From Takakia lepidozioides (lineage: Eukaryota; Plantae; Bryophyta): 64,000 bases of DNA. The position numbers were made by a program, and so were the translations under genes. The notes beneath the pieces were generated by a model. That model saw nothing but the letters and a program-made list of their open reading frames with translations, ran no database searches and was not told the DNA's origin. Below are positions 1 through 64,000 of the stretch, in pieces (position 1 is the first letter of the stretch; the number at the start of each line of letters is the position of its first letter). The stretch is from assembly GCA_030704615.1 (NCBI GenBank), contig CM060734.1:45198001-45262000 (forward strand), read 5' to 3'.

Positions 1-335
1 TCAGGAGAGAGGGATTTGCAGTCAAAGCGGGCTGGCCTTCAGCCAGCCCTCCCGACTTCACACTTCAACGTGCCAACAAGTACTTACAGGACATAATCAT
101 AAGTTTGAGAAAAGTACTGCAAAAGCAATCAGCACCCAAGAAAGCAAAGTTGCACAGTGGTATGGAAGACAGGCAGACACCAGATAGCTGAATGTGCTGA
201 AGGTGGATGCAAATTCAGAACCCAAACACAGGCACAGCTCAGCTAGAGAGTCACTCAGGTCAGTCAGATGTCATACCACTCTTGTTCCACCAGATGTGCA
301 CACAAAGATATCTAACTAGTGGGAGCAATGCCTAC

Positions 336-2660
336 CTCGCCATCCTGAAGAAGGCAAATCTCATTAAGCTGCTCGTAAAGAGATGACAAAATATGTGATG
401 CCAATTCTGCCCCATTCGAAGCAGGGACAAATAGCTGGTCAGGATCAGGAACAGCATGCTGAACTACAGTCTGGAGGAACTCAGCCCCTGCAAAAACCCT
501 GCCCTCCCATGTGAAACAATTTAAAGATAAAATAAAAGCACAGGCTGTGTGCTATGTCTACATGCAACCTCCATGACGTCTAAGAAGGGCTAGTTTGCCA
601 GAGAGGGATGTTTCAAAAGAAGTTCGACATAATGAGTCATGATGTCTGATGAAAATTTGAAGGCACACATCTGATGAAAATTCAAAGCAACACAGCTCTA
701 ATCCTGACTCATCCAAATACAATTGACCTAAAGAAACTGGATCCTAAAGACTTCAGGAGAAATATGGATGTTGTAAGTAGACATTTTGAAGTTCAAATCA
801 AATAGGTCCCAAAGAGCAGAAAATTTTGACACAAAGCTCCTTGAGGCTAAGATTCAATTCCATGGACAAGTCCATAATTAAAGGAGCACTGCAGACGGCC
901 CTGTTTTAATAAGGAAACCAATTGGCACAAGACAGAGATACCTACCATGTGTGTATCTTGTAGTGATATCAACAGGTGCATTTATCAAAGCAGGTCCACC
1001 CTCCCTGCAGCTATTCTCACAGCGAATATACAAAATAAAAAATCATTTGCAACATTCTGACCAGAAAACACTTGAGAGTGACGGTTACCATGACATGCTT
1101 GCCAAGAGGCTCAAGAGGGTTACAGTAGTTCCAGCTCCACCCATCACCGCCTCCAGCTCCTTATCCAGTGCAGCCTTGCGTAAGAACTGTGTTTATGCCA
1201 ACAGAGTCACATCATGAACGCAGCAATCCTTGTGGCTCTTATGATGTACTGTTTAGCTCTAGATATTTTTGATAGCAGATTTTGCACAGATTGTTCAGTA
1301 TCTTGTCATAATTGAAAGTTAGCTGCTTAAATTCACAGGGAAATTGTATCACTCAAGGCTTTAAAGATGGGGTACGGTTTTGTACTTGCCGTAAAATTTG
1401 ACGTGCTTGATATTGAGGGTTGTGCGAGTGGCTAGGGTGTAACGAAGAATCTAGAACTTAACTCTTCCCAACTTTCCTTATACTTCAGCAACTAAATCAA
1501 ACCTAAATGGACAAAGACCAGTCTGTTGAGATGAAATGGCTAATTATTTCTCTTGTAAGGCATTGATACGAAAAGAGCTGAATTTTGTGCACAATATGAA
1601 AGAAAGGGCCAGGAACTGTATACATACTGAGAAATTCCGTAAGATAGTTTGTGCAAAGCCAGTGGCCTCTCAAGGTTTGGGTCTCCCGGCTAGTGCATTG
1701 CAATTGTAGGCATTCCAGGAAGGATAAAATAAACTGAGCAGGTTCCGTTCGATATTCCATTAACTAGAGTTCCAGAGTACAGAGGAGATATGGAGTAGGC
1801 TCAAGTCATATCTGAACTCCTGGTTGGCCGTGGGGTCTCTTGATACAGAGTAGTAGGGTCCTACCCAGCCCAAGCCCCAAGACCATGACATTTGCAAAAG
1901 CTGGCCGCAGTAAGAAAACAGAATAAATGGAACCACCCTACCAATCGAACCTACCACAAGTCGCATGGCCACAGCGTTTGCAAAAGCCTCGAGCGTTGGA
2001 AAGGCTTGAGGCCGGAATTTCAGCCAGCTCCCAGTGGTTTCCTCTGCTACCCTCTTCACAAACGCGTCCACTCTTCGCAATCTTGTTGCTGCAGCAATGA
2101 ATGGCACCAGCAGATTGGTGAGGCTGGACATTGACAGATGAGTGACATGGATCCCAGATTCAATGTAGAACTGCTGTCCCGTTGTATCCCATCGAAAGTG
2201 CTCACTGGCGAACCCCTGAAGCATATAAAGTACATCCTTGACCTGATATCGACAAAATCCCACAAGAAAAACTTGAATGGTTAGAAAACCAGGATAAAGC
2301 CACCAATAACTTCGAACACTCTGTTTCCACAATACCAATCAAGAGGGCCAAACAGGGCGTCGACAACAACATCAAACAAATTATCCTGTTCCATCTGCTA
2401 ATTCTCCGCCTGCGATGTTTAGGACCCCAAAGTTACACTCAACATACTACTATCCGAATTTACTTCTGAAGTTGGTACTTGGATAGAAATGTAGCTGAAA
2501 TCGAATCTATGCAAAACAGTATGCGTGTTGACAGTACCAGGGAGGCTTCAGTGGTTTGATGCCACCGCTTTGGAGCAAAGAACGGTAGACTGTTCGCCCG
2601 AATTCGACTAATCCGGTCTATCAGGGAGCCCACTCCCTCGTGGCCTGTTTGACTCGCCAT
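336..2660 (-). CDS. GCP5: Gamma-tubulin complex component 5 (Spc97/Spc98 family), 5' exons; gene continues beyond window start
   Basis: Exons 2660-2538, 2242-1955, 1186-1089, 498-336, all GT-AG with matching phases. Product: MASQTGHEG...TEASL|VKDVLYMLQGFASEHFRWD...IHVTHLSMSSL...PTLEAFANAV..|FLRKAALDKE...TLLSLLASMS|WVFAGAEFLQTVVQHAVP...ELASHILSSLYEQLNEICLLQDGE, colinear with the plant GCP5 N-terminus as I recall it. Confidence 0.85.
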
Positions 2661-2832
2661 TTGCACCAACAGCACCACCTCATTAAGCTCAATTTCCCAA
2701 CAAGCGTCACAGCTCCGGAACGATTACTCCTCGAATCCCTCTCTTCCGCATCAGAGCAAACAGATCCCTCCTCCTGTAAAGCCCCTCTCCCTCTCTCTCT
2801 CTCTCCTACTTACTGTGGCGGGAACAATATGG

Positions 2833-3028
2833 TGACTGCGCGGCCATCCGCGGTTACTCACATACTGCCGCGTGTGTAAAGTCATAATAACTGCGCGGTC
2901 ATCCGCGGTGATTCAGATACAGTTTCGCGGTCTCGTGGATCACTGCACGGTGATCCGCGCGGCTCCGCGGGTGTCCCGGTTGGCTGCGCGGTCATCCGCG
3001 GCGATTCATGTACAACCGCGCGGCTCGA
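2833..3028. repeat. CpG-rich degenerate ~50 bp repeats with internal hairpin, between divergent genes
   Basis: About four copies of (A)CTGCGCGG-TCAT-CCGCGG near 2835, 2890, 2942 and 2983. Confidence 0.75.
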
Positions 3029-3820
3029 CTCTACTTAACTGACTTGCAATTCTTGCACTTCGCGCTTGCTTCCCAATCAAAAGCCCTGCTGCTGGCATCA
3101 AGCTTCGCACATTTCTGTCATCCTACAGCGTCGTTGAAGTCAAGAATTGCTTTAGAGATGGATAGAAGGAAAGACAGATAGCATTTGGTTGACTGTTGTT
3201 CGTGATTTGCATGCGTTCTTTGAAGGGTAGAGTGAGCGATGAGGCTTTCTGATTGCTGTTGTGATATCTGTATATAGCAATCCAGGGATGTGTGTGAGTG
3301 TATGCGGGTGTGTGAGAGAGAGGGAGAGAGAGAGCATTGGACGTCGTTTGGAAGACCTTCCCAAGTGCATAAACCCCTTAACAACATATGCGCCTGAGAC
3401 AGGTTGAAAGTTGACTGAGAATCTGCTTCGTCATCTGTCAGGCATGATAGTTTCTCCACAATACTCAAATTTTGAAGGAAACTGGACAATCACTAAGGAT
3501 CCAAATGGCAGCTGGTTTGGCGGCTCAAAGAGACACATACTGTTCGTAGAGGGTTCAAGATATTCTAAGCTGAGATGTGAAAGGACAAAGGACACGGTAT
3601 ACGCCCTGAATTCTCTCCATATGATTGTGTGAAGACATCTAGTTCCACCTCTTAGTCCACTGTGTTTGAAAGCTAAAGTGAACATCCAAGGTGGTCTCAA
3701 ATACAGTGAAGAGAGATTCAAAGAGCCCACATTCATTAACTTCATACTTGTTATCCCATCACTCATGTGCTCATCTTGAGTTCTTTCATTTTTTGCACGA
3801 CCCCCAAAGGAGAGGGCAGT

Positions 3821-6800
3821 ATGGCTCGTGGACAGTCAAGTGGGGATGCGCGCCCTGGAAATTCTTGGGCAACGAAGGCTCGTGTCGGCTCCAAATTAGC
3901 AGCCCGGCGGCGTCGAAGCCGTCAGAGAACCTCCCATAAGAAAACTTCAATCAGCAGTGATAACATGGACAGCTCACCTCCGGATGCACTGGGTGCAAAG
4001 CATAAAGATTCTCCGTTGGCTATGGCCTCCTCCACTGGGTACACTACTGAGACGATGGAGAGGGAACAGGATTTCTGGAAGGGGTGGGAGAAATCAAAGG
4101 AGGCTAAGAAGAACCTGAACAACATCGGGCACCTGCAGGCCTCCTTGAAAGGCTCCCCATTTGTGTTCCAGAAGCGGCTGGCGCGGATCGATTGGCGGAC
4201 AATCCACACGATTGATGTTAGCCGAATTATACGGGAAGTGGGTAGGTCTGCAGTGCCGGAGCCCGTAGGGTTTGTGGTCTAAATTTAACAAGGTCATATC
4301 TGTGCGTGAAACATTGTACTCAGTACAAAGATGTTACTGCAGTTAAGAGAGGAGGTGTTAGGGAGAAGTGAGGACAAAATAAAGTCTCGTTTGTCATGGA
4401 CCTCATGTGAGGATGTAGTCTGTCAGTTGTACATGGGATTGCAGAGAGAAAACAACAATTAGTCACTGACAGCATCTTCACCCGTTTAGTGAAACCCTAA
4501 TTCATTCCTGATTTGTTGTGAGAGGAAAGAAATTTACTTTATGCACCAGAGAAGACAGGAGGTTGGATACTTATTCACATTCTGTGCATAAGCAATGCAT
4601 ACAAAACGCCACAGTTTGTGTTTGCAATTGGGAATTGCCATTGTAAGCAATCCAAAGCTCAGGCAGAAAGGCAGAGGCAGAGTATTAATTCTTGTTTTCG
4701 GAAATGAAAGTTTGATGAGGTTAAGATCATTAGCTTGTGGGTACATGGTGGATGTTGGAACAGATATTGATACCTTGGAGACGGTGCTTGACACCATTGC
4801 ATTTGGTGATATTCAGGGTGAAGACACACGTAATTTCACAGAAGCAAACTTCGTAAAAATCTTCCGCCTGGCTCAGTTGATGGTATCTTTCATATCCATC
4901 TTGACACAATTCTCAATTCCTTGCAAAGCCTAAAACTGCCGGACAAAACAACCTTACTTCAAAGAGAAAATAGACACCAGAATAATTTGAATTGTTAGCT
5001 GCAACGGCTGGAAAATCCCCAGCAATTCTTTTCAAGAGAAACTGGAGCAACCTTTTTGGGTAAGATGTTTTTGTGAAGGTGAGTGATGATATGGAACAAT
5101 GCATATCATTGATGGTGACATGTTTCACAGCTGATTGGTTAGTAGTTTGCATCGCTTTCTCTTTCACTGTCTTTCTCAATGCTATGGTGGCCTGCCATGA
5201 GGGAGGATGCAGGTGGAGTATTTGCTGCATGTTCAGGAGTTGCTGGCAGCACATAAATCAGAGCTGCTGCTGGCAGGGGCCACCATGCAGCAGAAGGGGG
5301 AAAAACTGCGGGCCCGGTGCTTGTGGCAGCGCAATGCTCTACTGCAGACTCGACATGAATTGAAACAGGCCAAGAAGGTCTATCCCCACCTATTTTCTCA
5401 TGCCTTATGACGAATTACTATTCATAACAATGTCCCCCTTTCTTTCTCATGGCCAAGAGATTGCTACAGAAGGTTCCTTTTTGTCATTTCTAAGAACAGA
5501 GATCCTGACACCTCCAGAGCTTTGCTGATTTAGATTGGGATGATATTTCTACTCATGGAAAGCCAAAATACAGACAATGGGCTGACTAGAATGAAAGCTT
5601 CTGGTCACTACTATGTATCTATGTAGGAATGGTAACAAAACACTAAAGGACCAAATGCTCAACTTTATCCTTGCATATCTTTCACCCAATGAAGAATATG
5701 ATGTGCTTCTTTTGAGACAGAGCAGACTAACCTGTAATATGGTGACATCTACAAGCAGTCAGTTTGACTAAATAGGAATGCATGTTTTGTGAGGGATGAC
5801 AGACCATGAAAACATATGAGGTAATGCTCAAAATGCAGGGCAAGAGCCAGACCACAGCTCAGCCACAACAGGTTGGTCCGTTCCCATTAATAAGTCTTAT
5901 CTGCATGTATATTTTCTCCATGACTCCATGACTTATAACAAAATGTGTGTGCTTTCTGTCACCTGTTGGGGGGATGGAGAAGGAGAGCAGGATGTTTTGA
6001 CATGACCATGAAGGATTTCGGGAGCGCATACATGGCTGATGTGGAAAGTCGGAGTCTTCAAAAGATGGAAAACCTGATCTTCCCACTGGGGAATTCCTAC
6101 ATAAACTATTTTTGTTCAATACTGGCATGTTGTCTGAAGGCTAACTAAAGGGGAGGGAGTGGTATCCAGAAAGTTTGGAGCTTTCCAATTTATAATGTGC
6201 TTAATCAGATCATGTTTCACAATTGCAGGTCAGGCACTGCCCCTTCTGTGAGAAGATGTTTGAGTCTCCCTACTACCTTGTAAAATCCTCTACTTCTTTC
6301 GTAACTTTGGAAAGTTCATTTAGCATCATGAGTGGCACTTGGATACATGTCTGCTGACTACCTCCCTACATGTATAAAAGAAACTCCAACAAAATAAGCC
6401 CAATGGTGTGCATATGTCAAGGTTCTAAGAATGGAAGTGGTGTGCATATGTGTGTGGATTTGTTGAATGAGAATTGTGGATGCTTAAATGCATGTGTATG
6501 CTGGATGATGGCCCAGGATTTCCACATTGCCAGAAGGCATCCAAAGACACAAGAGTTAACAGAGGACAAGATTTTGGCTGTAGTGTCCAAAGCTGAGGAA
6601 GCCACTGCTGCTGCGGTATACCACACTGCTTTTTGTTTCCTTCCCTTTATTCTTGCATGCAAACATACACTGACAATTCGTCCCACTGGATAGTATATTC
6701 CTTCCATTCTCTCACCTGTGCTCCTGTGTCTCTTCCCACGAAGACTCTCTGAGCACGGACCTTCTTCATGATTGTGCAGGTGAAGGCCGAGACGAGTCGA

Positions 6801-9800
6801 GCCCTGCAAGCAGAAATCCATCAACTTCGTGAAAAGTCCGAGGTAAGTCATTGAATTTCACTCGGGACGATTCAGGTTTGATAACTGAATCTCTATTTCA
6901 ATTACCAGAAGGCTGCTAACATGATAAGTAGAAAGGACACAAAAAGTATTGCATTTATCAGGTAATCCATCAGATATTGATTCTGTAGCTTGTGCGAAAA
7001 TGTGTCATCCATGAGACATCAACTTGAATGCCCAATGGTAAATCATACATGCAACCTATTTTCCCAGATTTCTTCAGAATAACAATCTGGATTATCCCAA
7101 TAAAACAACCAGACAATCTCATAGGATGGTGAACTGTATCGCCACCACCATGCATCTAATTCTTCCATATTATGCTAGCTGTTGGATCCAAGTCTACCTT
7201 AGGTGATTAGAAAGATGAAGTGCAAAGATGAAAGCAAATTGCTTACCTCATTATAAAGTACCATTTCATTTCTTTTGCACTGGGCCCAACCATTGTACCG
7301 AAACTGAAGAACACTCCATCTTTCACTGCCCTCTTGACTGAGATCCGCAGGTGATTCCACTGTCTGTTTTGTTTCATCTCTCTGGTTTTTTCCCATTTTG
7401 TCCCATGAGCTCTTTGAGCTTTCTGCGGACGTTATAAAGTACCATTTCATATCATTTCTGCTCCGTGAAACCCAATCTCGCACTGAAGCCTTCCATTATG
7501 GGGATCAGAAATGCTTGGCAGCTTTTCTGCATGAAGCTTTGACCCTTAGGCAATCCCTTGAGCAGTAGTTGCTTTTGGGCTGCTTCTGGCTCCACTCTTT
7601 TTTCTTACAAGGGCCACGAGGGCAAGGGTAGAACAACAAGAGAAACAAAGAGATATAATAGCATCCACAAGGGAAGGGTGCAATTTACGCAACTAAGCTT
7701 GGCCGAGGGCCTTGGCTAGAAGGCTTGCCTGGGAAGGTGGCCTGGAAGTCCTTGATTTCCACTCTGTGATCACTGGGGCTGTAGCAATTGATTGTATCCT
7801 TTATCCCTGCATCTACAGGCTTTCACTCTCCCCTCAACTAATATTGACAGAGAAAAGAAATTAGTAGGCCACTAGTTGTATCAAGGTGACGAACCAGTAT
7901 TACCTCTGAAGTGTGGACAGTCATATTCATACTACTATTCAGAAAGCATCAGAATGTCTATGATACTTGTCGTGAAGTTTGTATTGAAATTTGGGGGGTT
8001 CTTACTGTAGGCTGATGTGCGCAGAGCTGAGATGGCAGCAAATGCACAGGTAGTTTTATGGAGCCTGAAGATCCTTTTGAAGTCATGAATTTTAGCTAGA
8101 TCTTTTTGCAACTTACTCGAGTAGTTTCAACGGCTGGTTGTGCTCATTCAACCAAGGAGAAAGCATCCATCACTCCATAAACAGCACTATCATGCACGAT
8201 TGTGACAAAAAATGAACCCTGTAAGCTGTCTAGTTAATGTTTTGCCCCGGTTTCTGAGGGATTAATTTTCTTAGAGAATTTGCTTGTAAATTTGGAAAAT
8301 TTGCACTTTGATACTGGGCAGCATGATGAGACTTGGTAGTTTCCATGCAGGTGAAGTCGCTGCAGGCAGACCTGAGACAAAGTAATTCTCAGCTACAGGA
8401 GGTTGAAAGTCGGCTTGAGCTTCTCCAGTCGCAGATCCAGGCTGCTTCATCATCAGTAGTTTCTCATCTTGGTCTCCTCTTGGGCTCGGAAGTCACTAAT
8501 TTTTGTAACAACAGCAACTTGGGTTATGCCAGGTCCTTTACCATGAAAGCGAAATGACAAATGACAACTAAGGTTCTTGTGGTGCTTGACCTGACCAGAA
8601 GGTAGCCCGACACGGAATTTATGCAGTAGAAAAAGTGAAGGAGAACGACAATGGTCCCGAGCAAGAGGTATGAGAACAATTTCTGTCACCATCCTCAAGT
8701 GTTCTCTTTGTATGTTAGGGGTAAATAATGAAAGGCATTTGTTGATGACTCTTGAATTTACATCTACAGAGGTTGTATGAGTTGGAGACCAAATTCTCTG
8801 GCTTGGAGCGGCAAGTTAAGACCCTTGGGCAGGTAGGCCTGAGCCTTGCCCTTGGTTACCTACCCAGTGTGTTTCCTCTTCAATGTCAAGAAAGTTTCAA
8901 CCTATATCAAATAGAGATGCTCCACGGAGTTAGTCTAATGTCTGTTCAGATAAGGGAAAATTGTCAGGTAAGCTATTAGCACCTTACAAATAGAATTGTG
9001 GGCTTAGAGGTGCTACATTTTCCATAAAGATTGAGACCTGCAACACCATCGGCTTTGTTAATTACTTCTTCCTGCGGAGATCTCTATGAACAGTTTTGGG
9101 AATTTTGGGCAGTTCATCATATGTAGATTAGGACTCCAGGTTATACTAGTATTTGGGCTGATGACTCTACTAATCTTTGGCTAATCTGGGCATGCAATAG
9201 GAAAATTCAAGGCTTGTGAAGGAGCTTGACACAGCTTACAGTGAAGTAAGATCTGTGCTTTCTATTATCAACAATCTTTCACCTACTCCTCTGTGCCCAT
9301 GGTCCAAAGTGTACGAAAAGTTTTGAAAACATACAATACTCTGTCCCCGTAAGAGGTACAAGAGGAACTCAGTAGGCTTCTAGGTTCTGCCTTCTTGAAG
9401 TAAACATGTCAGTAAACATGTCATGAAGTAAACGTGCTGTTGTCTTCATAGTTGGACGTTGTTTACCTCCATATGAGTGTCTTCATGTTGTTTTTTCTGT
9501 TTAAAGTAAACTTAAACATGGATTGCTGTATGCAGGTACCAGGCTTGAGATCAACAAAGCAGCATGCTCTGTCAGCTTTGGAGACTCAGGTTACTGTCTG
9601 GTGGAACATCATTAAAGCAGAAGCAACTATAATTGCTCTTACTGTCTCTTTATATTGTGTAAAGTAGCTCACTCATGTGGACAAAATCTTTGACAACAGT
9701 GTGTCAACGTGCACAGCGAACATGCAAGGAGCAATGTTTAATGGATTACCCTATCTGTCATGACAGCAGAAGATTGACATTGTTTTGTCTCAAGGAAAAG

Positions 9801-12800
9801 ACCTCCAGTGAGGTGGTCTCAATAGAAATGAAATGAAATGGTACTCTATAACGGTGGTCTCAATAGAGTGGCCTTATTACCATAGAAATCGAGATAGACA
9901 TGTAATATGACAGCATGATCGGTGGTCACAATGTTTGTATACATTCTTGATTACAAAAATCTATTAATGTGTGCATGTGTGGATAGAGTAGATCTGCATG
10001 GCTGAATGCCCAAGAAGCATTAGGATAAAAGTGGATAATGGACTCCTAAGGTCAGCATGTCTGTTGTAAAAACCTGTGGGTAGAGCTTTATTTTGAGAGT
10101 GACAAGAATTTTGGGTGGTGGTTGTAGGTGGAGGAGCTGCGAAAGGAGAACCAGCACCTCAAGAAGACTTTGCAGAAGGTAAACAAGAGAGGAATGGCGA
10201 CTGTCTCAGAAGTTGTTGGAGACAAGCTATGAACCAGCAACGGAAGCATACTTGCAAATATTAAAGCAGGGCTTCATTGACATTCCTTTCGACAAAGGTG
10301 TCCACCGCTTGGACATCACTCACAGAACTCCATTGATCACTCCCAGGTTTCCATGTTCATCAGAGGGCTTGGGGTTCCTGCAGCAATCCCAATCAAAAAA
10401 CAATTACGTTTCTTGCTCCCAGTTGGCCCTCATGCCCAGGGAAGCAATTCCCATCACTCCTAGGAAACAATTGCCTGTCACTCCCAGGCTTCCAGATTCA
10501 ATGGAGGACCCGGGGGCCTTGCAGCCATCGCAATCAGAAGACATGGTACGCAGCGTCCGGGTTTCTCACAGTTTTGGTTATTGTGGGAGGTATGCTGATA
10601 AGAAGCACCCTTTTCATTAGTCTTCCCTTCCTTCTAGTGCCTGCTCGTACTCTATTCTCCCTCTGCCTCAACCCTTTTGCCATAGCGACAAGTCTGCACA
10701 TGCCATGCCCGTAATCGCATATTAAGATGGGCTTTAATCGTCTGAACCTTTTGCTTGTCAAGGGGATGAATTACCCTAAAAGCTTTGTTTTTGTTGTCTC
10801 AAAGTACATGTTGACTCACTTTTGTAATGCTGTTGGAGATTTACGCAGGCAGAGGAAGAGCCCCTTGCAATAATATTGAAGGAAAGGCCCCGTGGACCAT
10901 CACCTGAAAAGCGGACAAGGGCATCAGAGGGAGAACCACAAGCACTGTTGGCCTTGGCAAGGCCATCATCTGAAAGGCAAAGAAGAGATCCTCATTTAGA
11001 AAAACTGGAGACTAGGTTCAGAGGCTCATTGCCAGAGGGACGGACAGAAGATTCCCACTACTCAAGTTCACCAGAAAAGCGTGGACTGCAGGCTGTGCAT
11101 AAAGAAAGATTTGAGGAGATATCACCAAAAAGGTTGAGAAAGTCCAAAGGCATGAAGGTGATTCTATCATTGTAGCCACACTAACACTATAAATTGCACA
11201 GTAACCAGCCTCCAGCACAACCATAATAGTACTTAACTTCTCATGATTCTCTACGTCTCAGAGCCTCATGTAGAAGGAAAAAAAGACTTTAATTACGTCC
11301 AGAGAGGCCCTGACGGTCCATGAATGATAGAACCAGAAACCGTCCAAAAAAACATCAAAACCTCCTGCAGGCAAGCTGCCAGGAACTTCTTCACTGTCTG
11401 GACATTATAAAGGCTCTTTCTTGTCTCATGCAGACACACAGAGTGCAAGAAAGAAAGATAGGGAAGAGACTTTAGATTTCCACAGGGAACCCAACTGGGA
11501 GGGAATGTACTCCTAAGATGTAGCCTTGTGGCCATACACACCACGGCCAGTTTGGGCAGAGCAGACACTACCTTGTGAGGGGCTCACTCCTGTAGTGGGG
11601 CTTGGTCATCGAGGGTAGGTAGGCCTTTCAGGTCATCCTTAAGGTCCTCACCCATGTCACAAACTGGAAAGTCTTATGCCTGACTTTGTTTTGTTCGGAC
11701 ATTCGCGATGCTTGCAACACAGCCCTAGACACTTCAGCCTCCAAGTCAGCTTCATCTAGCAGGGTCAGTTCCTCCTAATACTCAGGTACTTCAAAATCTC
11801 CTCTACCCTTTTCGGCTGACTTGCTCTCTTTGAGCGCCAAAAGTCTAACAGAGAGAGAGATGTACTCATAAGACTTTGTTTGCCATAGCCTTGTGGCCAT
11901 AGACTGCGCGCCCGGTTTGGAAAAACATAGGGAATAGGCACTACCTTTGTAAGGAGCTCACTCCGGTAGTGTGACTTACCTTGTTATATATAATTAGCTC
12001 GGGCTTTCCAGGTATCCTGTGGGGTGAGCGCGCGCGAGAGAGAGAGTGGATTCTGTACTGACAAGTCTATCCATCATGGTACAGAGCTGGTTGGATGGAC
12101 ACCGAAGCCCCAGGAATGCTGAAGAACTTAAAGTGCAATTTGAGGCTGAGATGGCTGCTGTCCATTCTGAAGAAAAAAGGTAGCAGAGGATGACAATTCA
12201 CCGTTCAAAAAACTTGAGGTGTAACTGAAATAGTGTTCTCACAAAGAATAAAGTATCTTTAATACGTTGAAAATAGGTTGTATTTGATTGAATGTAGTTT
12301 CCTTTGCAAATGCAAGAAGACCTTGCTCAACAAATTCAAAGAAGATTGCATCTCTTCAGAAAGTTTTCAGGAGCTTTTTCTGTCACTCTCTTTTTGTGTA
12401 TGAATCTGTAGCAAGGCCAACCTAAGGTCAAGAAAGTTAATGTTTTCCTATGTCCTGACATGGTCATCTGTTTCACTCCCTTTGCATGTTTTGGAAATAG
12501 ACTTGAAAGAATGAAATGAAATGGTACTCTATAATGCCCGCAGAATGAAAGCGATTATAGTGGAGTTTTCCAGACACTTGCAAGTTTCTGTGACTGTTTT
12601 ATACCAAGGGGTAGGTTGATGCTGGAATTCTGATGTATGAGTTCATTTAGGCGCCAGAAAGCAGTTCAGCACTCCCAGGTTAAAGAGAAAGACAGAGAGC
12701 AAGCACAGGCCAAGAAAAAGTCCAAGAGGGTCAGGCGGGAAGAAGAGAGCTACATTCAAACCCAATTGCACCCAAAGTCAGGTGACAGTGTAAGTCTGGC

Positions 12801-15800
12801 AGTCTTCTCTTGTACTTCATAGTCAATTAAATATTCAATTCGTGGCTGAAATTAGAAGTTCCTAATTTTAGGAGGGCCTTCAGAGAGAACTGATTTAGAG
12901 AGTTCAGTTTTTCATGGGGATGCTACCTTCCTCTATGGATATGGAACATAATGCTGATGAAACTTCATGTCTGAAGCACTGTGGGGAGAAAATCAACGTG
13001 ATTCACATCTGGTGAACATTCCCTCTCTCCTGAGGGAAAGAATTATGCATTGAACAAGAAACAAGGTACAAGAACAGCTTGGGAGCCAAGTACCGGCACA
13101 TCACAGAACAAACAGAGCTCAGCTGGGTGCCACTGGCACCTAAGTCTGTCCTCAGCAGAGAGAACAAAAAACAAAGAGTTCTCAGTCCACCTCCACCAGA
13201 ATGTACTTTCAAATCTGAGTATCAGGTTTCCTTCTGTCCCTACCCTCAACATTCTTGGACTGTGCCCTAGAGGGAATCCAAGGAAATGGCTTGCAACGGT
13301 TCTGAGGTTTTCCTTGTGCTCTTGTTGGGGCCATGATGAAGATTGACATTGGGGTCAAACAGGGCTGCCCCCTCTCGCCTACCCTATTCGGAATCTACAT
13401 TGACGCCTTGGAAGTCTACATCTCAAAAAACCATGAGTTGGTGTGCCATTGGATGGAGGACGATGTTGCCCTTTTGGCACAATCTCCTATCTTCCTACAA
13501 CGCCATCTCGACATCTTGGAACAGTTCTCCAATGACTATGGGTTGCAAGTCAACCTTACAAAAACCAAGATCATGGTTTTCAATGGGCAGGCTGACCGCA
13601 GATTCTTCCTCAACAATCGGGAGGTGGAGATAGTCAAATCCTACCGATATCTGGGGCTGGTTATCCACTCCCCCAAATTCCACTTTGCAGCCACTGCCCT
13701 GGACAGATTGACAAAAGGCAAGGCAGCCTCCATCCGCCTTCAGGCCAAATGCAAGCAGATACACCTGCGCCACCCACCGACCAAGAAGTGGCTGTTTGAT
13801 AGCATAGTCACCCCAAGTGCCACTTTTGGTTGTGAATTTTGGGCACCTGCAGTCCCAGTTTCCTGGTGGGAAAACAATCTGGAACCATTGCAGTCATCTT
13901 TCCTCCAAGCAATGCTTGGCGCCAGAGGCACAACTCCATCGCACATATTGAATGCAGAATTCGCCTGTGTGCCACTCCAAACTGAGGTCCTCTTCCGGCT
14001 TACAATTTTCCTGCATAGGTTACAAGGCCTTCCCCCCAAGGGGCTTGTGGCCAGGGCCCTCACAACATCTATGAGACTCAAAAATGCAGGCTTCAAACAA
14101 TCCTGGTATGCCCGTGTGGATACCTTTTTTGAACGCCATGGACTCTCTATAGCTTCACTTTTGCCAGTGAACCCAGAAGAGGTGGAAATCACATCCAGGC
14201 ATGACCGCAACCAACTCATTAGAAAGGAGCTCATGGCATTACATGTCAGGAGAACTTGGAAGTTACCCAACCTCACAACAAAGCTCCATTTCTATCGAGA
14301 AACATTATTGGTTCTCCGGGATGATAGAATCTTGCGGCCCAATTACCTTTCGGCCTCTTTATCTCCTTCTCTCCTTCACTGTTTATTCAGTGGAACCCAA
14401 ACTCTCACTGATGTCTTTCACTATGAGGATCAAAAATGCGTGGCAGCCTACTTACACGAGGCCTTCGCCCTTAGACAATCGCTAGAACATTAATTGTGGT
14501 TTCTGGATTTGTTCCTCTCTCATGTTTTCTTCCATTTTGTCCCATAAGCTCTACGAGCTTTCCGCGGACGTTATAAAGCACCATTTCATTTCATTTCTCC
14601 TGAGGGCTTTGGGGCGGTTCAGGGTGGGCTCCCACAACCTACAGATAGAGACTGGCAGATGGGAAAACCTGCAGCGGGGGGACCGCCTATGTCCTGCTTG
14701 CACAGGGCACAGCCAGGAAATTGAAACTGAAGAACACTTCTTCTATTGCCCCCTATACTATGAGATCCGTGGGAGATTCCATTGTCTATTCCGTGGAACC
14801 CAATCTCTCACTGAAGTCTTCCAGTATGAGGATCAGAAATGTTTGGCAGCCTACCTGCACGAGGCATTCACCCTTAGACAATCACTCGAACAATAGTTCT
14901 TTTCTTTGACTCTGGTTTTCCTATTTTCTCTCATGTTCTTCCTTCCATTTTGTCCCATAAGCTCTATGAGCTTTCCGCAGACGTTATAAAGCACCATTTC
15001 ATTTCATTTCATTTCTCTCCACTTAACTTCCATCAATCTTTAGCACCTAGCATCTGTATCCTATTCCATGTAAGAAGCTACTCCGCAAACCTGAGGTAGC
15101 CCAGTCAATTGTTTGCAGGAAGACAATGAGAGGCATGCAATGGAGAAAGAGGATGAAGAGGTCTGCCTCTTGAGTTTACTTCTCACTCTGAAGTATATAG
15201 TAACAATGCTTATTTTTACTTTCAAGTTTATGTAGAGCTGTTGCTTTCATTGCTGCAAGAACGTGTTTCACATTTCCAGGAGCATTTGGAGGTTAAATTT
15301 GGTCTTCAAGAAATAGTCTTTTGCAGGCACACAAAACTGCTGAAATAGCTGAGTTAGCAGCCATGGATGTTGGAGAGGATGCACCAGCACTTCCTGTCCC
15401 AGAGAAACAAAGGTGGCTGAAAGAGCATCCATATGCTCCCATCCCATCCTTGTAAGCAGTAACATACCTTTGAAAACAAAATTTATAAATGGTGACTTAG
15501 TTTTGTATCATCCATTATCGTGACTGCTGCTGCCGTGTCTCCTTGCTGAATCTGAATTACTGGTGTGCTACCAAGTTGGATGCCCATCTCATGTCTACTA
15601 CACGTACCCTATTATCGTACGGAAAATGGTGATTGCTTGATGATGTTGTTGTCTTTCAGTCCACCCTTCGAACTACATACCATTGGAAAAGGTGACAGTA
15701 TTATAGTACCTAGATTAGAAACTTTGACTCCTGATGTGCTGTTTGTACCTCACACTTTCCAGGCCACATGTGGTGGCGAAGTACCCACATTCGCCCACAA

Positions 15801-18800
15801 TTTTCACTGTCAAGCATGAAGAAGTCTCCCATGTGCGTGTCCTTCCATGCCCATACTGGAACTTAATACATATATCCTTTTCTTTCACCTTTCATTACCT
15901 CACATTTGTTGGTTTTGCCATGTAAGTGCACCCTGAGAACTCTCTCTCGCAAGAAATTGAGATTGTGAAATCATACCGATACCTGGGTCTGGTTATCCAC
16001 TCCCCCACGTTTCACTTTGCAGTCACTGCCTTGGACAGATTGACTAAAGGTAAGGCGGCCTCCGTCCGCCTTCAGGCCAAATGCAAGCAAATACATCTGC
16101 GTCATCCCCCAACCAAAAAGTGGCTGTTTGACACTGTCGTCAGCCCTGCTACCATCTATGGTTGTGAGTTCTGGGCACCTGGTGTCCCTGTCTCCTGGTG
16201 GGAAAAGAATTTGGAGCCATTACAGTCATCTTTTCTCCAAGCAATGCTTGGCGCCAGGAGCACAACTCCATCTCAGATCCTAGGGACAGAGTTCGCATGT
16301 GTACCATTGCAATCCGAGGCCCTCTTCCGGCTTACAATCTTTCTCCATAGATTACAGGCCCTTCCACCCAAGGGGCTCGTGGCAAGGGCCCTCACAACAT
16401 CTATGAGGCTCAAAGCTGCAGGTTTCAGGAACTCCTGGTATGCTCGAGTGGACAGTTTATTTCAACGTAACGGACTTTCTACTGCTTTCCTATTACCAAT
16501 GAATCCAGATGAGGTGGACATCACGTCCAGACATGACCGCAACAGACTCATTAGGAGAGAGCTTATGGAATTACATGTCCAGAGAACTTGGACGCTACCC
16601 AATCTCACAACAAAGCTCCACTTCTATCGAGAGACATTCTTGGTGCTCCGCGACAATAGAATCTTGAGACCAAATTACCTTTCAGCATCCTTATCTCCTT
16701 CCCTCCTGAGGGCATTGGGGCGGTTCAGGGTGGGTTCCCACAACCTACGGATAGAGACTGGCAGATGGGAAAACCTGCAACGGGAGGACCGCCTATGTCC
16801 AGCTTGCATAGGGCGCAGCCAGGAAATCGAAACTGAAGAACACTTCTTCTTCTACTGCCCTCTATACTACAAGGTCCGTGGGAGATTCCACTGTTTATTC
16901 AGTGGAACCCAAACTCTCACTGATGTCTTCCACTATGAGGATAAAAAATGCTTGGCAGCCTACCTGCACGAGGCCTTCACCCTTCGACATTCGCTAGAAC
17001 ATTAATTGTGGTTTCTGGACTTGTTCCTCTCTCATGTTTCCATTTTGTCCCATAAGCTCTATGAGCTTTCCGCGGACGTTATAAAGTACCATTTCATTTC
17101 ATTTCATTTCTCAAAATTGTCTGATTGTAAGTCCTGCCCTAGGGATTGTTATTGAGAACACTGTCCGCAGCAATTTGATGAGCAACTGCGTGAGGAGCTC
17201 ACGAAGTTTGGAATCATGACAACCTCAAATGGCATCAGGTACGACTTTGTACCCCTGATCGGAGTCTTACCAGGAACTTTATCTTTGCCTTTCCTCGGTC
17301 CTGATTTTCTTGTCTTCCTTATTAGCAAGTATGCTCTTAGAAAATTGTGTGCATCATTGATAGGGTCTTATTCAAAAACCTGCCATCATTTTTAGAAGTA
17401 TACCCCTTGCTCTGAACTTCTCTTATAGTTGAAGCTAATTATGGCACTTGATTATAAACTCCAAGTCTGTATTCAATGCATTATGACAGCACACCTCATG
17501 TGGTTGGTAGAGTATGCAGTGATTCAGCATACACTTCTGCATCTTCAGCGTTAGAAAAGCAACGCACACAGCGCATATCTTCAATTCATGGCAGTGAGCG
17601 TCGCCTCATGGAATACGAGCGGGGTACTATTCTATGGCACACCCAGGTGGAACCTGCCTGATCACAACTATACCTGTCAAAATTTCTATATTGCTGCATT
17701 TGATCTCTCTTCTGATGTGATATGCTCAATGCACCCAGAACCATGCTCATTCAGGATGCATGGTGGTATTCATGATGGTGAGTGTTGGCTCATAGAATAA
17801 GAGAGGGGAACTGTTCAGTAGCCCATCCTGGTTAGAGCTACTTGGTCACAACAATACCCCTCGAAGATATGCTCAATGCACCCAGAACCATGCTCATTCA
17901 GGATGCATGGTGGTATTCATGATGGTGAGTGTTGGCTCATAGAATACGAGAGGGGAACTGTTCAGTAGCCCATCCTGGTTAGAGCTACTTGGTCACAACA
18001 ATACCCCTCATACACCCATTTCACAAGAACTTCTAACTTTTGTTCTCTTGCTCACAGATGCTCCAATTACCCGGAATTGTACTATCTAATATGTCACCTG
18101 GCTGCGACACTGAATTGCAGAGAGCTGTGCACACCAGGGATCTGGAGATAATTGAGGCTCAATTCGATGTGGCTACTGAATGTTCATCTGGGCACCAGAC
18201 GGACACTATGGATGGATCTGAATACAGTGATGACAATGAGGTCTGTACAACCCATCTTAATTACTGCTGTAGTTTCTTGAGCAGAGTGCCTAAGCCTGGA
18301 GTAAAAGAAAGGTAAGAAGATCAGATGTTTGAGCGACAAAACCTGTCTGAAGGTCTCTAACGTTTGCAACTTATCTTGCTTCGTATAGAGTGGGCATAGC
18401 AAGTACAACTCGAGCAGGAGCCACCAGTCTGATGGCAGCAACTGCTCTGATGACTCAAGGAGAAGTATGGACCAGAGGTTCCATAAAGCACATAGCTCAA
18501 AATATGAGAAAGGTCACACAAGCGGCAGAAGCAGTGGGAGAAGCAGTGGAAGTAGTGGGAGTGAGAGGAAGGAATCTCATAGGCATGGAATGTTGATAAA
18601 GGGTGACCATTCACGCTCCCCTAGACATCCTAAAGGGGGCCAGAGGTCTAAATCTTCACCAGATAGACGAGTACAGTATGTCTCAAAGGCTTTTTCATGG
18701 AAGCCCATAGAGAGGTTGAAGAAAGGGAGAATGAAGAATGATCCCCCATCAAGAGGGGAGCTGATTATTCCCCCGGTTGTCACTAGTGCTCCTGAGTCGG

Positions 18801-19926
18801 CAGAGGCGACAGACAATGATGAGCGGGGTGAGGATGCAGAAGATGAGTTGGGTCTGGGGGAATGGGACAGTGAGGAAGATGTGCCCCCTTCCAGCTCACT
18901 CCAGAGGTGAGTGCTTTTATGACCTTGCCATATGCTACCAATACACATAAAGGGAAGCCATTAGTCTCAGTTAGACTGACATAGCCATTCTCTTGGACAG
19001 AACTGTACATCTGAGTTGAGCCTCCTGGTTGATCCACTCAGATTGATGTGGGTGTGCGCTTCTCTATGGCTCTTCCAAATCTGATGGAAACAGTGTGTAA
19101 CATATAGAGAGGACACCTCTTCAACCAAATCAAATTAGAAATGTGAGTCAAATTCATTTGGTGTGTGAAATGGCAGAAGGGTCAGGATCGTTGAATGCCC
19201 GGAGATCTCGTCATCGGGTGCTTCAAAAGGAAAAGGTAAGTTTTCAGTTATTTTCCATCCAGTTTGCTTTCTTAATGAGAAGAGGAAAGAAATATGCCCT
19301 TCAGAACGAGGCTAACCATGTTGTGGAATGGGGGCAAAGAAATTTTTGTGAGGCATCCGGCTATCATCTGCATTCCTTCTCTTTCTCTGCAAAGCACATG
19401 TACAGTATCGGTTAGTCTGATGGGATGAAATGAAATGGTTACAATGTCCGTGGAAAGACAGTGGAAGAATGAAAGTCTGCAAGCTAGGGGGAGGGGCTCA
19501 GAAAGAAACAAATGAAACAGTTTATTACATCTGGAGTGGCCAGCTCCATGTTGCTCTTATATTATGTAAATCTTCTGTGGCTGTGGTCAATATCTAATAT
19601 CAAAAGAGAGACGACCTCATGAAGCCAGACCTCCAAGTAAGACCCCTACACGAAAAGACAGCCCCCTCCACCAAGCAACACCTCCATCCAAAATGAGCCC
19701 TATACGCACACCTCAAAGAGTCCCCGATGTGCCACAAAAACCGAGTCCAGATAAACGAAGCCCATTGAAGGCCAGCCCACCCCGCCAAGCCAGCCCATCT
19801 CTCACAATCAACCTCCAATATCCTCCCAAAATTTCAACAAAATTTCAAACATTTTGTGAAATATTTTGCTGCATGGTTATAGTCATCCAATTAGTAGCAT
19901 ACCCAAAAATGGGCGGCAGTCTGTAA
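3821..19926 (+). CDS. DZIP1: DZIP1/Iguana-like protein (Dzip-like N domain, C2H2 finger, coiled coil, long low-complexity tail); >25 exons, start and 3' end uncertain
   Basis: Exons 3821-4241, 4764-4882, 5213-5377, 5803-5871, 6229-6279, 6517-6615 splice to FVFQKRLARIDWRTIHTIDVSRIIREVDIDTLETVLDTIAFGDI...NFVKIFRLAQLMVEYLLHVQE...CPFCEKMFESPYYLDFHIARRHP. Further candidate exons near 6780, 8011, 8351, 8770, 9201, 9536, 10128, 10849, 12085, 12651, 13073, 15119, 15327, 15763, 17171, 17520, 18121, 18391, 19177 and ~19607. Confidence 0.8.
7250..7568 (+). mobile_element. Nested 3' fragments of RTE/RTEX-like LINE family A (ATTTC tail), intronic
   Basis: Decayed ETEEH..HCPL and QKCLAAFLHEA coding remnants; two TTATAAAGTACCATTTCA tails (7251, 7432). 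Confidence 0.8.
7599..7757 (-). mobile_element. Short A-tailed retroposon fragment with 8-bp TSD
   Basis: TCCACTCT at 7591-7598 and 7758-7765 flanks a ~160 bp insert that starts with a T-run. Confidence 0.5.
9827..9852 (-). mobile_element. 26-bp 3' stub of LINE family A with 15-bp TSD
   Basis: AATGAAATGAAATGGTACTCTATAAC flanked by GGTGGTCTCAATAGA at 9812-9826 and 9853-9867. Confidence 0.9.
11503..12020 (-). mobile_element. Two adjacent 5'-truncated copies of LINE family B, intronic
   Basis: Both carry the family B 3' end (ATGTACTC(A/C)TAAG..TAGCCTTGTGGCC on +, at ~11505 and ~11860). The body resembles 46000-47100. Confidence 0.8.
12517..12541 (-). mobile_element. ~25-bp 3' stub of LINE family A
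   Basis: TGAAATGGTACTCTATAATGCCCGC between AGAATGAAA direct repeats (12508-12516, 12542-12550). Confidence 0.7.
13344..15014 (+). mobile_element. 5'-truncated RTE/RTEX-like LINE (family A), RT C-half, with nested same-family insertion 14376-14595
   Basis: GVKQGCPLSPTLF, degenerate catalytic motif (MEDD), VNLTKTKIMVF, YRYLG, RFRVGSHNLQIETGRW and the C-terminal C..C...H...C motif; (CATTT)n tail ending ~15014. Confidence 0.92.
15950..17110 (+). mobile_element. 5'-truncated RTE/RTEX-like LINE (family A), open ~350-codon 3' ORF
   Basis: ORF 15926-17005 is strongly similar to the 13344 copy; 3' UTR and CATTTCATTTCATTTC tail at 17090-17110. Confidence 0.92.
17719..18009. repeat. Near-perfect 144-bp tandem duplication (intronic)
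   Basis: 17719-17862 and 17866-18009, one mismatch seen, GAA between the copies. Confidence 0.95.
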
Positions 19927-21352
19927 GGGAATAAGCAAACCATTGAGTGCTTAGAATGTGCACTAAATCTTTTGGAAGAAGAAAGATGTGTAACCTTGAC
20001 AACCAGAAACCAGACCAAAAGACAAAGGGAAGGCAGTCGACAATGAAAGTGAAGGCAGTGAGGAAAGCAAGATTTTCCATGAGTTGACATCTGAGATTGA
20101 TGAAATCATCAGCTTGTAATGCTCCACTCTCAGGTAAATTGCCAGAGTACTTTTGTCAACCAGATCAAGTATTCGGTACTATTTCTACTTACCTCAGAAA
20201 TTGGAGTTTGTGCCACTTGTTCATCCACTGAATTTTTTGTTGAAAACATCATGCTGGCTAGTTCTAAGCTGGAGTCTTCGCTGATCTTGCTTATGTTCTT
20301 CTAGATTCAACGCAATCCTTAACACATAATTGCTGTGGTTACCAGTCTCCAATCTCTGGCACAAGTGTCAAGTGTCTGACAGTAGCAATCATTTCCCTCA
20401 CCTTCCAGAAGGGAGTTCAAATCGAGAAGATTGCCTTTGGGAGATGGAGTCCTTACAAACACTGCATCAATTTTAAAGTCTTCGGTCCAACAGAGTACAG
20501 ACAAAATTTTCACATATGGCCAGGCAACCCATGAAGACTGTTGTGAGTTTTCTTCCATCTTCAGCCTCCACCGAGAAGAGAAGCGGAGTCTTGGACAGCA
20601 CTAGTCCTACATGTTGAAAAGACACCATACTTACGTCGCACTTGATTCTACATGCATCCCCGGTTTTAGAAATAGTGGTGGATCTAATGAGGTTCTCGTT
20701 CCCAGTGCCTCAATTCAATAGTAGAACTCCATCTCTGCGGAAGAAGAAACTGGGCCCCACATTCATGCAGCCTCGCACGTGTTCCATGGAGGATGTCGAT
20801 AGCTTTTGTTTATTCAACAAGACGGAATCGCCTGACCTGTTGTCTGTAGAGAGAGTGATGCAATCGTACACTGATTAGCTCCCACATAAGTACTCACGGG
20901 ATGTGCAGCTCCGGGATTCGCAAGGACCCACCCCACCTCTTCTTGTCTCATGGGGTTTGGTGCTTCATCTGTCCGGCTGTTCCATAGCAGACGTCAACTG
21001 TCACATGGACCACCGCAGACGAGCAGCCTGCAAGTCTCTCTGAGCGTTTCCTCCGCCCACATAACACTGTCATTCTGTCACTCATATTTAAAAGTCTTTG
21101 ATTCCAAATCCCAATTCGACCACTCCACCTGAACCGATCCTTGACTTCCTGGATCAATGAATACTAACTTAATCTATGTTGTGGGGGCTTGTCGTGACTC
21201 TCTCACGCTACAAGAGTGGCCTGCATGGAAAAATGGCAGGAAGGCATTCTGGCGTAAATTTATGAGCAGCACGTGAAGGGTACTGCTCCCACATCATGCC
21301 TCTGACTCCCAACCCTTCCCATCAGTTCATCAAAATCACTCCATGTGATATC

Positions 21353-21354
<2 letters not shown>

Positions 21355-21408
<54 letters not shown>
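21355..21408. repeat. (GA)n microsatellite
   Basis: Uninterrupted GA run of ~54 bp. Confidence 0.98.
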
Positions 21409-21412
<4 letters not shown>

Positions 21413-22304
21413 CCAACCTTCGTTAGCTTCTTACCTAAGAGCCTCTTATGGAAATACAAAGAAGGCTAACTTAAAACAAGCTTACTGAGAAGTCTCACCA
21501 TTGTTGTGAAGGTGTACTTTCTACCTAAGGATAGTGAAGGTCACTTACCCTTACCCGCAGTAAGGATAAATGTTTGAGCTTACTGGGCAGAATGTCATCT
21601 CCCCTGGCCCATTCCATGGACGCAACCCATTTCAGGTGTGGGTTCCTTTGCGTTCTACTCAGACAAAATTCTGGAATGGATTTCTGGAAATTGAGAGTAG
21701 ATTCCTTAGACTTCGAGAGTAAGAAATGGTCGGCATGGATGATAAGTTGATCATATGGTAACTTGATCCTGCAGCTGAAATGGATTATGCAGTGGAACTG
21801 CTGGGGATTCCAGTCTGTCAGGCACCGCGGCCGGGAGTACTCCAGTCTGGAATCCCCAGCAACCCAGCGGTTCCACATTACATATCTGAGAATTTTTCGC
21901 AAAAGTGTACCATTTGTGGTCAAGGGTAAAATTAGTTTGGCAGTGTAATCACCACAATGATACATTGGTTTGAAAAAAGGAAGCTCATCTTTCCTCATTC
22001 AGAGTACCATCGTGGTGGTACTCTCCTTCTTATTACTACCCTTAGGGGCAGTACTGCTGAGGGGATACTACGTACTAGGACTTTGCACGACTTGGGATTC
22101 AGAGAGGCAGAGTTTGAAGAACAGGGACGCTAAACCGTGAGTGGTGAGTGTAAAGCGATGAGCGGTGAGCTGGAAATCGTGAGCCCATAATATAAATTAT
22201 ATATGATTATGAGCATCGATGGGTCGTCAAAACATTAAGAAATGGGACATATTTTCGCGGATTACTGTGTAACGACCCTCCCTATATCCGAAGAAGCCAA
22301 AAAA

Positions 22305-23365
22305 TTGACAATATGAGGGCCACTCTCCATGTTTTGTAAAACCAAAAATTAAATAATTAAATTTAAAAAAAAACGCTGTTGTCGGGTATGCGCAACGCAA
22401 TACGAAATATGAGGGCCATTGTCCCTGTTTTGTTAATAAATAAATAACAAAAAAACACTGTTGTCTGGTATGTGCCGGCACATACGAAATATGAGGGCCA
22501 CTGTCCCCTGTTTTGTAAGAAAAACCAAAAATTAAAAAACAAAATTTTAAAAAAAAATTAAGAAAACACTATTGTCCTGTATGCCCCGGCTCATACGAAA
22601 TATGAGACCAACAGTCACTAGCTCAGTTGGTTAAGTGCAATTGAGTGCCACCTAGATGATACTGGGTCAAAACTTGCTACTTGCCTTGTGTCGTATTCTC
22701 TTTTCCCCCTTCCCTTGGCCATGTCCCTCTTGTTCGTCTTCATGGTGCATAAATGAAAGAGGTTATTTTCTCCTCTCACTATTAAGGGGCCTGATTTGTG
22801 AGCTGTCGCTCCCAGGTGTTTCCTGTTTTTCTGGAAAATAAATAAATAAATAAAAATAAAAATGAGGGCCACTCTCCCTGTTTTGTAAAAGAAATTTTAA
22901 ATTTAAATTTAAAAAATAATTTAAAAAAAAAATGTTGTCTGGTATGCGCATATGCATACGAAATATGAGGGCCACTGTCCCTGTTTTGTAAAAGCAAATT
23001 AATAATTAATAATTAATAATTAACTAGAATTTTTTTTTTAAATATTGTCTGGTTTTTGCCGGCACATACAACAAGAAACACTATCGTCTGGTATGCGCCG
23101 GCGCATATGAAATATGAGGGCCATTGTCCCATGTTGTTTTTTTAAAAAATAAAAAAAACTTAAAAAAACTTAAAAATAAATATATATTTTTAAAACAAAA
23201 TCACTGTTGTCTGGTATGCCCCGGCGCATACGAAATATAAGGGCCACTGTGCCCTGTTTTGTTTTTTTTTAAATTAAAAACAAATATATTTTTTTAAAAC
23301 AAAAACACTGTTGTATGGTATGCGCCAGCACATACGAAATATGAAGGCCACTGAGCCTTGTTTTG
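22305..23365. repeat. Array of ~55-bp palindrome-containing repeats separated by variable A/T spacers
   Basis: About 10 copies (some partial) of CACTGTTGTCTG-GTATGCGCCGGCGCATAC-GAAATATGAGGGCCACTGTCCCTGTTTTG. Confidence 0.9.
22617..22860 (+). mobile_element. Possible tRNA-derived SINE inserted in the repeat array
   Basis: A-box TAGCTCAGTTGG at 22619, degenerate B-box GGGTCAAAAC at ~22664, A-rich tail ~22835-22862; it interrupts one repeat unit. Confidence 0.5.
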
Positions 23366-23874
23366 CAGGGGGGGGGGGTAAAAAAACAAAAAAAACAAAA
23401 ACCGAAGAAACTGTTGTTTGAGATTCATTTCGCCATGAAAACCTGTATGCGCATGCTTATACCCGAAATGAAGACATTGATGTCTCATACCCCAGTTTTC
23501 TTTAATATGTTCATCCTAAACCCTATGCGCCTGTTCCACAAGCAAAATATCATTTTGGAGCAGTATCATTTCCATCTCGCATATTGGGCCACTATCGCAT
23601 GAAAAATGTTCTAACTCATTTCATTGAGATGGTCATGGCCTCCTCCATTGAGCAACATCCTGCCCTTGTAGGAATTGTCTACAATCATCTCAAGATACAC
23701 GGTTGTAGTTAGACCTCTTATGTCACTCAAAAAACTTCCGCGAGAATAGAGGGTTCTTCTGTCGTAAGGCTATACGATTATAGAGTCTTCTAGTATTCAA
23801 TATATAATCCGTGGGGATAGGTGTTTCCCATTCGTGAGCCTATGTTCATGAATACAAGCTCATAGCTCTTAAGC

Positions 23875-24669
23875 TCACAGAATAGCATCTAGGCTCACAG
23901 AATAGCATTGCTGTTTGAAGAAGAATTGGCGGCTTGGAATAGAGGTGCCTAGATACCTAATGAAATTTATATCAACTTTATTTTGGGTCCAGCCATGATG
24001 ACCCAATGGTTCTACCATCTCAACTTGATGGAAACATTCATGGCCTCGCCTCGGCACTATGTCCCAGACAGTGACGGAATAAGGAGGGCGGTGACTTGTA
24101 CGCCAGCGTGGCGTAGAGGACGTGGCACAGTGGGCAGGTGGGAGGGGGGGCAGGCCCGGCACTATCCCCTCAAAGAGAGAGAAAGAGAGGACTCCGGCCG
24201 AGACCGGTGTAACTAAGAACCACTTCGTCTCACAGCTATACTCCTTTTGGGGCATGGCCGACTGGTGGCATGGATGGTTGCTTTTACGTGCATAGGGTTC
24301 AAAGATAATGGGGCAATAGTCTACATCGTTGTCCCAAGGGACGGACCAATTGAGCCGGTCACTTGACAAAGGGTGGGTCCCGTGGGAGCGATATCCGAGT
24401 TGAGAGAGATGAGCAATAATGGGCAATGTGCTGAAAGGTGACCTTTCACAGATAAAAGAGACATGGTAACCTAGTACAACAGGTGAAAAGTGATTACTGA
24501 TATTGGCCATGCGCTCTGGCCCAAATTCCCCTGTATTGCGCTCACCGATATCTAGGCGCCGGCTAAAATTAACGCATGGAAGCAAGTCGTCATTTTTGTC
24601 ATCTAGTGCCAACTTGGCCGGCTGCCAATACATGGAAGTTGGCCCTATGTCCCAAGGGCCCGATATCAT
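23875..24669 (-). pseudogene. Ulp1/peptidase-C48-like ORF, catalytic Cys apparently lost (probably TE-borne)
   Basis: NISNHFSPVV...PIIAHLSQLGYRSHG...PQKEYSCETKWFL resembles the ULP2-type motifs HWSLIV...PCILHMDSIKGSH...PQQENSFDCGLFL (from memory). Confidence 0.45.
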
Positions 24670-25405
24670 GGTAATTCTGTATAGGGTAAGGCACGAGGGG
24701 GGGGGTGTTCTTGGAATGAGCGTCCGGCACGAGGCGGTAGCCGAGTGCCACGCGCAAATTCCAGGAACGCCCGCTCCGAGTGCCTTACCCGACGTAAAGA
24801 AACAACAAGAATTTCTTTAAGTCTGGACGGCTTAGACTTAATCTAATGGACGCTTCAGATTGGTGAATATTTGAGGAGAAACCTTACGCACTGTAAGGGT
24901 GCCTCCGGAGGAGGAACCTTACGACGTAAGGTGCCATCCGTAAAATTCCGTCGCCTAAGGTGCCCTCCGAATACACTAAGAAATTTTTGCCGGGTCTTTA
25001 CGTTTTGAAGGAAGGGCAGGGCCCAAAATAGATTGAACAAAGGAAAAAATACGAAGTGTTGTGCTGGTTAATTAGGGTAGGGGTAAGTAATTTAGCCGGC
25101 TGCACCCATTTATCCTTATCCTTTTTGTATGGATAAATATTTTGATTTATCTTTACCCTTACCCGTATGAAATGTAAATCATTTATATGTACCCTTTTCC
25201 CACTAATAGATATATATACTAATGAAAGATAAATTTGAAATAGGTAGATATAGATGAGTTTTTTTTTTCTTTTTTCTTTTTTTTGTGGTTCACTTCTTCC
25301 TCTTATTATTTCTCATATTGCATTGCACAGTCTTATTTTTGCTTTGTTTGATTGTTATCTTTGGTGTGATGAAAACATCGTGATCAACTTCCCTCATATT
25401 ACTAC

Positions 25406-26069
25406 AAAAGATAATAGGAATAATGTAAGAACTTAATGGACGCGTGTGATCTGACAATACTTTTGCCGGATTCCGGCAACCTGGGCTCCTCCGGCGGGGC
25501 CCCTGTCAAATCCTCCCCACCCCATATTACCTCAGGTTCACTATTTAATGAATCGGAGCGGGTCGTAAGTTGTGGTTGGTAGCGTGATCGTAAGGTGATA
25601 GCAATGGAGGTGGCGAGGTTCTGGGTTCAATTCTTGATGGGAGGCTGTGGCAGTGTAACCCCGGTTGATGTAACCCTCGACTTGGTGTAACCCTATGTAA
25701 CCCGATTACTCATGTAACTCTGGTTGGTCCATTTTATACTTAGCCACATTTGGACTTAGTCAAATTTCGAGACCAAGTGTGGGTTACACCGACTGGAGTT
25801 ACACTCCATTCTGTGTAACCCCGAAGTGGAGTTACACACCTCGTCGTGTAACCCGATGTAACCCCACGTGGAGTTACACACCTCGTTGTGTAACCCAATG
25901 TAACCCGAAGTGGAGTTACACACCTCGTCGTGTAACCAGACCGGAGTTGACACTCCTTCAGTTCCATGTCACTCTCATGAGAGGGTGGGGAAGATTTGAC
26001 ATGCCGGAAACCGGCGTACCATCCTGTCAGAGGTTGCATTAAGTTCTTACATTATTCCTATTATCTTCC
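25406..26069. mobile_element. Non-autonomous Mutator-like element (MULE-MITE), 664 bp
   Basis: TIR core AAGATAATAGGAATAATGTAAGAACTTAATG is perfectly inverted at the right end; perfect 9-bp TSD TATTACTAC (25397-25405, 26070-26078); internal ~41-bp GTAAC/GTTAC palindromic tandem repeats. Confidence 0.9.
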
Positions 26070-28893
26070 TATTACTACTCATAACATTATATGATCAGCA
26101 AAATGACAACCTTATTTTTTTAAAATAGAGGTGAGCATAAAAAACACAAAAATCCATATACCATCAATTCAGTATATCGGCCTAGACTAAATTGGGTATA
26201 TAAAGGCTCAGTCATTTATCTTTACCCCTTATTTATCCTTATCCTTAGAATATATCAGTGTTGTACCCGTATATAGGGTATATAGGGCTGCGCTTGGTGT
26301 ATGCACTAGTATGAAAAACCAAACCAGCCTGATATCCATTGGTTTTAAACAGGTTGCTCCCAATAACGCTAAGAACCCGACATCTACTAGACCAGTCGGG
26401 TCTTTTAGTGATTTTGTTGTTGTTGGAGACCAGTACTCCCCCAACTTTGTAGGAAACTCCCCTAGTATTCTTTCCAGTTACACCTTCTTTTGTGCATACT
26501 TTGAGTACTTCCAGTTTCATTGAGGGTGTTTGATGGAAAGGATTGAAGATTGCTATGTCAATTGGTCATTTTGGACTTTATAATACTTTGTCCCACGTTT
26601 TGCCATTTGCTTCTTGCTGATTCGTGCATGTCGAAACAACGATTTTTTTCAGTGGCGAATTTTTGCCAGATTTCGACCTCCAAAAAAACAATCGAATATC
26701 CTGTTGCAATTTCCCTGTTTTTTCATGGATGAATTCGCCAAATATGGATGACATAAATGGATTAAAAGTACAGCGGTGGATGAATCTCAGTATTTTTTGC
26801 AAAATTCTGCAGCCACTCGTACTGTTTTCCAAATTTCTTAAACCACTCATGCTGTTTTCCAAATTCCTTAAAAAAAAACACTGTGTCGGAATACCAGACC
26901 CGGATATATATAGAACTGGTATCACCTAATCAATTGCTTGTATATACATACAAGACATACTTGACACTATATTCACTCTTTTCTAATTCGTCTATTAATT
27001 AATTTGTTGATGGTCTGCATGGACAGAAAAACGCACATCAAACGCATGAAATATTAGTCACGAAATGTGGACATCAGGGTTTACTGGACAACTGTGTATC
27101 GGCAAATACTGAGCCTGTGATCTAACTGCATCTGCAAAGTCATGTCCAGCCATGTTATTGACATCTACAACTTTATAATTCTCTCTATCAACACATGTAC
27201 TGATACATATATCTGTTTTGTTCTCGCTCAAAAAAAATTCGTAAGACGTTGTTGAAACTGGTGGCAACGTTGTGCGCCATAAAGCCTCGCACTTCTATAT
27301 CGGCAATGGCTTTTGCAAGAATACAGCAGAAACATTTCCCTGTTTGCAACATGGACAATAAACAGCCAACGAATATTCCATAATTGTTTGCTAGGCTTAT
27401 GGTAAATTTGATACTAGCTCGAGTGAAGACATTTGTTGGTGTTAGGCATACCCGATTCTTGAGCTCTGCAGAACCGCACATAGCATACAATTCTTTGCCT
27501 TCTTCTAGACTCAATGAATTTTTGAAGCAGGCGCAACAGCTTCGCACCCTCCTATGCCCACTGTACATGACACCTCGAAGATTTTATCTATGGTTTGTTT
27601 GTAATTATGTTTACCTGTATGCTGATTGCGAGGAGCCTGTGAACATTTTTGAAGCTTTGTGCCCTTCTCAGAGCTGGCCTACCCTTTCACCATAGGGTGA
27701 ATAAATAATCAACTTTTCATTTACCCTTATATGTAGGATATGTAAGTGGTCCTTACCCTTTACTGGAGGATGAATTTTCTTACCCTTTTTATTTACCTTA
27801 CCCGGTAGACATGCAAAAATCTATTTACTTGCACATCACCACGACTCCAAGCAGCAATACCTTTGAATTCCCTCCCCAAGTCATGTCAAGCATGTCAAGA
27901 GCACCGCAGGCATTCCTGGAATGTATACCGTAATCCTCCTGTACGTACCCAACCAGCAGAGAAAGATGAGGCAGGATTGTACATACCCCACGCACTCTGA
28001 CAGAACACTTACGCTGCCTGATCTATGTACGTACCTGCATGCTATCCGCAATGCCGGAGGCGGGCCCCGCCTGTCTGAAGCGTGCAACCTACCTGCTTCA
28101 TAGTTACAGGTATGATTGGCAACTCCAAGCTGTCGGTTGAGCACTGCAACAACCTCGCAACATTTTCGTATTTGGCAAACATCTAACAAAAATAATCTGT
28201 AGGACAGCACGTATAGATAGCATGCAGCTCACAATAATTGCATCCATTGTGAGGGAGTGAAGTACATACCCTCACCGGACAATTCTCCGACTGCATCATG
28301 AGTCATTTATGATAAAGCTCCTGCATGTTATGCTCCCACCATGAATCCAACGAATCTGATTCCTTCCGGAAACTTGGCACCGATTGATGACAAATTACCT
28401 ACAACGACTCAAGTTGCTCGACACCGTTGCTCTCGAGCAAAGATTACACAAATAGTCCGAAAAATATTGGCGGTAAAGACTAAAAAGACAGCAAGTCCAC
28501 AAACATCAAAACAGATTTTCCTCTCGAGGAGCAGCAGCGATGCATACAACAAATTTGAAGCCCCCGCTTCACACGCTGGGAAGCAACCAAGTCACGTGCT
28601 GCCATCCTTTAGGGTTTCCCCAATGAGGAAGTCCTTGATTTAGCTACCTATTAGGGCTGGGAAAGTGAGAATCGAGGGAGGGGGGTTTGAAACGGAGACC
28701 TTGTGAAGTGGAATCGATATGAAGGCTATGGAGGTAGAGAAGGCCGAAGCTTCCACTCGGGCTGCCTTTGACTGCTTGCTTGCTGACTCTTCTCTTCTCT
28801 ATCTCTTTCAGAGCTTCTCTCTCCTCGTTGATCTGATTTCTGAGGGACTCTAGAGTGTCTGTGGAGATCTCTCTCTCTCTTCATTCACTCGCC

Positions 28894-31800
28894 ATGGCTT
28901 TCGACAAGATCAAGGTGAAGAATCCCGTTGTCGAGATGGACGGTAGGCCTATGTTTTTCTTCTAGTTCTCTTGTGGGTTTTTCTGTTTTCTTGAAATGGT
29001 TGATTTGTTTTGGGCTCCGTGCTGAGGTGCAGCTGTTGATTAGTAAGTTCATTCAATGGGCACATCTGTAACTGTGTCTTCACGGAAACCGTCCCTTGAC
29101 GATCTCTTCATCGGGATGTGTTACCGAATGCATCCCCGATGAATCATTGTTGATTTTCGGCTGCACTGGTTGTAGATTTGGAGCTAGTGGGTTTTCAAAT
29201 TTCTTGCTATTACTTGCAACTTTCAGTATTTTTCGTGTTGGATGCTCTTGGATCGATGAAGGAAACTTCTTTACTCCGTTATCTGTACGCGCGTGGTAGA
29301 TTGTATCTGTTGAAGTCCTCAATTTCCTTGTTATTTAGTGAGAAGTTCATTAGATCCTGGTTTGATCGTGGATCGCCTCGTTAGTTGTTATCCTGAAGCA
29401 CACGACTAGCGCATACAGTGTGTGATATTTGTATGTATATATGCCCAGTCGCCTCTGTAGGCTTGTCCTTCTCTCCTTTTCTAGCTGTACTTCTGTGCAC
29501 AACTTCGTCTCTGTGTTTAACTCGGTTACACGATGGATGGAAGTGCAGGGGATGAGATGACGAGGATCATATGGCAATTGATCAAGGACAAGGTATCCGG
29601 ATACGTCCCTTTGCCAGTTCGCCCCAGATTAGTTGATCATTCAATCATGGCTGTGGCTTTGAAGTAGACTGGTGAGACTGGCCTTCTGAGCTTTGGGTCC
29701 AGTCCTTGAAATGAGTAATTGGTACTCTGACTCTACACTAGGGACATTGTTGAGGTGATAGCTCAACATCGTCATCTTATGAGTGCCACTTTATTTGGTC
29801 CTATTGGCATGTCATTTATAAGGCCATGTTAATGGGCAGGTGATGCTTGGTGCATGCTACTGTCAATAGAGGAATATGAAACAGTAAGAAGGAAAGAAAT
29901 TAAGAGAGTGGGCTGCCCGAGATCATGGCATGAAGGTGAACCTACATCTAATGCATTCTGCCTTTGGCCAAATTTGCTGCCCTTTAGGTGTGGTTTCTCA
30001 TTGACAATCCCTGTCTAGGAGGTGGATTTGGCATGGATTCAGACCCACAGTTTCAGGAGTTCCTGGACTCTCCAAAATGTGGGTTTTGAATTAGAAAGCC
30101 TGTAGCCAATTAGGACTTTGGGCTTTCCTTGGGTTCCTTTGAGCCCAATTCATTCCCAATTTGAGAGCCAAGAACCATGTACCAAAAGACTCTTTTATGG
30201 GTCTCAATTGGGTATCCATGTCTAAGTGCAGAAAAGAATTATACCCTGTAGCCACAGCATCACTACATTGAGGCGACACAATGTGAACCGTTGATGATGA
30301 TCACATGAACCAATCAGCCTGTGACAAAAGCACATGGGAGTGTGTAACATAAGTGTCAGCTCATTTTGATTCACTTCGGCCTCATGTCTTGACTCCCAAA
30401 ATCTCCTGCTGTGAAGGGCCCCTCATTAGTTGAGAGTGTGCAGGGTGTGATCAAAGACAGGGTGCCATACTCGTCAATTCACTGCACATGAGGGCTTTGC
30501 ATAGTTATGGAATGGTTGTTTCGTATACATTCAGTGATAGATATATAGGACAGATGCAAGAGTTGCTAATAACTTTGAGTTGTTGAAGTTGGTACTCAGT
30601 CACATTTTCCTATTTTCCCATGATAGAGCAGGGACAACTGTTTTGATAGAATGTATGTTCAACTGATAGGGATGTGGATTCTGACAGAAAAATCCTTTTG
30701 TCGTAAATGAACTCGCAGCTCATTTTTCCATTCGTGGATGTGGATCTCAAATACTATGATCTGGGAATCCTTCACCGCGATGCCACTGACGACAAAGTCA
30801 CTGCCGAAAGTGCCGAAGCTACTCTCAAGTATGTGGGAACTTGTCTTACCACCTTACCTATGTCTTTTTGGGGTTCTCGTTTGTCTTCCTCCTGCCTTGT
30901 TTACAAAGGGTGTTTATGTTCTTATGCAATTTCCTGAATCATGGACTTCTTCCAACTGTTCCTTACCTCCTTTTCTCGCTGCACCAAGTTTAGCTGCATG
31001 TTGAGGTTGGCCACAAGTGTTATTACAAATGCATAGAGGTTGAGCCTACAATTTGGAGGGCCTTGATGCATGTTCTTTGTGAAAGGCGGAGATGTGTACA
31101 GGTACAGAGTCAGATTACATTGGTTAACTCATTTGTAACTGATGGATTTGTAGTACCGTCAACACATCTTCTGATTATAGGAACAAAAATTTTAAATTGT
31201 GTTTGCCCAGAATTCATTCAGAAAAGCTTTGATGGGGACTTTGTGCAGGTACAACGTAGCTGTGAAGTGTGCAACCGTCACTCCTGGTTTGTGGCATTTC
31301 GTGGGCTTTTTTTGTGTAACCCCTATGTACTGTGCGGTGAACTATTCATGCTTCCATGTAAATAGAAACATATTGATTGACCTGTACCAAATTCCATAGC
31401 CAATATGGCAGGGCAGTTGTAACTATGACAGCAGCTGATGCCTGGCTGAGGTTGGCAGCTCACGTCTGCTTCACCCCCTTGGCTAGGTGATGGCATGTTG
31501 GAGTTATCAACCCAGTGGCTGAAAAGGTTTTGCTGGAACTGAAGGTGTTTCAAGTGTTCACATGCTGCTGCTCATGGGTGTGATAGTGTAAAAGGTGTAT
31601 CTGTGCTGTGGGGCGTAGGCATAATTGGGTTCTGCTTTTCCCTACATCCTTAACTTTGTGTTAAGTTCAAATATTCCCCCCACCTTTTTACCACGTCCTC
31701 TTTGCTGAACCTTCCTCTCAGTGGCAAGCCCCTCCTGCTGCTGTATTTGTTTATTTTTCACCAACCTGATGATCGTTTTTGGTCTGTGATGGTGGGGTGC

Positions 31801-34800
31801 CCAGATGAAACTCGCGTGAAGGAATTTGGGCTGAAGCACATGTGGAAGAGTCCCAATGGAACCATCAGGAACATTCTCAATGGTGGGCCACTAACATTCT
31901 CGGCAGGGAGGGAAAGAAGGAAAGAGAGAAGCCTTATGACATCCACAGGGTGTTCCAAGGGCCGATGGGACATAGAAGCGCAACTAGCAATAAAGAAAAA
32001 GAAATATTATAGTATGACCAGGGCCCGGAGGACCCATGAGGAAGGGACAGACAGGGTGTTTTCCTTTTGAATGGAGAAGAGCAGGTTTGGGGTGGGTGTG
32101 GCTGCTGGGAGCCGTCCTGATAATAACAGTGAGCTATTGTCCTGGGTTTGCTGGTAAACTGCGGTCTGCAGCCTGTTTTGAATTTCATAATCAGACTATT
32201 ATTCTTTTCAGGTACTGTTTTTCGCGAGCCCATTATGTGCAAGAATATCCCACGGCTTGTCCCAGGTATGTTTTCTTTCTTTTATTTTCCCATTCTCAGC
32301 TATAAACTCTACAAGCCTCTGGAACTTATATTCTTTGGTGTCAATTCTATGGACATACACATATAGCTTTTGCATCTACAGCACATATTCGTCTTAGAAG
32401 GGACTGCCTTTACATTTAGTGTCTATCAGGGAGTATATTTTGGCTGTATGGAAGTTCATGTTTGCCACATATGAAACCGCTTAGAGACCCAAAAGAGTCC
32501 CCATAAGACTGGTATACCACAGAGTTGAGCCTAATCAGCGTTTGCCCGTGCACATAAAGAGCATAAGGAGACTACACAATTGGTTAGAAAACTGTATGAA
32601 GTTTGAGAGTCTTGAAAAAGGTGATCCACGGACAGGAATGTTTGCTGCTAAAAGTCTATCAGGCTGACTGTGAAGGGGTGTGGATTGTGAGGCAGGCTGG
32701 ACAAAGCCAATCTGCATTGGCAGGCATGCATTTGGGGACCAATACAAGGCAACAGATGCAGTTTTCAAAGGGCCTGGCAAGCTAAAAATGGTGTTTGGTA
32801 TGTTTTCCCTCACTACTACTAATGAGCCTATAAAAGCAGTTTACATTGAAGAATAGTAAGTGTGACAAAAAGTTCTGAAAAGTTGATCTCTCGGGGCCCT
32901 TGTTGGAATTGGGAAAGAAGATGCTGCACCATGTGATTTTTTAGGCCTTCTTCTTCTACAAAAAACACAAGAGGCATAGTCTGCAGAAGTGAGGAATGAC
33001 ATTTTAGGTGTCGGCAGATTGAGATGGTCTGTGTCTTGGATGCAGTTCCAGAGAAAGGCGGGGAGACACAAGACTTGGAGGTTTATGACTTTGAGGGAGC
33101 TGGGGGAGTTGCTCTCACCATGTACAACACCGATGAGGTTTGTTATTCTATTCGAGTGTAAGCTGAATGTATCACAAGCTAACTCCTCTGCCAGACTGGT
33201 CTGACTTTCAACAGTAATTTTTCCATACATGACAATGTGCACTCTGGGTGCCTTTACAGGACATCCTTTGCGGATTGCATGCCCATTATGTAGAATCAGA
33301 CTCCTTACTGAGAAATGGGGATATGTGGTCTTGTAATAATTCTGTGCAGTCTATCCATTCATTTGCAAAAGCATCGATGACCATGGCGTATGAGAAGAAA
33401 TGGCCATTGTACTTGAGCACGAAGAACACCATTTTGAAGAAATATGATGGAAGGTACCTTTAAACATTAGTCGACGTATACAGACAAGCATTTGGTTATG
33501 TGACGCCTGTTGTAAAGGCTTGAAAGTGGCTTGACGGGCATGGTTTCTTTTGAGCACAAGATTGAATGGTCAATTTTCATGATGGCCCTGATGGACAGCA
33601 GTTTGCATGTACATCTTTAACCTGCTCCTTGCTGTCCAAAGGTTGCAGAGTCTTCCACAACTGATTTTGAATGTCTCCTGTTGGAATCTGGAGTATTACT
33701 AAGCACTTATTACTGTGACAGATTCAAGGACATCTTCCAGGCAGTTTATGAGCAGGAAGGATGGCAGGCTAAATTTGAGGAAGCTGGAATCTGGCAAGTT
33801 GTTGAACCTAGCCATCGTGTTGTGTGTGTTACGCATAGTAATTTCACAGAGGCCTCATGAATGTTTCTCTTTTCATCTCTTGCCACCCTTCCCTGACCCT
33901 GTCTATGGTAGGTGTATCTGCGTGGATTTTGGGATGTAGCACTTAAGGGTGTGGGGAGTACGGGATACTATTGGTCACAGTTAAAAAAGCAGGAGCTCCT
34001 ATGGGCTGTCACTTGCAACTGTGAAGAGATTCCTTTTTAGAACATGCCACAAGCACATGGTTTAAGGTTGAGTTTGGTGATAAGCATGTTGATGGCTGTT
34101 GAAGGTAGGTAGTAGACCCTCAGCAGCTGACCTCTGGCACAACGTGCAGGTTATGTCATGATATAGGAGGGGAACATCCGATTAACTAAGTTAACTACAT
34201 TGCTGTCTACTCCAGGTTTGAGTACAGTCCACAATCGATTTTCATCTTCTTATCTCGTAGTCTTGACATGTTACCTGGGGAATGGGCATATGTATGCCAC
34301 AGGTATGAACACCGACTGATTGATGACATGGTAGCTTATGCACTCAAGAGCGAGGGAGCCTATGTGTGGGCCTGTAAGAATTATGATGGTGATGTGCAAA
34401 GTGACATGCTTGCTCAAGGTTAGTGGCTTTTTAAAGCTTTCAATTACTCAAATTTTGTCATGCACTGTCTTGGACTTTATTAGTAAGCCTGTTAATTCGA
34501 CAATCATTAACATGTCTTTGAACTTGCTGTGCAGGATTTGGATCGCTGGGGTTGATGACATCTGTGTTGGTGAGACTTTCTTGGAACCACTAGCATCCTT
34601 ATGTGCTTGCTGATGCAAAAGACCATATTTGACTGGAGTTTTCAGACTTTTTCGCCCACTTCAGATAGTTCAAAGGCTTCGTATGTGAATCTAATAGATA
34701 ATGCACTGAAATATATGCTGACTTTCTCTGCAGGTCTGCCCGGACGGTAAGACAATTGAAGCAGAAGCTGCCCATGGGACAGTGACCCGTCACTTCCGGG

Positions 34801-35511
34801 TGCACCAGAAGGGTGGTGAGACAAGCACAAACAGTATTGCCTCCATCTTTGCTTGGACTCGTGGCCTTGCCCATAGGTACCTCACCTATATGCCATTACA
34901 GCCAGAGACGGGGTGGCTTGAAGGTCCCTTGATTCTGTGTCTCGTAAATCACGAAGGCTCAGAAACTCTGACTGACTAGTGTGATGTGGTGGCAGAGGAA
35001 AGCTTGATGGCAATGCACGACTTGAGGATTTTGCAGAAAAGTTGGAATTGGCTTGTGTGGGCGTTGTGGAAGCTGGCAAGATGACTAAGGATCTGGCTCT
35101 GCTGATTCATGGTCCCAAGTAAAGCAGACAACACCTTCTAGATTGTGTTCTGCTCACTGATTGGTCTTTGTTAGAAGGATATCAGGGTCAACCTGTATAT
35201 GGGACCTTTCCCTTTCTGTCCATGTGTATTGTCTGTCCTCTAGCCTTATAAGGGTACAGTATGCTAATGTCTGCATTGAGAAGCCCACTTTTTGTGTCAT
35301 TCGTTTTCACTCCAAATCTTCTGTGACTGATCCTTCCGTGCCGCTGCTATATCCTTCATCCTCCTCCATGTAAAAAGTACGTCTCCCTCTGGCTCCCAAT
35401 CTCTTTCTCATGTTTTCCGTGCTGGGATGCAGGCTCACAAGGAAGCACTACTTGAACACTGAAGAATTTATAGATGCTGTAGCTGAGGAGCTGAAGTCAA
35501 AACTGTCCTAA
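28894..35511 (+). CDS. ICDH: NADP-dependent isocitrate dehydrogenase, cytosolic-type, 15 exons
   Basis: Exons start at about 28894, 29549, 30719, 31249, 31805, 32212, 32696, 33046, 33350, 33722, 34303, 34535, 34734, 34996, 35433. Motifs: [85 protein letters not shown]. Ends KSKLS*. Confidence 0.97.
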
Positions 35512-36869
35512 GCATAAAACTGTAACCACTCTCCTCCTGACTTTGTTGCTTCCAGGATCATTCAATAGGGAGTGTCCTGACTTTTAGTGACTATCTTGCC
35601 TATGCCATTAAACATTTCCGGTCAATAGTGATAGGATGTCGGTTAGCTATATCAGACAAGTCGTAAAACTCAACAATAAGTACGGAGCTTTTCTATTGTG
35701 AGGGAGTTATCATATACTTGCTTTCACCCTTAAGAACCTGTCAAGCAATGGCAAATAGGACTACACCAGGTGTTCAGATGACAGTGAAATGTTTGACAGC
35801 TATGATATGGTGATCCTTCTAGGTTGGATCTGGCGTTCAGTTCTGGTGGAACAAGCAGAGACCAGTGCAGCAAGATCTTATACATGGTGATTGTCTGGAA
35901 AAGTTCATACTAATATTGTTTGTATGAAATCCTGCAGGGATGTATCAACTTGCCTGGTCAAGAGTAGCTGGTTTTCCTCACTGGCTCCCATGAAGGGGAA
36001 ATATCCATATCATCCTCGGAAGCATTCAATCATTGGAGAAAGGTTACAATACGTATACCGACTCATTGGTGGGCATTGAAATCTAGGCATTCCAGAACAT
36101 GTGCCATCCCCATTGGATTGAACATTTTAAGGAGGTCCTCATTGTGTGGCATCCTCATTATTGTGCTCTAAATGATGTCATGAGTTGGTCTTTGGTTGTC
36201 TTTTCATTTGTGCTAACTCTGATTTTTGGCGGTCTTGTGACAATAGTAGAGTGCTTCACACGTAGATAGCACTTAGGATAAAAGTAGCTGTTATCATAAA
36301 CCAAAGGCTAATCCTAATCGTAAGTTCATCCAGAGTGTCATCATCCTATTTCTACCTACCCTCTGTCGATGCTTTTATGGGGAATAAAGTGAGAAAAGGA
36401 ATTTTGCCCCACATATGTGAAGCCGGTCCCGCCATAGAAGCTTGCTCCCGCGAGCTTGGAATCCGAAAGTTCAAAAGGCCAACGATAACGGAAAAAAATT
36501 ATTCAAAAATTAGCGGCATTTGATGCAAGGGATGAAAAAATCACACAAGGAAAACCTTGCTCTGCAAATTGAGTGAAGGACAAAACCTTGTGGTGGAAAA
36601 ACCCCATGTGCGTACATGATGAAGCTAGCACCTAGCGCAAAAGGAAAAAAAAAATTGAAATCTAGCCTAAGGCTTAGGTAAGGATTTTTGCAAGTGTGTG
36701 AGATCATCAGCATGCTTAGGAGTAAGAATTGCCGGTCTATTCTCAACATTTAAGCACTTTACATCGAAAGTTAGTTTCCCTTCTTGCAAGGAACAAGAAG
36801 GGAAACATGAACAGTACCTAGAATGTCAGCAGTAGAAGCATGTTGAGCTAACAATTGATACTGGTCACT

Positions 36870-37260
36870 TGCTTATCAGGTTGAAGACGAACACAAACAG
36901 ACTAACCTATTTTGAAAGCATCAGAGTATACAACTCGTCTATTGTAGTTGCAGGCCTGAGCAACTTGAGCCAAAACAATGTTGTTCTTGGCTCTCTCTCT
37001 AAGCCTTCGACGTTTAGTATCAAGGTCACGAAGAAATAAATCCCTCCAAAGGTTGAGCAACAGATACCTGTAAGGCAGCAAGGTGCAGAGGACATTGGGC
37101 CTTGTGACCACACAAAAGTTTAAGGGGGAAAGTCTAATACTCACATGCAGAGAGGTTCTATAGGCAAACATGAGGATCGGCAAAGCAAATGTCCCATTCA
37201 TCAATCAACGTTCCATTCTTTTCTAACATCTGGCACATGGTCTTATGCACTTGCAGAATT
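36870..37260 (-). mobile_element. Ty3/gypsy integrase relic
   Basis: HKTMCQML...LPILMFAYRTSLHVSIRLSP...RERAKNNIVLAQVAQACNYNRR...FKIG, typical integrase C-terminal motifs, with frameshifts. Confidence 0.65.
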
Positions 37261-37454
37261 TTGTACCAATTCTTGTTTAAGAAAAATTACATTCTATATA
37301 TTAACAACTATATAGTTGTACAATTTTATAGATTATATTCAATTTTCAGTATACATCAACTAAAATACATATGTCTTTAACACCTCTAGATCAGTTTCTT
37401 AGTGAATATTTCAGTATTATTATTAATATTTCAGTTTAATTGTTCAAAACCAAA

Positions 37455-37815
37455 TGTGAGTGGTTAAGACCCTTTTGTAACTGGAACCACTCTTCAAGTG
37501 GGCACTTGTGAGTGGTTACATACACGTGAGTGATTGATACTACTTCTGTGGTGGGTTGTGAGTGGTTGAAGACACTTGAGTGATGGGAGGTGATTGAAAC
37601 CACTTGCTACTCCACGTGTAATAATTCAATTTTTATTTAAGATTTATCATTTCAAAATATATTTAATTATGAACTATATTATTCCACGTGGACGGGGACA
37701 GTATACGTAAATTTGGAGTGGTTAAAGACCCCTATTGATTGGTACCACTTTGAGAGTGGAGTGAGTGGTTACAGACCATTTAATAACTGGAACCACTCGG
37801 CGAGTAATTGGAACA
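37455..37815. repeat. Cluster of GTGAGTGGTT / AACCACTC motifs (probable transposon subterminal repeats)
   Basis: Many GAGTGGTT-like copies in both orientations. Confidence 0.5.
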
Positions 37816-38848
37816 AGGCCCACCCGACTCTTACTCCCGCTAGAACTTGGTGTTATGTCACCATTTGCATCAGTCAAGGACTTTGTGCCTTTGGCAGCAG
37901 TGGCTTTGGTTACACGCTCTCCTTTCCGCATGTACTTCTTCTCAGCTCCCTTCACGATGGCTGGGGCAGGGTCCTCTGCTTTAGTCCCCTTCTACATGCC
38001 AACAAAACAACAAAGTATAGTACATATACATTTAGGACAGCCATCATTGGTGGTGCCGATCTTTCATTTTTTTTTTGGAATTCCTTAAATTTCAAGACCG
38101 GTTTTAATTTAATTTAATATTCTTTTTAAATAGTTTGTGACACCAACGCTACCGTTTCCCATTTGTTTTTTGTTTTATAAGGGTTTTAAAATTAGGGACT
38201 GTTAGCACTGGCCATCCCGTTCATCTCCCCTCACAAGCCCCTGTCACAAGCAGGGGAAAGTTTAGATGTCACTTTAGACAAAAGACTCCTGATGCTACCC
38301 ATTCGGGTCCCTCCACCGCCATCTGATAATCTTGTATGTAGTTTAGGTATTGCGAGTGCATTTATTCCCAAATGCTATGCTTGCCAATGAGGTAGATTGG
38401 GCCATAGTGAGTGTGTTAGAGAGTTATGAGAAGATGGTAGTGGGAGAAAGACTATCAGCAAGAATGTTGGTGGTGAATTTTAAGGATAGAGGTCTTGTAC
38501 ATGTGCAATCTGCTCTATGTATGAATTAGTTGGAGGGGGAACCAGTGAGTGGGGCAATTCCATAGTAGATAGTGACAAGATGTAAGTTGGGGGAAGAAAC
38601 CTCTGATGACTGGAGTGAAGAGGACGACTGGGTCAAAGACGATGAAGAACGGAGTGATGTATTGCCGATCAATTTTACTGATCCATTTGTTGATGCCCGA
38701 CTGACAATCCACCGAGACTGAGTTTCGCACGGAAAGAAATGGTTTTCAGGTCCATTACCTGGCCATACTCTATTGTCTCAGAAGATGAGGACGCGGATGC
38801 ATGGGAGTCCTTCTGGGTTAGAATCTTCGATATCCAATGCAACACATG

Positions 38849-39960
38849 ACATGGAGGAAGCTTGTGCAAAGGGTGGACCAGATTGGAAGGACTATGTGCA
38901 CGTCACCCGCAAAGGAACACATCGAATTTTTCGGTATTCTCCATATGAATATGATGAGAAAATAGTAGAAGCATTTGTAGACCTTCGAGTACACAAGGCC
39001 AAAAGACCAACATGGCAAAAAAATCAGCTTAAGTGCCTACTCTAGGTTTTGATGTAATCAAAGGTAAATTGACTCTGCACCGCCATATTGTTGATAGTGG
39101 GTGTAAATGAGCCATCCCACCAAATTTGAAGCCTTGGCCCAAAAATGACTCCTCCAAGTACGGCTAGGAGCTATCTGAAAAGCTTAGGGGTCTGAATTTT
39201 GTGCCTCGTTCTGTGGAGGAAGTGCAATAGCGGTACTTCCGTGCTGTTGGTATACATGATGCACTGGGGCCGCCGAAGAAAAGGAGACTACTTAAGCGAT
39301 TTGGGCAAAGAAAATGTCTGATCGTGGGTCTTCGTATGAATGTCATCGTCATTAGAGATAGCTTTGTCACTTGCAAAGACTAGGACCTGACAATTCTTGT
39401 CATGTTGTGACGGAATGAGAATGGTCGGCTACGTTCGCCCATGTATGATTATTGAACTTTCTGGTAGACCTATTTCAGTACCATCTTGCCCTAATGCTCT
39501 TCTCGTATTCATGTTGTTTGGCCGAATAGCTTAGTTTTCTTTTCTTCGGCGGCCCTAGTGCATCATGTATACCAGCAGCACGGAAATACATCTGTCGTAT
39601 TTCCTCCGCACAAAATTCAGACCCCTAAGCCTTTCATATAACTCCTGAGCGTACTTGGAGGAGTAATTCTTAGGCCAAGGCTTCAAATTTGATGGGATAG
39701 CTCATTTACACTTGCTATCAACAATATGGCGGTTCAGAGTCATTTTACTTGATTACATCAAAACAAAATGTGCACTTTAAGCCGATTTTTTTGCCATGTT
39801 GATCCTTCAGCCTTGTGTACTCGAAGGTCTATAAATGCTTCTACTACTTTCACATCATATTCATGTGAAGAATACCAAAAAAATCGATATGTTCCTTTAC
39901 GGGTGATGTGCATATAGTCCTTCCAATCTGGTCCATCTTTTGCACAAGCTTCCTCCATGT
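38849..39960. repeat. Large inverted repeat: ~450-bp arms, ~200-bp spacer, decayed coding sequence
   Basis: 38849-~39315 is the reverse complement of ~39510-39960. The arms encode MEEACAKGGPDWKDYVHVTRKG.. and MEEACAKDGPDWKDYMHITRKG.. Confidence 0.92.
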
Positions 39961-40159
39961 TAGAACCTGGAATGGAAATGAAAACAAAAATTTCACATGA
40001 TACTCGGTCTATTGAATAGACTCCACAAGGTCTATGCAACTAGGTCTATACTATTGGTAAGTCTACACAACACGGTCCACTCATTGGGGTCTACATATCG
40101 TGGTATGCATAAGGCTTGAGGACGATCTGAAGAGTAGGGTTTAGGCTGGTTATAAGGTA

Positions 40160-40515
40160 CATTGGAACAGAGATGTAAGGGGTGTGAAGAAGTGTAGATT
40201 AGATAAATTAGATAGATAAGATAAAAAATAAGATTATATAAAGATAGAATGGGATGAAGATAGCAAGATTAGATAAATTGGAACACATATGTAAGGGTGT
40301 GAATAAGATTAGAATAAGATCAGAGAGATTAAGTTAGAAGAGATTAGATAAATTAGATAGATAGATCAGATAACTCAAGAGAAGAATAAGATTAGATAAA
40401 AATATAATTGGATTAAGATATAATAAGATTAGATAAATTGGAACGGGGCTGTAAGGGTATGAAGGGTGTAAACAAGTTTAAAAAAAATTAGATATATTAG
40501 ATTAGATTAGATAAA
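40160..40515. repeat. (AGATA/AGATT)n low-complexity tract with three TTGGAAC...TGTAAGGG units
   Basis: Visible directly. Confidence 0.8.
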
Positions 40516-43410
40516 ATGTTGCCTCTGCTCCCGCTCATCTGACTCGAGAATCTCATGGAGCTCTGAGCTCCCCTTGTGTTGGCAAATCTCCGGTGGAGGG
40601 TGATGATTCTGAGGTTAATTGGCATCACCGCAAGCTCAGCCTTCCCAGATCCAAGGCTCACCTGGACTGTGGACATGCTTCTTAAGTTGGCTCTTTTGAT
40701 CAGCTTCACTGTTCTATCCTCAGAGGCTTTTAAGCTTTTGGTAGGTAGAACAGGCTATCTTCAACCTTGAGTTGAGGCCTTTCTTCCTTTTTATCTCTCT
40801 TCTTGTTTTCATGTTAACTAGTTGCTATCAGTATGCTTTACTCTTCTCTCTTCAGGCTTCAACTTCCAGCTCTTATTGTCCTCAGTGCCAGGAGGCAGTC
40901 CTTTGCTTTGGGGTCTGCCGACAGAAATTTGATCGCAAATGCGCCATATAGATTGTTTGGCTAGTGGCACGAATGCTTTGTATGTGTTGGATGTTTGACA
41001 ACAATTTTATATATCCTCACTATGCTGGTTGAATGGCAGGGGATTCCGGTTGATTTTGTGGGGTGGGCTGCATCGTACGTGGGATGTGGGTTGTTATCAT
41101 TCAGAGTTGTGGGTAGCAATGACCTTTTTGCTTTTAGGTTTTGTCAGTCATGCTTCTGGAAAGGTCGGCAAGATGTAGTAGAGATAGGCTAATTGGGGGG
41201 AGTGGGGTGGGTTTCTTGGAATGCTTGTCTTCAAAATGGGCATATCACGAAAGGGCGATGCGTTACTGTCAATTTGCTCGCACATGCATAACCTGCGGCC
41301 TTCAACCCTAAGTGCCCAAGCGGCCCATTCTGGGTCGGTTGGGTTTGCTTAACTAGCCATAACTTCATGTGGTTAAGGCTGATTGGGCATTTTTGGGGCT
41401 CAATCGAGAGAAAATCGGGTCCCCCTTCATATGGCATTGGCCAATTGGTCAATGCCTGAAGGGGTATGGGTCTGGACCAATTGGAAGGGGGCACACTCAG
41501 CTTTTTGAGGCCAATTTGGCCCTCCTAACCTGCCTAAGTTGCTGACATGGCAACTGCGGTCAGGTTAGGGTGACTGAAAGATACCCCATAAAAGTTAGGG
41601 TGGCACGCTTCCCCAAACCCCTTGATTGCCCGGCAGGGGCATGGCGTCTGGCGCAGGTCTGGGCATTCTCGGGCCTGGGCCCTAGCCTGAATCAACGGCG
41701 ATGGCAGCTCCGGCCAACGCCATGCAGGGCGGGCTGGAGGGAGTGCAGCCACGATGGCGGGGCTCGAGAAAAAACGCCACGAGGGGTGGGCCAAACCTAG
41801 GGGGGGGGTTGAGAGGGTTGAGAGTGGAGTGGCCCCCCATGAAAGCAGGGCCGGGTACCCAGAGGAGCTCCCAAACCCCGTGCCCTTCTTGGCTATGGCT
41901 CCAAATATCCTAAGCCTGCAGGCTATAACATAGGTGTGCCATTTGAAGTCTTGGGCAGGGAACCTAAAGATGTGAGGGCAATTACCGATTAGTCCCAAAC
42001 CTGTTTTGGGATCTCATATGGATTTTCGTGACACTTCAACCGGAGGGGTTAGGAATTGAACGGCTGAATTTGTTTGTATAATTTTAGGAAGAGATATTTT
42101 GACCCCCCCATTCGTCACTACAAAAGGAGCCAACTTGAGAACATTTCAGAAAAAACTGAAAAATTATGAGGATGTGTGTTATCAGGTGTGGTACAACATT
42201 CTTGAGACTCTCAAAAAAAGAGAAATTAAAACTGCCCAAATACGAGCAAAAAACTGATTTTTTTGGCACCTATTTCTTAGTGAAGAGTTTTTTTTGTCCC
42301 CACTCTACACTTCATAATCTTCTGATCTGGCAGTTGGAATTTGATGAAACTTTTTGTGGCAGGAGGTGGGGTAGGTGGGAAGTAATTCCAACGGTCCGTT
42401 TTACAGGGACATAGAGATTTCCCAAATAAAAATGTTTTTGTGGGCCAGGGTCATGTTTTTCCACGAGAGGGTGAAAATGAGTCTGGGCACTTAACGGTTA
42501 ATGGGGAGAAATTTTCTGGAAAAGACTGATGCATCACTTCGTGATACGGTTCTAATGTAATAATAATTGGGCAATATATAGTCGATTTGCTCTATTGTTC
42601 CTCCAGATCAGAGGGGCCACCCAATTAATATAAATAAACGGCGGTAACGTAATACGAAATGTTGCCGGCACTAGAAAAGACATGCCGTTACTGGATATCT
42701 AATGATATCTATCCAAATACCTATCCCCGTTCTCTCTTCTTCGGAGTTTAGCTTCGCCACTTGGTAACTTTGGGAGGACCAAAAATAGAAAGACTAAGTG
42801 AAAAAAAAAGTGAAGGGGATAGAGGGGGGAAGAGCTCCGCTCGTATGGTGAAGCCTTACTAAGGGCGTAGCCGGAGGGCTGAAAAAGAAAGATTTGGGCG
42901 GGTTCAATCCCCGCTTAGTTCTGGGCCTATTTTCATGAATTGGAGTGAGAGAGAGAGAGAGACACATAGGCAGTTCACAGTTGGGAGTCGGGTCAGAATA
43001 GAACAAACCCTACATGCTGTGGGTGGCTTTGGGGCAGCCCAATCGACGGACTCCCCGTAGAAACATAAGGAATAGATGATGTGGCCCCGACAACAGCTCC
43101 CGGAAATGTCTGCTGGTACAAGTAATTTGGAGGCAGATGGGCTCCAAAACACTTGGACCCACTCGGGCCTCGAAAGGATCATGTAGCATCCTTTGGCAAT
43201 TTGGCATGAAATGTTTTGTATGCTTGCACACCTTCCAATAAGATATGACTGTAGGTGCGGAGGACCCAACAAAATTCAACCCCATACTGCAATTTGTTGG
43301 TCAAACCGGACATTGCAAGTTTTTCAAATCGCCCACCCAAAAAAAACCCCACCAAAACATTATAATCTTTGAAAATTTGATGGTAAATCTTCTTTACTTG
43401 TTACATGGAT

Positions 43411-43755
43411 GTGTGTTGGTAGGTAGTGCGGTTATTTAAATTCTCTCTAATATTCGGCGGTTACCTATCCGGTTATACATAAATATGACCGGCGGAGGTG
43501 AAAAATGAAGTAACCGGTCCAGTTAGGAACCGGCGAATGTCAGGCTAGCAAAGAACCTTTTAAATAACCGCCCAATACCAGTGGTTATTTGATGAACACC
43601 CCCTGTTATTTGAGGTTTTTGCAAGTAACCGTAACCACAGGTTATATCTAGCCATAAAAATTATAATAACTGCAACCGCAGGTTAATGGTTTCCTAAAAT
43701 TTGAAGCAACCCGAACCGCCGGTTATGAAAAAATCAAATAACCGCCCAACGCTTG
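43411..43755. mobile_element. Probable hAT-type MITE with CGGTTAT/ATAACCG subterminal repeats
   Basis: GTGTTGG..GCGGTTATT at the left end vs AATAACCGCCCAACGC at the right; many internal ACCG/CGGT motifs. No TSD confirmed. Confidence 0.5.
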
Positions 43756-44114
43756 TAGCAACACATTTGTAAGGGTTCACATTTCTGGATGTAATATGGT
43801 AGTGGGTAGCTTAGTTTTACTGTCCAGGGGTAAGAAATTAAAGGGCGAAGTAACTCTATCTGTAGGAAGTTAAGCCTGGTTAAAGTTTGTAAGTAAAGTG
43901 AAAATAAAGTAAAGTTCGTTTAACCTCCAGAAAAGAAAGAAAAGAAAAGAAAAGAAAGTTCAGAAACAGATTACAAGTCCTCTTGTAAACACGTGTGCCC
44001 TAATTCAGCTCTTGCTTTCTTGTGTCGGCTTGCGTCTTGCCAAGGATTGCACGGCACAGCTTTGGCCTGACTAGAGTCGGAGGGAGCAACCCCACTTTTC
44101 AATTCCATCCTGCT

Positions 44115-44942
44115 ATGGCGGTAAGTGTTGTGACGTCATTTTGTTGCTGTTTAGGAAACAGTGAAAGAGTCTTATATGTTAAGTGTTAAGGAAATCTCAC
44201 TGTGGTTTTGGCGTGCAGACGGTGCCTGTCAACCCGAAGCCTTTCTTGAATGATTTGACCGGGAAGCCTGTCATTGTGAAGCTCAAGTGGGGAATGGAGT
44301 ACAAAGGTTTGATTTTCTCTCAAACTTTTACTCGATATTGTAGAATATTTGAAGGAGTTTCCAAAACCCCATTACTTTCCTAAACCCTAATGCTGGTTGG
44401 GGTGGGGTTGTTGCAAATACAGGATATCTTGTGTCAGTGGACTCATACATGAATCTGCAGGTAAGTGCGAATTCCCTTTCCTTATTTCCTTTCTTGGAGT
44501 TACTGCCCAGTATATTACTTGGTTGTAGTGTAAAATCAGATTTCCTGTTTTCAGTCTGGAAAAGATTTGAGTGGACCCTCGTTCTGATGAAATGCCACAA
44601 TGGTGTACCATGGCAGTTAGCAAGCACGGAGGAGTTTGTGGATGGATCATTCACCGGGAATCTGGGGGAGGTTCTTATAAGGTAAGCGGATGCCTTTCTT
44701 ACCTGAGGTAGCATGCAAAGCTACCGTGTTGGCAAGCTCTAGGGTGCAGACTGCTACTGATTTTGGAAGGTATGAACCCAAAGTATTTCACAAAGTCTGC
44801 ATGATGCAGCAGTTGCATGAGATTTCCTTAGAAGTGAGGCCCTGGAAGTGACCTTGTTGTCTGTTGATGGTGCAGATGTAATAATGTGCTGTACCTGCGT
44901 GGTGTCCCTGAAGATGAAGATGCTGTGGAGGAGGAAGAATAA
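44115..44942 (+). CDS. SmF: Small nuclear ribonucleoprotein F, 87 aa, 5 exons
   Basis: Exons 44115-44120, 44219-44306, 44423-44460, 44617-44681, 44876-44942 (264 nt): [87 protein letters not shown]. Confidence 0.97.
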
Positions 44943-45209
44943 GGTCCTCCTTCCTCCCTCTTCTGGGAGGATACTTTTTGGCTCTTTTAAGCAGCATCAA
45001 TTTATTACTTGATCTAGTTTTCTGAACTGTTTTTTCACACACCAGACCACAGTAGCTCCGTTTGATGAAGGAATCTGATGATAAAGCATCAATATCTTCA
45101 AATGAGATAGGAATTCCTAGATCTTGGATGTCTAAAACTGTATACCCACACAACACTTTTTAAATTGCCTGGTCATCTCCTTTCAATCAGAAAGAGCATG
45201 GAGAAGAAA

Positions 45210-46394
45210 GAATGTCCTTGTAAGACTTTGTTTATCGTAGCCTTGTCCCCATGCCCAGTTTGAGCAGAACATCCCATGATGTAAACTAGTGGTTGGGGCC
45301 TGATTTCCTCTGGAAAGCCCTTCACACAAGCATCAATTTGATGTGTGTGATCTGCCCAGCAGCTGTAGGCTCAGCCTCGAAATTTTTGAAAGTTGGTGAA
45401 CAGAGGTGCATGGACTACATTCTTGATGCATCTGAAGAGGGTCCGAACTTTCTGATGAGAATACCCCAGACATTGCATCAAAAGTGGATATTGTTTTCAG
45501 GCTGCCCACACATCCGGCATTGACAACCTCCATTACCTCTCTGCATCTGTTATTGTTCAAAGGTAGACTCCTCACCATGAGTCTAAAACTCAGTCTACTG
45601 CCGAGGGAAGGTAGGTATGGAAAAGAGAGAATGTCGTCATAAGATGTTTTCCCGCTGCCCATGGGAAAGAGAATGTACTCATATGATGTTGGCCATAGCC
45701 TTGTGGCCGTAAACCCTGTGCCCAGTTCGGGCGAAACAAAAGGGAACAGAAACTACCTTCTGTGAGGGGCTCACTACGGTAGTGTGACTTTGATAAAGAC
45801 AATTAGTTCAGGTTTTCCAGATATCCTTTAGAAAGCCCTTCACACAGGCATCACCTTGATGTGTGTGAGCTGCCCAGCGAGAGGGCCAGGGCTGTAGGCT
45901 GAGCCTCCAGATTTTGAAATCTGGATCATCCTGAAGAGGGTCACTCTCTGGTGAGAATATCCCGGACAATGTATCAGAAAATGGATAGTCTTCAGGGCGA
46001 CCGCACATCCGGTTATTACAATCTCCTCTTCATCTTGGTATCTGTTTATTGTTCAAAGGTAGGCTTCCCTCCATGAGTTTAAATTTCTCTAGTGCCGAGG
46101 GTAGGTAGGCCTCCAAATCATCCTTAAGGTCCTCGCCGGTGTCACAGACTGGAAACAAGCTCAGGCAAGTTTTGTGCCTAACTTCATTGTCATCGGACAG
46201 TCTTTGGGCATCAGACATGGCTTTGGACACAACCCCCTCCAGTTCAGCTTCATCAAGGAGGCTCAATTCTTACTGTAATTTATATACTTGAAAATGTCTT
46301 CTACCCTTTTGCACCAAACCCATCCGCAAACATAGGAGCTGGCCTACAGAAAAGAATGTACTCATAAGACGTTGTTTGCCACAGCCTTGTGGCC
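45210..46394 (-). mobile_element. Stack of 5'-truncated LINE family B copies, all in one orientation
   Basis: Family 3' ends at ~45212, ~45631, ~45673 and ~46356; decayed LKFKL..GSLPLN..CG.PE..HF remnants at 45300-45610 and 45790-46320. Confidence 0.85.
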
Positions 46395-46408
46395 CCCTAC
46401 AGAAAAGA

Positions 46409-47920
46409 TTGTACTCATAAGACGTCGTTTGCTGTAGCCTTGTGGCCATTGACCCTGCGCCCAGTTTGAGCGGAAACAAAAGGGACAGAACCTACCTCTG
46501 TCAGGGGCTGACGTTGGTAGTAAGACTTACCTTCATATATAGAATTAATCCGGGTTTTCCAGATATCCTCTAGAAATCCCTTCACACAAGCATCAATCTG
46601 TTGTGTGTGATTTGCCCAAAAACTAGGCCTCAGAAGGGCTTTTGGCTCAGCCTCGAGACTTTCAAAGTTGGTAAACAGAGGTACAGGCACAATTCCCTTG
46701 ATAGATTTGAAGAGAGCGTCTCTTTGGTGAGAGAACCCCGGCCAGTGTATCAGAAAATGAATACTGTTTTCAGGTTGCCCACGCAACGGGCAATTGCGCT
46801 CTCCCTTTCCTCTCTGCTTCTGTTTGCTGTTCAAAGGTAGGCTTCCTGCCCTGAGTTTAAATTTCAGTCTAGTGCCAAGAGTGGGTAGACCCTTGAGGTC
46901 ATGCAAGATGTCCTCCCCCATGTCACTGACTGGAAACAAGTTCAGGGAAGTTTTCTGCCTAACTTCATTTTCATCAGACAATCTCATGGCAACAGACATG
47001 GCTTTGGACACGACAGCCTCTAAGTCAGATTTATCTAGCAGGGTCAAGACTTGCGGTTCCAGGTCCAGGTCCAGGTCCTTGAGAATCTCTTCTACTCTCT
47101 TCTGCCAGGACTTAGCCAGTTTGACAGGGTGGTCCTGCTTCCAAGATACAGAGTCGATTAACTTAGGATATCTGGTGTTGGACATATGTTGCAACTGACC
47201 CCACCATCTGACCTTGAATTCATCTCGTCGGGAGCTTAAGGACGGAATGCCAAACTCACCCCGAACAGCCACATTGGCTGTTTTGGAGCATGCTGACATA
47301 CACTCCTTAAGCACCCCCACTTGAATGGATTCTAGAGACTTAGCCTGGTTGGAGTTATCAACCCATATTGCAGATCCGTACTCCAAGGCAGGTCTAATAA
47401 CGCGACAAAGCATGGTTTTCTTAACCTCAGAGTTGACCCCTCTGCAGTGGAAAAATTTAGTGAGCCCCAGAGCTTTGCCCTTGCCAGTTTGAACAACTTT
47501 CCGGATATGTGCATCCCAATTACAATTTGAGGAAAACTCAACGCCCAGGTAAGTGTAGGAAGGGAAGACCGGGATCTCTTGGCTACCCCACTGCCACTTA
47601 AGATCACTTCCTCCCTCTCCTCTGTCGTTGAATGCTACCACTGCACATTTGCTGACATTAGCCTATAGCCCCCAAAGATCAAAGTATCTCTTCGCGCAAT
47701 CAATCAACTCCTGGAGATTGGTTGGAGTCTCCCCTATGCCTGCGAAGTCATCTGCAAACATAAGGGCTGGTATGGTGGTATCACCCACCCTTAACCCAAA
47801 TCCCTCACTTTCCACATCCTCGAGTAGTTGATTGATGAAAACATCGAAGAGCAGAGGGGAGAGAGTACATCCTTGAGCTACACCTTGGTCTATGTCAAAG
47901 AAGTTGGACTTCTGTCTGTT
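46409..47920 (-). mobile_element. 3' half of a full-length RTE-like LINE (family B): RT C-half and 3' end
   Basis: NRQKSNFFDIDQGVAQGCTLSPLLFDVFIN...MFADD...YTYLG...LEYGSAIW...; one in-frame stop; TSD copy at 46395-46408. Confidence 0.93.
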
Positions 47921-48399
47921 AAAGTTGATTGTTCAGCTTCTCCTGTGGTAATTTGGGCAATTGGCCTGGCGTCCTTGATGTTTGACTAGTTGGTGACTGA
48001 ACTTGGGGTTCCGTTGAGTTGTCATGTTGATGACAAGTTTACTTATTGGAATAGGAGGTTTCTCTAAAAGGCAGTGAGTTTCAAACTGTAGTTTTGCAAC
48101 TTGAACGAGGGAACTGCGCTGACAGGATATGGACTAAATACTCAAAGAAGCTTCAATTGAGCAGCACCTATGGCTTGAATTGAAATGAAGTTTGTTAGTG
48201 AGCTCATTATGAATGGTATTGGATGTTTGCTGCAATGCACATCAAAACTACAGCTGAACCTGGAACTAACTGTTGTGAGGGGAAGCATCAGGACCACTCC
48301 GTGGTATGCAGAACAAGTGCACTAAATGTAACTGCATACATCGAAGTATTCCAACAGAGATGCAGTGAAGGAGACCAAGCCATCCATACAGTAAACAAC

Positions 48400-51300
48400 T
48401 GATCCGTATATACGATAAGATAGCCCTGGACCCTAGGCCTGAATCTAGGACAGATTGAAAGATTCCTGAAAAATCCCAGGCCCGGGTCCAAGTCTCACTT
48501 GCAGGTTCCCTTACGTTCCCATAGGATACCCAGGCCTGTGGGTTTTTGAGGAATAAAACCTTGAGACATTGCATGTCTGGGCTATGGAATCTTTCAATGT
48601 ATGGCTCTTTTTCCATTCGTGGGTCTGAATTCTCCTGCTCGTGCTCACATGGAAGTCTTCTTGCCCTCTCTCACTCTCTCTCTCTCTTTTCTGTAGGGTT
48701 TTCCTCAAGGTTTACACAAGACGAGCAAATTCTATACACGGGGTAATTGTCCCCAAGCTGTCAGATGGACAATCTATCCCTAAGTGTGCAGAGCCTGAAC
48801 GTCCTGTAACTGAAGGTTTTGGTACTCTGAATGGTTTACCAATCCTCAAAGTCTACACAAGACGAGCAAAATCTATACACGGGTTAATTGTCCCCAAGCA
48901 GTCAGACGGACAATCTGTCCCTAAGTGTGCGGAGCCTATACGTCGTGTAACTGAAGGATTTGGTACCCTGAATGGTTTACCAATTCTCAAAGTTTACACA
49001 AGACGAGCAAAATCTACACACGGGGTAACTGTCCCCCCTTTGCAGAACGGTTGGCCATCCAGGAGCAATCACAAGCTACCTAGACGACAAACAATTCATA
49101 TGCAAAGGGCTGGCTTGTGGCTAGGCACTTTCAATTTCTCAGGGTTGACTAATCAAAGGAAACAACTCGAAGTGGCATAAGTTCTTCAGGCCAATAACAT
49201 TCAGATTTGTGCTGGTCAGGAGACATGGGAAACACAGGATATTGGTTGGAGATATGAATGGGTATAAGTGGACGGGTAAGATGTGTACTCTCAAGGCCGC
49301 CTCTGCCAAACGCGGCCAAAAAGGGGTTGGATTCTTTGTCTGCGATTTCTTGTTTGATAATTGTGAAATTATCAACAAGGGTTTGAGGTATGAGCATACT
49401 ATCTGGCTAAAACTGAATCTGAAGGGCGTGAATACGAAGGACCTCTTTGTGGGTTGTGTATACATGCCCACAGAGGGGACCCTTAGTGTTGACGCAGACA
49501 AAGCCTTCGAAGATGTAAAGCTGGACTGTGCTTCATTCCTTGCCAAAGGTCAGGTGGTTCTATTGGGTGACTTCAATGCCCGGGTGGGCAAAGGTCTCCA
49601 TCAGGACAATATCATTGGGCCTTTTGGTGAGGACAAGCTGAATTCTAATGGCAGACGGTTAATTAACTGTCTGGAAGAGCTTCAGCTTTTGACCTTGAAT
49701 AACAGGACAAGAGGTGACCAAGTGCAGTGGACTCGTGAGAAATCCCAAACTGGGGAATGTTGCATTGTGGACTATATCATAATGGACAAAAATTTGTTTC
49801 CCCAGTGTGCCAATGTGTTGATCGACAGAACTGATATTGGTACCTCCGACCACTTCCTGGTTTGGACTGAGATCAAAAGGTGTTTTCCCAACACCAAGAG
49901 ATCTGTGAAACGTTCGATTCGGAAGTGGCGCATAGAAAAGTTCCATAATGAGGAGGTCAAGGCTGAGTATGTCCAGGCCTTGCAAGAGGCTCTCCCTCAT
50001 TTTGTCCAATCGCTCCAAGAACTTCAGTCTCGCTCTGACAACGCAAGAAATGAAGTCGAAAGAGCAGTGGACTCTTGGGAGAGTTTCGTTTCCTCTGTGG
50101 CTGACAAGATCTTTGGGAGGAAACTAATTGTCTGCAGTAGAGCTGTTAATTGGTGGACCAATGAGATTAAACTCAAGATAGCTGAGAGATGAGCCCTCTA
50201 TAAAGAGTGCTGCAATTTGAAAACCAACAGAGAATTGTGGGCGAGGTACTACCAGCTCCGTAAAGATATCAATCAGCTTGTTAGGTCTCAGAAGAAATTA
50301 TACTGGGACAAGTTATACAGTGAAATAAACTCAAACCACCATGGTGGTAATGACAAGAAATTCTGGTTGGCCCTTCAACGTTTGTACAAGCCGAAAAATG
50401 GTCAGCAAGTACAAGCGCTGAAGACTACTAAAGGTGCAGTGGTGACTTCATCGGTTGACATTGTCAAAACCTTTGAAACTCACTACAGTATCCTTGGCAG
50501 AACTTCTAGGTCTAACAGTGAGGGGTCTTCTGCTGAATGGAGGGACACAGTTGGAAAAACTGTTCCTATGATGCAAAACAGCCCTGATGAACTGGAGTAT
50601 ATTTCAATGGCTTATAAGGCTCCCATTAGTTCTTCTGAGATTTGTGGAAGCAATTGAACATTTAAACGGATATAAAGCTGGTGGACCTGATGGTATAGTC
50701 AACAAGCTTATCAAGCACGGTGGCGATCCCATGATAGAGGCCCTAGTTCTCCTCTTTAACCTAACCCTTTTGCCGGCGACAGGGGGTCATTGTCAATCTA
50801 TACAAGAAGGGTGACAGAGAAGAACCGGGGAACTACCGTGGCGTCACGCTCCTCAATGCTGTTGGCAAGACATTCTGCAGAGTTAGAAGTTACTCGTCTC
50901 GAGGTTGATCTGGAGTCTAGAGGTTGTTTCCACGAAGGCCAAGCTGGCTTTCGGCGAAACAGGGGCTGTGTGGATCATATCTTCACTCTAAGCCAGATTA
51001 TCCAGGGAAGGAAAAAAGAAGGGAAACCCACTTATGTTTTTTTCCTGGATGTCAAAAAGGCTTATGACACAGCGTGGAGAGATGGCCTATGGTTCCGCCT
51101 CTGGTCTTGTGGGATCAAGGGAAAGATGTAGAGAGTTGTCCACAACTTGTATGCTCACACCAAAAGCTGTGTCACTGTCAACCCAATCAACCCTTAAAGA
51201 TGGAGATGATGGTGAGATACCGCAGCACAAATTTCGCAGCACAATACTTGAAACCGTTCTAAGTCTGCTAACTCCAAATTTTTGTTGTAATTGCTGCAGT

Positions 51301-51794
51301 TCTTCCCTTCCAACTTCCACAGATAGCAAAAATGGAACAATAGTAACTCCACAAATCCGAAGTCAAGTCCAAAAAACAAGTATTTAATGAAGAGGGGAGA
51401 AAACAGCCTATCACTATCACCCTCTGCCTGTTTGTTTCAAATCGGGGTCGACGAATCGGCACCTTGCTCCATCTCCACAAGCAGCCGGAGAGCCTCATGC
51501 CTTAAATCCGAATCATCGATCAAATCCAATTGATCCGTATATACGATAAGATGGCCCTGGACCCTAGGCTATAGAATCATTTTTAGGAATCTGTCCTCGG
51601 GCATGGGATATTTCAGGAATCTTTCTAGCCTGGTCCAAGTCTCACTTACAGGCCACAAAATGTTCCCTTACGTTCCCATAGGACCCAGGCCTGTGGGTTT
51701 TTGAGAAATAAAACCCCGACACATTGCATGTCCCGGGCTATGGAATATTGTCCCGGGCTTTGGAATCTTTCAATGTATGGCTCTTTTTCCATTC
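48400..51794. mobile_element. Probable MULE-like element broken by the inversion; long terminal repeats at 48400-48618 and 51531-51794
   Basis: ~220-260 bp repeats ending GGAATCTTTCAATGTATGGCTCTTTTTCCATTC. They are direct now but inverted once 47921-51183 is flipped back. The flanking 9-mers CAGACCCAC / CCTACCGAC match 6/9. Confidence 0.65.
48699..51182 (+). mobile_element. 5' half of the same LINE (family B): 141-bp repeats, APE endonuclease, RT N-half
   Basis: GTFNFSGL, QETW, GDFNAR, VDYI, SDHF (APE); GPDGI, NYRGVTL, QAGFRRNR, FLDVKKAYDT (RT); several stops and frameshifts; TSD TCTTTTCTGTAGGG at 48685-48698. Confidence 0.93.
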
Positions 51795-51904
51795 CCTACC
51801 GACTCTTACACTTCCCAACCAAGCAATACCACCTAACATGTCTACCAAGGACTGTGGCATCCCCGTCCCACAGAAGAAAAGGAAGCAACCACCTGTGTGT
51901 CATG

Positions 51905-52000
51905 AAGAAATGAAATGAAACATTCTCCATGACATCCACGGAAAGCTCAAGGAGCTTGTGGGACAAGAGAAAGCATGAAATAAGAAAGAGAGAGGGGCAC
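51905..52000 (-). mobile_element. Old 3' end of LINE family A
   Basis: GAAATGAAATGAAA...TCCACGGAAAGCTCAAGGAGCTTGTGGGACAA is the reverse complement of the family A 3' UTR and tail. Confidence 0.7.
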
Positions 52001-52188
52001 AAGAGAAAGGAGAATGCCCAGATTGCAAGTCTCAACTTGGAAGTCCATTACTCTCCACAATGGAAGTGTATGAGGTCAGGCAATGAGAGAAGGAGCAGAA
52101 CATAGCCAAGCTATCAAGAACTGAAGGAGGCATGAGCACTGGAGCAAGAGCAGCAGAGAGTGCAGGAGTGGTGGCATTACGAATTGTG

Positions 52189-54480
52189 ATGCAGCGGGTG
52201 TCCCAGGTGGCCGGAAGGGCTAATCGCCCTGCCTCCGAGGTTGCATTTCTTATCTTGTTCTCATTCTGAATAGGTTTTGTGAAAGTTGCTTGGGGCTCTG
52301 GGGATTGTGGCCTGGTCTATGGAAGCGGATTTTGAAGCCATGGCTGCTCGGATGCCCACCGGTGGTTTACACAGAATCGTCCAAGACCACTTGATCACAA
52401 CCATAAGCGCAAAATTGACGCCCTTTGGATTGAAGCTGGGCCGAAGCCTCCTTCGGCAGAACCAGCGCTGGCTGTCATGATACAAGATCGAGCACAATCT
52501 GGTTATGGTGTCAACAAGGGCTCTTATGGAGATGTTAGAACACTATGTAAGGCAGGACACTTGAAAGAGGCGTTGCACATTTTGAACAAACAAGGCACTT
52601 CGGCAGACTCTTATACTTATGTCTGTCTCTTGCGGGAGTGCATCAGAATTGAAAACCTGAAACTCGGAAAACAGGTGCATTCCCACATTATTCAAAGTGG
52701 ATTCAAGCCGAACCTGTTTCTACTCAACGCCCTTGTCAATATGTATGCAAAGTGTGGGAGCCTGGCGGATGCACGCCAAGTGTTTGACAAAATTGGCAAA
52801 CAAGATATGTTTACATGGAATATAATGATAGCAGGATATGCCAAGCATGGCTGTGGTAGGCAGGCCTTCGAGCTCTACCAGCAAATGATAGGGGGAGGGG
52901 TGACGCCCAACAAGGTCACCTTCATTTGTGTTCTCAAGGCGTGTGCGAGCTTGGCCGCCTTCGAAATGGGCAAACTGGTCCACGCTGACATCATCAAAGC
53001 TGGAATGGGGCCAGATGTGAATCTGGAGACTGCCCTTGCTGACATGTATGCCAAATGTAGAAGCATGAAGGATGCACAGCAAGTGTTTGATAATATGGCT
53101 CAAAGAAATGTTGTCTCCTGGAGTGTCATGATTGCTGGATATGCTCAGAATGGGTCTGGTATAGAGGCTTTTGAGATGTATGCACAAATGGTACGGGAAG
53201 GGTTTATGCCTAACAAAGTTACGTTTGTGTGTGTTCTCAACGCTTGCTCCAGCCTTGGAGCCATGGAAAAGGGCAAGGAGATTCATGCTGCCATCATCAA
53301 AGCTGGAATCGGGCCAGATCTTATTCTGGATACTGCACTTGTTGACATGTACTCCAAGTGTGGAAACATGAAGGATGCACGGCTAGTGTTTGACAGTATG
53401 GCTAAGCAAGATGTGGTCACATGGAGTGCAATGATCACAGGTTACGTTCAGCATGGGTGTGGTATGGAGGCTTTCGAGATGTATGAGCAAATGATACGGA
53501 AAGGAGTGACTCCTGACAAGATCACATTCATTTGTGCTCTGAATGCGTGTGCTAGCCTGGCAGCCCTGGAAATGGGCAAAGAGGTCCATTCTGACACCAT
53601 TAAATCTGGAATTGCCCAGGATTTCATTCTGGAGACTGCACTTGTTGACATGTATGCTAAATGTGGAAACATGAAGGATGCTCGTCAAGTGTTTGACAAT
53701 ATGGCTAAGCGAGATGTGGTCTCATGGAGTGCAATGATCACAGGATATGCTCAGCACGGGTGTGGTAGGGAGGCCCTGCAACTATTTGAACGAATGCAAC
53801 AGGAAGGCTTGACGCCAAATGCTGTCAGCTTTGTATCTGTCCTCTCTGCATGCAGTCATATGGGCCTAGTGGATGAGGGCTGTCACTACTTTGAGTCCAT
53901 GAGTCAAGCCCATGGCCTCAACCCTACTCTGGAACATTTTGGCTGCATGGTGGACCTTTTTGGGCGTGCAGGGCGGCTGGATGAGGCAGAGGACCTCATT
54001 GACAAAATGTCAGTTGAACCCGGTGCTTTGTTGTGGAAGGCATTGCTTGGTGCCTGCAGAATTCATGGCAATCTGGAAGTATCAGAGCGTGTGGCAAAAC
54101 GTCTTCTCAATTGGGATCCACTGGATGGTGCAACTGGTGTGCTGCTACAGAATATTTATGCTGCTGCCAGCAGCTGGGATGATACAGCGAAGGTGACAAA
54201 ATGATGCAGAACAGAGGTGTCACCAAGGAGCCAAGGTGCAGGTGGACTTCCGGATGCATATATGTGTTGCAGAAAAATTGCGTCCACAAATGAAGGAAAC
54301 CCACGCCGAGCTAAAGAGTTGTCTTAGCAAATGAAGGAGGCTGGATACTTGCCTGGCAGATAAATTTTGTTGTACAATGTCAAGGAGGAGCAACAGTGTT
54401 TCTCTCTTTGCCTCCAAAATGAGAAGCTGTTTGGCCTGAAACCTCTCCATGTCATCAAGAACCTTCAGGTGTGTGGTCAC
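52189..54480 (+). pseudogene. PLS-class PPR RNA-editing factor: intact 575-codon core (52477-54204), broken N-terminus and decayed E+/DYW domain
   Basis: Four 303-nt PLS triplets (MYxKC at 52741, 53044, 53347, 53650); E motifs HFGCMVDLFGRAG, WKALLGACRIH; frameshift at ~54201 before MQNRGVTKEP; DYW relics MKEAGYLP, QNEKL, KNLQVCG; in-frame upstream ATG at 52189 with TGA at 52267 and 52333. Confidence 0.85.
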
Positions 54481-55134
54481 ACCCTCCCCTGCTGTCTCCA
54501 TGGATGAATCAGTGAATGGCCACCTTAGGGAGGAGGGGGGAAGGTCTGTCTATTCATCTTCATCATAAACATGAGTAAAAACCTTTACATCATTGCTATT
54601 CTGGTTCTGCTGAAACATCCTGGATGCAACTTCTGATACTTGTCTTGAGGATGTCTGGTGCATCCCAGTATTTTTATACATCACTGCTTTTGTGGTTGCA
54701 GGCAAATATGCAAAAACCCATAATAGGGATCTCTGGAAGGAAGATCAAAACACAACTAACACTTCCCGAAAAAGCCAGCAGGAGGGGACAGAGAGTCAAG
54801 ACTGACGACTAAGACAGAAAAACCAAGAAGGGTATTAACTGGTGAGGTTACAATTCAGACAGAGGTGACAAAGCCAGCCGGTAAGAAACACAGTTTAACC
54901 AAGGGGGGGGGGATCATTACAAGCCTTGACGCTAAGTTGACCCACAATTCCCTCGAAATGAACTTAGCTTCTTTCCAAACTTTGGGTATGTTTTACACAC
55001 CAAACCAATGATTTTAGGTCGTTCTCAAACTTTGTCCATCAGAAGTCCTCCGTTGAACTAACATTGTACCATTTTAATCTGTCCCTTGATCAGACATGTT
55101 TGGGGTTTGGTGGGTCACATATCGGCAACTCAAT

Positions 55135-55580
55135 TCAAGTGCACGCTTTGCAGCGTTGGGGAACAGCTTCTCTGTATACCCGTTGCATTTCACTTCTCAG
55201 TGCTACGGCAACTCTACCCAGATGGCATCAAGGTGCTATTGCTATTTTTGCGGGATTGGGGGGGCAGAGATAGCCCTCCACAAATTAGGCATAAAGCTCA
55301 ACGTAGTGGTTTCTATTGAGATCATTGAAGGTACCCGTCGTTGCATTCAGGCGTGGTGGGAACACGCCAAGCAGGCTGGTGTTCTTGACCAGAGCTATCA
55401 TGACGTAACCTCACTGAGACGGAGAGATTTATTCAACCTTGTTAGGAAGTACAATGGGTTCGATTTGATTGTTGGCCCTTGTAATAATCTCTCCGGAAAC
55501 AACCACCACGTCGTCACCCAACACTGGCTGGAGGGAAAGCACTCCAGTGTTTTTTTCGAGTTCTAACGGTGTTTTCTTGA
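55135..55580 (+). pseudogene. DRM: DRM-type (DNMT3-family) cytosine methyltransferase catalytic-domain fragment
   Basis: RFAALGNSF / SVLRQLYPDGIKVLLLF / GIGGAEIALHKLGIKLNVVVSIEI...GFDLIVG-PCNNLSGNN...LEGKHSSVFFEF*. This is the rearranged DRM motif order; there are frameshifts, GS is missing before the catalytic PC, and a premature stop follows. Confidence 0.88.
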
Positions 55581-57447
55581 GGAGGTACCCTGAGCTTTAC
55601 TTACTTGATTTATGTGCAATGTAATAGATAACCTGCACAATTACTTCAGTGGGCGCCAGAACAAACAGGATATAGACCCACATTTTCACAAGCACAAATT
55701 TTCCAACTTCAGAGGTTAGTTTTCAGCTTCGATATACTTATGTTATATGGGGCCCCACCCATGCTGACCAGATCAAGAAGCTCTACCACACAGGCCACGA
55801 TGGTGCGGTTACAAGCTGGGCAAGGCCCACATGACGAAGCCCCTGCACAAGTCAACGATGCCTTGCTTCTTCTCTCAACTCCAACTAATGCTTGATTTCG
55901 TGGACATCAGGCCCATTTTATTCTGATGACCTCTAGCTTTCTTTTCAATGTCTCTCTCCTGCTTCTCATTGCAGCTGATGTTTCAAACTGCTTAGGCCAA
56001 ATATATACACTGTAGGGGTCAATATTGAGTGTCATTACGAATGCATCAAGCAGTTCAGCAAGAACTTCAGGTGCATGATAGGACTATTAGTACTAAAATG
56101 GTTGATCTGCAAGTGGATGCATTTCCTATGCTGCCCCTAGGATTGTAAGGGAGTCAGCTTATCCAAAGGGAATTTCTATCAGATAGGGGGAGGAAATCCC
56201 AGGTTAATGCACAGGAGATATCGGAGAAGTAGTGAAGGGCAAACAAGTCACTTAATTTCAGACTTTATGTTGAATGCTGCACTATTGTGTATGACTGCAT
56301 CACAGGCAAAACATCCATTCACTGGAACTCACACTTGAATGCATATTATTATACTCCACTACTCCAAGAAGAATGTCTGCATACTGGACTTGCCGGCTTC
56401 ATTGGAAACTTTGTGCAATATCTTGAGGTCAAAATTGCTTTTGTCCAAGTTGCTTTGTGTTTCGTAGTTGTCCCATGGACCTCCTATGGTCCTGTTTCCT
56501 TCTCCCTGAACCCTGGAGGATGTATTTAACTTGTGCATTTTTTCTTTTCTATCCGAGGAAACACCAGCCCTAGCAACTGGTTCATTCTTTCTCTATAGCA
56601 TGTCTCAACCAGCTGGTACCTGGCATTATTGAAATCCATCAAAACAATTGTTTGTCGCCACACAGGATTGTCATGAGCTATGGCAATTTTAGGGCTCCAG
56701 GATGCCCCATTCTTTTGGCGGTATGTCATAAACCAGGAATGATCAATGAGTGAGTCTATTTTACCAATATCCAGTGACCAGGCACAGGGGTCATTCTTCT
56801 CATCTTTTTCTCCCCCTCCCGAGATGAAGTCAACTTTAAATCTTTCTTCAATCTCCTGGCATATCCTTATCATCATTTTGGTTTTGAGCATGCATGGTCA
56901 ACGAAAAGCGTCTGATATCCAAGTTACTATTCATTCTTCCTCTCATCACTTTTCCTGACCTGCCTGTATTCTGTCTGAACAATTTGCAAGATCTGAACAA
57001 TCAAGTCATGTGCACTATGCACTAATCACCTGTACTGAGGATATAATTTTTGTGGGGGATCACTAGGCAGGCCGGAACCTGGCAGTCAACATTCCAGTCA
57101 TCCTACAGACAAACACAACCAGTTGTTGGAGGAACAGATTGTTCTTGTGCACTTAAGCCTTAGTACCAGGTGCAAGTGTGAGCTTCTGCGTCGTCGTATA
57201 TTGTGGGTTCTTAATGTAGATGTGGTGGTGTTGGTGCTGGCAACCACAGATTGCTGTTATTGGCATACCACCATCACCGCTGTGAACGCACAAGCTCCCC
57301 CCCTTCTCTCTCACTCAGGAGACCATTGTTTACTTTGGTTCCCTGGTAGACTCTCCCCCAGGTGCAGAGTTCGCCAACATCCATATCATCCAGTCATGTG
57401 TGGATTCGACATAAGGAAAAAAAGATGCTACCATTAACAAAAGGGCT

Positions 57448-60400
57448 TCACTGTGGCATTGTTGTCTCCACATACACCCCAATTTTTTGAGTCTCTAACC
57501 AGGATTTGACATCAGGTCCAGATGCCACCAACCAATCACTCCTGTCTAAACTCTCTTCAAAGGGGGAATTCATCTCCTTCAATCGAGATGCAATCGCAGC
57601 ATTCAGCCGTGGTTCGTCTGAACCCCTTAGTCGACCAGCCCCTGTCTCAATAATGAACTTCTCAGAGAGCTCTTGTCCTTCCCGAGCTGCAACACTGATG
57701 GAGGATAGCCAGCTTAGAAGAGCACAGTGCGCAGCACTCACAGACAGTGAGCGCAGGTGTAAGGCCCAAAAGAGCACTGATTTTGATTGAAGACCAGGAT
57801 AAACTCCCAGATTATCCAAAATTGAGAGGATTTCAAAGGCACGGTCATGCAAGCCCTTATTCCAGCAAAGGTCCAACAATGAATTGCAGAACGGTTTGTG
57901 AGCCTCCTCTGCCACCTCACCTAGCAAGGCTTGAAACTCCTTCTGTACTTCATCAACAGAAAACAAAACTTCCCCGATCTGTCCCACTAGATTGTCCAGC
58001 CTTGCACTAGCTTTCCGAAGGCACTCCCGCACCAGGCTACTCTCCTCGTTTGTTTCGCACGAAGTCAAGAGACTAAGCACTGCTCCACATAATCGTTCAT
58101 CTGGCTTGCAATTGGACTTAACCATTTCATCAAAAAGCTCTACAAGTTTATTGTACTCCTTAGCACTTCCACATGCCCAAATAAGTGAGGTGTAAGCCAT
58201 GACATCTGCATCATAGCCAGCCTCCACCAAGCAATTGAAAGTACTTTGAGCCTCAACCACCATGCCCTGTTTTGCGTACAAATTTAACATGTTTTTGTAG
58301 GTCCAGTCATTGGGCTCGAGCCCTGCATCTGCCATCTCTCTCATGAACTGCTCCCCTTCTTTGACTAAGCCTCCCTCCCCGCACATCTTTATGAGGGTGT
58401 TGTAAACGGCAGCATCACATATCACACCCTCTTGTTTCAATCGTTTGAAAACATTCAAGCCATCCTCCACATTTCCTGCCCTGCTATGAGTCTCTATAAT
58501 AGTGCTCAATGTAAAAGCAGTGGGCTTCACCCCAGTCTTCTCCATCTCCTCAAAGATTTTTGTGGCCTGGTGTACCTTCCCCATCCGACCCAGTAGAGAA
58601 ATCAAAGTGTTGTACACAACCGAGTCAGGCTGTATTCCTGACCTTTTCATCTCTCTGAAAACCATGACAGCTTGCTTTGAGTTCCCTGCCTTCCCATATA
58701 TGTTCACCATAGTTCCATACGTGATTTTGTCAGGCTTCCACCCAGCCCCCCTCAAACGCTCATAAAGCGCCAGTGCTTCATCAAAACGTCCAGATCTCCC
58801 ATATACATCTATCATGGAGCTGTATGTTACTTCATCGGGTATACAACCTGCCTCATGCATTCTGTTGAACCATTTCAATGCGTCGTCCTGATAAGATAGC
58901 AGTAAAAACTCTGTCAGAAAATAGTTTTGTGATGAAGAGACCAAAAACATGAAGAGGTGTCAATTCTTAATAACTTAAAAAGTAAGTCTGCAGAGGAAGT
59001 TCAAACCTGATTGTTGCAGCGATTTGCACAACTAATGAGAGTGCTGTAAGTGAAATTATCAGGATGGACACCTGCCCTAATCATGTCCTCAGCAATCCCT
59101 TCCGCAAGTTTCCACTGGCAACCCCGACGCAGCACTTTAAGCATCACATTGTAAGTGAAGAGATTGAGACTTGAGCTGTCTTGGCTCTGCAACCACCTAA
59201 AAACAGCAAAGGCCATTTGCCATCTTTCCAAGGTATTCAGCAGCGTGACTATGTCCCTTGAATTAAGATTTCCCTTCCAGTCCTCCATTGCCATGACTAC
59301 TCCCTCCTTGCTCTCCTCTGCATCTTTAAGCCTGCAATTGATAATAAAAAAACCAAAACCTAATTAAGGGCACACAGGAAATTGTGTTTCCTTGCAAGAA
59401 TTAGTGCAAACATATCAAGGACAAAGAAACATTCTCTTTCCCTTCGTGTCATGAACTCAGTTACCTGACAATATCATCACAATAAAGCCCTCAGAGTACA
59501 GGAAGAGGGGTTGCTTGCAGTCATAAACTCTGCTTGACGATGCCAATAATCCGCACGAGTTGATATTCAGAATCACAGTGGCCATACCATACATGAGACC
59601 CACAGGGGTATTCACATTGCTGGGCTGCCATATTCTGAATATGAACCCCTTGGAATATGCTTAAAAAGCTCCAATTGGACGTATCTATCAATTTTTTCTC
59701 TTGCGTCCAGCTAAAGTACAGATCTTTCTCGCAAGCAGGACATCCTTGGCTCATTAAACGAAATTCAGATGATCACAGATAATTTACTGCAATTCGTTTT
59801 GCAACCGGGGTGTCCTCGTCCCCTGGCATTTTCTCCCTTGTCTCATATTAATAAACAGGTTGGATAAACCCCCGTCCCTGTGAGGATTTGCAGCCCATCT
59901 CTCCAAAGGATTCTCACAGCGAGTCCATTGTCATGCCCAAGTTAGAGGTCTGCCAGCGGTTTTACACGAATTTGGGCACCTGCACATTTATGTTCTATAG
60001 GGGGAAGCAGGTTTGGCAAAGTTCCTCCTTCTCTTCAATCACATCAAACGAAAAAGGGTTGCTCATATCTTACAGATCAAGCACTTCTCTCACAGCGCTC
60101 GAATGCCGTGGTCTCCACGCGTCCAGTCCACTCGAATCCACCCCCTTCAGCCTATTCGTAGAGCGTGCTTCTCTGGGTGCACCCTCAACTTTTTCCAATC
60201 TTCGTGGACTAAGGCTTGACTTAAGCACCCTTTTGAAGGATTCAAGGTTCAGCAAGCGCAATTGTTCGCGGAGGGATTGACTTTGATTACTGACAGCAGG
60301 TTCACTGCCATTATTGCTGGGGGAAGGGGTTTGAGGCCCGGCCTGAGGTTCCTGCTTACACAAACTGTCACCGCTGCAGCTCACTGTCCTCCTGTTACTA

Positions 60401-60486
60401 CTCCTAAGACCCACATCCTGGCGTAGCGAGGGGCTCAGAAAATGCGGGGCAGGCTGTCTTAGGGGACGGGCCGCTAGACCCATCAT
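57448..60486 (-). CDS. P-class PPR-SMR protein (SVR7/SOT1-like), ~725 aa, probably plastid-targeted
   Basis: Exons 60486-60074, 59331-59007, 58887-57448 (2178 nt, in frame, GT-AG); P-type PPR repeats; C-terminal SMR WALHLRSLS...IETGAG...L.EMNSPF; S/R-rich N-terminus. Confidence 0.92.
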
Positions 60487-60942
60487 TCAAGTGAGCAAGA
60501 GGAGGAAGACAGAACAATTGCGTACTGCTCTAAACTTGTACTCGATCTATTTAATCAAAACAACACATTTGTACCAAGACGAATGCTTCCTCAGTCAACA
60601 TACAAAGAAAACATACCCACATATCAAACAAAAGGAGATGAAAGATCCCTCAGTGAAAGCGCAGGTCCTGAGAACAGCCTTGCATTCTACACAGCTACCC
60701 AAAACCCTGAACCAGGAAACCACACAATTTTTGTAGCTCAGGATAAGTAGCCTGCACCTCTACCACTTCCACTTCCAAAAAAATGGCAAAACTGCCTACA
60801 GTTTAAAATTTCATGTGAGTCCACAGAACTTCCAAAGGGCCCTGCATTCATTGTTATTTTGTTATGGACGTGGTGCCTTTGGATAAGAACCGTAGATCCT
60901 TGTCAAGAGTGGATGAATGTTTTCTCAAACCAACTATATTAA

Positions 60943-61308
60943 GGGCAGCTTTACACTAGGCCCCAGGCCCAAGAAATCCCGGGCCCAATTTCTAGCACTC
61001 TTGGGCTTGTCTTGGGCCAACTTCAACGGTCATGATCGCACAAAAATAGTCTATTTTATACCAACTCTCGGGCCCAAGAGGTGAGAGTTGGGTCTCCATT
61101 CTAGGAGGGTTCCTTTTCCTTGGTCCAGCCCAAGAAGTTGGCGCCAAAACTTGTGCCACGTAGGTGCCATGTAGGCAAATGACCCACTTCCATTTTCTTG
61201 GGCTCGGGCCGTAGTGTAAAGCCGTTGGGCCCAATTTTCAGGCCTCCGCCAATGGGAATGCTCCATTCTCAATTGGTATTGGGCTTGGGCCCTAGTGTAA
61301 AGCGGCCA
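60943..61308. mobile_element. PIF/Harbinger (Tourist-like) MITE, 366 bp
   Basis: TIRs GGGCAGCTTTACACTAGG / CCTAGTGTAAAGCGGCCA; TAA TSD at 60940-60942 and 61309-61311. Confidence 0.88.
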
Positions 61309-62384
61309 TAAGGCTCAGCATAAGATCTAACAACTATGGAGGTGCATCTGCTTCAACAAAGTAGTCTAGATATGTGGGTTCTTTGGATATGGATGTTGCA
61401 ACGAAGATAGGAGGTAGGTACGGGGAAGGCGTGCCTCAGGAGGATGCAGAGAGGTGCATCAAACCTTTATCCCACACCTCTAGACTATGGAAAGCTCGTG
61501 CATTTTACAATTCTTGTGGCTTTTAGTGCTAGCGGGCAGGTTTGTGCGAAGATAGCATCTGACTTCTGTGTGAGAGAAGTGGTGACATGTTGGGAGGGGG
61601 GTTGGTAGAACGTGAGCACACCGATGAGCACAAATGGTGAAACCCATGGTCAGGGGGGTGTCAAGTTATTTTACCACTAGTGTGAAACTAGCTAGGAAAT
61701 AGCTAGCTTTTACATATTGACATTTGGGATTGGCCCCAGGGGTCAAGGCAGATTTAGGCCCTGGAGTGGTTATCTTCACGGCAAGCGCGGAAGGCTCATC
61801 TTTCTCGAGTTGAGCCTCAGCGCGCCTAGCTATGGCACCGTAGTGTGGATTCCCCATGGCGTGGGGTCACTTGGCTTGACTTGTATTTGAGTGATGAGGT
61901 TGCTGCAGGTAATTCCAAAGCACCTTGATGGTTTCAGATTGTGTACATGCATGAGCAAGCACGATTGGGAAGATGACCAATCAAGAGCAGGTTATAGTGG
62001 CTTTGGTGGCAAAGCTGAGAACTGGACTTGGGAATGCGAGCTTTCATTGTGTGAAAGATTGAAAGACCAAGCGAAAGGGCTGATTTGGCTTGGGGCAAAT
62101 CAGTGCACTTTGTGGAGTATGGTGAGATTGGGTTTCAATCTCGAGCTTCAGCATTGAGAGGGCTCTTGTCATGGCAAGAGCAGGGCTGGAACAGGAGCTA
62201 AGAGGTGCGGCAAGGCCATGGAATGTGCACCTAGGGTTTCAAAGCTTGGAAGAAGAGCTCTTGCACCACAAGAGAAGTGTCTTGTGGCTGGAAATGTAAG
62301 CCTTAGGGTTTCAGGAGCTTGGCAAAGGATGTGGAGTGCTTAGTCTTGTCTTAGAGAGCATCAAGGAGCCAAGGAGCCAAGATA

Positions 62385-62800
62385 GGGGGCTGATATCTCT
62401 TGTGTGAAGAGGTTGCATGTGTGGAGCATGTATCCAGCTCATTGAAGCTTCCATCTTCAAGCTTGGAGGGCAAACAAGGAAGAGGGAAGGGCTGACTTCC
62501 CTTATGTGAGGGCAATGCATGTGTGGAGCATGCTATCAGCCTGGTGAAGGCTTGCACTTTCAGGTGTGGGAGTGCAAGAAAGGAAGGAAGGGGCTGGTTT
62601 CCCTGTAGGGCATGTGGAGCATGCTTTCAGCCTGATGAAGCTTGTATTTTCAGGTTTGTGGGTGCAAGAAATGAAGCAAAGGAGCTGATTCTCTTATGGT
62701 GAGAGTGGGGCATGTGTGGAGCATGCCTTCAGCCCATTGAGGCTCTTGTTTTCAAGCTTTAGAGAGCTAGAACGGAAGGTCTAGGGCTGGTTTCCACTTG
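62385..62800. repeat. Degenerate ~100-bp tandem repeat, ~4 copies
   Basis: Recurrent GGGCTG...GCATGTGTGGAGCATG...CAGC..TGAAGCTT..TTCAAG. Confidence 0.8.
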
Positions 62801-63232
62801 GAGTGAAAGAAAGCACTTGTAGGGCCTATGTGAGTTGGGGTTTCAACTTCAAGCTTGAAGGGAGCGCAACTCTTGAAGCAGCAGGTGTAGGGGGCTGGAA
62901 TAGGCTCTAAGACAGATGCTATGGCCAAGGAGAGTGCTTGAATGAGTGCTCACAAGAGCTGGGAACCAGTAGGGCTTGGTTGTTTGCCATTGAGTTTAGT
63001 GGCGTGTTTGGGGAGGCTAAGTGAGAAAGAAGGCTTGGTTTGTGGCAACCACCTCATGGCTTAGGGCTACTATGGTGGTGTGTGGGAGCCGAAAGAGCAA
63101 GAATACCTTGCTGATTTACTCACAGCCGCCATAGCTCGGTGGAAAGAAGCCTAGAGTCCAAGAGACACAAACCCTAGCTTGGCGTGGCTAAACCCCTTAG
63201 AGAAATGGCTAAACTGCCAGAGCGGCCATGGA

Positions 63233-64000
63233 TGGGGCTGTGACGGGCTGTGCGGGGCTGTAACAGGCTGTGCCCAGTGGCCTGTGGGGCTGTGGCGGGC
63301 TGTGCCCTGTGGCCTGTGGGGCTGTGACGGGCTGTAACAGGCTGTGGCGAGCTGTGACGGGCTGTGCGGGGCTGTGACAGGCTGTGCCCAATGGCCTGTG
63401 GGGCTGTGACGGGCTGTGCCCAGTGGCCTGTGGGGCTGTGACGGGCTGTGAGGGGCTGTGACAGGCTGTGCCCATGGCCTTTGGGGCTGTGATGGGCTGT
63501 GAGGGGCTGTGACAGGCCGTGCTTGAGGCCTTTGAGGCTGTGAGGGGCTGTAAGGGGCTGTGACAGGCCGTGCCTGAGGCCTTTGGGTCTGTGACGGGCT
63601 GTGAGGGGCTGTGACAGGCCGTGCCCGAGGCCTTTGGGACTGTGACGGGCTGTGAGGGGCTGTGTCAGGCCGTGCCTAAGGCCTGTGGGGCTGTGACGGG
63701 CTGTGAGGGGCTGTGACAGGCTGTGCCCAGTTGGCTTGTGGGGCTGTGACGGGCTGTGAGGGGCTGTGACAGGCCGTGCCTGAGGCCTTTGGGGCTGTGA
63801 CGGGCTGTGAGGGGCTGTGACAGGCCATGCTTGAGGCCTTTGGGGCTGTGAGGGGCTGTGTCGGGCTGCGCCGGTGGCCTTCAGGGCTGTGAGGGGCTGT
63901 GCCGGGCTGCGCCGGTGGCCTTCGGGGCTGTGACGGTTGTGAGGGCCTGTGCCGGTGGCCTTCGGGGTTGTGACGGGCTGTGAGAGCCTGTGACGGCCTA
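63233..64000. repeat. G-rich minisatellite (GGGGCTGTGA/CGGGCTGTG units, ~50-bp higher-order period), runs off the window
   Basis: Visible directly. Confidence 0.95.

Follow-up and report, generated by a model that had tools for sequence, protein, structure and literature searches.

Structure of the split LINE

In a window of 64,000 nt of Takakia lepidozioides contig CM060734.1, the whole stretch of DNA that was analysed, a 3.26-kb piece appears flipped, and one LINE is cut in two at one codon. The coordinates of the features are collected in Table 1. All strings quoted in a preliminary description of the locus were found at the coordinates it gave.

Table 1. Features of the split LINE and its surroundings (window coordinates).
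Feature	Position	Strand	Length	Description
3' remnant of a LINE, then third 13-mer	46343-46394	-	39 bp (remnant)	Directly downstream of the split LINE
3' copy of the target-site duplication	46395-46408	-		Reverse complement of TCTTTTCTGTAGGG
LINE 3' half	46409-47920	-		Second RT part, C-terminal region, 3' UTR
AAC codon	47918-47920	-		Second occurrence at 51180-51182; 3 bp duplicated or overlapping where the LINE is broken
Segment read as inverted	47921-51183		3263 bp	778 bp of putative former upstream flank and LINE 5' half
Filler AAA	47921-47923			Left junction; fits neither partner
8-mer GTTGATTG	47924-47931			Inside the inverted segment; inverted copy of CAATCAAC
Unique non-coding DNA	47932-48395			Would be the left internal part of the 1.3-kb element once un-inverted
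Arm R1	48396-48618	+		Sharp outer end ...GGCTCTTTTTCCATTC at 48618; similarity fades at the inner end
Spacer, arm R1 to LINE target	48619-48684		66 bp	CT tract at the end
Candidate 9-bp duplication, first copy	48619-48627			Reverse complement is CAGACCCAC
5' copy of the target-site duplication, TCTTTTCTGTAGGG	48685-48698	+	14 bp	
LINE 5' half	48699-51182	+		APE endonuclease and first RT part; 3 stops, 4 frameshifts
Filler C	51183			Right junction
8-mer CAATCAAC	51184-51191			Outside the inverted segment
Unique non-coding DNA	51184-51526			Would lie inside the repeat-bounded element, on its right
Arm R2	51527-51794	+		Sharp outer end at 51794, same as arm R1
Candidate 9-bp duplication, second copy, CCTACCGAC	51795-51803			6/9 match to CAGACCCAC

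The plus-strand half starts with a 5' UTR, in which 2.4 tandem units of 141 bp were found at 48702-49036, and continues into an ORF that begins near 49101. A profile search located the endonuclease on 49209-50189 (PF14529, E 4.1e-08; also PF03372) and positions 34-97 of the RVT_1 profile at 50790-51128. When the path of the ORF was read, the APE endonuclease was found upstream of the RT in one ORF, which is the organization of an APE-type LINE. The 141-bp UTR repeat set the 5' end: its register ends within a few bases of the 14-mer at 48685-48698.

On the minus strand, positions 111-182 of the RVT_1 profile were found at 47666-47920. This half also includes a 415-aa C-terminal region, which gave no Pfam match and for which no relative was found in a metagenome scan. 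One in-frame stop was present (47663-47665). Disabling lesions were uneven between the halves, seven in the 5' half versus one in the 3' half, but the difference was not significant (binomial P ~0.09). The 3' end, ...TTATGAGTACA(A/T), was fixed independently by three other copies. The RT matched R2 chains and L1 ORF2p chains with weak scores that were similar for both, and the searches of a protein atlas and the PDB assigned no clade. The LINE is old and dead. Fragments from the 3' part of the same family form a stack at 45299-46394, with one more at 11612-12018.

The 14-mer is repeated in inverted orientation, 14/14, exactly at the two ends of the LINE, as in a LINE target-site duplication. 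The probability of finding it at both element ends by chance is ~5e-7. A 14-bp duplication had been described here, and both of its copies were located. It is not a simple pair, however, because the 13-mer core TCTTTTCTGTAGG was found a third time at 46343-46355 (reverse complement).

The plus-strand half ends with ...TKSCVTVN, its AAC at 51180-51182, and the minus-strand half reads NRQKSNFFDIDQGVAQG downward from 47920, both as described before. In alignment with the relative P0003, residues 2-56 matched the plus strand at 51015-51179 and residues 59-328 matched the minus strand at 47914-47072. The joined peptide was ungapped against P0003 at the junction when one N was kept, and showed a gap of one residue when two were kept. 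In the solved R2 protein 9nl2_A, the junction N was placed at residue 550 from both the plus and the minus piece, and in 9nl3_A it was placed at 600 and 601 from the two pieces. These alignments indicated that the halves abut exactly, with two independent references, P0003 and 9nl2_A, in agreement.

The preliminary description had taken the join as seamless and the LINE as restored by flipping 47921-51183. The halves do abut when a single AAC is kept and the filler C is dropped, but the flip as it stands is not seamless. It yields ...GTCAAC-C-AAC-AGA..., with 4 extra bases and a frameshift, because AAC is present at both junctions. The inversion, called base-resolved, is resolved within 3-4 bases but not exactly to the base.

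Junction sequences and the flanking repeats

In addition to the filler, the two junctions share an 8-mer, once outside the segment and once, inverted, inside it. Both copies were found where they had been reported. A reverse-complement match of at least 8 nt within +-15 nt was, however, obtained for 0.9% of 20000 random junction pairs drawn from this window, and the pair is suggestive, but not compelling, as a breakpoint duplication. The layout of the breakpoints is A-x-y'-B'-x'-y-C, where x is 3 bp and y is 8 bp and filler bases are present. This layout fits the staggered breaks that had been proposed. With duplications this short, 3 and 8 bp, and with filler beside them, ordinary end-joining or chance would be equally possible.

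The repeats on either side were confirmed to be real, and their limits were refined to those of arms R1 and R2. Their identity was 71% with gaps and 82% over aligned columns, and relative to arm R1, arm R2 carries one more tandem copy of 20 bp and is flipped over a small internal stretch. As they stand, the arms are direct repeats; the inferred un-flipping is needed to make them inverted, and their sharp ends would then face outward. The interior of the resulting 1.3-kb element would read ...GCTGAA-CAATCAAC-CCTTAAAG..., and only short meaningless ORFs, with no protein or ORF remnant, were found over its restored junction. Within the window there was no further copy of the arms, nor, at word size 7, of either half-element. 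A metagenome scan for the arm terminus returned 0 matches.

When duplication lengths of 2 to 12 were compared at the arm ends, 9 bp was the best (6/9), 5 bp gave 4/5, and all others matched at half or less. The P value of ~0.01 for the 9-bp duplication is that of a single test, before correction for the lengths tried. The element had been called MULE-like. The inverted arms on un-flipping and the 6/9 candidate duplication agree with this, but no transposase and no other copy were found, and we regard the label as plausible by geometry only. Two other identities of the arms were considered and rejected. LTRs of a small LTR element did not fit, as no primer-binding site or polypurine tract adjoins the arms and the similarity fades at one end only. 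SINEs did not fit either, with no tRNA and no Rfam match across 45000-53000.

Origin of the inverted arrangement

We propose that a full-length LINE of roughly 3.99 kb, with a single ORF for APE and RT, entered a CT-rich target in minus-strand orientation and created the 14-bp duplication TCTTTTCTGTAGGG. The target would have been 66 bp from a 1.3-kb non-autonomous element with long inverted arms. Two double-strand breaks would have followed later, one at the RT codon ...CVTVN/RQKS... and the other inside the neighbouring element, between its arms, and the 3.26-kb segment between them would have been rejoined in reverse. The inverted duplications of 3 bp (AAC) and 8 bp (CAATCAAC), together with 3 nt and 1 nt of filler, would be the scars of end-joining.

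A single LINE insertion that was cut at one codon, with inversion of the 5' half and 778 bp of upstream flank, is supported at the sequence level by the alignments to P0003 and 9nl2_A and by the inverted 14-mer pair. The 778 bp were counted at 47921-48698, in agreement with the ~780 bp given before. Un-flipping also pairs arms R1 and R2, otherwise partnerless, as inverted arms, and the flipped piece probably also split a small neighbouring transposon. The ancestral, un-inverted order was deduced from this locus alone. A real inversion, which took place after the LINE insertion and was closed by end-joining, is the best reading and in our judgment a likely one. The order of events and the break-and-rejoin mechanism in it are those that we infer, with the assembly taken as correct.

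It is unlikely that the inversion arose during retrotransposition, by twin priming from a distant break. This would involve a chain of steps: first-strand cDNA from the target nick would halt at the RT codon, the same RNA would be primed at that codon by another DNA end, ~0.75 kb upstream, and copied to its 5' end, and the freed 0.75-kb flank fragment would then be joined in reverse. In line with the j ~ k of twin priming, there is a 3-nt overlap between the inner ends of the two halves, and the strand polarity of the observed joins was compatible in our own working. L1 also offers a precedent, in which flanks were inverted locally and separate ends carried twin-primed cDNAs (bioRxiv 10.1101/2024.12.14.628481). 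However, a three-way join would be needed, yet the 5' junction is normal with a perfect 14-bp duplication. The contexts of the second break, AAGG^GTTGATTG^TTCAG, were unlike the primary target CTCTC^TCTTTTCTGTAGGG^ when nick types were matched by eye, and the putative primer end had no microhomology to the RNA. For TCTTTAAGG^G near 51192-51201, which resembled the primary target, a second cut by the LINE's own endonuclease was considered and discarded, as this likeness sets a nick in the bottom strand against one in the top strand and is gone when compared like for like (by eye). If a coupling to retrotransposition were true, the locus would represent a germline, fixed, LINE-driven local rearrangement in a non-seed plant; so far, most records of such rearrangements concern human L1, from cell models and tumours.

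Classic twin priming is very unlikely, also in the form where the RNA carried the 778 bp as 5' flank (5' transduction). The inverted 5' part lies beside the 3' part with j ~ k, and an RNA that began with the 778 bp would be expected to give the order seen here, of flank, inverted 5' half, 778 bp and 3' half. Against this, the halves do not abut directly but are separated by 778 bp of non-LINE DNA, and it is LINE position 1, rather than the inner edge of the inverted piece, that the 14-mer adjoins. Next to 51184 there is no match to the DNA that follows the LINE 3' end (at 46408 or 46342), which leaves the composite itself without a duplication. Transduction would in addition turn the pairing of arms R1 and R2 into a coincidence. 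The position of the 14-mer and the absence of a duplication beside 51184 bear out the earlier rejection of classic twin priming. A chance head-to-head placement of two LINE fragments, unrelated but of one family, is extremely improbable. The family does re-insert locally (stacked at 45299-46394, and at 11612-12018), but 3'-truncated copies are not a product of retrotransposition, the truncation points agree within 3 nt out of ~4 kb, and the copy-specific 14-mer is common to both halves, with different tails in other copies.

An assembly artefact, in which the true order is un-inverted and assembly or polishing turned the 3.26-kb block the wrong way round, also seems improbable. No sequence feature points to misassembly. 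The window contains zero N and zero gaps, and the short duplications and filler at both junctions are typical of biological end-joining. Typical long reads are longer than a 3-kb block, and two concordant false joins would therefore be unusual.

The inversion hit no gene, the closest being a PPR gene which begins at 52477. The rearrangement scar is neatly resolved but ordinary, and the locus revealed no new mechanism and no new kind of element. The split transposon provides a clean worked example of a micro-inversion rebuilt almost to the base, scars included, and the locus could be a marker for comparison of accessions or for an assembly check.

Comparison with known systems

Non-autonomous Mutator-like elements have long TIRs and duplications of 9-11 bp. 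The un-flipped 1.3-kb element would resemble them in its arms of 223 and 268 bp, in its best conserved arm termini (39/40 terminal bp identical), and in its size of ~1.3 kb with no ORF and a best candidate duplication of 9 bp. It differs from them in a duplication of just 6/9, in having no transposase and in arms that are just ~71-82% alike; the likeness is one of geometry.

The LINE resembles the 5' inversions by LINE-1 twin priming (Ostertag and Kazazian 2001; PMC2837659) in that the 5' part is inverted relative to the 3' part and the inner ends nearly coincide. Unlike in those inversions, 778 bp of genomic flank is inverted too, and the target-site duplication, instead of flanking the inverted part from outside, is internal to the structure, at LINE position 1. 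Experimental and cancer data showed that L1 integration can yield local inversions of the flank (bioRxiv 10.1101/2024.12.14.628481). As in those cases, DNA beside a LINE is inverted with signatures of end-joining; those inversions comprise only the flank, whereas here the 5' half of the LINE is inverted as well, with a normal 5' junction.

The staggered-break model was described for inversions in Drosophila, with breakpoint duplications of 46 bp to 1.9 kb (Ranz et al. 2007, PMC1885836). Here the duplications measure 3 and 8 bp and the filler 3 and 1 nt, and the inversion, known from one locus, is of 3.3 kb and not of chromosomal scale. Like the staggered-break inversions (PMC1885836), it has the layout A-x-y'-B'-x'-y-C and breakpoints without long inverted repeats, and each breakpoint sequence is present once outside and once inside the segment, in opposite orientation.

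Joining of the two LINE halves

Every string quoted in the preliminary description was recovered where it had been placed: TCTTTTCTGTAGGG, the 14-mer proposed as a target-site duplication, at 48685-48698 with its reverse complement at 46395-46408, and the 8-mer pair GTTGATTG at 47924-47931 and CAATCAAC at 51184-51191. The + strand translation stops at ...TKSCVTVN (last codon 51180-51182), and the - strand translation from 47920 downward is NRQKSNFFDIDQGVAQG. The window contains no N bases.

The + piece of the split LINE, LINE-A (48699-51182), opens with 2.4 tandem 141-bp units (48702-49036), followed by an ORF start near 49101 (MQRAGLWLGTFNFSGL...). The ORF encodes an endonuclease of APE type (PF14529, E 4e-08) and the beginning of the RT (RVT_1 profile 34-97). 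The piece is dead, its frame being broken by three in-frame stops and shifted at four points. The - piece (47920-46409) holds the remaining RT (RVT_1 profile 111-182), a C-terminal region of 415 aa that matches no Pfam family, one in-frame stop, and the 3' UTR at its end. The lesion count of 7 in the 5' half and 1 in the 3' half is uneven but not significant (P about 0.09). LINE-like relatives of the C-terminal region were the proteins P0001-P0003 and atlas neighbours with RVT_1 or zf-RVT, and the metagenome scan for relatives of this region returned 0.

Both references, a protein relative and an R2 protein, were aligned to the + and - pieces separately. In P0003, a 331-aa relative from another organism with 39-49% identity, residues 2-56 aligned to 51015-51179 on the + strand and residues 59-328 to 47914-47072 on the - strand, leaving exactly two P0003 residues to correspond to the N and R of the window. 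When the 17-aa and 84-aa pieces were joined with a local script, one N gave a gapless alignment to P0003 at the junction, and two N gave a one-residue gap. On 9nl2_A, a solved R2 protein chain, residue 106 of the + piece fell at chain position 525 and residue 8 of the - piece at 557, each placing the junction N at 550; on a further chain, 9nl3_A, it was placed at 600 (+ piece) and 601 (- piece). These placements indicated that the LINE was broken by a single cut in one codon-sized RT stretch. The proposal that the halves join at one RT codon was thus borne out by two independent references, P0003 and 9nl2_A. The proposal that flipping 47921-51183 restores the LINE holds for the joining of the halves, but not for the exact interval: each junction carries an AAC (51180-51182; 47918-47920), so the exact flip reads GTCAAC-C-AAC-AGA, with four extra bases and a frameshift.

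LINE termini and neighbouring copies

The 14-mer lies exactly at each LINE end. The 3' limit of LINE homology (...TTATGAGTACA-A/T) was set independently by three other family copies in the window, and the repeat register of the 141-bp UTR units placed the 5' limit to a precision of a few bases. The 14-bp duplication therefore bounds both LINE ends as described, but it is not a simple pair, because a third copy of its 13-mer core, at 46343, follows a 39-bp LINE 3'-end remnant. LINE-B, a diverged neighbouring copy, has a doubled 3' end like that of LINE-A and two similar CT-rich tails of its own. The tails are alike within one LINE copy and different between copies, which makes them look target-derived and the insertion site look re-used. 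In these doubled ends, the short second unit measures 39 or 28 nt and leads into the copy-specific CT-rich tail, suggesting that one CT-rich target was used repeatedly.

TCTGTAGGGTTT (48690-48701), which comprises the final 9 nt of the 14-bp duplication and the TTT after it, matches TCTGAATGGTTT of the UTR unit (48826-48837) at 10/12 positions; this likeness may be microhomology used in forming the 5' junction, or chance. Even with this likeness and the third 13-mer, both LINE halves are still tied to one insertion site by the copy-specific 14-mer.

At 45199-46447 (-), 5'-truncated 3' fragments of the LINE-A family form a head-to-tail stack. The different LINE family at 13.3-17.0 kb showed 23-24% identity to P0002 and P0003. 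The window is plant DNA with two PPR genes, and the gene nearest the inversion is the one at 52477-54204, 683 bp past repeat arm R2. An ORF at 1763-2338 (-) matched the gamma-tubulin complex component N-terminal domain (PF17681, E 5e-07) and is probably a single host-gene exon.

Features of the window and the two inversion junctions
Feature	Position	Strand	Detail
Left junction			...CTGTCT GTT / AAA / GTTGATTG / TTCAGC...
Right junction			...CACTGTC AAC / C / CAATCAAC / CCTTAAAG...
Stacked LINE 3' fragment (LINE-B)	46266-45667	-	
Stacked LINE 3' fragment	45614-45299	-	
Possible further degenerate remnant	46290-46342	-	
Further 3' fragment of LINE-A family	11612-12018	-	
Different LINE family, 13.3-17.0 kb	13333-14490, 15926-17002	+	RVT_1 at 13333-14490
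PPR gene	52477-54204	+	Intact-looking, E motif at C-terminus
PPR gene	57451-58950	-	Intact-looking

Repeat arms of a candidate MULE-like element

The arms R1 (48396-48618) and R2 (51527-51794) share a sharp end (...GGCTCTTTTTCCATTC) with 39/40 terminal bp identical, and their similarity fades away from it, a pattern that has the look of DNA-transposon terminal repeats. They are now direct repeats, and no inverted partner of either was found in the 64-kb window. Un-flipping turns them into inverted arms with sharp ends outward, bounding a 1309-bp element without ORFs. Its best candidate target duplication is 9 bp with a 6/9 match, a score in keeping with arms that have diverged by roughly 20%. 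The repeats described as parts of a split MULE are thus real and become inverted, giving modest independent support for the inversion, but the MULE label is a plausible guess; the candidate fits a non-autonomous MULE in its geometry. No tRNA or Rfam feature was found in the surrounding region (45000-53000), and the metagenome scan for the arm terminus returned 0.

A 28-nt stretch (48457-48484 and 51598-51625) is reverse-complemented between the arms with 93% complementarity. Short inverted GGACC/GGTCC sites border this tiny flip, outside which the arms are collinear.

Origin of the inversion

Twin priming leaves the inverted 5' piece directly beside the 3' piece, with the duplication outside the inverted piece. 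Here, 778 bp of non-LINE DNA separate the halves, the 14-mer adjoins LINE position 1, and the sequence beside 51184 matches nothing 3' of the LINE 3' end. Classic twin priming was therefore ruled out, as the preliminary description had held; twin priming with 5' transduction fits the order of the pieces, yet the same duplication is missing. Inversion coupled to integration has a precedent from L1 (bioRxiv 10.1101/2024.12.14.628481); here the same RNA would be primed from a second DNA end lying 0.75 kb upstream, and the flank set free would be rejoined in inverse orientation. This route requires a three-way join, and the second break lacks a target-like context; we consider it improbable. That an assembly error made the apparent inversion is just as doubtful.

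We concluded that an inversion probably split one LINE after its insertion. The junctions follow the layout A-x-y'-B'-x'-y-C, where x is 3 bp of LINE and y is 8 bp of flank, with fillers of 3 nt (AAA, left) and 1 nt (C, right). Among 20000 junction pairs drawn at random from this window, 0.9% shared 8 nt or more in reverse complement within ±15 nt, and from this rate the scars were taken as typical end-joining. The inversion splitting the LINE was supported and is resolved to within 3-4 bases, but its staggered-break label is a plausible guess, staggered cuts at the breakpoints being possible. The locus is a well-resolved yet ordinary micro-inversion in a transposon-rich stretch. The layout is the same as that of the staggered-break model of Ranz et al. 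(PMC1885836), but the duplications of 3 and 8 bp are far smaller than the 46 bp to 1.9 kb reported there.
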